DNA of 64,000 nucleotides from Neoechinorhynchus agilis (lineage: Eukaryota; Animalia; Acanthocephala): positions 3,471,489-3,535,488 of the forward strand of contig CM121342.1 in assembly GCA_051530055.1 (NCBI GenBank). Reading direction: 5' to 3'. Below are positions 1 through 64,000 of this stretch, in pieces; the first letter of the stretch is position 1; the number at the start of each line of letters is the position of its first letter. Under the pieces are notes generated by a model. The model was not told the DNA's origin. It worked only from the letters and a program-made list of their open reading frames with translations, and made no database searches. Made by a program: the position numbers and the translations under genes.

Positions 1-3000
1 GTCGTCGATATAATGAACTTGGTGCGTCCGTATGGTTTACGATCAAGTAGTTCAATTGTTGGTCTCTCAGAAGCGAGTGCGACACTTGCAAGAGTATCCA
101 TGACTAAATTCACCCAAAGCATTTGAACAGCCGTCAATGGAACACGACTGATCGCCGCTGCGGATATAACGGACAGAAATCCAGCCGCCACATTAGCCGT
201 TAGTTGAAATTGAAGGAATTTGGCTACGTTATCGTAAACATTTCGACCCCACATAAGAGCCTTCACAATACTCGTGAAGTTATCATCCAGAAGGATAATA
301 TCGCATGCCTGTTTTGCTATATCTGTTCCCTGGATACCCATCGCGAATCCAACGTCGGCGCTTTTAAGTGCAGGGGCATCATTGGTACCATCGCCAGTAA
401 CTGCGACAACCTCACGATTCGCAGAAATTTTACTTGAGATTATTCCATTGACAAGAACGAATTTGTCGTTTGGAGATGAACGAGCGAGTACGCGAAGTCT
501 TGGCCAGACGCTGTCGAACTTTGTCTGCGAAAATCCGCCGTATTCGTCGTTTATGATCTCATTAAAAGATTTGCTCTCTAGCGCTAGAAAATCCTCCTTT
601 GGATTTAGAATGCCACACTGAGTAGCTATTGATCGAGCAGTGTTGATATTATCACCAGTTACCATTCGAACGGTCACTCCTGCTCTTTGACATTGTCTGA
701 TCGCTGGAGGGACTTCTGGTCTTACTGGATCTTGAATCCCGGCGATACAAAGAAGAGTCAGGTCTTTTCCAACGACCAATTCATCTTCCCAATTATAAGA
801 CGGAGAATCACCTTCATCAGAAGGAACTAATTTATACGCAACGCAGATTGTTCGGAGACCAGCGCATGCCATTGATTCAATGACTGATTTAATAAGGACA
901 TTTCTTCGGTTCTCGTTTAAAACTTGAGGACCAGAAGTACCGTTCGCTGAAACATCACGGCATCGTTCCAACACGACTTCACTGGCCCCTTTGGTGTAGA
1001 CACAGTATCCTTGGTTCGGTTTCCTCAGTACGGTAGTCATCGTTTTTCGCTTTGAATTAAACGTAAAGACTTTAAACGCATCTTTGTCTGGGTATTTTTC
1101 TCGATATGTCTCGTAGTTTCGTCCGAGAGTCGTAACGAGGCCAAGTAAAGCACACTCAGTCTTGTTCCCAAGCTGTTGTGGGAGATCACCAGGACGCTCG
1201 ATCTGTATTTGTGGAAAAAAAGTTGAACACAGCCACTAAACCCCCCCCCTCCACTGACCTGTTGAATTGATGAATAATTCGAATTTGTCGAAATACTTTC
1301 ACACAGTATGTCCACCAAATCCTCGGAAACTTCATTTGCCGCATTGTCAATTACTTTGTAGTGCTTACCTAATTACGTTTGTTGACATAAATATTTTAAA
1401 ACTGCAAACTTTCGTCTTGGGCAACGGAAAAAAGTACGTTTTTTATAAAGGTGCTTAAATAAAGAACCGTTATATTAAGAAACGACAATAAAAACATAGA
1501 AGTGAGATTTGAAATTATGGAGAACATTAAATTTTAGTCTATCCCTTTCTTGTCCGGCTTATTTTTAGGCATAAAGCCAAACCAATTACATCAGAGAGTC
1601 TCTAATGCAAGGTTAAGAGTTTGAACATTCCTCCGGATCCTCAGATACCTCCCGGGGAGGCGGGGAGGTATTTCGTCTCCTTTTCGGTACGGATTCGGAC
1701 CACTTGACCCCTAATCGGGATCACGGGCATTAGTCCACTTGACCACCTCGACACAACTACGAAATGTCAAACTCAGCCAGTTTATCGACTCGGGGTGAGC
1801 GCTGTGTTCTATTTTTTTAAGTTTTACTGGCAAGCCGGTCAAATCATTAAATTACGTTCATTTTTTCAAAACAAAAAAGCGTAATTTTCGTGCAGCTCTT
1901 TTTTTTGCCCAAAATTAAGTCGAAGTGTATAAAATGTGGAAAAAAAGAATTGCTTACCTGCCAAGTAGCATTGAGTAACAGTCATTCTATTAGTAGTCAG
2001 AGTTCCGGTCTTATCTGAACAAATCGTAGTGGCATTTCCCATTGTCTCGCATGCGTTCAAGTGCCGGACCAAATTATTATCGGACAACATCCTCTTCACA
2101 GCAAATGCCAACGCTAAAGCTACTGCGAGAGGAAGACCTTCAGGAACAGCGACGACAATCACAGTAATTCCTTGAACGAAACTATCAATAATGTACCGAA
2201 TGTGATTATTGTTCCACGGTTGTTTTTGAATAACGTAAGTCAGCACACAGAACCGGATTATGAGTGCGATGAACGTGAGTATAGCTGCACAGAGACCAAC
2301 AATTGCGATAACACGAGCAAGTCTTGCGAGTTTTCCTTGAAGAACAGATTTCATTTTCTTCGTTTTCTTTTTTTCGTCTCCTTTGTTCTCATCTGACTTG
2401 GATTTTTCTTGAACTTTTGATTCGGATAACAAAGCAAACACTTTTCCAGTTTGGGACCGAAGACCAACAGCCGTCACAATCATCGTCCCGCTTCCCTCCA
2501 TCACAGTCGTCCCTGATAACAAAGCTCGGTTCTTTGCATTCTTTTTAACATGATCTGATTCTCCAGTAACACTCGATTCATCAATCGTTAAATCGTTTCC
2601 TTGAATCAAAAACCCATCAGCTTGAATAAGATCGCCGTATTTAATCGCATAAACGTCACCAACGAGAATATCGTCTTTAAGAAGTTCCTGCATTTGTCCA
2701 TCCCTCACAACACTGACTTTTTTCTCACCTTCTAACTTTTTCTGGAGGTCTCGGAATTGTCTATCTTTTTGCCAATCATTTACACCGGTAACGAGGACGA
2801 CTATGAGTACGGCTACGAATATCGCGACGCCTTCAATCCACTCCAAATTTGTTTCTTCGTCCGCGGGGTATAACGGTCGAATGGATTCAACCTGAGGTGG
2901 GTGATAAAACGAAAGTCCAAATGATAAAACCGCACATAAAAGAAGAATTACAAGTAGTGCGTCCTGTAGAGCATCCCAGCAGAAAGTCAGAAAATGTTTT

Positions 3001-3290
3001 GGTTTGCGTTGAGGAAGACTGTTTCGTCCGAAGCAGCTCGCTCTTAGCTCAATATTATCTGGATCTGATGCAACTGAGAGACCTTTATCTTTATCGGTCT
3101 TAAGAATTTTGGCAAGTCCTTCAATGCCACCGCAAGTCGTTTCCAATTGAATAGTCGCTTCGGATCCCCGTTCATTCATTAGAGCTGTAAGGTCTTCTGC
3201 TGTTAACTCGAAAGCACCTCGGCTAGCTGATTCAAATGAATCCGCATTTTTTTTATTCTGTCGCTGGAAGTGGGAAGCAAAATTCCCCAT
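1..3290 (-). CDS. ATP2B: Plasma-membrane Ca2+-transporting P-type ATPase (PMCA); 3' part lies beyond the left edge
   Basis: Motifs [46 protein letters not shown] and [10 protein letters not shown] are present. Exons are about 3290-1959, 1368-1259 and 1208-1, with GT-AG introns read by eye. Confidence 0.95.
1625..1752 (-). mobile_element. tRNA-derived SINE-like element with a partial hammerhead core, in a PMCA intron
   Basis: Minus strand has A-box TGGTCAAGTGG at position 8 and B-box GGTCCGAATCC at tRNA positions 52-62, followed by GGAGACGAAATACCTCC...GGAGGTATCTGAG. It is homologous to 52231-52370. Confidence 0.7.
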
Positions 3291-3588
3291 ATCTACAAAG
3301 AAAGCAAAGGAAAATGCGACGAATCTAGTGTGTTTAAGAAATGATAGTTTTAAAGCACAAACGGATTTGGCAAAAAACAACACATGAGTCAATGCGTAAA
3401 AACGTGGAGTGTAAGTCAACGCTTTTCGGTTAAAATTTATACACTGAAACGGGGGAGAAAAACAAGTTCGTGGGAGGTGGCAAGCTGCTCATTCGTGGTG
3501 GTGGTGGTGGTCGTCGAAAACGGCCAGAGAAATCAGTACAACAAAGTATTTTTGCTGCTTTTAATGGATGAATCAGTACAAGTCCATG

Positions 3589-6500
3589 TCAAAATTTAAG
3601 TTTACCCTTCTTTTTGGATGGAGGTTTTGTTATTGAACACTCTGGAGGGCTCGAGCAACTCATCCAACCGGGTAAACGTTTCTTTGACACCTCCATTTTC
3701 CGATCCGAGCGTTGCTGACTTGAACATACCGTCATGCCGTACTTCAATTTAAGGACAGACAAAATAAAGCGAAGCTCTTCCTCGCCAATATTCAGTTGAG
3801 CATCTTTTATTGTACGTCTTAGTAGTGAGAAATCTCCAATATTGGAACAAGCAGGATTCTGACGAACGCACTTTTCTACTTGATCGATCATTCGCTCATT
3901 GACGTTCAATCTTTCAATGTCCACAGGAAGTTGATGGGTCATCGCTACAACTAGACACTCAAACGCTTCTGATCTAGATTCCATTTGATCGATTGACTCT
4001 TTTTGAATTTGAAATCTTCGATATATGCTTCTTTGCTTTTCAGTCACAAACCTATTGAGCGACCTTTCAAGTTGACCGTAATCGAACATTTCATTGGACG
4101 ATTGAACCGCATGGTGTGAATTGGAAACGTTGGTGCTTAAGTCATTTTCAGCACAAAATTGATTTATAAAATCCACAAACGAGCGACCAACTGTTTCAGC
4201 TTTTGCTAAAGGAAATTCCTCGATTTGTGATAAATACGAGGTTTGAGAAGGACGCTTTCTCGCCAAACTAGCGATGCTTTTATTATTGGCTATTCTATGG
4301 GCTGGTATACCGGATTCGGCTGCTAGTTTATTCCTGATCCTGATCAATGCAGCGTAGAGTTTAGCTTCGTCTTCGTTGTTTGCATGTGAAGCCTGAACAA
4401 CTCGTCGCTGTGAGAATGAAGAATTAGCCCAAGGACGTTCGTTTATACCACAAGATTGTCGTAGTCTTTACTTTCGAGAAAAATACAAAACAGCGCCGCA
4501 AATATCTAAATGACCACAATGATCATCGCCGGATATCGAAATGCGCTTAATCAGATTAAAATTAGCACTTTCTGCTCAACGAACAAAATATGAAAGACGA
4601 AATTTGTGAACTGAAGCATCGATTTTAACATAAAAGACACCATATTATATTTTCTTAAGTCAGGATCGTTTGTAATCGATTAAGAAAAATGGGTCTTTAT
4701 GGAAATGCATCCTGAAAAAAATAAAAAGATTGCTTACCCCATAAACAAATCGAATTTATCAGGTTTTAAAGAGGAATTTTTAAACAAGGAAAATTTTCAT
4801 ATATTTCCACTAAAAAAAAGTTTCGTTTAAAAATTGAACCGACGAACCAAATCAATGGGTTAGATCACCGAAAATTACCAAACGTGAGCAAAAAACAAAG
4901 AAATTGAGCGTGCGAATGCTCAAAAGATCTATCACATAATATTCTGGGAGATGATGTAATTATTGATAAAAGTAAAATTACGGAAAATTCTAAATCAACA
5001 ATAGGATTGTGATTGAAATGTATTTGTAGAAATTTTGAAGAATAATCAACAGATAAGGACTAAGATTGAAATATGTTGTTCATAATACGACAATCTTTGG
5101 ATTACAATGATTTGCGGCAATATGCAGGTTGAAGAATATTGATTCGTCACGTTTATGGGCAACACTGATGTAGACTTTTTATTCTTTGGAGATGAAGGAA
5201 CCAACATTGATTGATTCGTGGACATCCATTGGCGTCCAAGTGAACTTATTCCAATACTGCAGGCTCCAAAAGCGACACCTTGAATGGGTATTTCGTCGAG
5301 ATATCCCAAATCGATCATTTTTCTTCCTAATAGAAAATCATTACCTTAGACGGCTTTACTAAAAGACTTACCGAATTCCTTCCACCATTGTTCACTACGA
5401 ATATTTCGTCCTGTTCCATAGTTCAACATCGACCGCATTCTATCACTAATTCTCGAGCTTGTCTAAATCAGTCTATTATCTTCGACATCAACACGAATAC
5501 TCACTGATCCGCGTACAAATTGAACGTACATCACAAGTCCATACCTTCCTCCAAGTGCCTCAATGGCACTAAAGAGAATTCGAGCTTCTTTTGTCACGTC
5601 TTCACTTGTAAGACTCGGTTCAATTGGACCTCGACTACAATTGTCGCAACAAAACTCGGTTTGATCAGCAAACGACAAAGATTCTCCAAAATGTTCAAGT
5701 ATTATTCTATCAAAAACACAAACATCATTGACGGATTAAACAAAATAGACGTAACCTTCGCCTACAAGACATTGTCGTCAAATAAACGCTCATTTTTTTC
5801 TGCATTTCGAACTGGTGCTTAGTGTACTCTTTATCTCCATCACAGTTTGCAGGAACTATTAAGCGTCTTTTAAAACCCAAATCAATATTATAGTTATGAT
5901 CGATAAGATTACCTATTTAAAGCAAGATCTTGTTTGTCGTAGAAAGCATGGCACCTGCACCGTTGACCATCTCTGCCACCTCTTCCAATTTCTTGATAAT
6001 ATGAATCCATATCGCGAGGAGCGCCATAATGAACGACATTTCTTATATCAGGTTTATCGATACCCATCCCGAATGCGATTGTGGCAACAATGACTTGACA
6101 TTCATCGTTCATAAACGCGATTTGAGCACGTGTCCGGGCATCGTTTCCAAGACCGGCATGGTAGATGCTAACGCTTAAACCTGCCTCTTTCAGATTATTG
6201 AACACTAACTCCGTCATGACTTTTGTCCGACAGTAGATGATCGTTGATCCATCAAACGATACCGTTTGGTTCTTGTTGAATGTCTCTGAAAGCATACCAG
6301 CACCGAATAAATCATTTAAAGCATGGATTCTACGAGAAAAAAAAGAAACTGCGATGAATCCAATGCTCAACGGGATTTTGACTTCTTAAAGATACTCCCA
6401 AGTATAAGTTTTTTCGGTCCACTGATGAACTGACGAACAGTGGAGATTGAAGACAAAGAGATCGTGAAATGTCCTGCCGGACAGATAATGTAGCCGTCGC

Positions 6501-8941
6501 TGTTACGGCCATGAATGGAACTTTTGGTAATTGTAGACGAAGATCTCCTAATTGTCTATAGGCAACACGGAAATCGTGACCCCATCGGGAAACGCAATGA
6601 GCTTCGTCGATTGCAAGTAAAATAATTCCTAAAAGAACATAAATCGTTTAAGAAAACAGGGTTTAAAAACCTGGGCTTTTGTTTACACAAGACAAAAATG
6701 ACCCGGATCGAATTGCGTATTCCGGAGTTATATAAACGATTTTGTATTTAGCCCTATAAAAAGAACTTGTCAAGTATTAAAGAAACATTCGTCAATGAAA
6801 TAAAAACACACAATGAACAAATGGGTTTCTGAACATTCTTGAGCTACAATGGAGCCGTCACTATTTTCAATTAAAATAAACATTGATATAATGTGCGAGT
6901 TCGCTATCGAGCAAATTAATCAAAAAAAATCTTGTTCTACAATAAGATTGAGCGAGACATCCTACAGCGATTTTTATTAGCCAAAAAAACGTAAACACTA
7001 ACAGCTACCGAATTTCTTGAAATATCAACTCGATAGATTTATTCAAAGGAGATGTGGGGATCAGAATGGAGCCGGATTAAAGCCAGTTTTTGAATATTTC
7101 GAAAGGGGAACTTCACCTCCTGTAAGTTTTTACGATTTCAGTTCGAAGGCCTCCCCTTTCGAAATATCCCAATAAAATATTTTGTATCGTGAAGGGGGGG
7201 GATTATGATCACTAACGCCACATCTTTTAAACTCTATCATCCCTAAGGATTTTCTCACTTCCACCGAGACTAATTGATTAAATGGAAATGTAATGGTGGC
7301 GTTGGTGATCATAATCCCTTTCTCTAGGTTCAATAAAATTGATTTTAGCCGGGGGGATCACTAACGCCACCATTAAGTCTTTTAAACTCTATCATCCCTA
7401 AAGATTTTCTCACTTCCACTGAGACTAATCGCAATGATTAAATGGAAATGTAATGGTGGCGTTGGTGATCATAATCCTTTCTCTAGGATAGAAAATATTT
7501 CAATAAAATTGATTTTAACCGGGGGGATCACTAACGCCACATCTTTTAAACTCTATCATCCCTAAAGATTTTCTCACTTCCACTGAGACTAATCGCAATG
7601 GATTAAATGGAAATGTAATGGTGGCGTTGGTGATCATAATCCCTTTCTCTAGGTTCAATAAAATTGATTTTAACCGGGGGGATCACTAACGCCACCATTA
7701 AGTCTTTTAAACTCTATCATCCCTAAAGATTTTCTCACTTCCACTGAGACTAATCGCAATGGATTAAATGGAAATGTAATGGTGGCGTTGGTGATCATAA
7801 TCCCTTTCTCTAGGATAGAAAATATTTCAATAAAATTGATTTTAACCGGGGGGGATCACTAACGCCACATCTTTTAAACTCTATCATCCCTAAGGATTTT
7901 CTCACTTCCACTGAGACTAATCGCAATGGATTAAATGGAAATGTAATGGTGGCGTTGGTGATCATAATCCCTTTCTCTAGGATAGAAAATATTTCAATAA
8001 AATTGATTTTAACCGGGGGGGATCACTAACGCCACCAATCTTTTAAACTCTATCATCCCTAAGGATTTTCTCACTTCCACTGAGACTAATTGATTAAATG
8101 GAAATGTAATGGTGGCGTTGGTGATCATAATCCCTTTCTCTAGGTTCAATAAAATTGATTTTAGCCGGGGGGATCACTAACGCCACCATTAAGTCTTTTA
8201 AACTCTATCATCCCTAAGGATTTTCTCACTTCCACTGAGACTAATCGCAATGGATTAAATGGAAATGTAATGGTGGCGTTGGTGATCATAATCCCTTTCT
8301 CTAGTAAAAAGATTTTAGATAACCCACTAAACTCTATCATCCCTAAGATTTTCTGATAGAAAATATTTCAATAAAATTGATTTTAACCGGGGGGGATCAC
8401 TAACGCCACATCTTTTAAACTCTATCATCTTTAAGGATTTTCTCACTTGGACGATTCATTAGATCTCTTCTGGAAGGTCAAATCTAAAAATAAAACCGAC
8501 TTACGCCATTATTTCTTGTTTTAGAGTGGACATTGCGTTTGGATTCAGTGTAGGGGATAAAAGACAAGCCGAGATGTTCACTAGTCGTAGCGAAATGACC
8601 TGGTCCTGCATAAGAGCGATCAATGGAGAAATTACAATGACAACACCAGGCTTCAAAAGCGCAGGAAGTTGATAACAAAGACTTTTCCCGTAGCCGGTTG
8701 CCATGACAGCCAATACGTCCTGATTGTCGTTGATTACAGCTTTAACGATTTGATGTTGAAGACTGCAAAAATAGGTAAAAGCACACGAGAACACACAAAA
8801 AACAATCTAACGGTTTCAACTTCTCAAATCCGAAATGTTCTCGAAGAATATTGGAAATGTGATCGGTAATATCGTCACCAATCACGTCACATAAAGACAT
8901 TATCGCATTTATTTCAGCCACCTCCTCAGAACTTAGAGCCA
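3589..8941 (-). CDS. WRN: WRN-like RecQ helicase, multi-exon, no N-terminal exonuclease domain
   Basis: Motifs [39 protein letters not shown] and [12 protein letters not shown], the Zn-binding CRR..CCDNC, and RQC and HRDC-like C-terminal exons. Confidence 0.9.
7190..8450. repeat. Tandem array A1: ~8 units of 150-175 bp, each a small inverted-repeat (MITE-like) unit, in a WRN intron
   Basis: GATCACTAACGCCAC recurs 8 times. The first unit (7199-7318) has 23-bp TIRs GGGATTATGATCACTAACGCCAC / GTGGCGTTGGTGATCATAATCCC. Confidence 0.95.
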
Positions 8942-9129
8942 TTTCGAAAAATTTGTATCTTGAAAATATTCGAGGCCGTCCAATGGTCACTCTTCGATGA
9001 TGATTCTTCCAGATCAAATATTAAAACCAATCGGATACGAGTTTTCTTTAATAAACAGTGAAATTTTCTGTAGATAATAATTCGGAAATGTTTGGTCCGG
9101 GTAACCTGAAAGGATTTTGGCTGTTATGA

Positions 9130-9691
9130 GTCTTAATGAGATATTTCGCGGAAAGCCTGGGCTTATCCGGATTAATGGACGACGCTTTATCTTATCAATA
9201 AAATTTTATCCTTTGGATTATCGTCTTCACTTCTTTTTAACTCTATCATCCCACAGGAATTTCTCTCGGTTGTCTTAATGAGATATTTCGTGGAAAGCCT
9301 CGGCTTATCCGGATTAATGGACGACGCTTGGTCTTATCAATAAAATTTTATCCTTTGGATTATCGTCTTCACTTCTTTTTAACTCTATCATCCTACAGGA
9401 ATTTCTCTCGGTTGTCTTAATGAGATATTTCGCGGAAAGCCTCGGCTTATCCGGATTAATGGACGACGCTTTATCTTATCAATAAAATTTTATCCTTTGG
9501 ATTATCGTCTTCACTTCTTTTTAACTCTATCATCCTACAGGAATTTCTCTCGGTTGTCTTAATGAGATATTTCGCGGAAAGCCTCGGCTTATCCGGATTA
9601 ATGGACGACGCTTTATCTTATCAATAAAATTTTATCCTTTGGATTATCGTCTTCACTTCTTTTTAACTCTATCATCCCACAGGAATTTCTC
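9130..9691. repeat. Tandem array A2: 4 x 142 bp, just upstream of the WRN start
   Basis: TCTTAATGAGATATTTCG occurs at 9131, 9273, 9415 and about 9557. Confidence 0.95.
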
Positions 9692-10269
9692 TTGATTAGT
9701 AAGGTCGAGTTTTCGTATTGGCATTCAAAGGATGATCTTGAAATTTTAACCGACGAGATATCGTCGTATAATGTCTTTGTTTAAATTTAATTTTGATGGA
9801 TTTCGCCACAATTTCGTTGATTTCCTTTTAATTTAAAAGTTGCAATATCAAAGCATTTGTTTTCCCTGTAAAAACTTGTGCTCAGCTTTTCAATGACACT
9901 CGGTCTGTGGTCGTATCTTGATCTTTGTAGACTCAAACTCATCTATCATTCGAATGTATTTAAATACTCACTTTTTTACATTATAAAGCTATTAATTTTT
10001 ATCCATGTTTCCCATGTTTACCAATAGAATCGCATTATCACTAATTGGAGCGTTCTAATATCCCACATAAGATTTTGTTTCTTATTTATATTCTATAATT
10101 ATAAACTTATCCGAGAAAATCTTGGTCCAATTTTTTAGAATACTTGTATCTTCTTTTACAACTATAACATTACAATTTTTTTTAAATCGGCCATCGTTTC
10201 TTTTTTTCGAAAGGTGATTTTACTTTCTTTGCAAATGTACACATTTTTTACTTCTACAACTAATGGTTT

Positions 10270-11245
10270 GAAGTCTTCACCCGCGGTAAATGATTATTTC
10301 GATTAAAAAGACGTTCTGCGAACCTCATCATCAGTTCTAAAATTCAAGTACTTAAATGGTTAATCCGCTCTCACACTCACTTATCGTTGATTGTGTTGTT
10401 TACTTTTTTGTTAGCTATGAAGGCAGAGTTTGTAACCTCGTTGGTCATTAATGTCCGGTTTTTGTTCTTTGATTTAGAAGGCTTCCTCAATTAAGAACGT
10501 CGAAAATTATTGCGTTCACTTGCTTGACCACTGGCCAGTTTGCACTCGACGCTACCACCTTCTGGGTCTTGGACCGTTTATGTTCTGTCAATTTCGTCTT
10601 CTGATTCCGACGTGTTTGTCCAATGTAATTGCTGTTTCATTGGCCATAAGAAACCTTGGGAGACAATAAGAATCTTTTCTACCTCCTGGGGTGTTTCCGG
10701 GGGAAATGAGGTTTCCTACGGAACGGATTTACACACGGTGGCTACTTTCCGGTCAACAAACAATCAAAACGCTCCTAAATTTCAACACCATAATTTTTAC
10801 CTCATTTTATTCCCCTAACGAGCAAACCCTCGAAATCGCAATTCTATTAATCCTCCCTCAACCTCGCAGATCGCTCTTCCTCCACTCCATTTTCCATACT
10901 GCCAAATCTTCTCACGGATATCGAAATGAACCGAAGGAAAGACTCTACCTTACAAATTCTCCTACAAACGATAATCACCAACTTTTTCCACTTTTGCCGG
11001 ACCTTCCAACCAGATTGGATATTCCCAACCGATCGGACCCGTATTCCACTCCAAAATCAACATGACTAACGCCGTTACCAAATCTGTCTTCATAGCTAAC
11101 AAAAATGAAACAACACTAACAGCCATAAGCGCATGTGAGAGCGGAATAACCATTTAACCACTTGTATTTTAGAACTGATGATGAACTCGATGAGGTTCGA
11201 CGAACGTCTTTTATTAAAAAATCACTTACCGGGTGAAGACTTCTA
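10270..11245. mobile_element. Segment flanked by ~95-bp inverted repeats carrying hammerhead-like cores; possibly a Penelope-like element remnant
   Basis: 10270-10365 is the imperfect reverse complement of 11150-11245. Further family copies lie at about 30628-30700 (-) and 34148-34245 (+). Confidence 0.55.
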
Positions 11246-11765
11246 AACAATAATTCCTATCACAATCCCCTCGAAACCTCGTCACATATCGACAGTTTTA
11301 CTTCTTTTTTATAATCCCTTGGCGTCGAGACGCTAGAGTCCGCTGCTCAGAACCTTATGTCCGATCCGGTGGATCTCTCGATTGCCGAAGCGCTATGCAT
11401 TAATCGTGAGAAAGTAGTGGGATTGAGCGGGGTTACGAGCAGCAAGGACGGACACAACGAGGCAGAGGGGATGCTCAATAAGAGGGATGAGCTGACGGAC
11501 AGCGTTGCCCTCCTCTGATCCTTTTCAGATAACCGAAGAAAAGCTTCCTGACGAAGACGCAAGGCGTCGAAAATTTTAAGCAAGAAATAAAACACCCATT
11601 TTCCGTTCGATAATAAATCTGGAATAAACATGAGGGTGTTGGGAAAAGAGGCTTTCCATAATATTGTAAGTGTTTTGAATGAAATATTTTTGAATTAATA
11701 AATCAGTCTCTATTCTTCTCAAGCACCAAAGAACAAGTTTATTTTTATGTATGTGTATTTCGTAA

Positions 11766-11911
11766 AAAAGAATTGATTAGATCAGATATTTCGGCAAGGC
11801 ACAATCTCGTAAGGCTTTATCGAGGTGTTCGAATAAAATATTTAAACAACCTTGTGATAAAGGCGTTCGAGATTGTGCCTTGCAGAAATATCGGATCTAA
11901 TCAATTCTTTT
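11766..11911. mobile_element. Short foldback/MITE palindrome
   Basis: AAAAGAATTGATTAGATCAGATATTTCGGCAAGGCACAATCTCG...CGAGATTGTGCCTTGCAGAAATATCGGATCTAATCAATTCTTTT; arms about 50 bp. Confidence 0.8.
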
Positions 11912-12386
11912 AATTTTTTCGCCATAAACAAACATCAGAATAGTTCAACATTTAAGCTTTGGTCAAAATGTGTTTCATTGATTCTTATCAGAAAATGAAA
12001 GGCGAGAACGTAGCGCAAGTTTGGCTCTCTTCATTACGAAGATTTCTTCACAAATCGAATTTTTTTGGTGATAGCTCAGCATAGAAATCTGGTGGTGCCC
12101 TTCAAGGACGTTTTGCATTGTAATTCGATTAGTTGCTTAATTAAATTCGACAAACACATTTATGAATATAAGAATAAATCCTCACGGAACGGATATGGCT
12201 TCCCGAGCAGAGTTTAGTGTTCGCTTTGTTTGGTATATTATAAAAAGGTTTTTAATAACAAAAATCTTTTCACACAACCACAATCCAATGCAGGATCAGT
12301 TGAATTGGGACGACCGGATAGGTTAATTGTAATCGGCTATAGTGAGCGCTGAATACGCTTTATTTTTCCAACAGAGTTAATAAGGA

Positions 12387-12700
12387 TCATTTGAACGACA
12401 GCAATGTCATGAGTTCATTTAGCTGAGGAAAATAAACAAATTCATTGTAATCGGCTTCAGTGAGTGCCAAATACGGTTTTTGGTCATTAATGACGTTAAA
12501 AATTACTTTTCTCTGGAGCAAAACCCTATCGTGGGTAATGCGTTGTGAAATCATCACATGCTTGAACGACCAAATCATTGTGGGAACAACGAATTCGCTT
12601 CTTTTTATAAATTGCTCCATGTCGTATATAGTCCTTTCGTTGATTCGGTTATTGTCATTTGGATCAAAATTTGTAAAGAATATTAAAGCTGGGTGCCGTT
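12387..12700 (-). CDS. Unidentified ~100-codon open frame that continues out of the last unit of array A3
   Basis: ORF track entry 12387..12854. The unique part (NRINERTIYDMEQFIKRSEF...LLSFK) is stop-free in AT-rich DNA, but I recognise no family. Confidence 0.25.
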
Positions 12701-15700
12701 CATGACGCCATTTTTCGTTTCTCACCCGGACTTGAGACCGTCCTTGGCTGAGTTTGATTGAGCCTCCATTCTCCTTCTCCCTCGCTCGAGAGAGGTTGTC
12801 ATTTGGATCAAAATTTGCCAAGAATATTAAAGCTGGATGCAGTTCTTGACGCAAACGATCCTCCTTCGTTTCTCACCCGGAATTGGGACCGTCCTTGGCT
12901 GAGTTTGATTGAGCCTCTATTATTATTCTCGCTCGAGAGAGGTTATCATTTGGATCAAAATTTGTCAAGAATATTAAAGCTGGATGCCGTTCTTGACGCC
13001 ATTTTTCGTTTCTCACCCGGAATTGGGACCGTCCTTGGCTGAGTTTGATTGAGCCTCCATTCTTCTTCTCCCTCGCTCGAGAGAGGTTATCATTTGGATC
13101 AAAATTTGTCAAGAATATTAAAGCTGGATGCCGTTCTTGACGCCAACGATCCTCCTTCGTTTCTCACCCGGACTTGGGACCGTCCTTGGCTGAGTTTGAT
13201 TGAGCCTCCATTCTTCTTCTCGCTCGAGAGAGGTTATCATTTGGATCAAAATTTGTCAAGAATATTAAAGCTGGATGCCGTTCTTGACGCCAACGATCCT
13301 CCTTCGTTTCTCACCCGGACTTGGGACCGTCCTTGGCTGAGTTTGATTGAGCCTCCATTCTTCTTCTCGCTCGAGAGAGGTTGTCATTTGGATCAAAATT
13401 TGTCAAGAATATTAAAGCTGGATGCCGTTCTTGACGCCAACGATCCTCCTTCGTTTCTCACCCGGACTTGGGACCGTCCTTGGCTGAGTTTGATTGAGCC
13501 TCCATTCTTCTTCTCTCTCGCTCGAGAGAGGTTATCATTTGGATCAAAATTTGTCAAGAATATTAAAGCTGGATGCCGTTCTTGACGCCAACGATCCTCC
13601 TTCGTTCTCACCCGGACTTGGGACCGTCCTTGGCTGAGTTTGATTGAGCCTCCATTCTTCTTCTCTCTCGCTCGAGAGGTTATCATTTGGATCAAAATTT
13701 GTCAAGAATATTAAAGCTGGATGCCGTTCTTGACGCCAACACCTCCTTCGTTTCTCACCCGGAATTGGGACCGTCAATGGCTGAGTTTGATTGAGCCTCC
13801 ATTCTCCTTCTCCCTCGCTCGAGAGAGGTTATCATTTGGATCAAAATTTGTAAAGAATATTAAAGCTGGATGCCGTTCTTGACGCCATTTTTCGTTTCTC
13901 ACCCGGAATTGGGACCGTCAATGGCTGAGTTTGATTGAGCCTCCATTCTCCTTCTCCCTCGCTCGAGAGAGGTTGTCATTTGGATCAAAATTTGTCAAGA
14001 ATATTAAAGCTGGATGCCGTTCTTGACGCCAATCCTTCGTTTCTCACCCGGACTTGGGACCGTCCTTGGCTGAGTTTGATTGAGCCTCCATTCTTCTTCT
14101 CCTCTCGCTCGAGAGAGGTTATCATTTGGATCAAAATTTGTCAAGAATATTAAAGCTGGATGCCGTTCTTGACGCCATTTTTCGTTTCTCACCCGGAATT
14201 GGGACCGTCCATGGCTGAGTTTGATTGAGCCTCCATTCTCCTTCTCCCTCGCTCGAGAGAGGTTGTCATTTGGATCAAAATTTGTAAAGAATATTAAAGC
14301 TGGATGCCGTTCTTGACGCCATTTTTCGTTTCTCACCCGGAATTGGGACCGTCAATGGCTGAGTTTGATTGAGCCTCCATTCTCCTTCTCCCTCGCTCGA
14401 GAGAGGTTATCATTTGGATCAAAATTTGTAAAGAATATTAAAGCTGGATGCCGTTCTTGACGCCATTTTTCGTTTCTCACCCGGAATTGGGACCGTCAAT
14501 GGCTGAGTTTGATTGAGCCTCCATTCTCCTTCTCCCTCGCTCGAGAGAGGTTGTCATTTGGATCAAAATTTGTAAAGAATATTAAAGCTGGATGCCGTTC
14601 TTGACGCCAATCTTTCGTTTCTCACCCGGACTTGGGACCGTTCTTGGCTGAGTTTGATTGAGCCTCCATTCTTCTTCTCTCTCTCGCTCGAGAGAGGTTA
14701 TCATTTGGATCAAAATTTGTCAAGAATATTAAAGCTGGATGCCGTTCTTGACGCAATTTTTCGTTTCTCACCCGGACTTGGGACCGTCCTTGGCTGAGTT
14801 TGATTGAGCCTCCATTCTTCTTCTCTCTCTCGCTCGAGAGAGGTTGTCATTTGGATCAAAATTTGTCAAGAATATTAAAGCTGGATGCCGTTCTTGACGC
14901 CATTTTTCGTTTCTCACCCGGAATTGGGACCGTCCTTGGCTGAGTTTGATTGAGCCTCCATTCTTCTTCTCCCTCGCTCGAGAGAGGTTATCATTTGGAT
15001 CAAAATTTGTCAAGAATATTAAAGCTGGATGCCGTTCTTGACGCCAACGATCCTCCTTCGTTTCTCACCCGGACTTGGGACCGTCCTTGGCTGAGTTTGA
15101 TTGAGCCTCCATTCTTCTTCTCGCTCGAGAGAGGTTGTCATTTGGATCAAAATTTGTCAAGAATATTAAAGCTGGATGCCGTTCTTGACGCCAACGATCC
15201 TCCTTCGTTTCTCACCCGGAATTGGGACCGTCCTTGGCTGAGTTTGATTGAGCCTCCATTCTTCTTCTCTCTCTCGCTCGAGAGAGGTTGTCATTTGGAT
15301 CAAAATTTGTCAAGAATATTAAAGCTGGATGCCGTTCTTGACGCCAACGATCCTCCTTCGTTTCTCACCCGGAATTGGGACCGTCCTTGGCTGAGTTTGA
15401 TTGAGCCTCTATTCTTCTTCTCTCTCGCTCGAGGGAGGTTGTCATTTGGATCAAAATTTGTCAAGAATATTAAAGCTGGATGCCGTTCTTGACGCCAACG
15501 ATCCTCCTTCGTTTCTCACCCGGACTTGGGACCGTCCTTGGCTGAGTTTGATTGAGCCTCCATTCTTCTTCTTCTCGCTCGAGAGAGGTTGCCATTTGGA
15601 TCAAAATTTGTCAAGAATATTAAAGCTGGATGCCGTTCTTGACGCCAACGATCCTCCTTCGTTTCTCACCCGGACTTGGGACCGTCCTTGGCTGAGTTTG

Positions 15701-16905
15701 ATTGAGCCTCCATTCTTCTTCTCGCTCGAGAGAGGTTGCCATTTGGATCAAAATTTATCAAGAATATTAAAGCTGGATGCCGTCCCTGACGCCAACGATC
15801 CCTTTTCGTTTCTCACCCGGACTTGGGACCGTTCTTGGCTGAGTTTGATTGAGCCTCCATTCTTCTTCTCTCTCGCTCGAGAGAGGTTATCATTTGGATC
15901 AAAATTTGTCAAGAATATTAAAGCTGGATGCCGTTCTTGACGCCAACGATCCTCCTTCGTTTCTCACCCGGACTTGGGACCGTCCTTGGCTGAGTTTGAT
16001 TGAGCCTCCATTCTTCTTCTCTCTCGCTCGAGAGAGGTTATCATTTGGATCAAAATTTGTCAAGAATATTAAAGCTGGATGCCGTTCTTGACGCCAACGA
16101 TCCTCCTTCGTTTCTCACCGGACTTGGGACCGTCCTTGGCTGAGTTTGATTGAGCCTCCATTCTTCTTCTCTCTCGCTCGAGAGAGGTTGTCATTTGGAT
16201 CAAAATTTGTCAAGAATATTAAAGCTGGATGCCGTTCTTGACGCCAACGATCCTTTTCGTTTCTCACCCGGACTTGGGACCGTCCTTGGCTGAGTTTGAT
16301 TGAGCCTCATTCTTCTTCTCTCTCGCTCGAGAGAGGTTGTCATTTGGATCAAAATTTGTCAAGAATATTAAAGCTGGATGCCGTTCTTGACGCCAACGAT
16401 CCTTTTCGTTTCTCACCCGGACTTGGGACCGTCCTTGGCTGAGTTTGATTGAGCCTCCATTCTTCTTCTCCCTCGCTCGAGAGAGGTTGTCATTTGGATC
16501 AAAATTTGTCAAGAATATTAAAGCTGGATGCCGTTCTTGACGCCAACGATCCTCCTTCGTTTCTCACCCGGACTTGGGACCGTCCTTGGCTGAGTTTGAT
16601 TGAGCCTCCATTCTTCTTCTCCCTCGCTCGAGAGAGGTTGTCATTTGGATCAAAATTTGTCAAGAATATTAAAGCTGGATGCCGTTCTTGACGCCAACGA
16701 TCCTCCTTGGTTTCTCACCCGGACTTGGGACCGTCCTTGGCTGAGTTTGATTGAGCCTCCATTCTTCTTCTCCCTCGCTCGAGAGAGGTTGTCATTTGGA
16801 TCAAAATTTGTAAAGAATATTAAAGCTGGATGCCGTTCTTGATGTCATTTTTCGTTTCTCACCCGGACTTGGGACCGTCCTTGGCTGAGTTTGATTGAGC
16901 CTCAA
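12652..16905. repeat. Tandem array A3: ~28 units of ~150 bp
   Basis: The unit CTCGCTCGAGAGAGGTT...GGACTTGGGACCGTCCTTGGCTGAGTTTGATTGAGCCTCCATTC repeats head-to-tail. Confidence 0.98.
13143..13203 (-). ncRNA. Twister-ribozyme-like motif (example copy; present in the A3 units), probably degenerate
   Basis: Minus strand reads CAATCAAACTCAGCCAAGGACGGTCCCAAGTCCGGGTGAGAAACGAAGGAGGATCGTTGG. Type-P1 twister as recalled is UAACWCNGC-(N)-GCCGGUCCCAAGCCCGG-(N)-GWGGAGGG. Confidence 0.6.
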
Positions 16906-17332
16906 TTGATTACCAAAAAGGGCCAGGTTCTATAGAAATCCCCAGAAAAACTATTATAATCCATAATTCGTTCTGACTGCGGTCTTTACTAGTCGCATTA
17001 TGCAACTGGGGCTCCATCAGGTTACTCGAAGCGTTTTCACCACAACTAAGTCTACGTTCCCTAGTCGACAGAATGCGCAAGTCTGAGAGGCACACAGCTT
17101 GTTGTTGGATATTTGGCTCCAAAAGCAGAACGCGACACATATCTCTTACCGCGTCTTAGTCTTCTCCGTTATTCCTATGTCTCTTAGTCAACTTAAATCC
17201 AACATGCAGACCACAGAAAATCCGGATGTGGACGTCGATGAGCCTTTGAAACCATTATCTACCACTTAAAATCAATGGATTCTTTTATTTTTTAAAAAAA
17301 TGGGGAAATAAATCTTTAAAAGAGAAACCATT

Positions 17333-18091
17333 GTGCGATTGTACACGGTAACACGAGACCAAGTGAAGTTATTGATTCGACAACGAGATCAAATCGCTCA
17401 AGAGACTGAGAATGTGACGGATTCGCTTCAAAAAGAACGACATCGGATTTTGGAGTGCTATGAACAAAACGAAAAACTGCGCGAACAAGTTGTTAAACTT
17501 ACAACAAAACTAAGTGAAATTATTGAAGAGGCTGATGAAGCAGAAAAACGACTCGTTGAGTTATCCTCAAATGCAGGAAAGTCCGAGTATGCTCGTAAGA
17601 TGTTTGAACAACAACAATATCAGTACGAGGAACATATTGACGAACTTCGTGAGAAGATTGATAAGCTTAAAAGCAATCAAGCAAAATCTGCACTTGAGTA
17701 TACGGAGATTGAGACGAAGTATAAGAAAACGAATGAGTTGCTTATGAAAAGAAAGGAACAATTGTTCGATTCTGAAAAGCGTTTGGAGGAAATGAAGAAG
17801 GTTTTGATGCAGAACCAGAAGATTGAAGAATATTGGACCATGATAAACTTTTGTAGGGAATGGGAAATAAAAAAAGAAGAAGCGTACGAAAAGAAGACTA
17901 AACGGATTATGGACGCTTTAAGTTTTGTAGAAAATCAAACTTTTCAATCTTATGTGGAACAAGAAAAGGCTTTAGAACAAATAGAATTTCTCAAGGGACT
18001 GATGGTTGAACAACAAATTTATAGTGAGGATGTTAAGTGCTTGATTAAGAGTTGTATGGACGAAATTAATCACGATTTCATGAATCTTTGA
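17333..18091 (+). CDS. Coiled-coil protein, unidentified; true start uncertain
   Basis: 252-codon stop-free, E/K/Q-rich heptad sequence. Confidence 0.65.
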   Translation: MRLYTVTRDQVKLLIRQRDQIAQETENVTDSLQKERHRILECYEQNEKLREQVVKLTTKLSEIIEEADEAEKRLVELSSNAGKSEYARKMFEQQQYQYEEHIDELREKIDKLKSNQAKSALEYTEIETKYKKTNELLMKRKEQLFDSEKRLEEMKKVLMQNQKIEEYWTMINFCREWEIKKEEAYEKKTKRIMDALSFVENQTFQSYVEQEKALEQIEFLKGLMVEQQIYSEDVKCLIKSCMDEINHDFMNL

Positions 18092-18520
18092 CATTTATGG
18101 AAAAAAAGTATTATGTTATGAGTTACTCGTTATTGCCGTCGTCGTCGAATTCCGTTGGTGCCGTCCTTTTGTTCGTTTGTACGCGCTTCGTTCTTCTAAA
18201 CTCTATTTGAACAAGAAAAAAAATGCAATCAATGAATATCCCGAAGGTCTCGACCTCCTTAAAGATTACACTTTTAATCTTTTATAAATAACGGAGTTAA
18301 ACTTTGATTAGGGGTTTTTTGAACGTTAACCGTAAAATTCTTGAAATCTTAATGGATACTTTTAACGAGATTTAAACAGGGAAAGAAAAAAACACACAAA
18401 GCTTCCCCGGTGCCAACTGTAATTATTTTGATGAACGAAATATCACTTGAACGAGAATTAGAAACCCCATTATAGCCTTCAAAAACTCTGACATTTCCTG
18501 AACTCAAACCTCATTTGAAA

Positions 18521-18960
18521 TCACATACCCTCTAATGCTTCTTGTAATCGATTGATAACCAAATCCTTGTCATCGTTGAATACTCGACTAGACTTTAAAG
18601 CAGCCAAAACGTCATTTGCCATCATCAATTTCCGTTTGTTCAACTCGGCATTGTCTCTAGCCCTTTTTTCAACAGTGAAATTGAACAATTTTACGTGGAT
18701 TTTTATCAACTCACAAAGTAGCAACGAAAAGTATGAAAAGATCAATGCACGCGCTGATTTCTGATTTGGCATCCTTACTGAGAATCAAAGATGGCTAAAA
18801 AGTATAAATTTTAAATTAAAGCACGTCCGAATGAAAGACTTACCGCCGATGATTTGAGTAGTCTGATCATTGGTGCAATTGGTAGGAGACCAACGTGTTC
18901 AATTATAAGATCAGCCGCTTTTGATGAACCATCGGGAACGTCGTCGTTTGAGTTCTCCAT
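18521..18960 (-). CDS. Histone-fold protein of the NF-YB/POLE3(CHRAC17)/NC2-beta family, 3 exons
   Basis: The spliced reading LLPIAPMIRLLKSSA|PSLILSKDAKSEISACIDLFILFVATL|ARDNAELNKRKLMMANDVLAAL matches the LP.A...KDA...FI...A....KRK....D.L.A pattern. Confidence 0.8.
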
Positions 18961-19473
18961 CAAAAAAAAGGAATTTATCAGTTCTTTTAAAAGTATTTTA
19001 CTCGTTGGAAACGATTTTGTTTTGGACTTTTGTCTGAATTTAAAGGTTGTTTTTACTTATAAATTAGAATTTACAGAGCACACAACGTAGTATTGGCATA
19101 TTAATAAAAAAGTTAACTATTTTCTACATTTCATTGCGTATATTTATTATTTTGGACACCTGACGACTCCTCTCCACTAAAAACAAGTCAATTTTCATAT
19201 TTATGTACAAAATCTCAACGATTGAACCTTTCTGAGATTTACAATTCACAACAAATATTTCATAATGAAATCTATAGAAAAATCAAGTTGAAAAATTAGC
19301 CGAGTTTTTGTTAAAATTTTATAATTCGTAAGCACAAAATCCGTTTGGTTGTTTTTAAAGGCTCTCTCAGTCATGATGTTTCCAATGTGGAGAAGTCGGC
19401 TTTTATCCTACGATCAAAGTGATTTTCAATTTCCACGCAATTCCATTATTGATTAGTTTATTGATGGATAATT

Positions 19474-22369
19474 CTAATCCGGAAGCTGTAATGTATCCGT
19501 TAAATGTTCATGACAATATGCATCGACTTTCGGTCCATAGGTCCACAGGCGTTCAATGTTATAATGAGTTCGGATTTCCTCATTTGAGAACAGGTGCAAA
19601 ATTATTGATCCTAATCGATAGAATGGAATAAACAACAGGTTACATTGCTTACCCATGTCAAGGACTTTCCAATCGTAATCGGATTTGGTTGTCCATCGAG
19701 CATACGAATCCGTTGGCAGTTTCTTCTTTTTGTGCTTTTATAAAAAAATTAATTCTATCCAATTGTTCCTTCGATTGGATGTGTATTCTCAATGGCGAAT
19801 TGTTCTCCCACTCGAGTTTTATTATTGAACTGTTCATTGCGAATTTTCAAAGCCTCACTCTCAAGAATTGTTAAAAATGGATGTGGTGGCGGGAATACCT
19901 AAGTTGGTAGCCTCGACTCGAGTGTGCGGGACCGTCAATTCCCCGAGGTGAAGTTTCACCCCCTGCGCTGGATTTTCAATGGCGAATTGTTCTCCCACTC
20001 GAGTTTTATTATTGAACTGTTCATTGCGAATTTTCACGGCCTCCTTCTCAAGAATTGTTAAAAATGGATGTGGTGGCGGGAATACCTAAGTTGATAGCCT
20101 CGACTCGAGTGTGCGGGACCGTCAATTCCCGAGGTGAAGTTTCATCCCCTGCGCTGTATTTTCAATGGCGAATTGTTCTCCCACTCGAGTTTTATTATTG
20201 AACTGTTCATTGCGAATTTTCAAAGCCTCCTTCTCAAGTATTGTTAAAAATGGATGTGGTGGCGGGAATACCTAAGTTGGTAGCCTCGACTCGAGTGTGC
20301 GGGACCGTCAATTCCCCGAGGTGAAGTTTCATCCCCTGCGCTGTATTTTCAATGGCGAATTGTTCTCCCACTCGAGTTTTATTATTGAACTGTTCATTGC
20401 GAATTTTAAAAGCCTCCTTCTCAAGAATTGTTAAAAATGGATGTGGTGGCGGGAATACCTAAGTTGGTAGCCTCGACTCGAGTGTGCGGGACCGTCAATT
20501 CCCGAGGTGAAGTTTCACCCCCTGCGCTGTATTTTCAATGGCGAATTGTTCTCCCACTCGAGTTTATTATTGAACTTTTCATTTAAATTTTCAAAGCCTC
20601 CTTCTCAAGTATTGTTAAAAATGGATGTGGTGGCGGGAATACTAAGTTGTGCTCTGACTCAGTGTGCGGGACCGTCAATTCCCCGAGGTGAAGTTTCACC
20701 CCCTGCGCTGTATTTTCAATGGCGAATTGTTCTCACTCAGCGATTTTATTATTGAACTTTTCATTGCGAATTTTCAAAGCCTCCTTCTCAAGTATTGTTA
20801 AAAATGGATGTGGTGGCGGGAATACCTAAGTTGGTAGCCTCGACTCGAGTGTGCGGGACCGTCAATTCCCCGAGGTGAAGTTTCATCCCCTGCGCTGTAT
20901 TTTCAACAGCGAATTGTTCTCCCACTCGAGTTTTATTATTGAACAGTTCATTGCGAATTTTAAAAGCCTCCTTCTCAAGAATTGTTAAAAATGGATGTGG
21001 TGGCGGGAATACCTAAGTTGGTAGCCTCGACTCGAGTGTGCGGGACCGTCAATTCCCGAGATGAAGTTTCACCCCCTGCGCTGGATTTTCAATTGCGAAT
21101 TGTTCTCCCACTCGAGTTTTATTATTGAACTGTTCATTGTGAATTTTCAAGGCCTCAGTCCCCTTGTCAAGCATTGATTATAATTTTTAGGAGGCTGAGG
21201 CTTTGAACATTCTCAATGAACAGTTTAATAATAAAGCTCGAGTGGGAGAACAATTCGCCATTGAGAATACATATCCAGATTTTAAACCATCTATTGATTA
21301 AAAAGCAATGAAAACTTACCAATCGGGTAATGTATTCACTGACAGATCGAACATGTTTTCTACTAAGACAAGTGCCGAAAACCATATAGTCCGCAATCGG
21401 CGAGGAATCATGTGAGCGATATGGAGTAACACAATAAAGATTATTGACGTTTTCATCCATTAATATTTGATACAAATCGCCAAAATCAAACACATCATGT
21501 TCTCCCCCTGTTTATAAGGATGACTATACAAAAGAAATTAGACTAACTCTCGGTAGAATGCCTCAACTCGTTTGACTTCTTCGATAAAGTATCATATTCA
21601 TATTCATCAAGTTTGTGTATTTCATCATCTTTTGAAAATGTGATTTTTTGATAATATGTTTGATATTATTTTAGTATCGAAGATTTTACGGGGCAAAATT
21701 CTTTAAGAAGATTATATTTTTACGCTTAGAATTGCTAGCAAAAAAGCCCATTAATATTCAAATGAATTCAAATCGGACGAATAAAGACATGGCTAATTTC
21801 TCTTATTTATCTCGTCATCTTTTGAACATGTGATTTTTCGAAAATATGTTTGATATTATTTTAGTATCGAAGATTTTAGGGGGCAAAATTCCTTAAGAAG
21901 ATTATATTTTTACGCTTAGAATTGTTAGCAAAAAAACCCATTAATATTCAAATGAATTCAAATCGGACGAATAAAGACATTGCTAACCCACTCTTCGGTG
22001 TCGAAATAATTAAAATCATGGCTTGCTTTTAAAAAATTCTCAACAAACCTGTGAGGACGCTGGTGGTAATAAAGGTCACTTTACGTCTAACAAAAGACTT
22101 TAAGAAACGTCCAGTAATCAATCCGTTCATTATCATGATCTGAAATCAGTAGCGTGGTTATTAAGTTAATTGTTTTAATGATTTGACAAACGACAAGCAA
22201 TAGATGATGGCAGAAAATGTTACCAGAATGTGGAATGAATTCGTTCGGAATAATACAGATTTGCAGAAAGTGGTGGATCATCTTCATGGCTTTTAGTTCT
22301 CGAATACGACGGAACAGGAGATATGTCCGAATTCGGATATAAACATTGAACATCACCTACGAGGTACAT
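19474..22369 (-). CDS. MALSU1: Mitoribosome assembly factor MALSU1 / RsfS (Iojap family); 5' end uncertain
   Basis: Exons give DLYQILMDENVNNLYCV...ADYMVFGTCLSRKHVRSV | ...DWKVLDMG | SIILHLFSNEEIRTHYNIERLW, which matches the RsfS pattern (DW..vD.G..ivH......R..Y.LE.LW). Confidence 0.85.
19776..21277. mobile_element. TIR-bounded element containing tandem array A4 (~7 x 187 bp), filling a MALSU1 intron
   Basis: TGGATGTGTATTCTCAATGGCGAATTGTTCTCCCACTCGAG at 19776 has an ~80-bp inverted copy ending at 21277. GAT flanks both ends. Confidence 0.85.
21626..21983. repeat. Two-copy direct repeat A5 (~190-bp period) in a MALSU1 intron
   Basis: TCATCTTTTGAA...CGGACGAATAAAGACAT occurs twice. Confidence 0.9.
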
Positions 22370-22479
22370 TCTAAACCAAAGAAAATGAATTCATTGAAAT
22401 TTTGCTGCATGGCCAAGGATTTATCGATGGGATACTCTATGACAGTTTTCGAAACCAAGTTTTTTCTTTGTCCAGAAAA

Positions 22480-23765
22480 TTGCAATTTTGTTTTAAACAA
22501 AAAGTAGAAAGGTTAAACTTTCAACAAAAAGTTTCTCATAAAATTTTTAATTGTTTTTAATTGTTCGTCAGAATTAAAAGAAGCGAACATAAAATAAAAA
22601 TAAGGAAATAAAAAGTAGACCGGTCAAACTTTCAAAAAAAGTTTCTCATAAAAATTTTAATTGTTTTTAATTGTTCGTGAGAATTAAAAGAACTGAACAT
22701 AAAATAAAAAAAGTAGACCGGTCAAACTTTCAAAAAAAAAGTTTCCCATAAAATATTAGTTGTTTTTAATTGTTCGTGAGAATTAAAAGAAGTGAACATA
22801 AAATAAAAAAAGTAGACCGGTCAAACATTTAACAAAAAGTTTCCCATAAAAATTTTAATTGTTTTTAATTGTTCGTGAGAATTAAAGGAACTGAACATAA
22901 AATAAAAATAAAGAAAAAGTAGACCGGTCAAACATTTAACAAAAAAGTTTCCCATAAAAATTTTAATTGTTTGTCAGAATTAAAAGAAGCGAACATAAAA
23001 TAAAAATAAGGAAATAAAAAGTAGAAAGGTCAAACTTTCAAAAAAAAGTTTCCCATAAAATATTAATTGCTTTTAATTATTCGTCAGAATTAAAAGAAGC
23101 GAACATAAACAAAAAAAAGTTTCTCATAAAAATTTTAATTGTTTTTAATTGTTCGTGAGAATTAAAAGAAGCGAACATAAAATAAAAATAAATAAAAAGT
23201 AGACCGGTGAAACTTTCAAAAAAAAGTTTCTCATAAAAATTTTAATTGTTTTTAATTGTTCGTGAGAATTAAAAGAAGCGAACATAAAATAAAAAAAAGT
23301 AGACCGGTGAAACTTTCAAAAAAAAGTTTCCATAAAATTTAATTGTTTTTAATTGTTCGTGAGAATTAAAAGAAGCGAACATAAAATAAAAAAAGTTTCT
23401 CATAAAAATTTTAATTGTTTTTAATTGTTCGTGAGAATTAAAAGAAGCGAACATAAAATAAAAATAAATAAAAAGTAGACCGGTGAAACTTTCAAAAAAA
23501 AGTTTCTCATAAAAATTTTAATTGTTTTTAATTGTTCGTGAGAATTAAAAGAAGCGAACATAAAATAAAAATAAATAAAAAGTAGACCGGTGAAACTTTC
23601 AAAAAAAAAGTTTCTCATAAAAATTTTAATTGTTTTTAATTGTTCGTGAGAATTAAAAGAAGCGAACATAAAATAAAAATAAAAAGTAGACGGTCAAACT
23701 TTCAAAAAAAAGTTTCCCCCAAAAAATATTAATTGTTTTTAATTGTTCGTGAGAATTAAAAGAAC
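22480..23765. repeat. AT-rich modular tandem array A6 (~60-110-bp variable units)
   Basis: The modules TTTTTAATTGTTCGTGAGAATTAAAAGAAGCGAACATAAA and AGTAGACCGGTCAAACTTT recur, with module drop-outs. Confidence 0.95.
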
Positions 23766-24791
23766 TGTGCTGATAAAATCCAACTAGTCTAAAAATCCAG
23801 ACAATTTTTTTCGAATCAAATCTTTACTTGCTACAAATGAGTCCTTTTCAGTTACGAATGAAAGTTTTGATATCCATGGATTGTTTTTTTTGCCAGACTG
23901 GTTCATAATGACAAGTCCGGCACCGTCCACGTCGTTCTTCCAGAAATCCGGTCAACGCGAACCTGTTGATTTGACTAAGGAGCTTTATAGAAAACCACGG
24001 ATCGATGTTATCGCCAGAGAAACTGGATTTCGTCGTTAGCTTCGTAGAGGATCAGCGAAAGAGAGTTCTGCTCCGTAATAGGCAACTACAGGAACATCCA
24101 ATGCCGTTGTATGCAAATGTTAGAGAAGATCCTGGGAAATGGTGGGAAAAATCGGTTCCAAATACTCGTTTGACGAGGGTTTGTGCTCTCTCCACCTCCA
24201 CCAATTTCGATTTCTTTTTAGAAACCAATATTTAATGGAACGGTCTTTGGCAATGAAGCCGCGACTAAACCGAGTTCGATTCCCAATAAAAAGGAATCCT
24301 TTGAAGAAACCATAAAGACGTTAAAGACGTGTGTTCATCAAGTTCTGAGTAACTTCAATTCCCCCCTTCGAAGAAGGACTTTAACGTCCGAAGAGAAATC
24401 GATGACACCCGAGTTAAATCTAGACAATGATAGCCTCCTTACTTGCTCTGATCAACCATCGTTCCTTGTGAATTCTCCTTCCATAGCAATTTCTTCTCAA
24501 GAAAGTTCAGAAACTCCTCCACAACCAATTCTGTTCCCGTCTTATTCAAAAGAAGAACTTCGGTCGTATCGAAAACCAGTAAGATCAAGTAATCAGCACC
24601 GTAAAGTCAATCTGGTCGTCGATGAGTTGTCCGACAATGAAGAATCAGATCCTGATTCTCGCATTTACTTCTACCACAAAGGATCACCACATTAAGAAAG
24701 AGATTAGTAGTGTGGGAGAGTTGTAGTTCGATTTATTATCACCAAAAAAGCATTCGGTTAAGTTTATTTTTTGAGATTGGCTTTTAAAATC

Positions 24792-27133
24792 TTACATAAA
24801 TCTTTGATGCTGAGGTGGAGGAGGAGGATGCCTTCCATTTCGGACATGATATTGCCTAAATTGGTCCTGTCGATTTAAGGTTTGGGGATCGTTTGTATAG
24901 TATCCTGCTCCATAATCGATAGGATAATTCATTGGATGACCTCCATGGTGAACCATTCGCATTCGTTTCTCTACAGGAGGACAATTTATTATGTGATGCG
25001 TTTGCTGCTGCTGCATTTGCTGAACTGGATGTGGAATCATTTGGAAATGTGGAGCTGGAATCGGTCGTGTCGATTGGTTCATCATTACGGTTTGCTGCGG
25101 TTGTTGTTGTTGTTGTTGTTGTTGATAGACCATCATATTTGTGGGATCACAGTGTTGAGTAGCCTGTTGACAGTTGATTTGTGGGGCTGCAATGTGTCCG
25201 ATGGCTTGGGGTTCATCTTCTGTCATAAACTCACGTCTAGGATACGGGATCGGGTGTCCTTCAAAAACATCTTCATTTGGCAGAGGAAGTTCTTTAAAGT
25301 AGTCCGAATTGAGAGCTTCGCTAGCGGTTATTCTTTTCTTAGGATCATAAAGAAGAAATTGACTGAGTAAAAGAAACGCATTGGAATCACTTCGAATCTT
25401 ATGTCGTATCATGTAACGAGCCAAACATGATCCTTTGTACTGCTCAGCAACAAAATCACGTAAAAAACACGAATATTGTGGCATTATCTTTATGTCTTCC
25501 CATTCGTGGTCAGTCGGGTATCCCATCACCGATAATATTCGCTTGATCTGCTCAACGTGGTACGGACTACTTGCCTTAATGTCCTCGTGATGACAGTAAA
25601 AGATTGGCTCAAATGTAAGAAGTTCCGAAAAAATACATCCAATTGCCCAAATGTCAATCGCTGGGTTGAACCGTCGACAGGTCCAGTGATTTTACAAGGA
25701 GATTCAAAATTATGTGAACAATTTGGGCCATCAAATTAGAGATAACGGGCGACGTGATTGACGTTGCAAGTAGAACAAAATTTAGAATATTATTTAAAAA
25801 GTCCGGAAAATCTTATTTTATGTAAAATAAAAATTCAACTTTATGCCTTTAGTCGGTTTCGACTCGAATTTTATTAAGCTTACGATTTAGTCTCGTGAAA
25901 GCTTTCTCTATTATTTAATATTGAAATTAATCAGGTTTAACACTGGGAAAAAATAGAACTTTAAAATAAAAAAGTCCGGAAAATCTTATTTTATGTAAAA
26001 TAAAAATTCAACATTATGCTTTTAGTCGGTTTCGACTCGAATTTTATTAAGCTTACGATTTAGTCTCCTGAAAGCTTTCTCTATTATTTAATATTGAAAT
26101 TAATCAGGTTTAACATTGGGAAAAAATAGAGTATTAAAATAAAAAAAGTCCGGAAAATCTTATTTTATGTAAAATAAAAATTCAACATTATGCTTTTAGT
26201 CGGTTTCGACTCGAATTTTATTAAGCTTACGATTTAGTCTCGTGAAAGCTTTATCATTTAATATTTTAAATGTTTGTTTTTTAAATTTTTAACGATTTAA
26301 CTCTTCAAACTGTGAATAGAGTTAATCAAGCATTTAAGCCACCGGTGTAAATCAAATATTTGCCGTTCTTTTTTTGTAATGGTCGAAAGGTTTTTATCTC
26401 TGCAGCGTATTTTGTCATTTTGGGATCTTCATTTTAAACAAAAAAAACCGATTACCCACCAGAAACCCCGATTGGACCATGCCGACGGTTCCATAGTGTA
26501 ATGTTTGGTAGCGAGCAAAAGTTCTGGAGCTCTATACCAAAAAGTGACAACCACTGGATCCAATTCAGCGAGTGGTTTTAAAGGATCAACAAATACCCTT
26601 GCGAATCCCATATCGGCAATTTTAACTTGTCCACGTTGCGTCCCTTCACCCATTACAAGAATGTTAGCTGGTTTCAAATCTCGATGCATAATCCAGTTTT
26701 CATGAAGGTATTGAATACCACTCAGAATCGAGAACAGCATGGATTTCATTAGTCCTTGAGGCACATCGACGACGTGTTTGTTCATTTTAGCCGTCCGATG
26801 AAATTTAATAATATGCCACAGATCATGTTCGGCGTAATCGAACAACAACCAAACTTTCCTATCTTCATGTGACAGAAATACACGATGAAGAGCAATCAAA
26901 TTCTTATGATCCAGTTCTCGCAGTAAAGCGATTTCTCGGCATGCACTTAGGGATAATCCACATCCCTCTATCAACTTAACTGCATATTCACTTTTATCAT
27001 TCCGATCCTTTGGAATGGCCTTATAAACATGACCGTACGTACCACGGCCAACTTTGTATCCAGCAAAATCAAAGTGGTCTTCGATTTTCTGACGCCGTGA
27101 AGCCAAACGATCCCGAAACGCTTGACTTACCAT
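24792..27133 (-). CDS. CDK8: Cyclin-dependent kinase 8 (Mediator kinase), 2 exons
   Basis: [56 protein letters not shown]; exon 2 starts [15 protein letters not shown] and ends in a Q-rich tail. Confidence 0.95.
25668..26491. mobile_element. TIR element (~21-bp imperfect TIRs) with internal ~173-bp tandem array A7 (25796-26245), forming the CDK8 intron
   Basis: GAACCGTCGACAGGTCCAGT at 25668; ATTGGACCATGCCGACGGTTC at 26471-26491. Confidence 0.75.
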
Positions 27134-27269
27134 CAATATAAAGAGAAAGTACAAATCCAATGTTCAACAAACGCGCAATTCCATTCAACGAATGACGTTT
27201 CTTTCGTATTTAGTGACGAAATGTGATGTCATTGCTTCTATTTATCGTTCGAGTTACTCGAAGACGTGT

Positions 27270-28130
27270 TGGTCAGCACTGGAAAATAGCGATGTTTGAT
27301 TCAGAAATAGATTTCTGCAACAGGGTTCGGCCCTGAGCCCATTCTTGTTCACGATCGTGATGGACGTCCTAGGAAATGCGGAAAGAGAAATGAAACCGCC
27401 ATGGACGACACTATTTGCGGACGATTTGGTGCTCACAGCTAGAGACGTGGACACGCTCAAGAGTTTGCTGAAGAGTTGGCGACAACGATTGGAGAGCAAA
27501 GGATTGAGAGTGAGCAGGCGCAAAACGAAATAAATGGGGCCGGGTAACATCGATATGCAAGGAACTCAGATCGAAAAGATGAACAACTTCAAAAATTTTG
27601 GCAGCATATTGAACATGCAATGTGAGCTCGAACCAGAGATCAGACAAAGGGTTCAATGCGGGTGGAACAACTGGAGGAAGACAACAGGCATCCCTTGCGA
27701 TAAACGTCTCCCGAAATGGCGGGTGTACAATGAAGTAGTGCGGCCCGCCATGCACCACGGAGCAGAGAAGTGGGATACGAAGAAGGAAAACGATCAACGA
27801 TTAGCCGTCAACGAAATGCGGATGCCTAGATGGTCCGCAGGATTGACACGCAAGGATCGAGTGCCAAATAAGGAGGTGCGAAAGCTGTTTAATGCCGAGC
27901 CGATCGAGGAGGCAATCGCAAAGAGGCGGATGCGATGGTACCTGCAGGTGACAGAAGCAAATGAAGACGCCTGGGTTAAGAGCGCATGGAGAATCGAACT
28001 CGAGGGGAAAACGAGAAGAGGGAGGCCCAAGAAGAGGTGGGAGGACAGTGTGAGCAGAGATTTCAAGACGCTGGGAAAGGAGAACAAAGACGAAAACCAA
28101 CAATGCTGGAAAGAACGACCTCTCAACTGA
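27270..28130 (+). mobile_element. RTE-clade LINE, 5'-truncated RT/C-terminal fragment with an internal stop
   Basis: PWTTLFADDLVL, GLRVSRRKTK, QCGWNNWRK, EMRMPRW..G.TRKDR, GRPKKRW. Confidence 0.85.
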
Positions 28131-28769
28131 GAGAAAAGTTCAAAGAAATGTTGTTGTATCCGAATATCAAATCCGTCGTCTTGAAATGTCTCATAGAAGA
28201 GACTAAAATTTGCACAGTTGATTTTCTCCAGCTCATCGAATTCCTTTATAAGATTTTTAACTAACTATCAAAACACCTCGCAAACCCAATTCTTTTCATC
28301 CTCCTTCGACATCGCACCTCACTATATCTACGCTCCTTTTTCCATACTGCCAAATCTTCTCGGATATGGAAATGAACCGGAGAAAAGACCTAACCTGGTA
28401 AACTATCCAACTTGTTCACTCAACCGGACCCGTCATCCAGTCCAAAATCAACAGCCGCATCCATCTAATCTATCAATGAGAACCCAGAGTTTATTGGTTC
28501 CTCTTTTTTGAACATCCTCCACGACGAATTCTCTTCCCCTCTTATTCAATAGAAGAACTTTTGACGCGTTGTCCGGCAATGAAGATCCACAATGTGATTC
28601 ACGCATGTTTGCAGGAGTGATCCCATGAAAAAATAAGTTTCCATCTTGTAAATCTTCGACAATACCGGGAGAAACTAATTACTATCGAGCTCAATCGCTT
28701 GTTTTCAACATTGCTTCGTCGTTGTACAAGTGACAAACTCACTGTGTCGATTGTTCACTTTCTACCAAG

Positions 28770-29120
28770 ATGACTTCTCTTCGTCCTTCAGGACTAGCAC
28801 TTAATGCGGAAAACACTAGACGTTCAAAAGGCTTTGCGCACTCATTGAAAGACGTTTTGTGGATATTGGCGATATCGTATTCATCTGGTCTCTTTCTTTT
28901 AATAGTTGGCATCAATGAGTTCACTGCACTCATTAATATCATGTCAGGTGAATACTACTTTGCAATCAAAGGATCTGTATGTGTTCAGATTGTATTGGGC
29001 GTCATCATTCTTTTAACAGGTTCCACTCACGTTATTGTTCTTCTATGGAAAAATATATATCCAACCGAACGAAGTAATCAACTGCTTTTACGAGTACAGA
29101 TAATTTGCACAGTACTCTAA
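28770..29120 (+). CDS. Small predicted membrane protein, unidentified
   Basis: 116-codon ORF with 2-3 hydrophobic stretches. Confidence 0.35.
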   Translation: MTSLRPSGLALNAENTRRSKGFAHSLKDVLWILAISYSSGLFLLIVGINEFTALINIMSGEYYFAIKGSVCVQIVLGVIILLTGSTHVIVLLWKNIYPTERSNQLLLRVQIICTVL

Positions 29121-29528
29121 TTTATGGCGGCGTGTTCTCGAGTGGAAATCTGGGAAGTTTTGGTCGGTTTTGAACACCTCATAGCACTATCGTCCTTAGT
29201 TTGTAAATGTGGACTTTCCACCATTACTGGAATTTGTTGCTAGATGAGACCTCATTTTCTAATTGAGCAAAAAGAGTCGACAAAACGGGTTGAACGTAGC
29301 TTTGCACATTCCTTGAAATTAGGCTTAAAAGTTAGCTTTTTTTAAATCAATTTTCCCTTTTCGATTTTCCGTATTTTTTAAATGGTTTACTAATCTATCC
29401 GGTTTATACCTTTTTTGGCATGTCTTATCTGCCAATCATAATTACTTTCCTTCTCTTATCGCCTATATGATGTCCACTAATAACATTGATAGTTTCGATT
29501 AGAACTACGATTTTAGTTCGTAGACCCT

Positions 29529-30221
29529 TTGAACACTCGGCATCTTTACTTTGTCATTAGTGTGGCCACTCAGGTTATTTGCTACATTCATACCGTCTGC
29601 TATCATGAAGTAATCCTCGAAGTTTACACAACTATGGAATTCTGCTACCATACAATTTACTACGAGAAATTCTCGGAACTGTGCAAGAATATTGCCTTGA
29701 ACTACTCATGCTGCTACCTTCCACGATATAACCTAACTTCGACCATGAAGAACTATTATTGCTGTATCGCCAACAATTGCTCCATCGATAACAATGGCGA
29801 CTGCTCTGTATACTGCCGATCAAATTACGATTGCAGGGGAATCGCGGTTCAATATTATTTCGAGAGCTACCAAAGAGTTCTAACCTCTAATGTGATTTCA
29901 GCTGTTGTATTAATGTTCGGAACTTTGTTTTACAAATTCAGACCCAGAAAAGCAGAGCGAGCGGGTCAGCAAATTATTACGGAACGCAACGTTTCATATC
30001 ATCCGGATGCGATCGACCAACAAGTTGAAGAAAGTGAGGTCCAGGAGCGAAGTGAAGGCATTTCAAGGATTGAATACTTAATGTCAATGTGGATCCGAGA
30101 TTCTACGGTAGGGCTAGCAACTGAATCGACAAACATAGACGAAGGAGAAGAGGATGAAAATACAGGTGATGAAATCGATGAAAATTCACCTTATGATGAC
30201 GATAGAGCCTATTCTTTTTGA
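29529..30221 (+). CDS. Cys/Tyr-rich single-pass membrane protein with acidic tail, unidentified
   Basis: 230-codon ORF with a Cys-rich segment, hydrophobic VISAVVLMFGTLFY followed by KFRPRK, and a D/E-rich end. Confidence 0.5.
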   Translation: MNTRHLYFVISVATQVICYIHTVCYHEVILEVYTTMEFCYHTIYYEKFSELCKNIALNYSCCYLPRYNLTSTMKNYYCCIANNCSIDNNGDCSVYCRSNYDCRGIAVQYYFESYQRVLTSNVISAVVLMFGTLFYKFRPRKAERAGQQIITERNVSYHPDAIDQQVEESEVQERSEGISRIEYLMSMWIRDSTVGLATESTNIDEGEEDENTGDEIDENSPYDDDRAYSF

Positions 30222-30654
30222 GCGAATTTTTCTAAAAGTAAAGGTAAGATTTCATAATTTTTCATCTTTCCTCGGTTGTTACAGTCTCCTTTAAATACAT
30301 GATTGATTATTGACTTAAGTACCGTCGAATTAGAATCCAAATGACAATCAATATTACATTATCTGAGGACCAGAAACTTCACAAACTGTCTTAGTGCAAC
30401 GCAAACATTGCGATCCGTTGCAGTTTCCACTTTATTAAATTCTTCACAATTCCTCGGAGCAATCATGAGCCAAAGACGCCTTTAAAACATAAACCGAAGC
30501 CTTGCTTAGTAACTAATGAAGGTTATTTAGAAAAATAGTTAGATCCAATCAAAAGATTGGTTCTAAAACTATCTCGCACATAAGGTGATAGAACGGTTTA
30601 ATGTTGTTAGAATTATTGCTTGGGTCTACACCCGGTAAATGAGTATTTATTAAA

Positions 30655-30686
30655 GACGTTTCGAACGTCGTCGGATTCATCATCAG
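30655..30686 (-). ncRNA. Minimal type-I hammerhead motif of the Penelope-associated kind
   Basis: Minus strand reads AAA-CTGATGA-T-GAAT-ccgacgac-GTTC-GAAA-CG-TC-TTT: intact core, 4-bp stem II and palindromic CG stem III. Confidence 0.65.
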
Positions 30687-31248
30687 TTTCTTTTTTAAGC
30701 AATAATTCTAATCACATTCCCCGGTATCTCACATATCGGTTTAATGTTGATTATCGATTTTTTGCGGAAATTAAATCTAGTCGCAGTTTTTCTAAATTCC
30801 AAATTATATGTTACCATTAAAAACGTTTGCAAATGCCTGATTGTTTTTGTAGCAATCGAATTACATAAATATTCAAATTCTCAAAATTTAATTCCCGACC
30901 GGCATTCAGCCCCCGATGCCCTACTTTGCATTTATGACACCCTTCTATGCAACCTCGACAATAATCCCTCTCACCCGTTTCATTCCACTGGACTTATTGA
31001 AAGCATTTGAGTCCGTGGACCATTCACTCCCTCTCCGGTCCTGATCCGATTTTGGTCTCAACTTGTGGCAGATCCGCTAGCTCCCTTGGTTACAATCATT
31101 GTTATTTTGTATATTTTGATTACACGTCGCTGCATGAACGGTGAATAAAAGTTTGAATGCAAGTGAGCAAATATGATTCACTACTATATGCCAAGCGGCA
31201 ACTCAAATATTGCTGACATTTGTGTTCGTTCAAAAACAGGTTAGAATC

Positions 31249-31932
31249 ATGAAAGTTACAACGATACCAACTGAAGATTTGGAAGAGTTAAAATCAAGAC
31301 TTGTTGATTTATCGTCGGTTTCCAATGACACAATCGAAAGGTTCTATCTTACATCCGGTGGTAGTTTGAGCGAAACTGAGTATAAAATCCGCGCTGATGT
31401 CGAATGGCGGAAGGTGGTTCGACCGGATCTCACCAAAATGCCGGACCCTGATGATCCATTTTCTCCACAGTACGCCAAAGATAGAGAAGCTGAGGTTCTC
31501 AATGGTATAAGGGACAATCAAGGCAATGGAGTGCTCTTGATCAGATGTGCCAAACACAATGGTAATGTTCACGATGACAAATACATTGAATACGTTGGTG
31601 CAGCAGTAGAAGAGACGCTTAAGAAATCTCCACGTCTTACAATTCTGTTTGATCTTTATAATCTTCGATGGAGAAACGTAAACTTTTTTACATTGAGGCG
31701 TGGTGCCAATATGATCAATGATCATTATCCCGAGCTAATAACCAATTGCTTAATGCTACGACCGCCTTCGTTTTTCACATATGTGTTCGGAGTTGCGAGA
31801 CATTTCCTTGGAAATCGGATTATCCAACGGATTTATATGATCGAAACTAAAGCAGAACTCAAGAAGTATGTTGAAGATACTAGTAAGCTTCCTAAAGATG
31901 TCTCTTTCTCGGATGCTAAAGATGTTGATTAA
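31249..31932 (+). CDS. CRAL-TRIO (Sec14/MOSPD2-like) lipid-binding protein, intronless CDS
   Basis: IRADVEWRK, GIRDNQGNGVLLIR, LTILFDL, INDHYPELITNCLML.PP.FF..F...R.FL. Confidence 0.8.
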   Translation: MKVTTIPTEDLEELKSRLVDLSSVSNDTIERFYLTSGGSLSETEYKIRADVEWRKVVRPDLTKMPDPDDPFSPQYAKDREAEVLNGIRDNQGNGVLLIRCAKHNGNVHDDKYIEYVGAAVEETLKKSPRLTILFDLYNLRWRNVNFFTLRRGANMINDHYPELITNCLMLRPPSFFTYVFGVARHFLGNRIIQRIYMIETKAELKKYVEDTSKLPKDVSFSDAKDVD

Positions 31933-32399
31933 CTACAAAAAACAAGAGTTACTCTTGTGACTTTATTTGCACCACTTAATTCATACAAACCAACAGATCG
32001 GGATTAAACACAAGTTTTTTATTAAGCTACTGTGTCATTGAGGTTAAGGTTTAATTAGTTAAAGCAAATCAAGTCTCATGTATCTACGAGCCTCCCAGAT
32101 CCATCTCTTTACCACAAGGACACTTGCAGCGTACTCCTTAAACTCGTGTCTAGGGTTGCTTTCTGTTGGTGCAGAAAGTTGAGATTCAAACTATAGAAAT
32201 GATCGCTATGAGAAGTGTTAGAGATATCCTGGAAGCTGTTAAACCAACCAAAATTAAACAAATATTGGTATTTTCGTTATTCTCTTGGGACTCTCAATCT
32301 TGTTCTTCTCTTCCATGAACCGTCTAACATTTCGACTTTAGATCCGTCTTTTTTCTATCTTAAAAGATTTGTGATGCAAACTAAAAGAAATTTTTAGTA

Positions 32400-34010
32400 A
32401 TTTTTTTGCGTTGCCGCGCTGGATCGCGAGACCTATGTTTTGCAGGAAGTACGTTCCTGCTCTTGGGTCTCCGGTTGCGATCCTCATCTTCCTTGAAAGA
32501 TCCGCCGTAAAGTTCTTGGCCCCAGCACCGACGGCACCGAGCGTCTCAACGCCGAAAGGGACGAAGTGATGTGCCCTCAAGAGCTCCGCGTACTTCCCGC
32601 GCTTAAGTTCCTCTGCGGCAATTGCAGCACCTCCTTCGTGCCTTGAGGAATGTCTTAGATTGGACAGGGAAAGGGTGTCCACACAAGTAGCATCCCAGAG
32701 AAGGGATTTCCCTTCTCGCCATGGGAACACAGTTACCTCGTCCGGTCTTCGACCGTCGAGTCTGCAGAGGTGACTCGGTTCGAGCAGATTCGGTGCGTGT
32801 ATCGTGTTTAAGGCCCGACTAATAACCGAGTTAATCTCAGCGTGGCGAGCATACCTGCCACCGGACTGGCGACAAACGAGACCGTGTCTACCCAAAGAAT
32901 CCACAAGGGCCCCACAACAACAGTAGTGTGGGACACAAATCGGGATTCCCAGTCGTAAGGACACTCCGATCCTTACTGTTTCGTCCGACAGTAAATTTCC
33001 GATCGAAGGAATCGGAACGGCGTTCAGCCAGGCACCGGATTCCTTCGAGGAGACCGCCAACAATCGAGCTCGGGTCACCTCATCACGTGCGTCGGAAAGC
33101 ATTGAGCTATGAACTCGAGTGATTAAAGGTTTATCCCAAACTGACTGTCTCTTGCCTCTCAAAGTAACTTCATCGCACTACGGCAAAATTCGAAGACCGC
33201 CTCTTTAAAATTTTCATCAAGTAAAAACTCTTTTTCGAGCAATTTAGCTACCAACTTTCGACTGCTCTCATAGGAACCTAAAAAGGCCGGAATTACAACA
33301 TCGGCTGTTTTACGAATACCTAAACCGCCTTAAGATACAGGCAAGGAAGCTTGTCTCCATGCCTTATCCGACAGTTGGATACTTAAAATCCCTTCGAGAC
33401 ACCCCTTAAATTGTGATCGATTTCCCCCAAGGAGCATCGATGTTTTAACAAGGGCGCTGTACGCAACTTGTACAGCAACTTCGGAAGGAACAGGGCACTC
33501 TTTATTAAAAATAATGCCTGATGGGATGGAAGTTCCCTCGTACGCTCGCAGAGCAATTCGACTCTCGGCGCTATTTGGAGGATCTTCTGAGGTATATTTT
33601 CATTAAAAACGCAACTACCCAGAAGAGACAGTTGAGCACGCGAAATTATTTTGATGTTAGGTGCTAGCTGCGTAAAGCTGTTGAGGATCTCAGTTTGACT
33701 AGCGGCGTTTTCTGCATTCATCACAAACAGCTCACATTTCGAGGTATTAAGCTCAACGCCGAGCTTGGCAGCTTCCCTCATGACGACCTCCAAATCTCGC
33801 AACACCACGGAGGGAGACCCACCGAGTGTTGCATCGTCCAAATACCAAGCATTAAACTTGGATTGGAGCGAATGAGCTATCGGGTTGACGGCACCGATAG
33901 GACCGAGTGGATCACCTTGTTGGACACCTCGTTGAGATTAGATGATACGGTCGTTGAAAACAAGAGGAGTCTCAGTCCCATGGGCGTTCCGGTGCGATAA
34001 AAAATTAGCA
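32400..34010 (-). mobile_element. CRE-clade (restriction-like endonuclease) non-LTR retrotransposon, degenerate and 5'-truncated
   Basis: RT remnant (W.LDDATLGG), SGAWLNAVP, C-C-H-C zinc knuckle, RH, EP, RPD..T..PW..GK.LLWDATCVDT, and LAIQRGNA. Confidence 0.8.
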
Positions 34011-35099
34011 TTCAACTATAGTAATCCTTCAGTTTTTGTTAGGTCATAGAAGTATGCAATAGTCATAGTAATGATCAGACAACAAAGTTCAGTTCACTTA
34101 TAATCTTATGAACTTTTAAATTTTCCTTCCGCATGAGTTTAGAATATTCATTTAACCACTTGTATTTTAGAGCTGATGATGAACTCTATGAGGTTCGACG
34201 AACGTCTTTAATAAAAAAACTATTTGCCAAGTGAAGATCTAAATAATAATTCTAATCATATACCCAGTACCTCCTCTCCTTTTTTCGGTGCCCCTTTCAA
34301 CACTTCACCGAGGGACGGGACAACGGTATGTGAGGCAAGAGAGTAAAATAAAGCTGTCCCGTTTCAGATTTGATTGAAATTTCAGACCTAGAATTCTGAG
34401 GGAGATGACTCGTAGGATGTCATTTAGAAGCTCGGGGTAGGATGTGGGGTTGCGGCACAAAGGATCGTTTCGAAGTATTTAGAGAAATTTTGGTGGAGTT
34501 TGTGATTGATGCAGAAATCTTTTATGTGTGTAATTTCGTTAGAGGTTAAGGAGAGAGAAAGTTGGGCACCGGACCGCTTGGTTGTGGCCGCGAGTATCCT
34601 CGATCGTTCTTTGGGTCGGCACAAGAAACAAGGTATCAGAATTCCTTCTCAATCAAAAGTGTGACCAACGTTTTTTTTGTATTTATGTATTTGTCGGGAC
34701 AGGCAGTTCGAGTTCGTTGCAACATTTTTCTATTACGAATCTTTAAGATTGGTCGTTAATTCCAGATCAACAGGATAAGACATAATGCCCCATTTGGTTT
34801 TAACCTTATTAAAAAATCATTTCAAAACATTTTCACTTCATTGCACAAAAAACCCTCAAACTTATGTCTGTGGCATTATAGAAATTTTGCGGTCCTTCAA
34901 CGGGCGAGGATAATGGTTAATGTCCAAAATCCTACCAACGTGCGGTGATATTTTTAATTTAAAAAAATCATTTTGATGCTTCCGGTATTAAAAAAAAGTG
35001 TCCGAATTGTTGTTTGTATCTAAGACTAGCTTATTTTGAATGCTAATAGAGGTTTCAATTTCACCTAGCGATATTCACTCAGAAAATTGATTTATATTG

Positions 35100-35580
35100 A
35101 AAATTTTCGGCCTTTTCGTTGGCCTTCTTCAGTCAGATCTACAATGTTTGTAAGTTTATTCTGATGATCTTACAATCATTACACATTCATCGATTTTCAA
35201 TTACTTCTAACGAGATTTCTCACATTCAAGAATTTACTCCTCTAAATGTCTTACCCTTAACTAAGTGCTTTGAAATCGTCCTTAGAATATCAAATAGCCT
35301 TTCTATCAATCGCGTCTCCTCTGTTCGCATACTTGGTCTTTATTTTAAAGAAAATCTAAAGTGGGACAATCACATATCAATTTCGTTGCACAAAGGGTCC
35401 ATTAAACTCTATCTTCTTAAACGCCTTCGATTCCTTGGATTATCATCCAAAGACCTTTAGTACTTTTATTGCATCGCCATTCTACCAACGCTCATCTACG
35501 CGCAATCCAACGTTTTGAAGTTGTTCTTCTAAACTATTCAAAAAACTTAATACAATTAACAAGAGAGGTGCGCTCTAACT
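35100..35580 (+). mobile_element. L2/Crack-like LINE 3' RT fragment
   Basis: ILGLYFKENLKWDNHI...KLYLLKRLRFLG. Confidence 0.6.
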
Positions 35581-35810
35581 TTCTTCTTCTTCTTCTTCTT
35601 CTTCTTCTTCTTCTTCTTCTTCTTCTTCTTCTTCTTCTTCTTCTTCTTCTTCTTCTTCTTCTTCTTCTTCTTCTTCTTCTTCTTCTTCTTCTTCTTCTTC
35701 TTCTTCTTCTTCTTCTTCTTCTTCTTCTTCTTCTTCTTCTTCTTCTTCTTCTTCTTCTTCTTCTTCTTCTTCTTCTTCTTCTTCTTCTTCTTCTTCTTCT
35801 TCTTCTTCTT
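35581..35810. repeat. Perfect (TTC)n microsatellite, ~76 units
   Basis: Read directly from the sequence. Confidence 0.99.
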
Positions 35811-36399
35811 GCTCGTCGACGCCTATTGGCACGTACATTTCCTCTCAATTGATCAAATTCAATAATCCGCAATCACCAAATCTACTTTAGATGACGATGG
35901 ACCCTACTTGGTTGATATCCATGAAATTATCGTCATAAATAGATCCAAGAGACCAATTATACACAGGTGCTTCTACCAATTTCAAAATCATTGATTTCGG
36001 TTTTCCATATCTCTAACAACTATTTTCGATGTAACGAAATTATGGTGTCAAGTTCGTTGCCATTTAATGGCTGTCACTGAGAGCCATTTACCAATATTTT
36101 TAAGGGTTAAAAACTTCTACGGGTTTCCTTTTAGTTTCAGCAAAACAACGATGATTTAGTAATAACATTTTAGAAATACCGTTCGTTCTTTTATTTATGG
36201 AAATCGGGCTATGTGGCTTTAGTGACAATCTGTACTTCTCTTCAATATATAATTCTCGAAGTAAAACAACAGATAATTATTTTCTATTTTATCTTTTGAA
36301 GTCTAGCTAGTCGGTTACATTTATTATGTGTTGAAGTGAGGCTTTTTCGCGGTTCATAATTTTATTGCTTGGGAACACAGCTCACCGATAAAATTCAAG

Positions 36400-36560
36400 G
36401 AAGCGCGAGGCAACCGGAGACTCAAGAGCAGCGTATTCCTTCGACAAAATATCTCGCTAGCAGTACAACGGGGCAATGCTGCCAGCGTGATGGCGACGGC
36501 CGAGGAAGGACAAAAGCTGGAATTCGGCGGGAGGTGGGCAGTGTGTTAATTGTCGAGAAA
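36400..36560 (+). mobile_element. 3'-terminal fragment of a second CRE-like element
   Basis: One frame reads VFLRQNISLAVQRGNAASVMAT, homologous to the end of the element at 32400. Confidence 0.7.
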
Positions 36561-36879
36561 TGAAGATTGATTGAAAAAAAATTTAAAAGAAAAAAATTAT
36601 TTGATTATATTGCTACAAAAACAATCAGGCATTTAAGTTTGATTTCCGCAAAAAATCGATAATCAACTCTAAAAACGTTCGATTATCTTATGTGCGAGAT
36701 AGTTTTAGAACCAATCTTTTGACTAGATTACGGTTAATGTTTTAAAGGCGTCTTTGGCTCATTATCGCTCCGAGAAATTGTGAAGAATTTAATAAGTTAA
36801 AAGTGTCACTTGTGAGAGCGATGGGGGCAATGGTTGTAATTTGAGAAAGAGTTGAGGTAGCAGCGGCGAAAGTACTTTC

Positions 36880-37045
36880 AATGAGGACTCTACAGGGATA
36901 ACAGAAGGAGAAAATGAAGTGAGAAATCAAAGAAGAAAAACGGAAAAGATGGAAGGTGATGGAATGGATGAACAAAATACACCCAAGGAATCGAGCAGCG
37001 GTGATGATACTTCCAATGAGGACTCTACAGGGATAACAGAAGGAG
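36880..37045 (+). pseudogene. Orphan copy of one repeat module of the secreted protein gene at 42001
   Basis: Near-identical to 42533-42600 and 42770-42840 (AATGAGGACTCTACAGGGATAACAGAAGGA...). Confidence 0.8.
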
Positions 37046-37063
37046 AAAATGAATTGGAAATCA

Positions 37064-38950
37064 ACTCGATGAATCCATTTTGTCGACTATGCAAACTGAA
37101 ACGGAACATTATAAAAACTCGGCTAACTATTGAGGTCCATTATTCTCTCGTCGATGAACTGAAATCTCAATTGTGACTTTAATCGATTTTTGGCCTATTT
37201 CGATGAATCCGTTTTACTCGATGAATCCATTTTGTCGACTATGCAAACTCAAACGGAGCACTATAAAAACTCGTTAACAATTGAGGTCATTTATTCTCTC
37301 AGCGGTGAATTGAAATCTCAATTGTGACTTTAATCGATTTTTGGCTTATTTCGATGAATCCGTTTTGCTCGATGAATCCATTTTGTCGACTATGCGACTT
37401 AAAACGCAACATTATAAAAACTCGGCTCACGATTAAGGTCCATTATTCTCCCAACGGTGAATTTAAATCTCAATTGTGACTTTAATCGATTTTTTGCTTA
37501 TTTCGATGAATCCGTTTTACTCGATGAATCCATTTTGTCGACTATGCAAACTGAGACGGAACATTATAAAAACTCGGCTAACTATTTAGGTCCATTATTC
37601 TCCCAACGGTGAATTTAAATCTCAATTGTGACTTTAATCGATTTTTTGCTTATTTCGATGAATCCGTTTTACTCGATGAATCCATTTTGTCGACAATGCA
37701 AACTGAGACGGAACATTATAAAAACTCGGCTAACTATTTAGGTCCATTATTCTCCCAACGGTGAATTGAAATTTCAATTGTGACTTTAATCGATTTTTTG
37801 CTTATTTCGATGAATCCGTTTTACTCGATGAATCCATTTTGTCGACTATGCAAACTGAGACGGAACATTATAAAAACTCGGCTAACTATTTAGGTCCATT
37901 ATTCTCCCAACGGTGAATTTAAATCTCAATTGTGACTTTAATCGATTTTTTGCTTATTTCGATGAATCCGTTTTACTCGATGAATCCATTTTGTCGACAA
38001 TGCAAACTGAGACGGAACATTATAAAAACTCGGCTAACTATTTAGGTCCATTATTCTCCCAACGGTGAATTTAAATCTCAATTGTGACTTTAATCGATTT
38101 TTTGCTTATTTCGATGAATCCGTTTTACTCGATGAATCCATTTTGTCGACAATGCAAACTGAGACGGAACATTATAAAAACTCGGCTAACTATTTAGGTC
38201 CATTATTCTCCCAACGGTGAATTGAAATTTCAATTGTGACTTTAATCGATTTTTTGCTTATTTCGATGAATCCGTTTTACTCGATGAATCCATTTTGTCG
38301 ACAATGCAACCTAAAACGCAACATTATAAAAACTCGGCTAACTATTGAGGTCCATTATTCTCCCAACGGTGAATTGAAATTTCAATTGTGACTTTAATCG
38401 ATTTTTGGCTTATTTCGATGAATCGGTTTTGCTCGATTAATCCATTTTGTCGACTATGCGACTTAAAACGCAACATTATAAAAACTCGGCTCACGATTAA
38501 GGTCCATTATTCTTTCAACGATGAATTGAAATCTCAATTGTTACTTTAATCGATTTTTTTCTTATTTCGATGAATCCATTTTGCTCGATGAATCCATTTT
38601 GGTCCATTATTCTTTCAACGATGAATTGAAATCTCAATTGTGACTTTAATCGATTTTTGGCTTATTTCGATGAATCCGTTTTACTCGTTGAATCCATTTT
38701 GTCGACTATGCAACCTGAAAAGAAACATTATAGAAACTCGGCTAACTATTGAGGTCCATTATTCTCTCATCGGTGAATTGAAATCTCAATTGTGACTTTA
38801 ATCGATTTTTGGCTTATTTCGATGAAACCGTTTTACTCGTCTAATCCATTTTGTCGACTATGCAACCTGAAACGGAACATTGTAAAAACTCGGCTAACTA
38901 TTGAGGTCCATTATTCTCCGGTCGATGAATTGAAATCTCCATTGTTACTT
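37064..38950. repeat. Tandem array A8: ~12 units of 152 bp
   Basis: CGATGAATCCATTTTGTCGAC occurs at 37522, 37674 and onward. Confidence 0.97.
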
Positions 38951-39433
38951 TATTCAACTTTTGGCGGATTTCTATGACTCTTCAAAAGACAGTGATTTTT
39001 ATGTATCGAAAATTCCAGTGAAACTCACCGATTGGAAAAAGTTGGATGCGAATCGAACGTCCAAATCGACTATACAGGTTTTCTGATTTTCGTTGCCTCC
39101 AGATCTTATACCTAGCAATCATTATTTTTAGATCAAAGGCAAATTGAAGCGAAATTCGGGAGACGGGTGTAGTGCTTGATGTTGACAAAAGTGGATTTGG
39201 GGAGGCTCAACGACTTAAATTTCAATTGAAAAGCAGACTGAATGTTTCTGATGAAATCTTGATCCGTACAGCGCCATTACCGTCCATCAAAAGTTCAACT
39301 TTTAAGTGTCCCCTGCAAACTAAGGATTTTAACCGCTCAAAGTGACATTGAACTGAACTGGCCAATCACATCCACTAATTACAAACCGCAATCTCATGGC
39401 CAGCGATTCGTCCGGAATGGTGTTTTTTGCTGC

Positions 39434-39820
39434 ATGAGCCCGAAATCCGAGTCGAAGGATTTTGAAAAGAAAGGAATGTCAATGAAAGCAAAAGTTATTT
39501 TGCCAAATAAAAATCCCAAACCGCAGATTCCATCGCCCATTGATAAAGATGAGATAAAAACGCCCGAAAATAATAAATACGAAGATATCGGCTCGAAAAT
39601 TAATCTACCTGAAATAAAAAAGCAAATTGAATTGCTTGATGTTGACAAAAGTGGATTTGGGGAGGCTGAACGACTTAAATTTCAATTGAAAAGCAGACTG
39701 AATGTTTCTGATGAAATCTTGGACGCTGTTCTTTACAACATTGGAATCGACGAAGACGGTCATGTTGATCTTTTTCGTTTCGCTGATGAGCTTGCAAAAA
39801 CGCTTAAATTAACAATATAA
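39434..39820 (+). CDS. EF-hand (calmodulin/centrin C-lobe-like) protein
   Basis: Two EF-like loops, LDVDKSGFGEAERL and IGIDEDGHVDLFRF. A ~90-bp duplicate of the region lies at 39173-39262. Confidence 0.65.
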   Translation: MSPKSESKDFEKKGMSMKAKVILPNKNPKPQIPSPIDKDEIKTPENNKYEDIGSKINLPEIKKQIELLDVDKSGFGEAERLKFQLKSRLNVSDEILDAVLYNIGIDEDGHVDLFRFADELAKTLKLTI

Positions 39821-39865
39821 CTAAATAAAGCCATCTAAGTTTCAATTTATTTCAATCTTTCCGTT

Positions 39866-40303
39866 CTAAAAAAATGGATATTTCCAAGGATTGCTTTCCT
39901 TTTCTTTTGAATTTTTCTTGGCGATCTTCTCTTTCCTTGACTTAAAAACTCGCTGGTAACATTTTGCATTCGCAGCTATCACAGTAACATCGTTCCGCGC
40001 GGAAAGTGTTATTCCATTCCGTAACCGAAAATCCTTAAGGATTAACGTAAAAATATTGTCGTAGAGCCGAAATGCTCGTAGTGTTCCAAAGCATTTAGTT
40101 TTTTTAGCTTGCCGAAATAACCACGAATTCAACATGACACCGTCGAATATCTTCATAATTTCTTCTTCTATATCATTGGGAATATCTCCACAGTGAACTA
40201 AATGGCCGATGGTATCCTGAAGTGTTTTTCCGATCGTAGTTTTTCGATAAATTCTATGGTGGTTATAGGAATCCAAAATAGTTAGGTCGCTCGGATCTTC
40301 CAT
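39866..40303 (-). CDS. Divergent TFIIA gamma (small subunit)-like protein, intronless
   Basis: IYRKTTIGKTLQDTI..L...FD...FGTLRAFRLYDNIFTLILKD aligns to TFIIA-gamma LYRNTTLGNSLQESL...FD...[21 protein letters not shown]. Confidence 0.85.
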   Translation of the reverse strand: MEDPSDLTILDSYNHHRIYRKTTIGKTLQDTIGHLVHCGDIPNDIEEEIMKIFDGVMLNSWLFRQAKKTKCFGTLRAFRLYDNIFTLILKDFRLRNGITLSARNDVTVIAANAKCYQRVFKSRKEKIAKKNSKEKESNPWKYPFF

Positions 40304-42000
40304 GTTGACTTTTGGAAACTTGGGTTTCCAATGAAGTGTTCGCGACGATTTTTTAAAACCAAGGATTTCGGTCTCGAGTCGTAATCACGAACGTTAGACT
40401 TTGCTCAGTGAATATTAAGCCGAAAACAAGGTTTGTATGTTTCAAAACATTTGAAACTTCGCTTATTGAAAAAAAACATCGGTCCTCGTGAAACTGGCAA
40501 AAGAAATATAGTTTCTTATGTAACATCTCAGAGGGATGGATCATGGACGAAAAATGTTTTAAAGTCGACTGAAAGCTAAAAAATTGGCAAGTATTGGCCA
40601 CAAAAAGCACGACATGATTGTTCCTGTTTAACTCCGGAACTCGAGCCACCTAAAGATCATTAAAGGCAAACTTTTGCTTTGTTTCCTTCCATCGTATTGA
40701 CCCTTTTAATGTGTATCGATTATTTTATAAGTCGATATTTGTTCCTCGGTCTTATCAATCAAATTGAATGGGTGATTTGGTGTTGACGATTTAGAATCGC
40801 TGCAGTCGTATCGATACGCCGTAAAGCGTTATTGCGTTCACGAAGATAGGTCTTTGGCCAGTGTAATTTTCGTTTAAAGATACCCGTGAGAGTCGGGATC
40901 CTTTCGAATTTCTAAGTGTTCTCCGTAAAAGATTGGAGCAAAAATACTTAACCTGAATTCATCAGATTGGATAAGTTTTCGATCGGTCGATTGAGCCGAA
41001 TATACGGCTCTTTCCTGGGGGGCTTTCGTATTGTCCAGTCCCCTTCTTTTTTAACGTGTCCTTTATATTCCCGATTTTCAGCTTTCTCTTAAGACCAACA
41101 TTGCAGATTTTGATAGCTCGCCGGACCAAATAACAATTTATCTAACAACGACCAGAATAACGATTTGATCATCAAAATGGTTTATAATGAAAGTAATCGT
41201 GAGTTTGATGTCCTTTCTCTATAGAAAAATTCTAACAGAGATTTGGATGTATTCTAAAATATACAAGGAATTAAAATTGAAAGCTATACAGAAAAGGGAT
41301 TTATTTGATTGGATGGTGGTGAAAAAAAGAATTATCAGTCTCGAATCTTGACGTTTTGTAGTCAGTCATTAGACTATTGACTATGAAATATGGAGAAAAG
41401 ATTATCGTGAGCTCAGATGAACAATTATTTGAAATAAATGGGAAGAGTGAGGCCAAAGATTAAGAAAGGAAATGACTAAGGCGTTAAATCAAACAAAAAT
41501 CTTGATTTTTCTTCGAAGGAAAATGTGAATCGGACTGGATACTAAAAGGTTAGGAAATTGAATGACAAAATTCGCGAAATCGAATCGAATAAAGTTTAAA
41601 ATATAATGCAATCAACGATATGGAAGTTGAATGTGAATGAAACTAAAATTTTTCGACCATTTGATTTTGTTAGTTTGCGTTATTAATAAAATTAAGAAGC
41701 GAGATCAGCGATCAATACAAAAGAGTCCATTTAATTTGTGCTCTAAACGTGAAATAAGTACATTGATCAAATTATTATGAAACCTCATAAACTTTGGCAG
41801 TTTTGTTATAATCAAATGATAGATTCCTCATTACCAATCATTAGGCTTGAAAACATAAATGTTTTGGTGAAAATATTTTAAACAACAAATTGCTTAAAAC
41901 GAGTTGTTTGAAAACATTGGGGGTATATAAGGAGGCTCGTGATTGCTCAAAGTTCAAATCTCCATCTCCTCTCAACTACGAATCAATCTCTCAGTCTTCA

Positions 42001-42890
42001 ATGCGATCCGCAATTGTCTTTGGTTTGATATTTGCACTTGGCTTCGTTGCCGTGTCCGCCAATCACCGGAGAATGAGGACGTCAGTCGGCGAATCGGAGA
42101 AGAGAATATCAGAAAACGCTAAACGAACTTCCAATGAGGACTCTGCAGAGACAACAGCAGTACAAAATGAAGTGAGAAATCAAAGAAGAAATACGGAAAA
42201 GATGGAAGGTGATGGAATGGATGAACAAAAGACATCGGAGGAATCGATCAGCGGTGATGATACTTCCAATAAGGACTCTGCAGAGACAACAGCAGTACAA
42301 AATGAAGTGAGAAATCAAAGAAGAAATACGGAAAAGATGGAAGGTGATGGAATGGATGAACAAAAGACATCGGAGGAATCGATCAGCGGTGATGATACTT
42401 CCAATGGGGACTCTACAGGGATAACAGAAGGAGAAAATGGATTGGGAAATGGAGGAATAATGGAAAGAAGGGTGGTAAGGGAATGGGTAACACGACATCG
42501 GAGGAATCGAGCAGCGGTGATGATACTTCCAATGAGGACTCTACAGGGATAACAGAAGGACAAAATGAAGTGAGAAATCAAAGAAGAAATACGGAAAAGA
42601 TGGAAGGTGATTCAATGGATAAACAAAAGACATCGAGGAATCGAGCAGCGGTGATGATACTTCCAATGAGGACTCTACAGAGACAACAGAAGGAGAAAAT
42701 GGATTGGGAAATGGAGGAAGAAATAATGGAAAGAAGGGAAGTGGGGGAAAGGATAAACAAAAGACACCCAAGGAATCGAGCAGCGGTGATGATACTTCCA
42801 ATGAGGACTCTACAGGGATAACAGAAGGACAAAATGAAGTGAGAAATCGAAGAAGAAATACGGAAAAGATAAAATGGCGGTGGTGATTTA
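42001..42890 (+). CDS. Secreted acidic S/D/E/T-rich tandem-repeat protein (38-aa modules); frameshifts after ~42480
   Basis: Signal peptide MRSAIVFGLIFALGFVAVSA and repeated SNEDS..T....NEVRNQRRNTEKMEGDGMDEQKTS. A TATA-like GTATATAAGG lies at about 41923. Confidence 0.7.
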
Positions 42891-43657
42891 CAAAATGATT
42901 TATCATCTTTAGAATATTAGATAGCCGGTGAGACGGTCTCTCATTGAGATTGTTTCCCGAATAAACACTTCTGCATTATGTTTTTTTTGTGCTCGGCTGG
43001 AGTACGACGATTCCATTTGGGTGATTGATTGCTGACGTTCGATTATTGCTTTTGGTACATGAATAGAGAATATTGAGGAGATTTATAAGTTTATTTTTGT
43101 TTCATGATCAAAGGGTTCAAAATCTCAAAAAACATTAAAGTCCGTTGACCATTTTAATACCATGATGATATTCGTTAGGAATGATTACGATCCTCCATTG
43201 GAAATGGCCGGAAATGTTTCTTAACCAAAGAACAATTTTGAAGTTTATCCTTTAGACGATTTCATATTTAAGAAGTCGATGAAAGCCGTAGATGATTCCC
43301 ATATTTCAAAGTCAATATTTGTTTAGAATTGATTCTTCATCTGCATAAATCAGACTTTAAGCAAAAATCATTTGAATCGTAGTTCGATAGAAGAATGTGA
43401 CGTCATACTTTTTTGCGCTAATATTCGAATGACCGCAATTTTTTGAAAGAATTCGATGCGTTTTCATTAATTATTTAGTCTAATAAATTCGATCGAGTTA
43501 TTCAATTTCTTCGAGATTTCGAGGCCTCAGCCTCCTTATCAAGCATTGTTTGTTAGTTTATTTTTTAAAGAAAATCAAATATTCTTGAAGACGAAGAGGA
43601 GTGGTGTCGTGAGTGTATAAAGAAAAAGATTGAATTTTTAGATAGGCTGAGCAGTTG

Positions 43658-44524
43658 ATGGAACGGCAGAATGAATCGGACACAAGTGAAATTCCATTAT
43701 TGATGGATCCCTATTCATACTGCCAATCCGAATTCTTAAAAACTGAATCGGAATTTAATCCGTTTGATCAAATAAAGATCGAAGAACCCATTTTTACGGC
43801 TTCTTCAATAATCGAATTGGAACAAGGAAGCTTTAATGCGAGGAATAATGCGCCGTCGATTCCAACACCCAGTCCTTCAGACGAACAACCGAAAGACCAA
43901 GAACGCTTCCATATCTTCATTGAAAATGTAATGGTTAGTTTTTCGGTTGGACGGTCGGTCGACGTCGACCTGATAGCGAAAACTTTGGATTTTTCAACTT
44001 GTGAACTTGACGTTAACGGTGTTCATCACGGTGTCGTGAATTTCGTTGATCCAATGGGACAAATACACATTTATCCGTCAGGACGCGCTCTCTTGTGCAA
44101 CTCCAAAAGTCGAAGACGGGCTTATATGGTCACTGAATGTTTTGTAAATATGCTAAAACGGAAGCTTTACTCAGATATTTCGGAGATTTTTGAATATAAA
44201 GTGATTAATGTATACGGACGATGTCAACTCTCTTTTCGTATAAAACTTAAAAAATTGTTCAAAGAGATTGAAAAACTGAAAAAGACAAGCAACGATCGAG
44301 CATTAACCGACTGCATCTATACTCCTTTAGTCGAAAAACGTTTGGATATTCTTGTTGGACCTTACGATACCGTAATATCTGTCTATTCTGACGGAAACCT
44401 CGTCCTGAAATCCAATTGTGCCGTGAAGATTGGAGAAGCAGCGCAAGCCGCATATCCGTTTTTAAAGAGAGCCGAAGGTGCCAAAAGGAAATCGAGAATG
44501 AATCGAATTAACCAATGTTCTTAA
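43658..44524 (+). CDS. Divergent TBP-family protein (TLF/TRF2-like)
   Basis: Two TBP half-repeats: IENVMVSF...VDVDLIA...IHIYPSGR and YKVINVYGRCQLSFRIKLKKL...YTP...ISVYSDGNLVL...AYPFL. Confidence 0.85.
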   Translation: MERQNESDTSEIPLLMDPYSYCQSEFLKTESEFNPFDQIKIEEPIFTASSIIELEQGSFNARNNAPSIPTPSPSDEQPKDQERFHIFIENVMVSFSVGRSVDVDLIAKTLDFSTCELDVNGVHHGVVNFVDPMGQIHIYPSGRALLCNSKSRRRAYMVTECFVNMLKRKLYSDISEIFEYKVINVYGRCQLSFRIKLKKLFKEIEKLKKTSNDRALTDCIYTPLVEKRLDILVGPYDTVISVYSDGNLVLKSNCAVKIGEAAQAAYPFLKRAEGAKRKSRMNRINQCS

Positions 44525-44640
44525 CCGATTTTAGGGTTTTTTTACGATTATGAAAATAAAGAATTTCTAGGCAGTGTCGCTCACACACGAAAGCAATGAT
44601 TTTGTTATTAAATGGTGTGAAGAATCCTCTCTTTTTAATT

Positions 44641-47600
44641 ATAGACGAGTTTTTGTGCATGCGAAAATAGCACGTTCGTCGGACGGTTCTCATATTCTCA
44701 TTTCTCCATGAGTTCCGGTGACGTCATCAAGGCCTTATTCGACGCAAAAATCGGCGTTTCGCCGTTAATATTTAATACGTCACGAACACGAATTCTTTTA
44801 TGAACAAGTTTTCGTGCATGCGAAAATAGCACGTTCGTCGGACGATTTTCCGATTCGCATTTCTCCATGAGTTCCGGTGACGTCATCAAGGCCTTATTCG
44901 ACGCAAAAATCGGCTTTTCGCCGTGATTCAAAAATACGTCACGAACACGAATTCTTTTATGAACAAGTTTTCGTGCATGCGAAAATAACACGTTCGTCGG
45001 ACGATTTTCCGATTCGCATTTCTCCATGAGTTCCGGTGACGTCGTCAAGGCCTTATTCGACGCAAAAATCGGCGTTTCGCTGTTAATATTTAATACGTCA
45101 CCAACACGAATTCTTTTATGAACAAGTTTTCGTGCATGCGAAAATAACACGTTCGTCGGACGATTTTCCGATTCGCATTTCTCCATGAGTTCCGGTGACG
45201 TCGTCAAGGCCTTATTCGACGCAAAAATCGGCGTTTCGCTGTGAATCAAAAATACGTCACGAACACGAATTCTTTTATGAACAAGTTTTCGTGCATGCGA
45301 AAATAGCACGTTCGTCGGACGATTTTCCGATTCGCATTTCTCCATGAGTTCCGGTGACGTCGTCAAGGCCTTATTCGACGCAAAAATCGGCGTTTCGCTG
45401 TTAATATTTAATACGTCACCAACACGAATTCTTTTATGAACAAGTTTTCGTGCATGCGAAAATAACACGTTCGTCGGACGATTTTCGGATTCGCATTTCT
45501 CCATGAGTTCCGGTGACGTCGTCAAGGCCTTATTCGACGCAAAAATCGGCTTTTCGCCGTGATTCAAAAATACGTCACGAACACGAATTCTTTTATGAAC
45601 AAGTTTTCGTGCATGCGAAAATAACACGTTCGTCGGACGATTTTCCGATTCGCATTTCTCCATGAGTTCCGGTGACGTCGTCAAGGCCTTATTCGACGCA
45701 AAAATCGGCGTTTCGCTGTTAATCTAAAATACGTCACGAACACGAATTCTTTTATGAACGAGTTTTCGTGCATGCGAAAATAGCACGTTCGTCGGACGTT
45801 TCGCCGATTCGCATTTCTCCATGAGTTCCGGTGACGTCGTCAAGGCCTTATTCGACGCAAAAATCGGCGTTTCGCTGTTAATATTTAATACGTCACCAAC
45901 ACGAATTCTTTTATGAACAAGTTTTCGTGCATGCGAAAATAACACGTTCGTCGGACGATTTTCCGATTCGCATTTCTCCATGAGTTCCGGTGACGTCGTC
46001 AAGGCCTTATTCGACGCAAAAATCGGCGTTTCGCTGTTAATATTTAATACGTCACCAACACGAATTCTTTTATGAACAAGTTTTCGTGCATGCGAAAATA
46101 ACACGTTCGTCGGACGATTTTCCGATTCGCATTTCTCCATGAGTTCCGGTGACGTCGTCAAGGCCTTATTCGACGCAAAAATCGGCGTTTCGCTGTTAAT
46201 ATTTAATACGTCACCAACACGAATTCTTTTATGAACAAGTTTTCGTGCATGCGAAAATAACACGTTCGTCGGACGATTTTCCGATTCGCATTTCTCCATG
46301 AGTTCCGGTGACGTCGTCAAGGCCTTATTCGACGCAAAAATCGGCGTTTCGCCGTGAATCAAAAATACGTCACGAACACGAATTCTTTTATGAACAAGTT
46401 TTCGTGCATGCGAAAATAGCACGTTCGTCGGACGATTTTCCGATTCGCATTTCTCCATGAGTTCCGGTGACGTCGTCAAGGCCTTATTCGACGCAAAAAT
46501 CGGCGTTTCGCCGTGAATCAAAAATACGTCACGAACACGAATTCTTTTATAGACAAGTTTTTCGTGCATGCGAAAATAGCACGTTCGTCGGACGATTTTC
46601 CGATTCGCATTTCTCCATGAGTTCCGGTGACGTCGTCAAGGCCTTATTCGACGCAAAAATCGGCGTTTCGCTGATATTCAAAATACGTCACGAACACGAA
46701 TTCTTTTATGAACAAGTTTTGTGCATGCGAAAATAACACGTTCGTCGGACGATTTTCCGATTCGCATTTCTCCATGAGTTCCGGTGACGTCGTCAAGGCC
46801 TTATTCGACGCAAAAATCGGCGTTTCGCCGTGATTCAAAAATACGTCACGAACACGAATTCTTTTATGAACAAGTTTTCGTGCATGCGAAAATAACACGT
46901 TCGTCGGACGATTTTCCGATTCGCATTTCTCCATGAGTTCCGGTGACGTCGTCAAGGCCTTATTCGACGCAAAAATCGGCGTTTCGCCGTGATTCAAAAA
47001 TACGTCACGAACACGAATTCTTTTATGAACAAGTTTTCGTGCATGCGAAAATAACACGTTCGTCGGACGATTTTCCGATTCGCATTTCTCCATGAGTTCC
47101 GGTGACGTCGTCAAGGCCTTATTCGACGCAAAAATCGGCGTTTCGCTGTGATTCAAAAATACGTCACGAACACGAATTCTTTTATGAACAAGTTTTCGTG
47201 CATGCGAAAATAGCACGTTCGTCGGACGTTTCGCCGATTCGCATTTCTCCATGAGTTCCGGTGACGTCGTCAAGGCCTTATTCGACGCAAAAATCGGCGT
47301 TTCGCTGTTAATATTTAATACGTCACCAACACGAATTCTTTTATGAACAAGTTTTCGTGCATGCGAAAATAACACGTTCGTCGGACGATTTTCCGATTCG
47401 CATTTCTCCATGAGTTCCGGTGACGTCGTCAAGGCCTTATTCGACGCAAAAATCGGCGTTTCGCCGTTAATATTAAATACGTCACGAACACGAATTCTTT
47501 TATGAACAAGTTTTCGTGCATGCGAAAATAACACGTTCGTCGGACGATTTTCCGATTCGCATTTCTCCATGAGTTCCGGTGACGTCGTCAAGGCCTTATT

Positions 47601-47925
47601 CGACGCAAAAATCGGCTTTTCGCCGTGATTCAAAAATACGTCACGAACACGAATTCTTTTATGAACAAGTTTTCGTGCATGCGAAAATAACACGTTCGTC
47701 GGACGATTTTCCGATTCGCATTTCTCCATGAGTTTCCGTGACGTCGTCAAGGCCTTATTCGACGCAAAAATCGGCGATTCGCTGTGATTCAAAAATACGT
47801 CACGAACACGAATTCTTTTATAGACGAGTTTTGTGCGGTGCATGCGAAAATAGCACGTTCGTCGCACGTTTCGCCGATTCGCGTTGCTCCATGAGTTCTC
47901 ATGACGTGGTTAAGGCCGTTTTCGA
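44641..47925. repeat. Tandem array A9: ~20 units of 162 bp, between the TBP-like gene and TSR2
   Basis: CTCCATGAGTTCCGGTGACGTCGTCAAGGCC recurs every 162 bp. Confidence 0.98.
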
Positions 47926-48430
47926 AAGGTGGACGGATTTGCAACTAGCTATTGAACATAACATGTGCGACGCGGCGGATCCGGTTGGTTTGTATGAAAT
48001 GTTCATCGACGAAACCGTTGTCATTGCTGATAGTAGACATGCGACCGTGTCCTTGGTGGTGGTGGTTCGTGCCATGGTCGCTTGAAGTGTTTCGTCGCCC
48101 GTAGATTTAGCAGAATTTCTAAAGACGAAGATGTGCGACGCATTCAATGTCATCTCCGAGGAGGAAACAATCATGTCAGTCGCGTGTACGGTCGCTGCGA
48201 TCTTAGCCGATAACGATCGACAGGAGGCGCTTAATGATTATTGTGGGAAAATCAAACGAGCCGGTGGTGTAGCTCAAAGTCGAAGAGATGAAGTGGACGA
48301 AAGCGAAGACGAGGAAGAGAGTGAGGGGGAGGAAGATAAAAAGAAAGATAATAAAAAGAAAGAACTGGACATTGATGAAGACGGTTTTATTCTACCCTCC
48401 GGAAAACAACAGTGGAAATTTCGACTGTAA
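47891..48430 (+). CDS. TSR2: Pre-rRNA-processing protein TSR2 homolog
   Basis: VKAVFERWTDLQLAIEHN, LAEFL...DAFNVISEE, acidic tail and EDGF. An in-frame TGA at 48083-85 requires a 3n intron (e.g. 48033-48104). Confidence 0.8.
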
Positions 48431-49534
48431 TCTGTAGTAAACATTTCTCCGTGTTTTGTTTAATTAATGAACGTTACTTGTGGTATTATTGGAAATTTTA
48501 AGTTGGATTCGAATTGAATTTTGAGAAACGTTTCGTTTTAAGCGCTTTTGTAAATCACTAGGCAGTTTTGATGGTTTAAGATCCGTTAAATTTTCGCAAT
48601 ATTTAATTTGTTAATCATCAGGATAGACAATCCTCCTGGATGATTGAGTTGAAGATGTGGTGTAATCATTATCCCCAGGATTGAAAAATGTTTTCTTGAG
48701 ATGTGTACATCCCATCGCTGCGGTTGCGAAGTGACCGTTGAGCCATCGGGACGCCATGGTTTCGTCGGTCGACAATCAGGCGGAAGGTGGTATATGCCTA
48801 AATGGAGGATATTCTTAGTAATGCGCGAAATACTGTGAACCAACATTCTAAAACCGAGCAATCTTTGCCGACTCGATGACTGCCGTAGACCGAACGGTGT
48901 CGCAGCCAGCAACTTATAATTCCAGGGCATGTTTTCGCAATCTGTTATTGCGGCGGAGGGTTGCTAACGACCACTCATTTCTCAACCTTATTATTTCGAT
49001 CCGACTCCTGTCTCATTTGACAAGATGCAACCCAATTCAAATGACGATTGTTGCTGCATGGATCGTCTTACCAAAAGATGGGCAAATGTGGCCTTTATCG
49101 ATTCAAAACCCATTCCGCCGCGAGAAAGCTTGCACTTGCGAGTGCTATCGCCATGGCTAATAACAATCAAAGACGATCGTGAGCGAGTTCGGTCGATTCC
49201 ATACTATAGCGGAAAGCTTAAAATACACTTTGTCGACAAAAATTATCTTGAACAGTTTAAGGAGTTCGTCGTCAAGAACTGCGACATGACAGGAATCTCT
49301 CTATCGATTGGAGATTATGATTCGACGTTCATTGTCTCAGGATTGTCTCCTCATGTCGATACAACTGATCGTAAAGAGTTCGAAAACAAATTTAACTGTC
49401 AATTTTTTTCTGAAGTCGAGCAAAACGAACGCTCCGATTCCACGGGCGGTAGTAAAGGCTCCTGCCCACATCAGGGACGATCTCACCAATAAAAGTTTTT
49501 TTTTCAGGCAATGCATATAAAGTTTATAGCGAAT

Positions 49535-51098
49535 TTGTATTGTATTGTATGCAACGGTACTTTCCTACGTTGCATCGTAGGTATAAGCCCGTCAAATTGA
49601 ATTAGACTCCGCAAGGGATATAAAATACACGACAGCAGTCCTGTTATGCGGGCAATTCGCGTCTCTTAAAATCAGGTCATCGTATGTACGACAGTTCGCT
49701 ATGCCTTTACGATAAAATGTCGTTGGCTTCCACAAAAGGAACTGTTGCACGACCTGTGGGCAAGATGCCTCGGACCGAATTATATTGGCCGTGAACTGCA
49801 GTCGTCTGCGGCGCAAATATTCACTGGGCGGTTGGACTCCGGCTCTCTTATACAGTACTTTGTTGGTCACTTTATCTGACCATCTGACCTTGAACGCCGT
49901 ACGTAAGAGAGATGAATGATTTTGGTCCAACTGCCTCGTCGCCGTTGGTGACAGTGTCCAGGCCTCTTCATTGTAGTAGAGAATGCTCTCAATTAGAGTC
50001 CTGAACAGCTGCGAACGGAGTTCATCTGTCAAAGATTCACTGTCAAACAGTTGTTTAATTTGCCCCATTGCTCTTCAAGCTATAGCTCTCCGTCGGCTGA
50101 CATCCGCACTCACCTCAAAAGCGACAGCTCCCAGATAGAAATACCGCTCTATCTGTTTCAATTGACCAACGCCATTCGGCCCTTCGCGAGAGACTGTATA
50201 CGCGACATGCGGAATCGTCAAGAATTCCGTCTTTTTCGAGTTGATGGTCAGACCAATCATGCTCGCCCTCTCGCACAGTCTATTTAGCATGCGTTGATCT
50301 CCTTCGACTGTTGAGGACATCAATACGATGTCGTCGGCATATGCTACGTAGGAGGCGCGTATCTTAGAATACCTGCGACCTCTTTTCCTCAACAGAAGAA
50401 ATCCATCTTCATCATTCGGTAGTGCCCATCTCATTACCCAATCAGGCACCAAGATGAAGAGGAAAGGAGCCAATGTGTCGCCCTGCAGAACATCTGAAGT
50501 GGTGGAAATGTATTCTGTCAAACCGTCGGCTGTCTTGACGGCGGACCTTGTGTTTTTATATAATGCCATAACGGATGTGACAATGATCGGCGGCACTCCA
50601 TACTCCTTTAAGATACCGCCAATCATCGTTCGATTTACCGAATCGAAAGCTCGACGGAAATCAACAAATACAAGCGTCACATCCCTTTGATGAATTCGTG
50701 CCTCCTCGAGGATCCTCCTCAAAGCCAATATGTGCTCTGTGGTGCCTCGAGCTTTCTTGGAGCCGTTCTGTTCAATTCTTAGAAACGGTTCGAGGATTGG
50801 CTGAATTCGGCGTCTCAAAATGCTGCTGAAAAGTTTTGCCGTATTGGACATCAAGGATATACCTCTGTAGTCCTCCACCTTTGCCGAGCAGCATTTCTTG
50901 GGGATCATTGTTAAATGCGCCGTTTGCTAGATTTGAGGTACTGAGCCACCATTCATTATGCCATTCATTATCGGTATGATTTTTCCGGCAATAGATTCAA
51001 ACCTCAGTACCTCTGCCATTATCCCATCTGGGCCTGATGCACGTCCCGCGCGCATCATTTTCGCCGCAGCGATCGCTTCCTTCACGGAAATCGGTCCA
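49535..51098 (-). mobile_element. RTE-like LINE, 5'-truncated, with 7-bp target-site duplication
   Basis: SGPDGI, YRGISLMS, DFRRAFDSV, QGDTLAPFLF, YADDIVL. (CAATA)n tail at the 3' end. AGCGAAT at 49528-34 and 51099-105. Confidence 0.9.
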
Positions 51099-52187
51099 AG
51101 CGAATGAGATGTATCATTTCGATGATTTTCATTATCCGCGATGTAACAAATGTCAACAATGGGACAACTGGACGCAGAAATGCCCTAATAAGCAAATCCG
51201 GTGCCCATTCTGTGCACTGGGGCATACTGCAGACAATTATCCGAATTGTACTCGAAGATGTGCTAATTGCGGTCAAATCGGCCACTGCGCGTTCGCCGAA
51301 TCATGTGGTGAATTTAAGAAGTACGTTTTCTGGGCTCAACAGAAGCAAGTAGCTGCAGTCAACGTTGGCACGGCATGGGAAAACGCACAAATACGAATCC
51401 TTCGAATCAATCTCATCCCGTGCAGACGACGATACCGTTCGTATCAAAAGGTATAGCTGTTACTTGATCAGCGGATGTCCAGCCGGACGATTTAGATCGT
51501 ATAAGCGAGTAATCCAGCGCCAAAATTTTGCAACTGGTCGACTTACGAATCAACTCTACCATACAAAATCTCGAAAAGCGCATAACCAACTACTTCGATT
51601 CGTTAATGGGGTCCATCAATAATAGCTTAGCTCGATTCGATACGACTAATATCCGTCAGGCTCCACACAAGCGTCCGCGAAGGCCGCAACCGACTACAAC
51701 CGATTTCAATTCGTCAGCGACTGATATCGAGATTGATAATAAGGAGGAATTTGTCCGAGCGATCATTGCGGAACAAAGCAAGGTTTGTTCAAAAGGGGTA
51801 ATTGACTTTATCAAGAAGGGATGCAAACGGACTTCAGACTGATACAATGGAATTCAGGTGGGCGGGCTGGAATTCCCAGGCTATATAATGAAATAGTAAG
51901 AGGCGACATAATTTTTATACAGGAAACGAAGTCGATTTCGAATCTAGAAGATCTTCCTTCCAACTTCCAGAAACCTATCCAATGATTTCTGTTTCTTGAT
52001 AACAGCGCCTATTCCAAATCATTCACAGGGCCTTTTATCGATCGTTAGACGCAGTTTGCTCCCGTCGCGGGTATCCGAATACTCTTCTACGGATCTCTCA
52101 TATGATATTTTTTCAATTTTTATTAGAGGGAGGAAGTTTCTCTTAGCTAATGTATAACCCCGCCCGAGTAAAGTCAATTTAGAAATA

Positions 52188-52480
52188 TTTTTTCTCCATA
52201 CACGGCCGAATGGACACACGGTCCACCGGATGGACTAATGCTCTTGATCCCAGCTAAGGGTCAACGGGTTCGAATCCGTTACCACCGATGACGCACATCA
52301 AAGGGGACGAAATACTGCTGAAGGGAGGAAACTCACTGATGAGTCCCGCCTCCTCTGAGAATTTGGAGGGATATACAAACTTACAATCGTACGGTCTTGG
52401 GGCATTGAGCGCAGACCAGCGCTTGCCAGACCGAAATCGGTGGACCGTGTGTCCATTCGGCCGTGTATGGAGAAAAATAT
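52188..52480. mobile_element. Non-autonomous TIR element (~40-bp TIRs) carrying a tRNA-SINE/hammerhead fragment
   Basis: TTCTCCATACACGGCCGAATGGACACACGGTCCACCG...CGGTGGACCGTGTGTCCATTCGGCCGTGTATGGAGAA. Inside: GGTTCGAATCC, GGGACGAAA and CTGATGAGTCCC. Confidence 0.85.
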
Positions 52481-52699
52481 ATATCAAAAGACTATCGGCT
52501 GAGCCACATACAAAAATTCTAAAAAAGTCAATTTAACTCACAATAAAATTATTTTGCGTAACATAATGGAATCCGGAGTGAACCTTTTGTTCGGGGACTA
52601 TAATGATCCGTCTCATAAATGGATTAAATCGATCACTCGATCGGCACGCTCTTATTCGATTATCATCCCACCTTACATAACTTTTACGGCTCATTCATC

Positions 52700-54050
52700 C
52701 ATGTCCTATTTGGACCTTTGATGTTGGAAAAACACTTTCTCAATCAGACTGCTGTCTTCCACCGGGTAGGGCACGATTTGATCGTGTGGAATTTCGATCT
52801 GATCCACCCATATATTCTCCTCATTCTTCGCATCCCCAGGATCCTTCAATTCGCTGAGTTTATCCGTCGTCCTTTCGTGCTCCTCTTGTTGTGACAATTC
52901 CACACTACTGAGACTGACGTCGCGCCTCCTGTTCCTCGACGGGCTTTTTGTATTTCTGCTCGGAATATTCACTCTCCCTGTGCCTTAAATGATCGGCGTG
53001 AGCTTTCTTGACCCCCTGGTCGGTCCCTATTTGTACGACAGTGGGCCATCTCTCTTGGCGGCCATCGCGGTACCAGACTGCGCTCTTATCATCGAACTCC
53101 TCGAATCTTCTGGCCTTTTGGTCGTGGTGACATTTTCCATCCTCCGTTTATACCTCTCGGTCTTCGCAGGGGTTGGCTTCAAATTGTCGAACAATATCGG
53201 AATTCTCCGTCCTATCATCATTTGTGACGGTGACTGGCCTGTGAGCGCGTGAGGAGTGTCGCGGTATCGCTCATCCAGTCCGTTGGTCATCGGGTGATAG
53301 AACGAGCTTCCACAGTGGGTAATCCCATTCTTTCTACAGAACTCTGCGAACTCTCCTGCCACAAACTGAGGTCCATTATTCGTGACTATCCGTTCCGGTA
53401 CTCCCCAACGGGCAAATGCTTCCTTTAAACACTCGATTGTGTTCCTGGCATTAAATGAAGGTTGCATCCATACTTCGGGCCATCTAGAAAACGCGTCTAT
53501 CGCTATCAGGTACATCGAGCCGCTGATCGGCCCGGCAAAGTCGAGATGGATCTTCTTCCAAGGCTCGCCTGATGGTTACCAAGCGAATAGCAGCATCTCT
53601 TTCAGTGCCGGTCTCCTGGATTGACACTCATAACATCTGCTGGTGTGCTTTTCGATGTCCAGATACATTTCTGGCCACCATCAACAATAGCGAGCAAGAG
53701 CTTTCATCGCTACGATACCAGGGATGTCCTTCGTGTAATTTCGATAATACGTTTCGTCACAGAGCCTCCGGAATCACTATTCGGTCCAACCACATTCTGA
53801 CGCGGCCTTGAACAGATAATTCTGCCCGGTGCCTCCAAAAAGCTATATCCATTGCTTCCACCGCGACTGGCCATCCTGATCTTAAAAATCTCTTCACCTT
53901 TGACATTTGCTTATCTGTTTTCGTGCATTCTCTTAAATTTGTATCGTTGAGATCCAGAGCGGCTTCGTTCTCATGCGTTATATAATAAACTCGCTCCCTT
54001 ACATCGGGTTGCTTCTCTCCATCATCCTCTATCACTGACCATATCAAACT
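52700..54050 (-). mobile_element. Gypsy/Ty3 LTR-retrotransposon integrase remnant
   Basis: IHLDFAGP, YLIAIDAFSRWPEV, FARWGVPERIVTNNGPQF, YHPMTNGL, and a zinc-finger region upstream. Confidence 0.9.
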
Positions 54051-55836
54051 AAGCCCAAATAGCGCGAAGTAATGTGGCGGTAATGCACCTGTAAAGTTCT
54101 GGAGCTCCTTATATTGTTGGCCTTGTCGGGTGTGCCATCAACTTTGCCTGAACAAGTTGAAATTGGCTTCTCTCAGGGCATATTCCTGCTCTTGGTGGAG
54201 TGTTCAGCAGTTGATTGAAGATGGATCAAAAACCTCGATATTGACAACATCCTCAAGACAATGTTTGAGTTTCACTCCGAAGGTTGTCGTACCTCCCCCT
54301 TCGATGACGCTTTTATGCCAATCGTCCACAGGAGGTTTGATTTAAAACAGACGGAGATTTCGAACTCGTTGATTTCAAAAGCAACTAATGTCCTTAATGT
54401 ACCAAATGTAGAGCTCTTCTCTCAATTCTTGATTTCTGCTTCCCTCGAGGAATGGGCCAGATTAACAAGGCTAAACGCATTTTTCTCTGTAAAACCATTA
54501 CCTTGGCTGATCAAGCCATGCCCATTTTCATTCAAAACTCCTTGGTGAGCATTTATGAGCGAGCTTTAGCGAAGCTCATCCTACGTTTCGCTATGAAACA
54601 CGGCTGCACCGATAACCGCTGCCATGGCTTTTTACCCGGGAAATCTGCGCACACAGCAATAAGAGAAATAATTAGCAATTTTTCTAACGGTGTCCAGTCT
54701 ATGAATATCTTAATCTCCTTTGATATCAAAGAAAGCATTTGACAGAGTTAACTTGGACTTTGTCGTGAATGTCTTACGTTTCTTAATTTTCCATATAATA
54801 TTATTGCTCGCGTCAATAACACATCGAGGCTCAATTTTTTTTATTTCGGTGATGATCCATCTCAAACCTATTTTATCCTGTCAAGGGGCCACTTCGGTCA
54901 TCATCAAGGAGCTCGAAATTATTCAGTCCTTTTTCCTTTCTCATTGATAAGCTTTCTCTGATGGACCTCCAGCTCAATCCCAACAAAACTAAATTTATTT
55001 TAAAATCTAAATCAGTGATAGGAAACGCAAAATCACAGAATTCTGCTCGGACTTCTTTAAGCTGGATAGCCTCCCTCCATTATAATAAGATTGATATTCT
55101 GGGGTATACTTTCAGTACTAATTTGAGTTGCACGCACGACATATTTAAGCTCAAGAAGCTGCTGAAGGTTGCCAGAATCGAAGTCAAAACTGCGTTTAGT
55201 CACGCGATCAAATCGGTCTGGTATTCCTGTGCTATTTCGGACTTTGTCTTCTTCTCTAGAGGGAGACCGCCAGAACAACGCCTGAAATTCCTCAGTACCA
55301 TTCTTGATGCCTCAAATAAGCTCCCTTATCCCTTCGGTCAATACCCCTCTTTGCCCGCGACAAAAATGCTTAAATGGATAGATTTGTGAGCATCTTTATC
55401 TCTTGTGACCCACATTCTTGACTTCGTGCTAACGCGTGCTTCTCCGAATAAATTGTTGTTGGACGAGGTGCGGACTAAAAATCTTCTTATAAGAGAGAAG
55501 CTTTTATTTATTCCGCTTTGCATGGGACACAGATTCTAAGAGTTTACGTAATCATTAAACAAGCGCCATCAAACAAAGAACCTCGGAAGAGCGAAACGCA
55601 AAGAACTCCTAACGAGGTGTCGCAGTCTACATAGAAATACAAAACTTTTGTCCCCCAATCTGTAATTACGAGACGATGGGTAGCTTGTTTTTTGGTAATT
55701 GCATATTTGAACGAACAAGTAATGTTTAAATAAATTATGCTACATATTTTCACGACATGCTCAATCGGTAAGAAGTAGACTTATTTGAAGGTTAACAAAT
55801 GGCCAGTTGTCCCTTTGTTCGTAAGAAACATCTTCA

Positions 55837-57250
55837 GTGTTTTGCTCCAATGAGCGTACAAGCGATGCGCAAAATGTGGATATTGTGAGTATCAAATCGC
55901 TATTAAATGGGACTTCTGCAAGGTCAAAGAATGACGAAAAGCGAAGGACCCACATTATGATAACGATGTCGGTGAGCACTTCGAAGAACAGCGATTCAAA
56001 GACTGAGGATGAACCTATTTTAAACATTGAGTCGAACGAAGTGAACAAAACTACGAAGAAACCCAAATCTGTCACTATCGCTTTAACAATCGACCAAAAC
56101 AGTATAAGATACATCCTTATTTTTATCCTAATTCTTATATATTGGAAAAGTGAAATCTCCAAAGGCTGAGGATGCTGCCAATGAGCGTACAAGCGATGCG
56201 GAAAATGTGGATATTGTGAGTACCGTTAACAAGGCCATAAATGCCATCGTTATTACGCCAAACAAGAATAAATTTTCAACGACTAATTATGATCAACCTC
56301 ACGATTTGGATAATCTGAAGCCGTCAAAAGTCGAATTAATGGGGATGACGTTTGTATCGGTTCCAGTATATAACGAAACAACGAATTGCTCTTCTGTCAA
56401 CAATACAATCGATAGAAGAATGCAGAAAAAGTAAATGGACGATTGCAGAAGGCGTCTAGCTTGAAGACGAACGCATCGCGGCACTTCCTGGTCGTCCTAC
56501 AGACAATAAAGGAGGTGGGTCTTACATCCGAAAAGCCACGGAAGCAGACCAAGAATTATGAAACCTGGAGGGTTACCTTTTGAGTGGATGGCCCTTCACA
56601 GGTAAGAAAATCACGAAAGCACCGAAATCTACAGGGCATTCTTATTGCAATCACGGGAAATGGTTTCGAAGTCCCAATCAATCAAGCGGAGGACAAAATT
56701 CATACCAGAAAATTTTGAGCGGATTGGAATATTGACGTTACTGAACTATTGTGCGATTTTCTCTTTCATGGGATAAAAGGATGCACCTCGCATTCAATGT
56801 ACTAAGACTATTCGGAGAAATCTTCTAGAGATACATCAATGGAGTTTGCCCCTGTGGGGAAATCCTGCAAACAACGAAAATGTAGTAGACTTATTCGATC
56901 CGGGGAATGAACTTTTACTCATTCTAAAAAAAGTCCTGATAATGGCGATAATCGAAAACTAGTTCAACTCCGCTAGAATAATTTCTTCAGATTCCGTAGA
57001 AGACCACTGCAAAGACGGATATGCAAACCACACTTCCCACGCGCTCATAACTTTTCAGACAATACAGAACGCAGGAAGGCGACAGAACGCATTATCGGTG
57101 GGTTGCACGCTTTTGCAGGCGTGGTTCCTTGCAGAAACGAAAGAACTGCAATTAGACATGACGTCATTGAAGACGAGGGATTGCGATTGATGGGTTTTAC
57201 GTGGAACTCTTTTTATATGAAACGAGTTACGAGGTTGCTAGAAGGGTAGG
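55837..57250 (+). other. Fragmented unidentified coding-like region with an internal ~45-bp duplication
   Basis: ORFs 55837-56169 and 56150-56434 share NERTSDA.NVDIVS. Putative splice sites at about 56595 and 57050. No family recognised. Confidence 0.25.
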
Positions 57251-60200
57251 GATCTGGTTTGAAATCGCCCATAGGCCCCGGCCCCTCGAGTGTGGCTGAG
57301 CGCCTCTAAAGTGTGTTAGTTGGCCAAGTCTCCCAAAATGAACGATAAAAGATCCCAAAGACATGCCGTAAGGCCATGAGATTATGTAAGGGATTTGTGA
57401 TAAATCAGGAATAAATGAAGCAAATTCACAAGCGCGTTCAAACTGCGCTCCGTTGATCGCTAGTTAAAAATCCATCACGTTCCGACGGGGGAGTTGCGAG
57501 GTTGTTGGAATGGTAGGGATCAGCCTCAAACCGATAGGCCCCGGCCCTTCGAGTGTGGCTGAGCGCCTCTAAAGTGTGTTAGTTGGCCAAGTCTCCCAAA
57601 ATGAACGATAAAAGATCCCAAAGACATGCCGTAAGGCCATGAGATTATGATTTAAGATAAATCATAAATAAATGAAGCAAATTCACAAGCGCGTCTAAAA
57701 CTGCGCTCGGTTGATCGCTAGTTAAAATCCACTGGTTGCTGGGTTCCACGAGGGAGTTGCGAGGCTGTTGGAAGGGTAGGGATCAGGTTTGAGATCGCCC
57801 ATAGGTCCCGGCCCTTCGAGTGTGGCTGAGCGCCTCTAAAGTGTGTTAGTTGGCCAAGTCTCCCAAAATGAACGATAAAAGATCCCAAAGACATGCCGTA
57901 AGGCTAAGAGATTATAAGATTAAGATAAATCATAAATAAATGAAGCAAATTCACAAGCGTTGTTCAAACTGCGCTCGGTTGATCGCTAGTTAAACCACTG
58001 GTTGCTGGCTCCACGGGGGAGTTGCGAGGTTGTTGGAATGGTAGGGATCAGGTTTGAAATCGCCCATAGGCCCGGCCCTTCGAGTGTGGCTGAGCGCCTC
58101 TAAAGTGTGTTAGTTGGCCAAGTCTCCCAAAAATGAACGATAAAAGATCCCAAAGACATGCCGTAAGGCTACGAGATTATGCGATTTAAGATAAATCAGG
58201 AATAAAATACAAATTCACAAGCGCGTTCAAACTGCGCTCGGTTGATCGCTAGTTAAAATCCACTGGTTGCTGGGTTCCACGGGGGGAGTTGCGATACGGA
58301 ATGGTAGGGATCAGGTTTGAGATCGCCCATAGGCCCCGGCCCTTCGAGTGTGGCTGAGCGCCTCCGAAGTGTGTTAGCCAAGTCTCCCAAAAAGAACGAT
58401 AAAAGATCCCAAAGACATGCCGTAAGGCCATGAGTGCTTGCGATTTAAGATAAATCAGGAATAACGGAAGCAAAAGCACAAGCGCGTTCAAACTGCGCTC
58501 GGTTGATCGCTAGTTAAAATCCACTGGTTGCTGGGTTCCACGAGGAAGTTGCGAGGTTGCTAGAAGGGTAGGGATCAGGTTTGAGATCGCCCATAGGCCC
58601 CGACCCTTCGAGTGTGGCTGAGCGCCTCCGAAGTGTGTTAGCCAAGTCTCCCAAAAAGAACGATAAAAGATCCCAAAGACATGCCGTAAGGATATGAGTT
58701 TATGCGATTTAAGATAAATCAGGAATAACGGAAGCAAAGGTACAAGCGCGTTCAAAGTGCGCTCGATCGCTAGTTCAAATCCACTGGTCGCTGGGTTCCA
58801 CGGGGGGAGTCACGAGGCTGTTGGAAGGTAGGATCAGGCTTAAAACGCCCATAGGCCCCGGCCCTTCGAGTGTGGCTGAGCGAGCCTCTAAAGTGTGAAA
58901 GAAGTACAAGTCTCCAAAATGAACGATGGTGATCCCAAAGACATGCCGTAAGGCCATGAGATTATGCGATTTAAGATAAATCAGGAATAAATGAAGCAAA
59001 TTCACAAGCGCGTTCAAACTGCGCTCGGTTGATCGCTAGTTAAAATCCACTGGTTGCTGGGTTCCACAGGGGAGTTGCGAGGTTGCTGGAATGGTAGGGA
59101 TCAGGTTTCAGATCGCCCATAGGCCCCGGCCCTTCGAGTGTGGCTGAGCGCCTCTAAAGTGTGTTAGTTGGCCAAGTCTCCCAAAATGAACGATAAAAGA
59201 TCCCAAAGACATGCCGTAAGGCCATGACGATTAAGGCGATTTAAGATAAATCATAAACAAATGAAGCAAATTCACAAGCGCGTTCAAACTGCGCTTGGTT
59301 GATCGCCAGTTAAAATCCACTGGTTGCTGGGTTCCACGGGGGAGTTGCGAGGCGGAACGGTAGGATCAGGTTTGAACGCCCATAGGCCCCGGCCCTTCGA
59401 GTGTGGCTGAGCGCCTCTAAAGTGTGTTAGTTGGCCAAGTCTCCCAAAATGAACGATAAAAGATCCCAAAGACATGCCGTAAGGCCATGAGATTATGCGA
59501 TTTAAGATAAATCAGGAATAAATGACGCAAATTCACAAGCGCGCACTCAAACTGCGCTCGGTTGATCGCTAGTTAAAATCCACTGGTTGTTGGGTTCCAC
59601 GGGGGAGTTGCGAGGTTGTTGGAATGGTAGGGATCAGGTTTGAGATCGCCCATAGGCCCCGGCCCTTCCAGTGTGGCTGTGCGCCTCCGAAGTGTGTTAG
59701 CCAAGTCTCCCAAAACGAACGATAAAAGATCCCAAAAAAATGCCGTAAGGCCATGAGATTATGCGATTTAAGATAAATCAGGAATAAATGAAGCAAATTC
59801 ACAAGCGCGTTCAAACTGCGCTCGGTTGATCGCTAGTTAAAATCCACTGGTTGCTGGGTTCCACGGGGGAGTTGCGAGGTTGCTGGAATGGTAGGGATCA
59901 GGTTTCAAATCGCCCATAGGCCCCGGCCCTTCGAGTGTGGCTGAGCGCCTCTAAAGTGTGTTAGTTGGCCAAGTCTCCCAAAATGAACGATAAAAGATCC
60001 CAAAGACATGCCGTAAGGCCATGAGATTATGCGATTTAAGATAAATCATAAATAAATGAAGCAAATTCACAAGCGCGTTCAAACTGCGCTCGGTTGATCG
60101 CTAGTTAAAATCCACTGGTTGCTGGGTTCCACGGGGGAGTTGCGAGGTATCTGGAATGGTAGGGATCAGGTTTGAAATCGCCCATAGGCCCCGGCCCTTC

Positions 60201-63183
60201 GAGTGTGGCTGAGCGCCTCTAAAGTGTGTTAGTTGGCCAAGTCTCCCAAAATGAACGATAAAAGATCCCAAAAAAATGCCGTAAGGCCATGAGTGCTTGC
60301 GATTTAAGATAATCAGGAATAAATGAAGCAAATTCACAAGCGCGTTCAAACTGCGCTCGGTTGATCGCTAGTTAAAATCCACTGGTTGCTGGGTTCCACG
60401 GGGGAGTTGCGAGGTTGCTGGAATGGTAGGGATCAGGTTTGAGATCGCCCATAGGCCCCGGCCCTTCCAGTGTGGCTGTGCGCCTCCGAAGTGTGTTAGT
60501 TGGCCAAGTCTCCCAAAATGAACGATAAAAGATCCCAAAGACATGCCGTAAGGCCATGAGATTATGCGATTTAAGATAAATCAGGAATAAATGAAGCAAT
60601 TCACAAGCGCGTTCAAACTGCGCGCGGTTGATCGCTAGTTAAAATCCACTGGTTGCTGGGTTCCACGGGGGAGTTGCGAGGCTGTTGGAAGGGTAGGGAT
60701 CAGGTTTGAGATCGCCCATAGGTCCCGGCCCTTCGAGTGTGGCTGAGCGCCTCTAAAGTGTGTTAGTTGGCCAAGTCTCCCAAAATGAACGATAAAAGAT
60801 CCCAAAGACATGCCGTAAGGCCATGAGATTATGCGATTTAAGATAAATCAGGAATAAATGAAGCAAATTCACAAGCGCGTTCAAACTGCGCTCGGTTGAT
60901 CGCTAGTTAAAATCCACTGGTTGCTGGGTTCCACGAGGGAGTTGCGAGGCTGTTGGAATGGTAGGGATCAGGTTTGAAATCGCCCATAGGCCCCGGCCCT
61001 TCGAGTGTGGCTGAGCGCCTCTAAAGTGTGTTAGTTGGCCAAGTCTCCCAAAACGAACGATAAAAGATCCCAAAGACATGCCGTAAGGCCATGAGATTAT
61101 GCGATTTAAGATAAATCAGGAATAAATGAAGCAAATTCACAAGCGCGTTCAAACTGCGCTCGGTTGATCGCTAGTTAAAATCCACTGGTTGCTGGGTTCC
61201 ACGGGGGAGTTGCGAGGTTGCTGGAATGGTAGGGATCAGGTTTGAAATCGCCCATAGGCCCCGGCCCTTCCAGTGTGGCTGTGCGCCTCCGAAGTGTGTT
61301 AGCCAAGTCTCCCAAAACGAACGATAAAAGATCCCAAAAAAATGCCGTAAGGCCATGAGTGCTTGCGATTTAAGATAAATCAGGAATAAATGAAGCAAAT
61401 TCACAAGCGCGTTCAAACTGCGCTCGGTTGATCGCTAGTTAAAATCCACTGGTTGCTGGGTTCCACGGGGGAGTTGCGAGGTTGCTGGAATGGTAGGGAT
61501 CTGGTTTGAAATCGCCCATAGGCCCCGGCCCTTCGAGTGTGGCTGAGCGCCTCTAAAGTGTGTTAGTTGGCCAAGTCTCCCAAAATGAACGATAAATATC
61601 CTGCAAGATATGCCGTATGCCATGAGATTATGCGATTTAAGATAAATCAGGAATAAATGAAGCAAATTCACAAGCGCGTTCAAACTGCGCTCGGTTGATC
61701 GCTAGTTAAAATCCACTGGTTGCTGGGTTCCACGGGGGAGTTGTGAGGTTGCTGGAATGGTAGGGATCAGGTTTGAAATCGCCCATAGGCCCCGGCCCTT
61801 CGAGTGTGGCTGAGCGCCTCTAAAGTGTGTTAGTTGGCCAAGTCTCTTAAAATGAACGATAAAAGATCCCAAAGACATGCCGTAAGGCCATGAGATTATG
61901 CGATTTAAGATAAATCAGGAATAAATGAAGCAAATTCACAAGCGCGTTCAAACTGCGCTCGGTTGATCGCTAGTTAAAATCCACTGGTTGCTGGGTTCCA
62001 CGGGGGAGTTGCGAGGTTGCTGGAATGGTAGGGATCAGGTTTCAGATCGCCCATAGGCCCCGGCCCTTCGAGTGTGGCTGAGCGCCTCTAAAGTGTGTTA
62101 GCTGGCCAAGTCTCCCCCAAAATGAACGATAAAAGATCCCAAAAGACAGCGCCGTAAGGCCATGAGATTATGCGATTTAAGATAACCCAGGAATAAATGA
62201 AGCAAATTCACAAGCGCGTTCAAACTGCGCTCGGTTGATCGCTAGTTAAAATCCACTGGTTGCTGGGTTCCACGGGGGAGTTGCGAGGTTGCCGGGAATG
62301 GTAGGGGTCAGGTTTGGAGATCGCCCATAGGGCCCGGCCCTTCGAGTGTGGCTGAGCGCCTCTAAAGTAAAGAAGGCCGGCCTCCCAAAAAACAACGATA
62401 AAAGATCCCAAAGACATGCCGTAAGGTCATGAGTTTATGCGACGGAGATAAATCATAAATAAATGAAGCAAATTCACAAGCGCGTTCAAACTGCGCTCGG
62501 TTGATCGCTAGTTAAAATCCACTGGTTGCTGGGTTCCACGGGGGAGTTGCGAGGTTGCTGGAATGGTAGGGATCAGGTTTGAGATCGCCCATAGGCCCCG
62601 GCCCTTCGAGTGTGGCTGAGCGCCTCTAAAGTGTGTTTAGTTGGCCAAGTCTCCCAAAATGAACGATAAAAGATCCCAAAGACATGCCGTAAGGCCATGA
62701 GATTATGCGATTTAAGATAAATCAGGAATAAATGAAGCAAATTCACAAGCGCGTTCAAACTGCGCTCGGTTGATCGCTAGTTAAAATCCACTGGTTGCTG
62801 GGTTCCACGGGGGAGTTGCGAGGTTGCTGGAATGGTAGGGATCAGGTTTGAGATCGCCCATAGGCCCCGGCCCTTCGAGTGTGGCTGAGCGCCTCTAAAG
62901 TGTGTTTAGTTGGCCAAGTCTCCCAAAATGAACGATAAAAGATCCCAAAGACATGCCGTAAGGCCATGAGTTTATGCGATTTAAGATAAATCAGGAATAA
63001 AGGAAGCAAATTCACTAGCGCGTTCAAAGTGCGCTCGATCGCTAGTTCAAATCCACTGGTCGCTGGGTTCCACGAGGGAGTTGCGAGGCTGCTAGAAGGG
63101 TAGGGATCAGGTTTGAGATCGCCCATAGGTCCCGGCCCTTCGAGTGTGGCTGAGCGCCTCTAAAGTGTGTTAGTTAGCCAAGA
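57225..63183. repeat. Tandem array A10: ~22 units of ~265-268 bp
   Basis: GATCGCTAGTTAAAATCCACTGG recurs (e.g. 59828, 60096). Confidence 0.98.
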
Positions 63184-64000
63184 GGCTCCGTGGTTCGTTC
63201 GGGTGAAGATGTGTCCGTTCGATTGGGAATATCCGGTTTGGTTTTGAAGGTCCGTTCTGGTAGGATTTGGTGTTTATTGCTTGGAGGAGCGCTTATAAGG
63301 TTGAATTGATTTCCTCAGCTTTATTTCAGGTTTTAATAAAGTTTTACTTTTTCCATATTAGCATCGCACTGAAAAATGTCATCACACAAATCAATCTGTA
63401 TCGGCACGTTTAAGTCGTCAGAAAATATTATGGATATTTGCATTTGGTTAAATTAATATTTTCTTCTTAGTTCCACATATGTGTCCCATCGGAAGGCACG
63501 GCTAATCAATTAAGTCGTAACGCAAAGCTATTGCATTCCGACACTCTGATATTTTGCCATTCGTATTGTCTAAACCAGCCAGAAATCGGTGTACTTTTCT
63601 TCGGCCATTGATACAAAAATTTCTTGGATGGATCGTAATTAATGAAAAGGCACATAACACCTTCTAGAAATTAGTGATTTTATTTAACGAGCTGGTTTCA
63701 CAACACGGTATCCAGTTAGGATTGCACTGCATTGGTCATATTAGCCTGCTCGTGGTTTTTATCCCGAGTACAGTTTTTACTCCAAAAGGTCAATTACATC
63801 TCCTTCGATATCCTATTACGGAAAAACGATTAAAATGAGGTAAAGTATACAAAAGCGTACCTTCGAGTCGACATTTGGGCCGTATCTCTTCATAACGTTT
63901 CCGTTCTTATTTACCAGAAACTTTGTGAAATTCCACTTTATGAAGCTATATATTTAAAACGTAAGCACGGGCAAATACGAATAATTGTTTCTTACCTTCC

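Follow-up and report, generated by a model that had tools for sequence, protein, structure and literature searches.

A satellite with degenerate twister motifs in Neoechinorhynchus agilis, probably a tandemly amplified derivative of an RTE-type retrotransposon

Does a satellite whose every unit carries a twister-like core represent a working ribozyme satellite, or the remains of a mobile element? This question is raised by an array in the acanthocephalan Neoechinorhynchus agilis, located in the 64-kb stretch of DNA analysed here (64,000 nucleotides of contig CM121342.1; hereafter the window). An initial annotation had described a ~28-copy satellite at 12652-16905 and had offered both readings. 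Its second reading, a decayed relic of a retroelement 5' end, proves essentially correct, with intact relatives of the motif at the 5' ends of RTE-type elements. The satellite is probably a non-autonomous mini-derivative that was amplified locally and stems from an RTE-type non-LTR retrotransposon with twister-headed RNA.

Unit anatomy and twister homology of the array

We found one array at 12652-16907, with a period of 151, 28.8 copies and 94% matches (Tandem Repeats Finder), which comprises 29 units of 140-153 nt each when anchored on the unit start (Table 1). The element sense strand is the minus strand of the array, and the minus-strand unit sequence is as the initial annotation wrote it. 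In the representative unit u25 (13060-13210), a 13-nt block separates the RTE tail of a unit from the head that follows. This block is also present at every junction and, as TTGAGGCTCAATC, adjoins the first head at the outer flank (16893-16905), which is unique up to that point; we read it as a duplicated target site, which would give the P1 5' strand and the N-1 base. The head of u25 consists of the segments AAA / CUCA / GCC / AAGGA / CGG / UCCCAAGU / CCG / a 13-nt L2 strand / GGAG / GAUCG / UUGG, in which GGAGGAUCG contains the general-base G and then the pseudoknot strand, GAUCG here versus GAGGG in intact heads.

The leader that follows shares 80-90% identity with dispersed heads (E down to 9e-17 in a DNA search of the genome), and its joint with the tail, GAYAAC/CTCTCTCGAG, is an internal deletion. 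A junction search located this deletion only in the array and in one relic 80 kb away (C2:3568070). The terminal unit, which is the most diverged, preserves at the array edge a relic of what was once a longer unit. Within u13-u20 several units additionally have a loop G>T change, and the pattern of this block is typical of local homogenisation.

Table 1. Features of the array and its surroundings (window coordinates)
Feature	Position	Strand	Evidence
Tandem array, 29 units	12652..16907	-	TRF, unit table, unit alignment
Outer copy of the 13-nt block read as target site, unique flank before; upstream edge of the array	16893..16905	-	
Block read as target site in representative unit u25, 13 nt, TGGAGGCTCAATC	13198..13210	-	
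Twister-derived head of u25	13143..13197	-	Rfam twister-P1 alignment, family model R1, feature scoring
GGAGGAUCG, 3' strand of P2 and 3' strand of L1 in u25	13147..13155	-	
RTE 5' leader in u25, ~57 nt, directly 3' of the ribozyme head	13086..13142	-	Match to dispersed heads
Last ~26 nt of the RTE 3' end in u25, CTCTCTCGAG...GAAGAAGAA	13060..13085	-	Tail comparison
Units u13-u20, mostly short form without the whole ribozyme 3' strand	13802..14960	-	Unit alignment
Terminal, most diverged unit continuing into undeleted leader AACCGAATCAAC...TATACGAC, then unique sequence	12621..12650	-	
ATG-started 81-codon ORF directly downstream, single-copy DNA outside the element	12387..12632	-	
Helicase exons further down the same strand: DEAD	8501-8794	-	
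Helicase exons further down the same strand: Helicase_C	5909-6370	-	

At gathering thresholds, Rfam gave no match in the whole window. Under permissive settings, twister-P1 (RF03160) was the only recurring match among 4227 Rfam families, on the minus strand and over the full model length; the satellite units scored 17-20 bits (E 0.9-7), and about 20 bits is, on its own, not significant against the gathering score of 67.2 bits. That threshold is strict for this lineage, since even the best heads in the genome reach only 60 bits. A family covariance model, R1, built only from 17 dispersed P3-less twister heads elsewhere in the genome, matched 29/29 units with 36-52 bits (E 1e-8 to 1.6e-13), on the minus strand only, and nothing else in the 64-kb window. 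The head of u25 reached 49.4 bits with R1, and the dispersed heads 52-85 bits. Dispersed heads, among them significant twister-P1 matches of the genome-wide search, are furthermore linked by BLAST to unit positions 98-143 and 1-62. Judged from sequence, the satellite core resembles twister by descent, and its twister ancestry stands because of both the model matches and the intact relatives in the same genome.

A diverged solo copy that had been suggested at 1768-1799 is at chance level. It amounts to 13 exactly matching nucleotides that do not extend further, and neither the genome DNA search nor the R1 model reported it. In 64 kb, chance alone should yield about 1.15 exact 12-mers, and its score was equalled in random control windows. 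Long plus-strand ORFs over the array (178-180 codons) were rejected as artefacts of repeat periodicity. For the 81-codon ORF adjoining the array, an exact-protein look-up found no record. In public runs, about 30% of the array's words occurred in four small runs of one study, with contigs of uncertain type; in contigs of the same study the depth was 6-7 in the flank versus up to 175-345 in the repeat, which looks like DNA copy number.

Twister-headed relatives and the probable origin of the satellite

A search of the whole genome with RF03160 returned 61 scored matches, the best of which (54-60 bits, E 6e-12 to 1e-9) keep full P2, P3 and P4 together with the GAGGG strand. Intact family members, for which the initial annotation had advised a genome-wide search, are therefore present, with up to 60 bits for twister-P1. 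They are placed at the exact 5' ends of RTE-type retrotransposons. When 10 copies of the P3 type and about 20 without P3 were aligned at their 5' ends, homology in both families began at AAC, just 3' of the scissile bond, and the upstream flanks were unrelated. Past the heads, homology runs into ORF fragments matching Exo_endo_phos, Exo_endo_phos_2 and RVT_1; the heads at loci L041 and L064 lead to ORFs with these domains, with matches mostly under the Pfam cut-offs. Near-threshold domain matches in fragmentary, decayed ORFs, together with analogy to the literature, suggest that the parent belongs to the RTE-type clade.

Shorter relatives link these heads to the satellite. Target-site duplications flank a 327-nt element (L023:992-1318; 18 nt, perfect) and a solo element, L024 (14 nt, one mismatch). 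Positions 192-327 of the 327-nt element recur alone 2.4-4.8 kb downstream of heads and therefore represent the RTE 3' tail. The satellite 'spacer' matches this tail, and the longer RTE copies L041 and L064 share the terminal ...GAAGAAGAA. Related arrays with 317/239-nt units lie at three loci on C1, where most units have ribozyme-damaging changes and a full core remains in one unit only. Among the dispersed heads, covariation did not exceed that of shuffles, which is expected of recent copies of one master and speaks neither for nor against structure; the loop CCC:GGG pseudoknot pairs are kept at 94% in these heads.

These observations are consistent with the following route. In the parent elements, the ribozyme would cut a co-transcript one base upstream of the element, and each retro-copy would then begin at the A after the scissile bond, with the P1 5' strand supplied by the target site; this mechanism has been published for twister-headed RTE elements (Liu et al. 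2021, PMC8501958), and the RTE superfamily is treated in PMC7761336. Through an internal deletion, the head (the twister with about 57 nt of leader) was probably fused to the terminal ~26 nt of the element's 3' end, which would give a mini-element of about 138 nt. With a duplicated target site of ~13 nt, such an element yields the 151-nt period. We infer that unequal exchange between the duplicated target sites most likely expanded the array, which was then homogenised. Inside the array the ribozyme has gone unmaintained, with GAGGG lost in all units and the whole 3' strand in many. The downstream edge of the array does not show the succession of tail, target-site copy and flank, and its last unit has a longer leader and is truncated; this edge departs from a simple unequal-exchange model, so that at least one further deletion must be assumed. 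A prolific mobile family of 138-nt mini-elements is ruled out, since outside the array only the one relic carries the deletion junction.

The probable parent has a close counterpart in the T-variant twisters of Perere-3, an RTE-type element of Schistosoma mansoni, which show the same domains, CUCC / GC / CCG-GUCCCAAGC-CCGG / GGAG / GAGGG / UUGG (PMC8501958). In both systems the first base of the element is the A that follows the scissile bond, the P1 5' strand comes from the target-site duplication, and the N-1 base is variable. In contrast to Perere-3, the satellite-related family is without P3 and its host is an acanthocephalan; moreover, the window contains no RTE body, only a tandemly amplified head-plus-tail mini-derivative with a degenerate ribozyme. 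Similar deletion derivatives are known as SIDEs, short internally deleted R2 elements in which the HDV-like ribozyme at the 5' end and the 3' UTR are retained (PMC6765202). Like SIDEs, the elements described here are non-autonomous, derive from internal deletion and combine a 5' ribozyme with the 3' end needed for reverse transcription; the 327-nt solo relatives L023 and L024, with their target-site duplications, conform to this scheme. Unlike in SIDEs, the ribozyme is a twister rather than HDV-like and the parent is RTE rather than R2, and the 138-nt version, whose mobility is putative, is confined to this array and one relic.

The satellite also resembles hammerhead satellites and retrozymes, such as newt satellite 2, Sm-alpha and pDo500: in each case an animal genome contains tandem repeats of 150-300 bp whose units include a small self-cleaving-ribozyme motif, and there is a link to non-LTR retrotransposition. 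In newt satellite 2, schistosome Sm-alpha and cave-cricket pDo500, the hammerheads are intact and active, and abundant linear and circular monomer RNAs are formed (PMC7229834, PMC7761336). The motif studied here is, by contrast, a twister that is mutated in every unit, and one third of the units have lost its 3' half. Transposon-derived satellite DNA is exemplified by tandem arrays seeded by transposable-element dimers and by the 5' monomers of mouse L1. As in those cases, part of a mobile element has been amplified and homogenised, the units at the edges are diverged and variants occur in blocks; here, however, the unit is a complete head-plus-tail mini-element with a target-site copy, and no element body is attached.

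State of the ribozyme core

The core is preserved unevenly. All 29 units have A/AA at the cleavage site, with the general acid A at +1 and an A at +2; N-1 is A, and P4 has 3/3 pairs throughout. P2 retains 3/4 pairs (CUCA/GGAG) in long-form units and is gone where the 3' strand is deleted. The pseudoknot between the GC of L2 and the loop GC (T2; PK1 in CHiTA) consists of one G-C pair and one G-U wobble in 19 units, a C31U-type change, and is broken by G30U in the other 10 of the 29. The second pseudoknot, loop CCC:GGG (T1; PK2 in CHiTA), is affected everywhere, as GAGGG is found in 0/29 units. The long form reads GAUCG, which leaves 1/3 of the PK2 pairs and corresponds to G47U plus G48C in the homologous register; the shifted register GAAG/GAGGA would keep 2/3 PK2 G-C pairs but reduce P2 to 2 bp. 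GGAGGAUCG is deleted in 9 units, partly deleted in 2 and altered in 4, and the general-base G is kept in units with this block or close variants and missing in the 9 short-form and 2 partly deleted ones. Leaving aside the (GA)n-like tail, no part of the unit varies more than the ribozyme 3' strand, and none is deleted more often. Overall, 11/29 units ('best' units, GAUCG) have both general acid A and general base G intact, and 18/29 carry an additional disabling or weakening change. The deviations listed in the initial annotation, namely AAA for UAA, the GAAG/GAGGA register, the competing GGAC/GUCC hairpin and the loop G>T in a subset of copies (10/29), were all recovered.

The rival GGAC/GUCC hairpin appears in both centroid and MFE folds because of satellite-specific changes. 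It raises the cost of the twister fold to 13.2-15.4 kcal/mol above the MFE in the best units, versus 5.0-5.5 in intact heads, and the best units are accordingly predicted by these models to misfold. MFE folding against shuffles was uninformative on structure, even a 60-bit twister giving z about -0.4, as is expected of a pseudoknotted fold.

Published activity data allow these changes to be weighed. In Osa-1-4, any G48 substitution lowers relative activity to <0.2, and G13 and G30 tolerate no substitution, whereas C31U-type wobbles are tolerated (PMC5113685). According to CHiTA, natural twisters tolerate defects in P1, P2 and P4, long L2 strands and whatever base is at N-1, and with two imperfections in PK2 the mean f_cleaved was still 0.55 (PMC11662667). 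On the sequence evidence we infer that catalytic activity has been lost in the array, which is now most likely an inert genomic fossil with the ribozyme mutated in every copy; residual activity in the 11 best units seems unlikely.

Alternative explanations and significance

The initial annotation had favoured a working ribozyme satellite that cuts multimers to ~150-nt monomers or circles. In this case at least the 11 best units would self-cleave, and minus-strand multimers would yield ~151-nt (or multimeric) RNAs with 5'-OH and cyclic-phosphate ends, perhaps ligated into circles. A1, A2 and the general-base G are indeed present, P4 is intact, PK1 has one Watson-Crick pair and one wobble, and the shifted register would retain two of the three PK2 G-C pairs. 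The wide tolerance of imperfections reported by CHiTA and that of C31U-type wobbles (PMC11662667, PMC5113685) would also be favourable, and read-through transcription is plausible, since the twister sense strand is the strand of the gene directly downstream. Against this stand the G47U and G48C changes of the homologous register, in view of the <0.2 activity of G48 variants in Osa-1-4 (PMC5113685), the mere 2 bp of P2 in the shifted register, the 13-15 kcal/mol that the rival hairpin adds to the cost of the twister fold, and the Rfam score of 20 bits. The variable 3' strand and the further defects in 18/29 units argue against selection for cleavage. With GAGGG in none of the 29 units and misfolding predicted, we regard a working satellite as improbable, and it is equally doubtful that the 11 best units and the better-preserved 317-nt relatives on C1 still cleave. 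If they did, this would be the first twister-based ribozyme satellite, a twister counterpart of hammerhead retrozymes, whose unit-length RNAs, cut from read-through transcripts and bearing ligatable ends, could circularise and then be copied by an RTE reverse transcriptase.

The array could also have originated or been enlarged at the RNA level instead of by DNA-level unequal exchange. Reverse transcription would then have proceeded round a circular monomer, or would have switched on reaching the 5' end of a template to the 3' end of a second one, and the resulting multimeric cDNA would have been integrated. Twister cleavage products bear ends that are used by RNA ligases. The array is made of whole elements in head-to-tail order, three C1 loci carry related arrays with units of 317/239 nt, and retrozymes offer a precedent (PMC4918200, PMC7229834). 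Yet the 13-nt junction block occurs once in the unique outer flank as well, as would be expected of target-site DNA and not of template jumping; a solo element has one ribozyme only and would provide no monomer with two processed ends, and the restriction of the deletion junction to this array and a nearby relic points to local amplification. An RNA-level route is thus a little less probable still.

Far less credible is the view that the array serves an intact retrotransposon as a functional 5' region of several monomers, in the manner of the mouse L1 monomers. The array does consist of 5'-end sequence and an ORF begins immediately downstream, but the ~700 nt that follow the array occur only once in the genome, neither an endonuclease nor a reverse-transcriptase signature is seen in the ORF, and host helicase exons come next on the same strand; the array as head of an intact element is ruled out by this single-copy host sequence. 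Chance resemblance, an ordinary satellite with a CGGUCCCAAG-like word, for which the sub-threshold Rfam match (about 20 bits, E about 1) might speak, is refuted by R1 scores with E down to 2e-13 over all units, by BLAST links to dispersed heads, by homology that spans leader and tail, and by the genome-wide twister-P1 matches.

The origin from a twister-headed RTE-type element thus remains the probable explanation. Its importance is modest, since the mechanism is already known from published work and the array is probably inert. It nevertheless joins three processes that are usually described separately: the trimming of retrotransposon RNA by ribozymes, the formation of head-plus-tail deletion derivatives and the birth of satellites. 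The dispersed heads, the C1 arrays and the array described here furthermore form a graded decay series of natural twisters, which could serve as a test of fold tolerance. The array shows that satellites can carry a ribozyme-like motif as an inherited passenger rather than an adaptation, which calls for caution in genome mining of ribozyme satellites. Acanthocephalans hereby join the lineages with twister-headed RTE elements.

Twister ancestry of the satellite

The window holds one tandem array (12652-16907; period 151, 28.8 copies and 94% matches by Tandem Repeats Finder), which divides into 29 units of 140-153 nt when anchored at the unit start. The unit sequence is identical to that transcribed in the initial annotation, and every deviation from twister listed there is found in the array; the observation of a tandem satellite with a twister core is confirmed, except for a proposed solo copy, which is chance-level. 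Nothing in the window matches Rfam at the curated thresholds. In a permissive Rfam search of the array, twister-P1 (RF03160) was the sole recurring match among 4227 families, on the minus strand and over the full model span, at 17-20 bits (E about 1; gathering score 67.2 bits). By itself this match is non-significant, since chance yields such strength at this search size.

A genome-wide search (46.2 Mb in 102 contigs, N50 16.4 Mb; the window is C2:3471489-3535488) gave 61 scored twister-P1 matches, the top ones reaching 54-60 bits (E 6e-12 to 1e-9); in these, P2, P3 and P4 are complete and the GAGGG strand is present. A second subfamily in the genome lacks P3, as does rice Osa-1-4, and has core words in common with the satellite. 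By BLAST, unit positions 98-143 and 1-62 match dispersed P3-less copies, several of which are themselves significant twister-P1 matches in the genome-wide search. Our covariance model R1, built from 17 dispersed P3-less heads only, matches all 29 satellite units (36-52 bits, E 1e-8 to 1.6e-13), on the minus strand only, and nothing in the window outside them. R1 matches the genome in at least 132 places, with 52-85 bits for dispersed heads and with the satellite units near the low end of the P3-less heads. The satellite's resemblance to twister is by descent, which bears out both the twister core first proposed and the alternative offered with it, a relic of a retroelement 5' end.

Parent retrotransposons and short derivatives

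In both subfamilies, different copies have unrelated upstream flanks, and homology starts at AAC, immediately 3' of the scissile bond. A common leader lies 3' of the heads, then a hairpin, and beyond it ORF fragments matching Exo_endo_phos, Exo_endo_phos_2 ('endonuclease-reverse transcriptase') and RVT_1; these matches fall mostly below Pfam cut-offs, as decayed copies would be expected to give. This arrangement is the one published for Perere-3 of Schistosoma mansoni, where co-transcripts are trimmed by the ribozyme and the 5' strand of P1 comes from the target-site duplication (PMC8501958); it is also mentioned for the RTE superfamily in the De la Peña review (PMC7761336). In each domain the satellite follows the parsing given for Schistosoma twisters (Table 1, PMC8501958).

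Solo short elements of ~327 nt begin at the twister AAC and carry target-site duplications on both sides, a perfect one of 18 nt at locus L023 (992-1318) and one of 14 nt with one mismatch at L024. Since their positions 192-327 are found alone 2.4-4.8 kb 3' of heads, and two longer copies share their tail, ending in GAAGAAGAA, sequence comparison identifies them as deletion derivatives consisting of head plus tail, comparable to the SIDEs of R2 (PMC6765202).

Single loci showed further features. At L064, a different non-LTR-like element (2325-4594) is nested within a decayed RTE copy and explains a head-to-tail distance of 4.8 kb. The near-identical pair L026 and L027 (C1:3841054 and C1:3908680) has an inverted leader-hairpin copy 5' of the twister head, whose first bases are replaced, and has the appearance of a rearranged element carried by a segmental duplication whose copies lie about 68 kb from each other. 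A P3-type head with identical flanks occurs on a main scaffold and a small contig (L019, C1:4199317; L020, C10:47701), which may reflect a haplotig left uncollapsed or else duplication in the very recent past. Close to twister-headed elements, long perfect hairpins (L016:504-604, L028:1872-1965) gave sub-threshold matches to plant and animal microRNA families; almost certainly they are inverted-repeat transposons as opposed to microRNA genes.

Origin and surroundings of the array

Unit u25 joins a 13-nt block, head, leader and tail end, and the block recurs at the outer flank; the period thus equals element plus target-site copy, as unequal exchange between two copies of a target-site duplication would yield.

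Features of representative unit u25, the outer flank and the sister arrays
Feature	Position	Strand	Location
13-nt block TGGAGGCTCAATC	13210-13198	minus	unit u25
Twister-derived head	13197-13143	minus	unit u25
Leader, about 57 nt	13142-13086	minus	unit u25
Last ~26 nt of RTE tail, deletion-joined to leader	13085-13060	minus	unit u25
Outer copy of 13-nt block, adjoining first head	16905-16893	minus	beside unique flank
Sister array of longer head-plus-tail element	C1:4586500-4590700		L025
Sister array of longer head-plus-tail element	C1:4572000-4575000		L032
Sister array of longer head-plus-tail element	C1:4665852-4666432

Amplification was local, as the leader/tail deletion junction is confined to the array and one diverged relic 80 kb away (C2:3568070). 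The last, most diverged unit does not fit the simplest history of the array: it is truncated and its leader is longer (12650-12621), suggesting that the ancestral unit was longer and that this edge subsequently underwent a deletion. Related arrays with 317/239-nt units occupy three C1 loci. The relic itself (L030, C2:3568065-3568195, about 80 kb past the array) spans 1.2 units with the satellite's junction, its AAGU loop change and its lengthened L2 strand, has GAAGG where the satellite has GAUCG, and has the appearance of an older sister to the founder of the array.

We rejected the array as part of a retrotransposon body, because the ~700 nt 3' of it on the minus strand are single-copy and DEAD and Helicase_C exons, possibly RecQ-type, follow on the same strand (5909-9017). 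The 81-codon ORF opening the single-copy stretch (12387-12632) has no Pfam match and could, but need not, be the first exon of the helicase gene. Two other interspersed repeats (about 11360-11665, about 310 nt; about 10753-10991, about 240 nt), with dozens of copies each at 93-97% identity genome-wide and some inverted pairs, look like MITEs. In the only public runs containing the repeat, which are contigs of uncertain type, depth was 6-7 in the flanks and up to 175-345 in the repeat, roughly as expected from DNA copy number.

State of the ribozyme

Every unit was scored for the pairs and residues that published work specifies. A|AA and P4 are kept throughout. The 11 best units retain three of four P2 pairs, one G-C pair and one G-U wobble in PK1 (the T2 pseudoknot) and the general-base G; in their PK2 (T1) strand, GAUCG stands in place of the GAGGG of intact heads, leaving one of three pairs. 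G30U is present in 10 units, the whole 3' strand is missing in 9, partial deletions affect 2 and the P2 strand is altered in 3; the (GA)n-like tail aside, no block of the unit varies more than the 3' strand. Among dispersed dead copies, 92% of all pair cells are retained (PK1 97%, PK2 94%), versus 32-62% with partners slid.

When Osa-1-4 was scanned, relative activity fell below 0.2 with any change at G13, G30, A46 or G48, and activity persisted in only 30% of double mutants (PMC5113685). According to CHiTA, natural twisters tolerate P1, P2 and P4 defects, any N-1 base and long L2 strands; mean f_cleaved is 0.55 with two PK2 imperfections and 0.28 with three, and combined PK1, PK2 and general-base defects are poorly tolerated (PMC11662667). 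The shifted register of the initial annotation (GAAG|GAGGA) regains two PK2 pairs and leaves only two P2 pairs. The predicted cost of the nested P2+P4 fold over the MFE is 5.0-5.5 kcal/mol in intact heads; in the satellite the homologous register costs 13.2 kcal/mol and the shifted one 15.4, because satellite-specific changes are predicted to create two hairpins, a rival one, CUCA-GC-GGAC/GUCC-GG-UGAG, sequestering nucleotides of P2 and PK1, and another sequestering the 3' strand. Given these unit defects and modelled fold costs, residual cleavage by satellite units seems quite improbable, and a working ribozyme satellite cutting transcripts into ~150-nt monomers finds no support. The C1 sister arrays would be better candidates: one unit (L025:1343-1397, minus strand) has a complete twister core, with 37 bits in Rfam, and most others carry GGAAAAGGG, with G>A at the general base and one mismatch in P2, or have small deletions.

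Twister-headed RTE elements, internally deleted derivatives and transposon-derived satellites are kinds already known. As we found no twister-bearing tandem array in the published literature, the N. agilis array is a new example of these known kinds, and the probability that it represents more is low.

Follow-up and report, generated by a model that had tools for sequence, protein, structure and literature searches.

A tandem array upstream of the divergent TSR2 gene of Neoechinorhynchus agilis, probably generated in situ from the 5′ end of that gene

A tandem array that ends inside the coding sequence of a gene raises the question of which of the two gave rise to the other, and of whether the repeats do anything for the gene that they adjoin. 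Such an array lies directly upstream of TSR2 in the acanthocephalan Neoechinorhynchus agilis, a parasite of fish, within a 64,000-nucleotide stretch of contig CM121342.1 that was analysed as a whole (the window). A first-pass annotation, made from the letters of the window, had offered two readings: either the 5′ end of the gene was amplified in tandem where it stands, giving a multimerised promoter with short upstream ORFs, or the N-terminus of the gene came from the repeat. In both cases the outcome was taken to be an unusual form of copy-number control for a gene of ribosome biogenesis.

Tandem Repeats Finder returned one array at 44648-47925, with a period of 159 and 20.6 copies (95% matches, 0 indels, score 5699). 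The whole array spans 44631-47925 on the forward strand. In it, 20 units, in each of which gene-derived parts (S) and a linker (X) add up to 159 bp, precede a 21st S formed by the 5′ end of the gene itself, and the order reads flank-(S-X)x20-S-rest of gene. The start-codon context CCATGAGTT (nine bases) occurs 21 times in the array at a spacing of 159 nt, with the exception of one interval of 160 nt, one of 157 nt and the last one of 163 nt, which is due to a 5-nt insertion in the gene's own copy. The period of 162 bp assigned at first sight is therefore corrected to the 159 bp given by Tandem Repeats Finder and by most of the spacings, the final interval alone being longer than 162 nt. Its count of about 20 copies agrees with the 20 full units, to which the gene's own partial 21st is added.

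An alignment of the 20 units and both flanks resolved the unit into three parts, with about 105 nt per unit copied from TSR2, from about −70 to +35 relative to the ATG. The first part matches the TSR2 CDS over its initial 35 nt, the second is the linker X of 51 to 57 nt, and the third is about 67 to 73 nt matching the DNA immediately upstream of the TSR2 ATG. In a representative interior unit (46933-47091, forward strand), a decoy ATG and the CDS-derived 35 nt occupy 46933-46967, X occupies 46968-47024, and the upstream copy 47025-47091. The left flank meets the first unit at approximately 44630-44640, at the start of the upstream copy, and the first S copy at this edge lies at 44636-44742 (forward strand). 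At the other end, the gene's own S copy (47819-47925, forward strand) comprises about 72 nt of upstream DNA and CDS positions 1-35, such that the array stops at +35 of the real CDS, within its first 12 codons. Some 100 bp of upstream sequence had been described as shared between repeat and gene; the sharing was found over about 70 nt, up to the joint of left flank and first unit, and it does not include the linker.

The gene was then placed as follows. In the NCBI model, exon 1 lies at 47891-48064, an intron of 60 nt at 48065-48124, and exon 2, which encodes an acidic tail and ends with a TAA stop, at 48125-48430, all on the forward strand. Exon 2 matched at 100% a single database protein, the NCBI hypothetical protein ACOME3_005371 of N. 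agilis (159 aa), whose start is the ATG at 47891. This is the first in-frame ATG, and Pfam alignment begins at residue 5, in keeping with the first-pass view that the last unit carries the real TSR2 start. When the complete assembly was searched in six frames with PF10273 (TSR2/WGG), there was exactly one match, at 47906-48184; it scored 28.3 bits (cut-off 26.8) and covered profile positions 4-79 of 80, reading through the intron. The match is marginal, since the spliced NCBI model scores 23.0 bits and falls below the same cut-off; exon 1 alone gave 21.3 bits. For these Pfam searches the exons were searched separately and the NCBI model was used unaltered. An alternative GT donor would end exon 1 at 48032; the resulting GT-AG intron of 72 nt (48033-48104, forward strand) would retain the conserved DLAEFLK stretch.

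Among the 30 nearest protein-atlas clusters, 28 were TSR2 (score 0.90, 204 of 256 shared features). The motif of the TSR2/WGG family is ...ENGWGG, and the naming Trp-Gly-Gly is absent here, the protein reading AIEHNMCDAAD at this site. A phmmer search against 1.84 billion representatives at E ≤ 0.001 recovered only the protein itself, which indicates that it is very divergent, and there was no PDB sequence match. Relatives for a cross-species comparison of the 5′ ends were not obtained either, as a word search returned the NCBI entry only and a HMMER search nothing further. A second TSR2 copy as donor of the repeat was rejected, because both a protein search of the assembly and the PF10273 search gave a single gene. 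We accepted the gene as the worm's TSR2, a single-copy and divergent member of the family that does not retain the WGG motif.

The first-pass annotation had named a genome-wide family of the unit as a finding that would speak against amplification in place, and had advised a search for one. In BLAST with a two-unit query, no unit was found outside the array in the 46.2-Mb assembly, and two patterns (25 and 32 nt, with up to 3 mismatches) likewise matched the array only across the same 46.2 Mb. A dispersed satellite family was rejected on these grounds; as the unit is confined to one locus, no genome-wide family stands against the proposal. Because the codons that were copied belong to the conserved TSR2 domain and the unit occurs at no other locus, the repeat was in all likelihood derived from the gene, not the reverse. 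The copied part includes residues 5-12, which correspond to profile positions 3-10 of PF10273, and when the first 12 residues were removed from exon 1, the Pfam score fell from 21.3 to 13.2 bits, so that the copied codons contribute about 8 bits. Had a satellite come first and its last repeat supplied TSR2 with the start codon and the first 12 codons, the array would extend into the CDS just as it does, and position alone cannot separate these two readings. However, a borrowed N-terminus would hardly add 8 bits to a TSR2 profile; no other occurrence of the unit was found in the assembly, and at the left edge of the array it is the same gene-derived segment that is joined to unique flanking DNA. 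We therefore regard recruitment of the N-terminus from the repeat, the second of the two original readings, as very improbable, while the first, amplification of the TSR2 5′ end in place, is favoured by a unit unique to the locus and an array ending inside the first 12 codons.

Units in the interior of the array are approximately 95-100% alike, and both edges are more divergent than the interior, with an identity to the consensus of 88% for the first S copy and 79% for the gene's own copy. The two edges share five states that are missing from the interior consensus, including TATAGACGAG and AAAATAGCACG, and a few interior units (S8, S17, and S13) still carry some of the states seen in the upstream copy of the gene itself. 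Compared with the gene's own upstream copy, interior units differ at 14 or more positions and by the 5-nt indel, and the TATAG word, retained at both array edges, is altered in 18 of the 20 interior copies. Two unit types were distinguished by a clustered difference in X; they alternate as A-B-A-B at the left and then form multi-unit blocks. Nucleotide diversity among units was 0.003 in the CDS-derived part, 0.022 in the upstream part, and 0.077 in the linker; the low diversity of the CDS-derived part could reflect constraint. Unequal crossing-over from which the edge units are excluded usually leaves such a pattern, and it has likewise been described for the amphioxus 'mirage' repeats (PMC3087553).

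The linker, which holds the variation hot-spot that sets the length of the decoy ORFs, gave no clue to its source. Local and global alignments, judged against shuffles and genomic controls, yielded no significant match of X to the left flank or to the CDS (p = 0.04-0.84), and against S on either strand there was an 8-nt inverted match at most (p = 0.03-0.08). A source was likewise absent from the rest of the window, from a 200-kb sample, and from the rest of the whole genome. Our guess is that X may be filler inserted at the first duplication junction.

We verified that a second array of the same build is present at an F-box/WD40 (FBXW7-like) gene in C2:7155586-7165585. At positions 2992-5984 of this segment, a 139-bp unit is repeated in 21.5 copies that are 97% alike; the last unit contains the gene's ATG, and the array ends 15 nt past it. 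As at TSR2, the gene's own copy has diverged, here by about one quarter in the coding part. The two arrays differ in that the FBXW7-like unit has no linker, since local sequence of the gene between −55 and +84 accounts for all of it, and shows CCGAA microhomology at either breakpoint, and in that a clear splice-acceptor word stands directly before its ATG. Given the common build, the same type of event has taken place at least two times on this chromosome.

Arrays of this size class are abundant in the genome. About 10 of them, with units of 135-491 bp, make up 33% of the 64-kb window, and a 200-kb sample (20 x 10 kb from three contigs, with units of 120-450 bp counted) contained 34, covering 24%. 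Some of the sampled arrays fall in small families, and many are local. A simple ORF screen of 43 sampled arrays revealed no convincing case of 5′-end capture besides TSR2. Such arrays are not mentioned in those portions of the genome paper's text that were searched (PMC12690905).

On the left of the TSR2 array lies a TBP-domain ORF (43655-44524, forward strand, stop codon at 44522-44524; PF00352, 42.7 bits against a cut-off of 22.9), followed by an AATAAA hexamer that resembles a poly(A) signal for that gene at 44555-44560 (forward strand). The gap between the TBP-domain gene and TSR2 before amplification would have been about 150-190 bp. We propose that a TSR2 segment from about −70 nt to +35 was duplicated there, with some 55 nt of filler at the junction, and that the resulting 159-bp unit was multiplied to 20 copies, which unequal crossing-over or gene conversion may have kept homogeneous. 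The gene retains the proximal copy, which is now 21% off the array consensus. The 20 upstream copies would act as decoys, offering a start codon in the same context, mostly with an ORF of 19 or 31 codons. On this proposal, the array would have arisen through a process at work across the genome, by which intergenic DNA becomes filled with arrays of 120- to 450-bp units, and would not be a dedicated control of TSR2. That the array is specific to this locus, was born in place from the TSR2 5′ end, and is a near-neutral by-product of genome-wide repeat-making is the reading that we consider probable.

Each decoy ATG sits in the same context as the real start, and the ORFs that follow are 19 codons long in 10 units, 31 in 8, 21 in one, and 39 in one; the upstream ORFs of about 31 codons in the first-pass annotation are thus present in 8 units and not in the rest. 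Across the first 12 codons, array and gene differ at 6, of which 3 differences are synonymous and 3 nonsynonymous. Several differences had indeed been reported as synonymous, but 3 of 6 does not exceed the chance expectation. Among the units themselves, the copied coding part has three variants, all of them nonsynonymous; this speaks against a selected peptide, and nothing in the sequences suggests one.

The opposite strand was also considered. One minus-strand frame is free of stops, with ORFs of 328, 281, and 407 aa, and since 159 nt equals 53 codons, a frame that is open in the consensus unit remains open throughout the array. By our estimate, however, one open frame out of six is expected about one time in three for a 53-codon unit. 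The frame is split into three by the 160- and 157-nt units and a substitution, its amino acids are altered by the variable hot-spot, and its Pfam matches are weak and additive, none passing alone. A repeat protein encoded on the minus strand was rejected on account of the broken frame and of Pfam matches that amount to additive noise, and we find it scarcely credible. An array of RNA genes was rejected as well, with 0 Rfam matches at E ≤ 1 and no fold signal (z = −1.15 and −0.96).

More weight is due to the proposal of a functional promoter or enhancer multimer, in which 20 copies of the upstream region would recruit factors or polymerase and the copy number would tune TSR2 output. Each unit carries about 70 nt of immediate upstream DNA, which is about half of the original 150- to 190-bp intergenic space, and diversity is low in the gene-derived part. 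The array is also the CpG maximum of the window (observed/expected ratio of 2.46 versus 1.22), and every unit contains two inverted GTGACGT heptamers, which are CRE-like and number 40 in the array versus 3 in the other 60.7 kb. Set against these features are the extent to which the interior copies have been altered, TATAG included, and the up to 20 short ORFs that transcripts from upstream units would bear ahead of the real ATG. Furthermore, the same build recurs at the unrelated FBXW7-like gene, and arrays are everywhere in the genome sampled. We consider a working promoter multimer possible but rather unlikely. Copy-number control on a ribosome-biogenesis gene, as put forward in the first-pass annotation, likewise appears less likely than a by-product, because arrays are abundant, the FBXW7-like array is alike, the interior copies are altered, and the decoy ORFs would be a burden.

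A broader version of function would have a genome-wide process repeatedly amplify stretches of single-copy DNA of about nucleosome size, with the 5′ ends of genes such as TSR2 and the FBXW7-like gene among its targets and with the arrays retained as banks of transcription factor sites or promoters or as insulating spacers; this is unlikely. In its spacer form, an array at this place would insulate the TBP-domain gene and TSR2, which are tightly packed neighbours. One may also ask whether the array is real while its size is a product of assembly, the copy number being mis-estimated or the haplotypes being different. The genome paper describes a MaSuRCA hybrid assembly of ONT and Illumina reads with haplotypes purged (PMC12690905), which leaves room for this, and in an amphioxus draft genome an array of the 'mirage' type was reported to be mis-assembled (PMC3087553). 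Yet the units show a structured pattern of variants, which is not readily expected of a repeat that was collapsed or inflated, and 3.3 kb fits within the length of long reads; an array size that is wrong in this manner seems to us quite doubtful. The preferred reading is still that of an array born in place from the TSR2 5′ end as a near-neutral by-product.

The closest known kind of array is the amphioxus 'mirage' minisatellite, which has been described for Adh3 and for the globin genes BflGb6 and BflGb9 (PMC3087553). Both mirages and the TSR2 array are head-to-tail copies of a short segment straddling the edge of a coding exon, and the unit sizes are alike (150-160 bp in the globin mirages [PMC3087553], 159 bp here). 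In both, the authentic copy is at the array end, the interior copies evolve in concert with the edge copies excluded (PMC3087553), and the normal message is not thought to be disturbed by the repeats. In contrast, mirages span an intron-exon boundary within a gene and have 3-9 copies, whereas the TSR2 array is intergenic, spans the boundary of upstream DNA and start codon, and has 20 copies; it also possesses a linker whose source was not traced and resides in a genome where a quarter of the DNA sampled consists of such arrays. At either end of the array, an acceptor-like pyrimidine run plus TATAG falls at the left edge of S; the ATG has no known intron upstream of it. Spliced-leader trans-splicing is present in bdelloid rotifers and absent in Brachionus (PMC1925144). 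If it occurs in N. agilis, the TSR2 and FBXW7-like arrays would qualify as mirages strictly defined.

Two other systems invite comparison. In the rDNA intergenic spacer of Drosophila and Xenopus, spacer promoters and enhancer repeats are tandem promoter copies upstream of the true promoter, in Pol I units whose transcription and enhancer activity have been demonstrated. The TSR2 array resembles them in that a putative promoter region is repeated in tandem ahead of the gene to which it belongs, but it is attached to an ordinary protein-coding gene, its copies include the start codon and 12 codons, and it is known here from sequence. Promoter VNTRs, such as the upstream repeats of insulin and MAOA and the tandem repeats of yeast promoters, have units of 14-30 bp, and like them the TSR2 array, a tandem repeat just upstream of its gene that may vary in length, could alter expression. 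The TSR2 unit, however, is 159 bp and gene derived, whereas VNTR units are not copies of a start codon or CDS.

Taken together, these results suggest that the TSR2 array, taken alone, is probably a neutral structural oddity. It is at the same time a clean example of a satellite that would have been born from unique functional DNA, an upstream region with its start codon, and it places 20 decoy start sites ahead of an essential ribosome-assembly gene. The array marks a wider pattern, in which, for an animal genome as small as 46 Mb, a quarter to a third of the sampled DNA lies in locally made arrays of 120- to 450-bp units and at least two of these include gene starts. Thus, N. agilis is a candidate system for the study of the origin of tandem arrays and of the means by which genes tolerate or exploit them.

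The tandem array lying upstream of the ribosome-assembly gene TSR2 (window 44631-47925) is unusually rich in CpG, with an observed/expected ratio of 2.46 versus 1.22 for the whole window. Every unit contains a pair of inverted, CRE-like GTGACGT heptamers, and one member of the pair falls within the copied codons. We found that the 60-nt intron of the NCBI TSR2 model (window 48065-48124) removes the conserved DLAEFLK stretch, while an alternative 72-nt GT-AG intron predicted from the sequence (window 48033-48104) would retain it. The six-frame match to TSR2 scored above the Pfam cut-off, whereas the NCBI model fell below it.

The upstream neighbour of TSR2 (window 43655-44524) encodes a divergent TBP-domain protein, whose PF00352 match (42.7 bits) covers one repeat. 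Just downstream of TSR2, two adjoining minus-strand ORFs (window 49592-50908) resemble reverse transcriptase in carrying a YADD motif, and the pair is probably a decayed non-LTR retroelement.

Tandem arrays with 120- to 490-bp units account for 33% of the window. When contigs C1, C2, and C3 of the assembly were sampled in twenty 10-kb pieces (L012 to L031), 34 such arrays were counted in the 200 kb, making up 24% of it. In the searched text of the genome paper (PMC12690905), no mention of tandem-array abundance was found. A 135-bp coding repeat was also observed in a secreted-looking acidic repeat protein (window 42127-42870). It shares 93% identity with an array that lies on the same contig, ~150 kb downstream (sample L019, 9597-10000), and that may represent a paralogous repeat-protein gene.

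Another 5'-end array was present at an F-box/WD40 (FBXW7-like) gene in locus L032 (G000:C2:7155586-7165585, where G000 is the N. agilis assembly). This array (L032:2992-5984) comprises 21.5 copies of a 139-bp unit derived from positions -55 to +84 of the gene, and its last unit holds the real ATG, at L032:5969. Both breakpoints carry CCGAA microhomology, and each ATG in the array is directly preceded by a splice-acceptor word.
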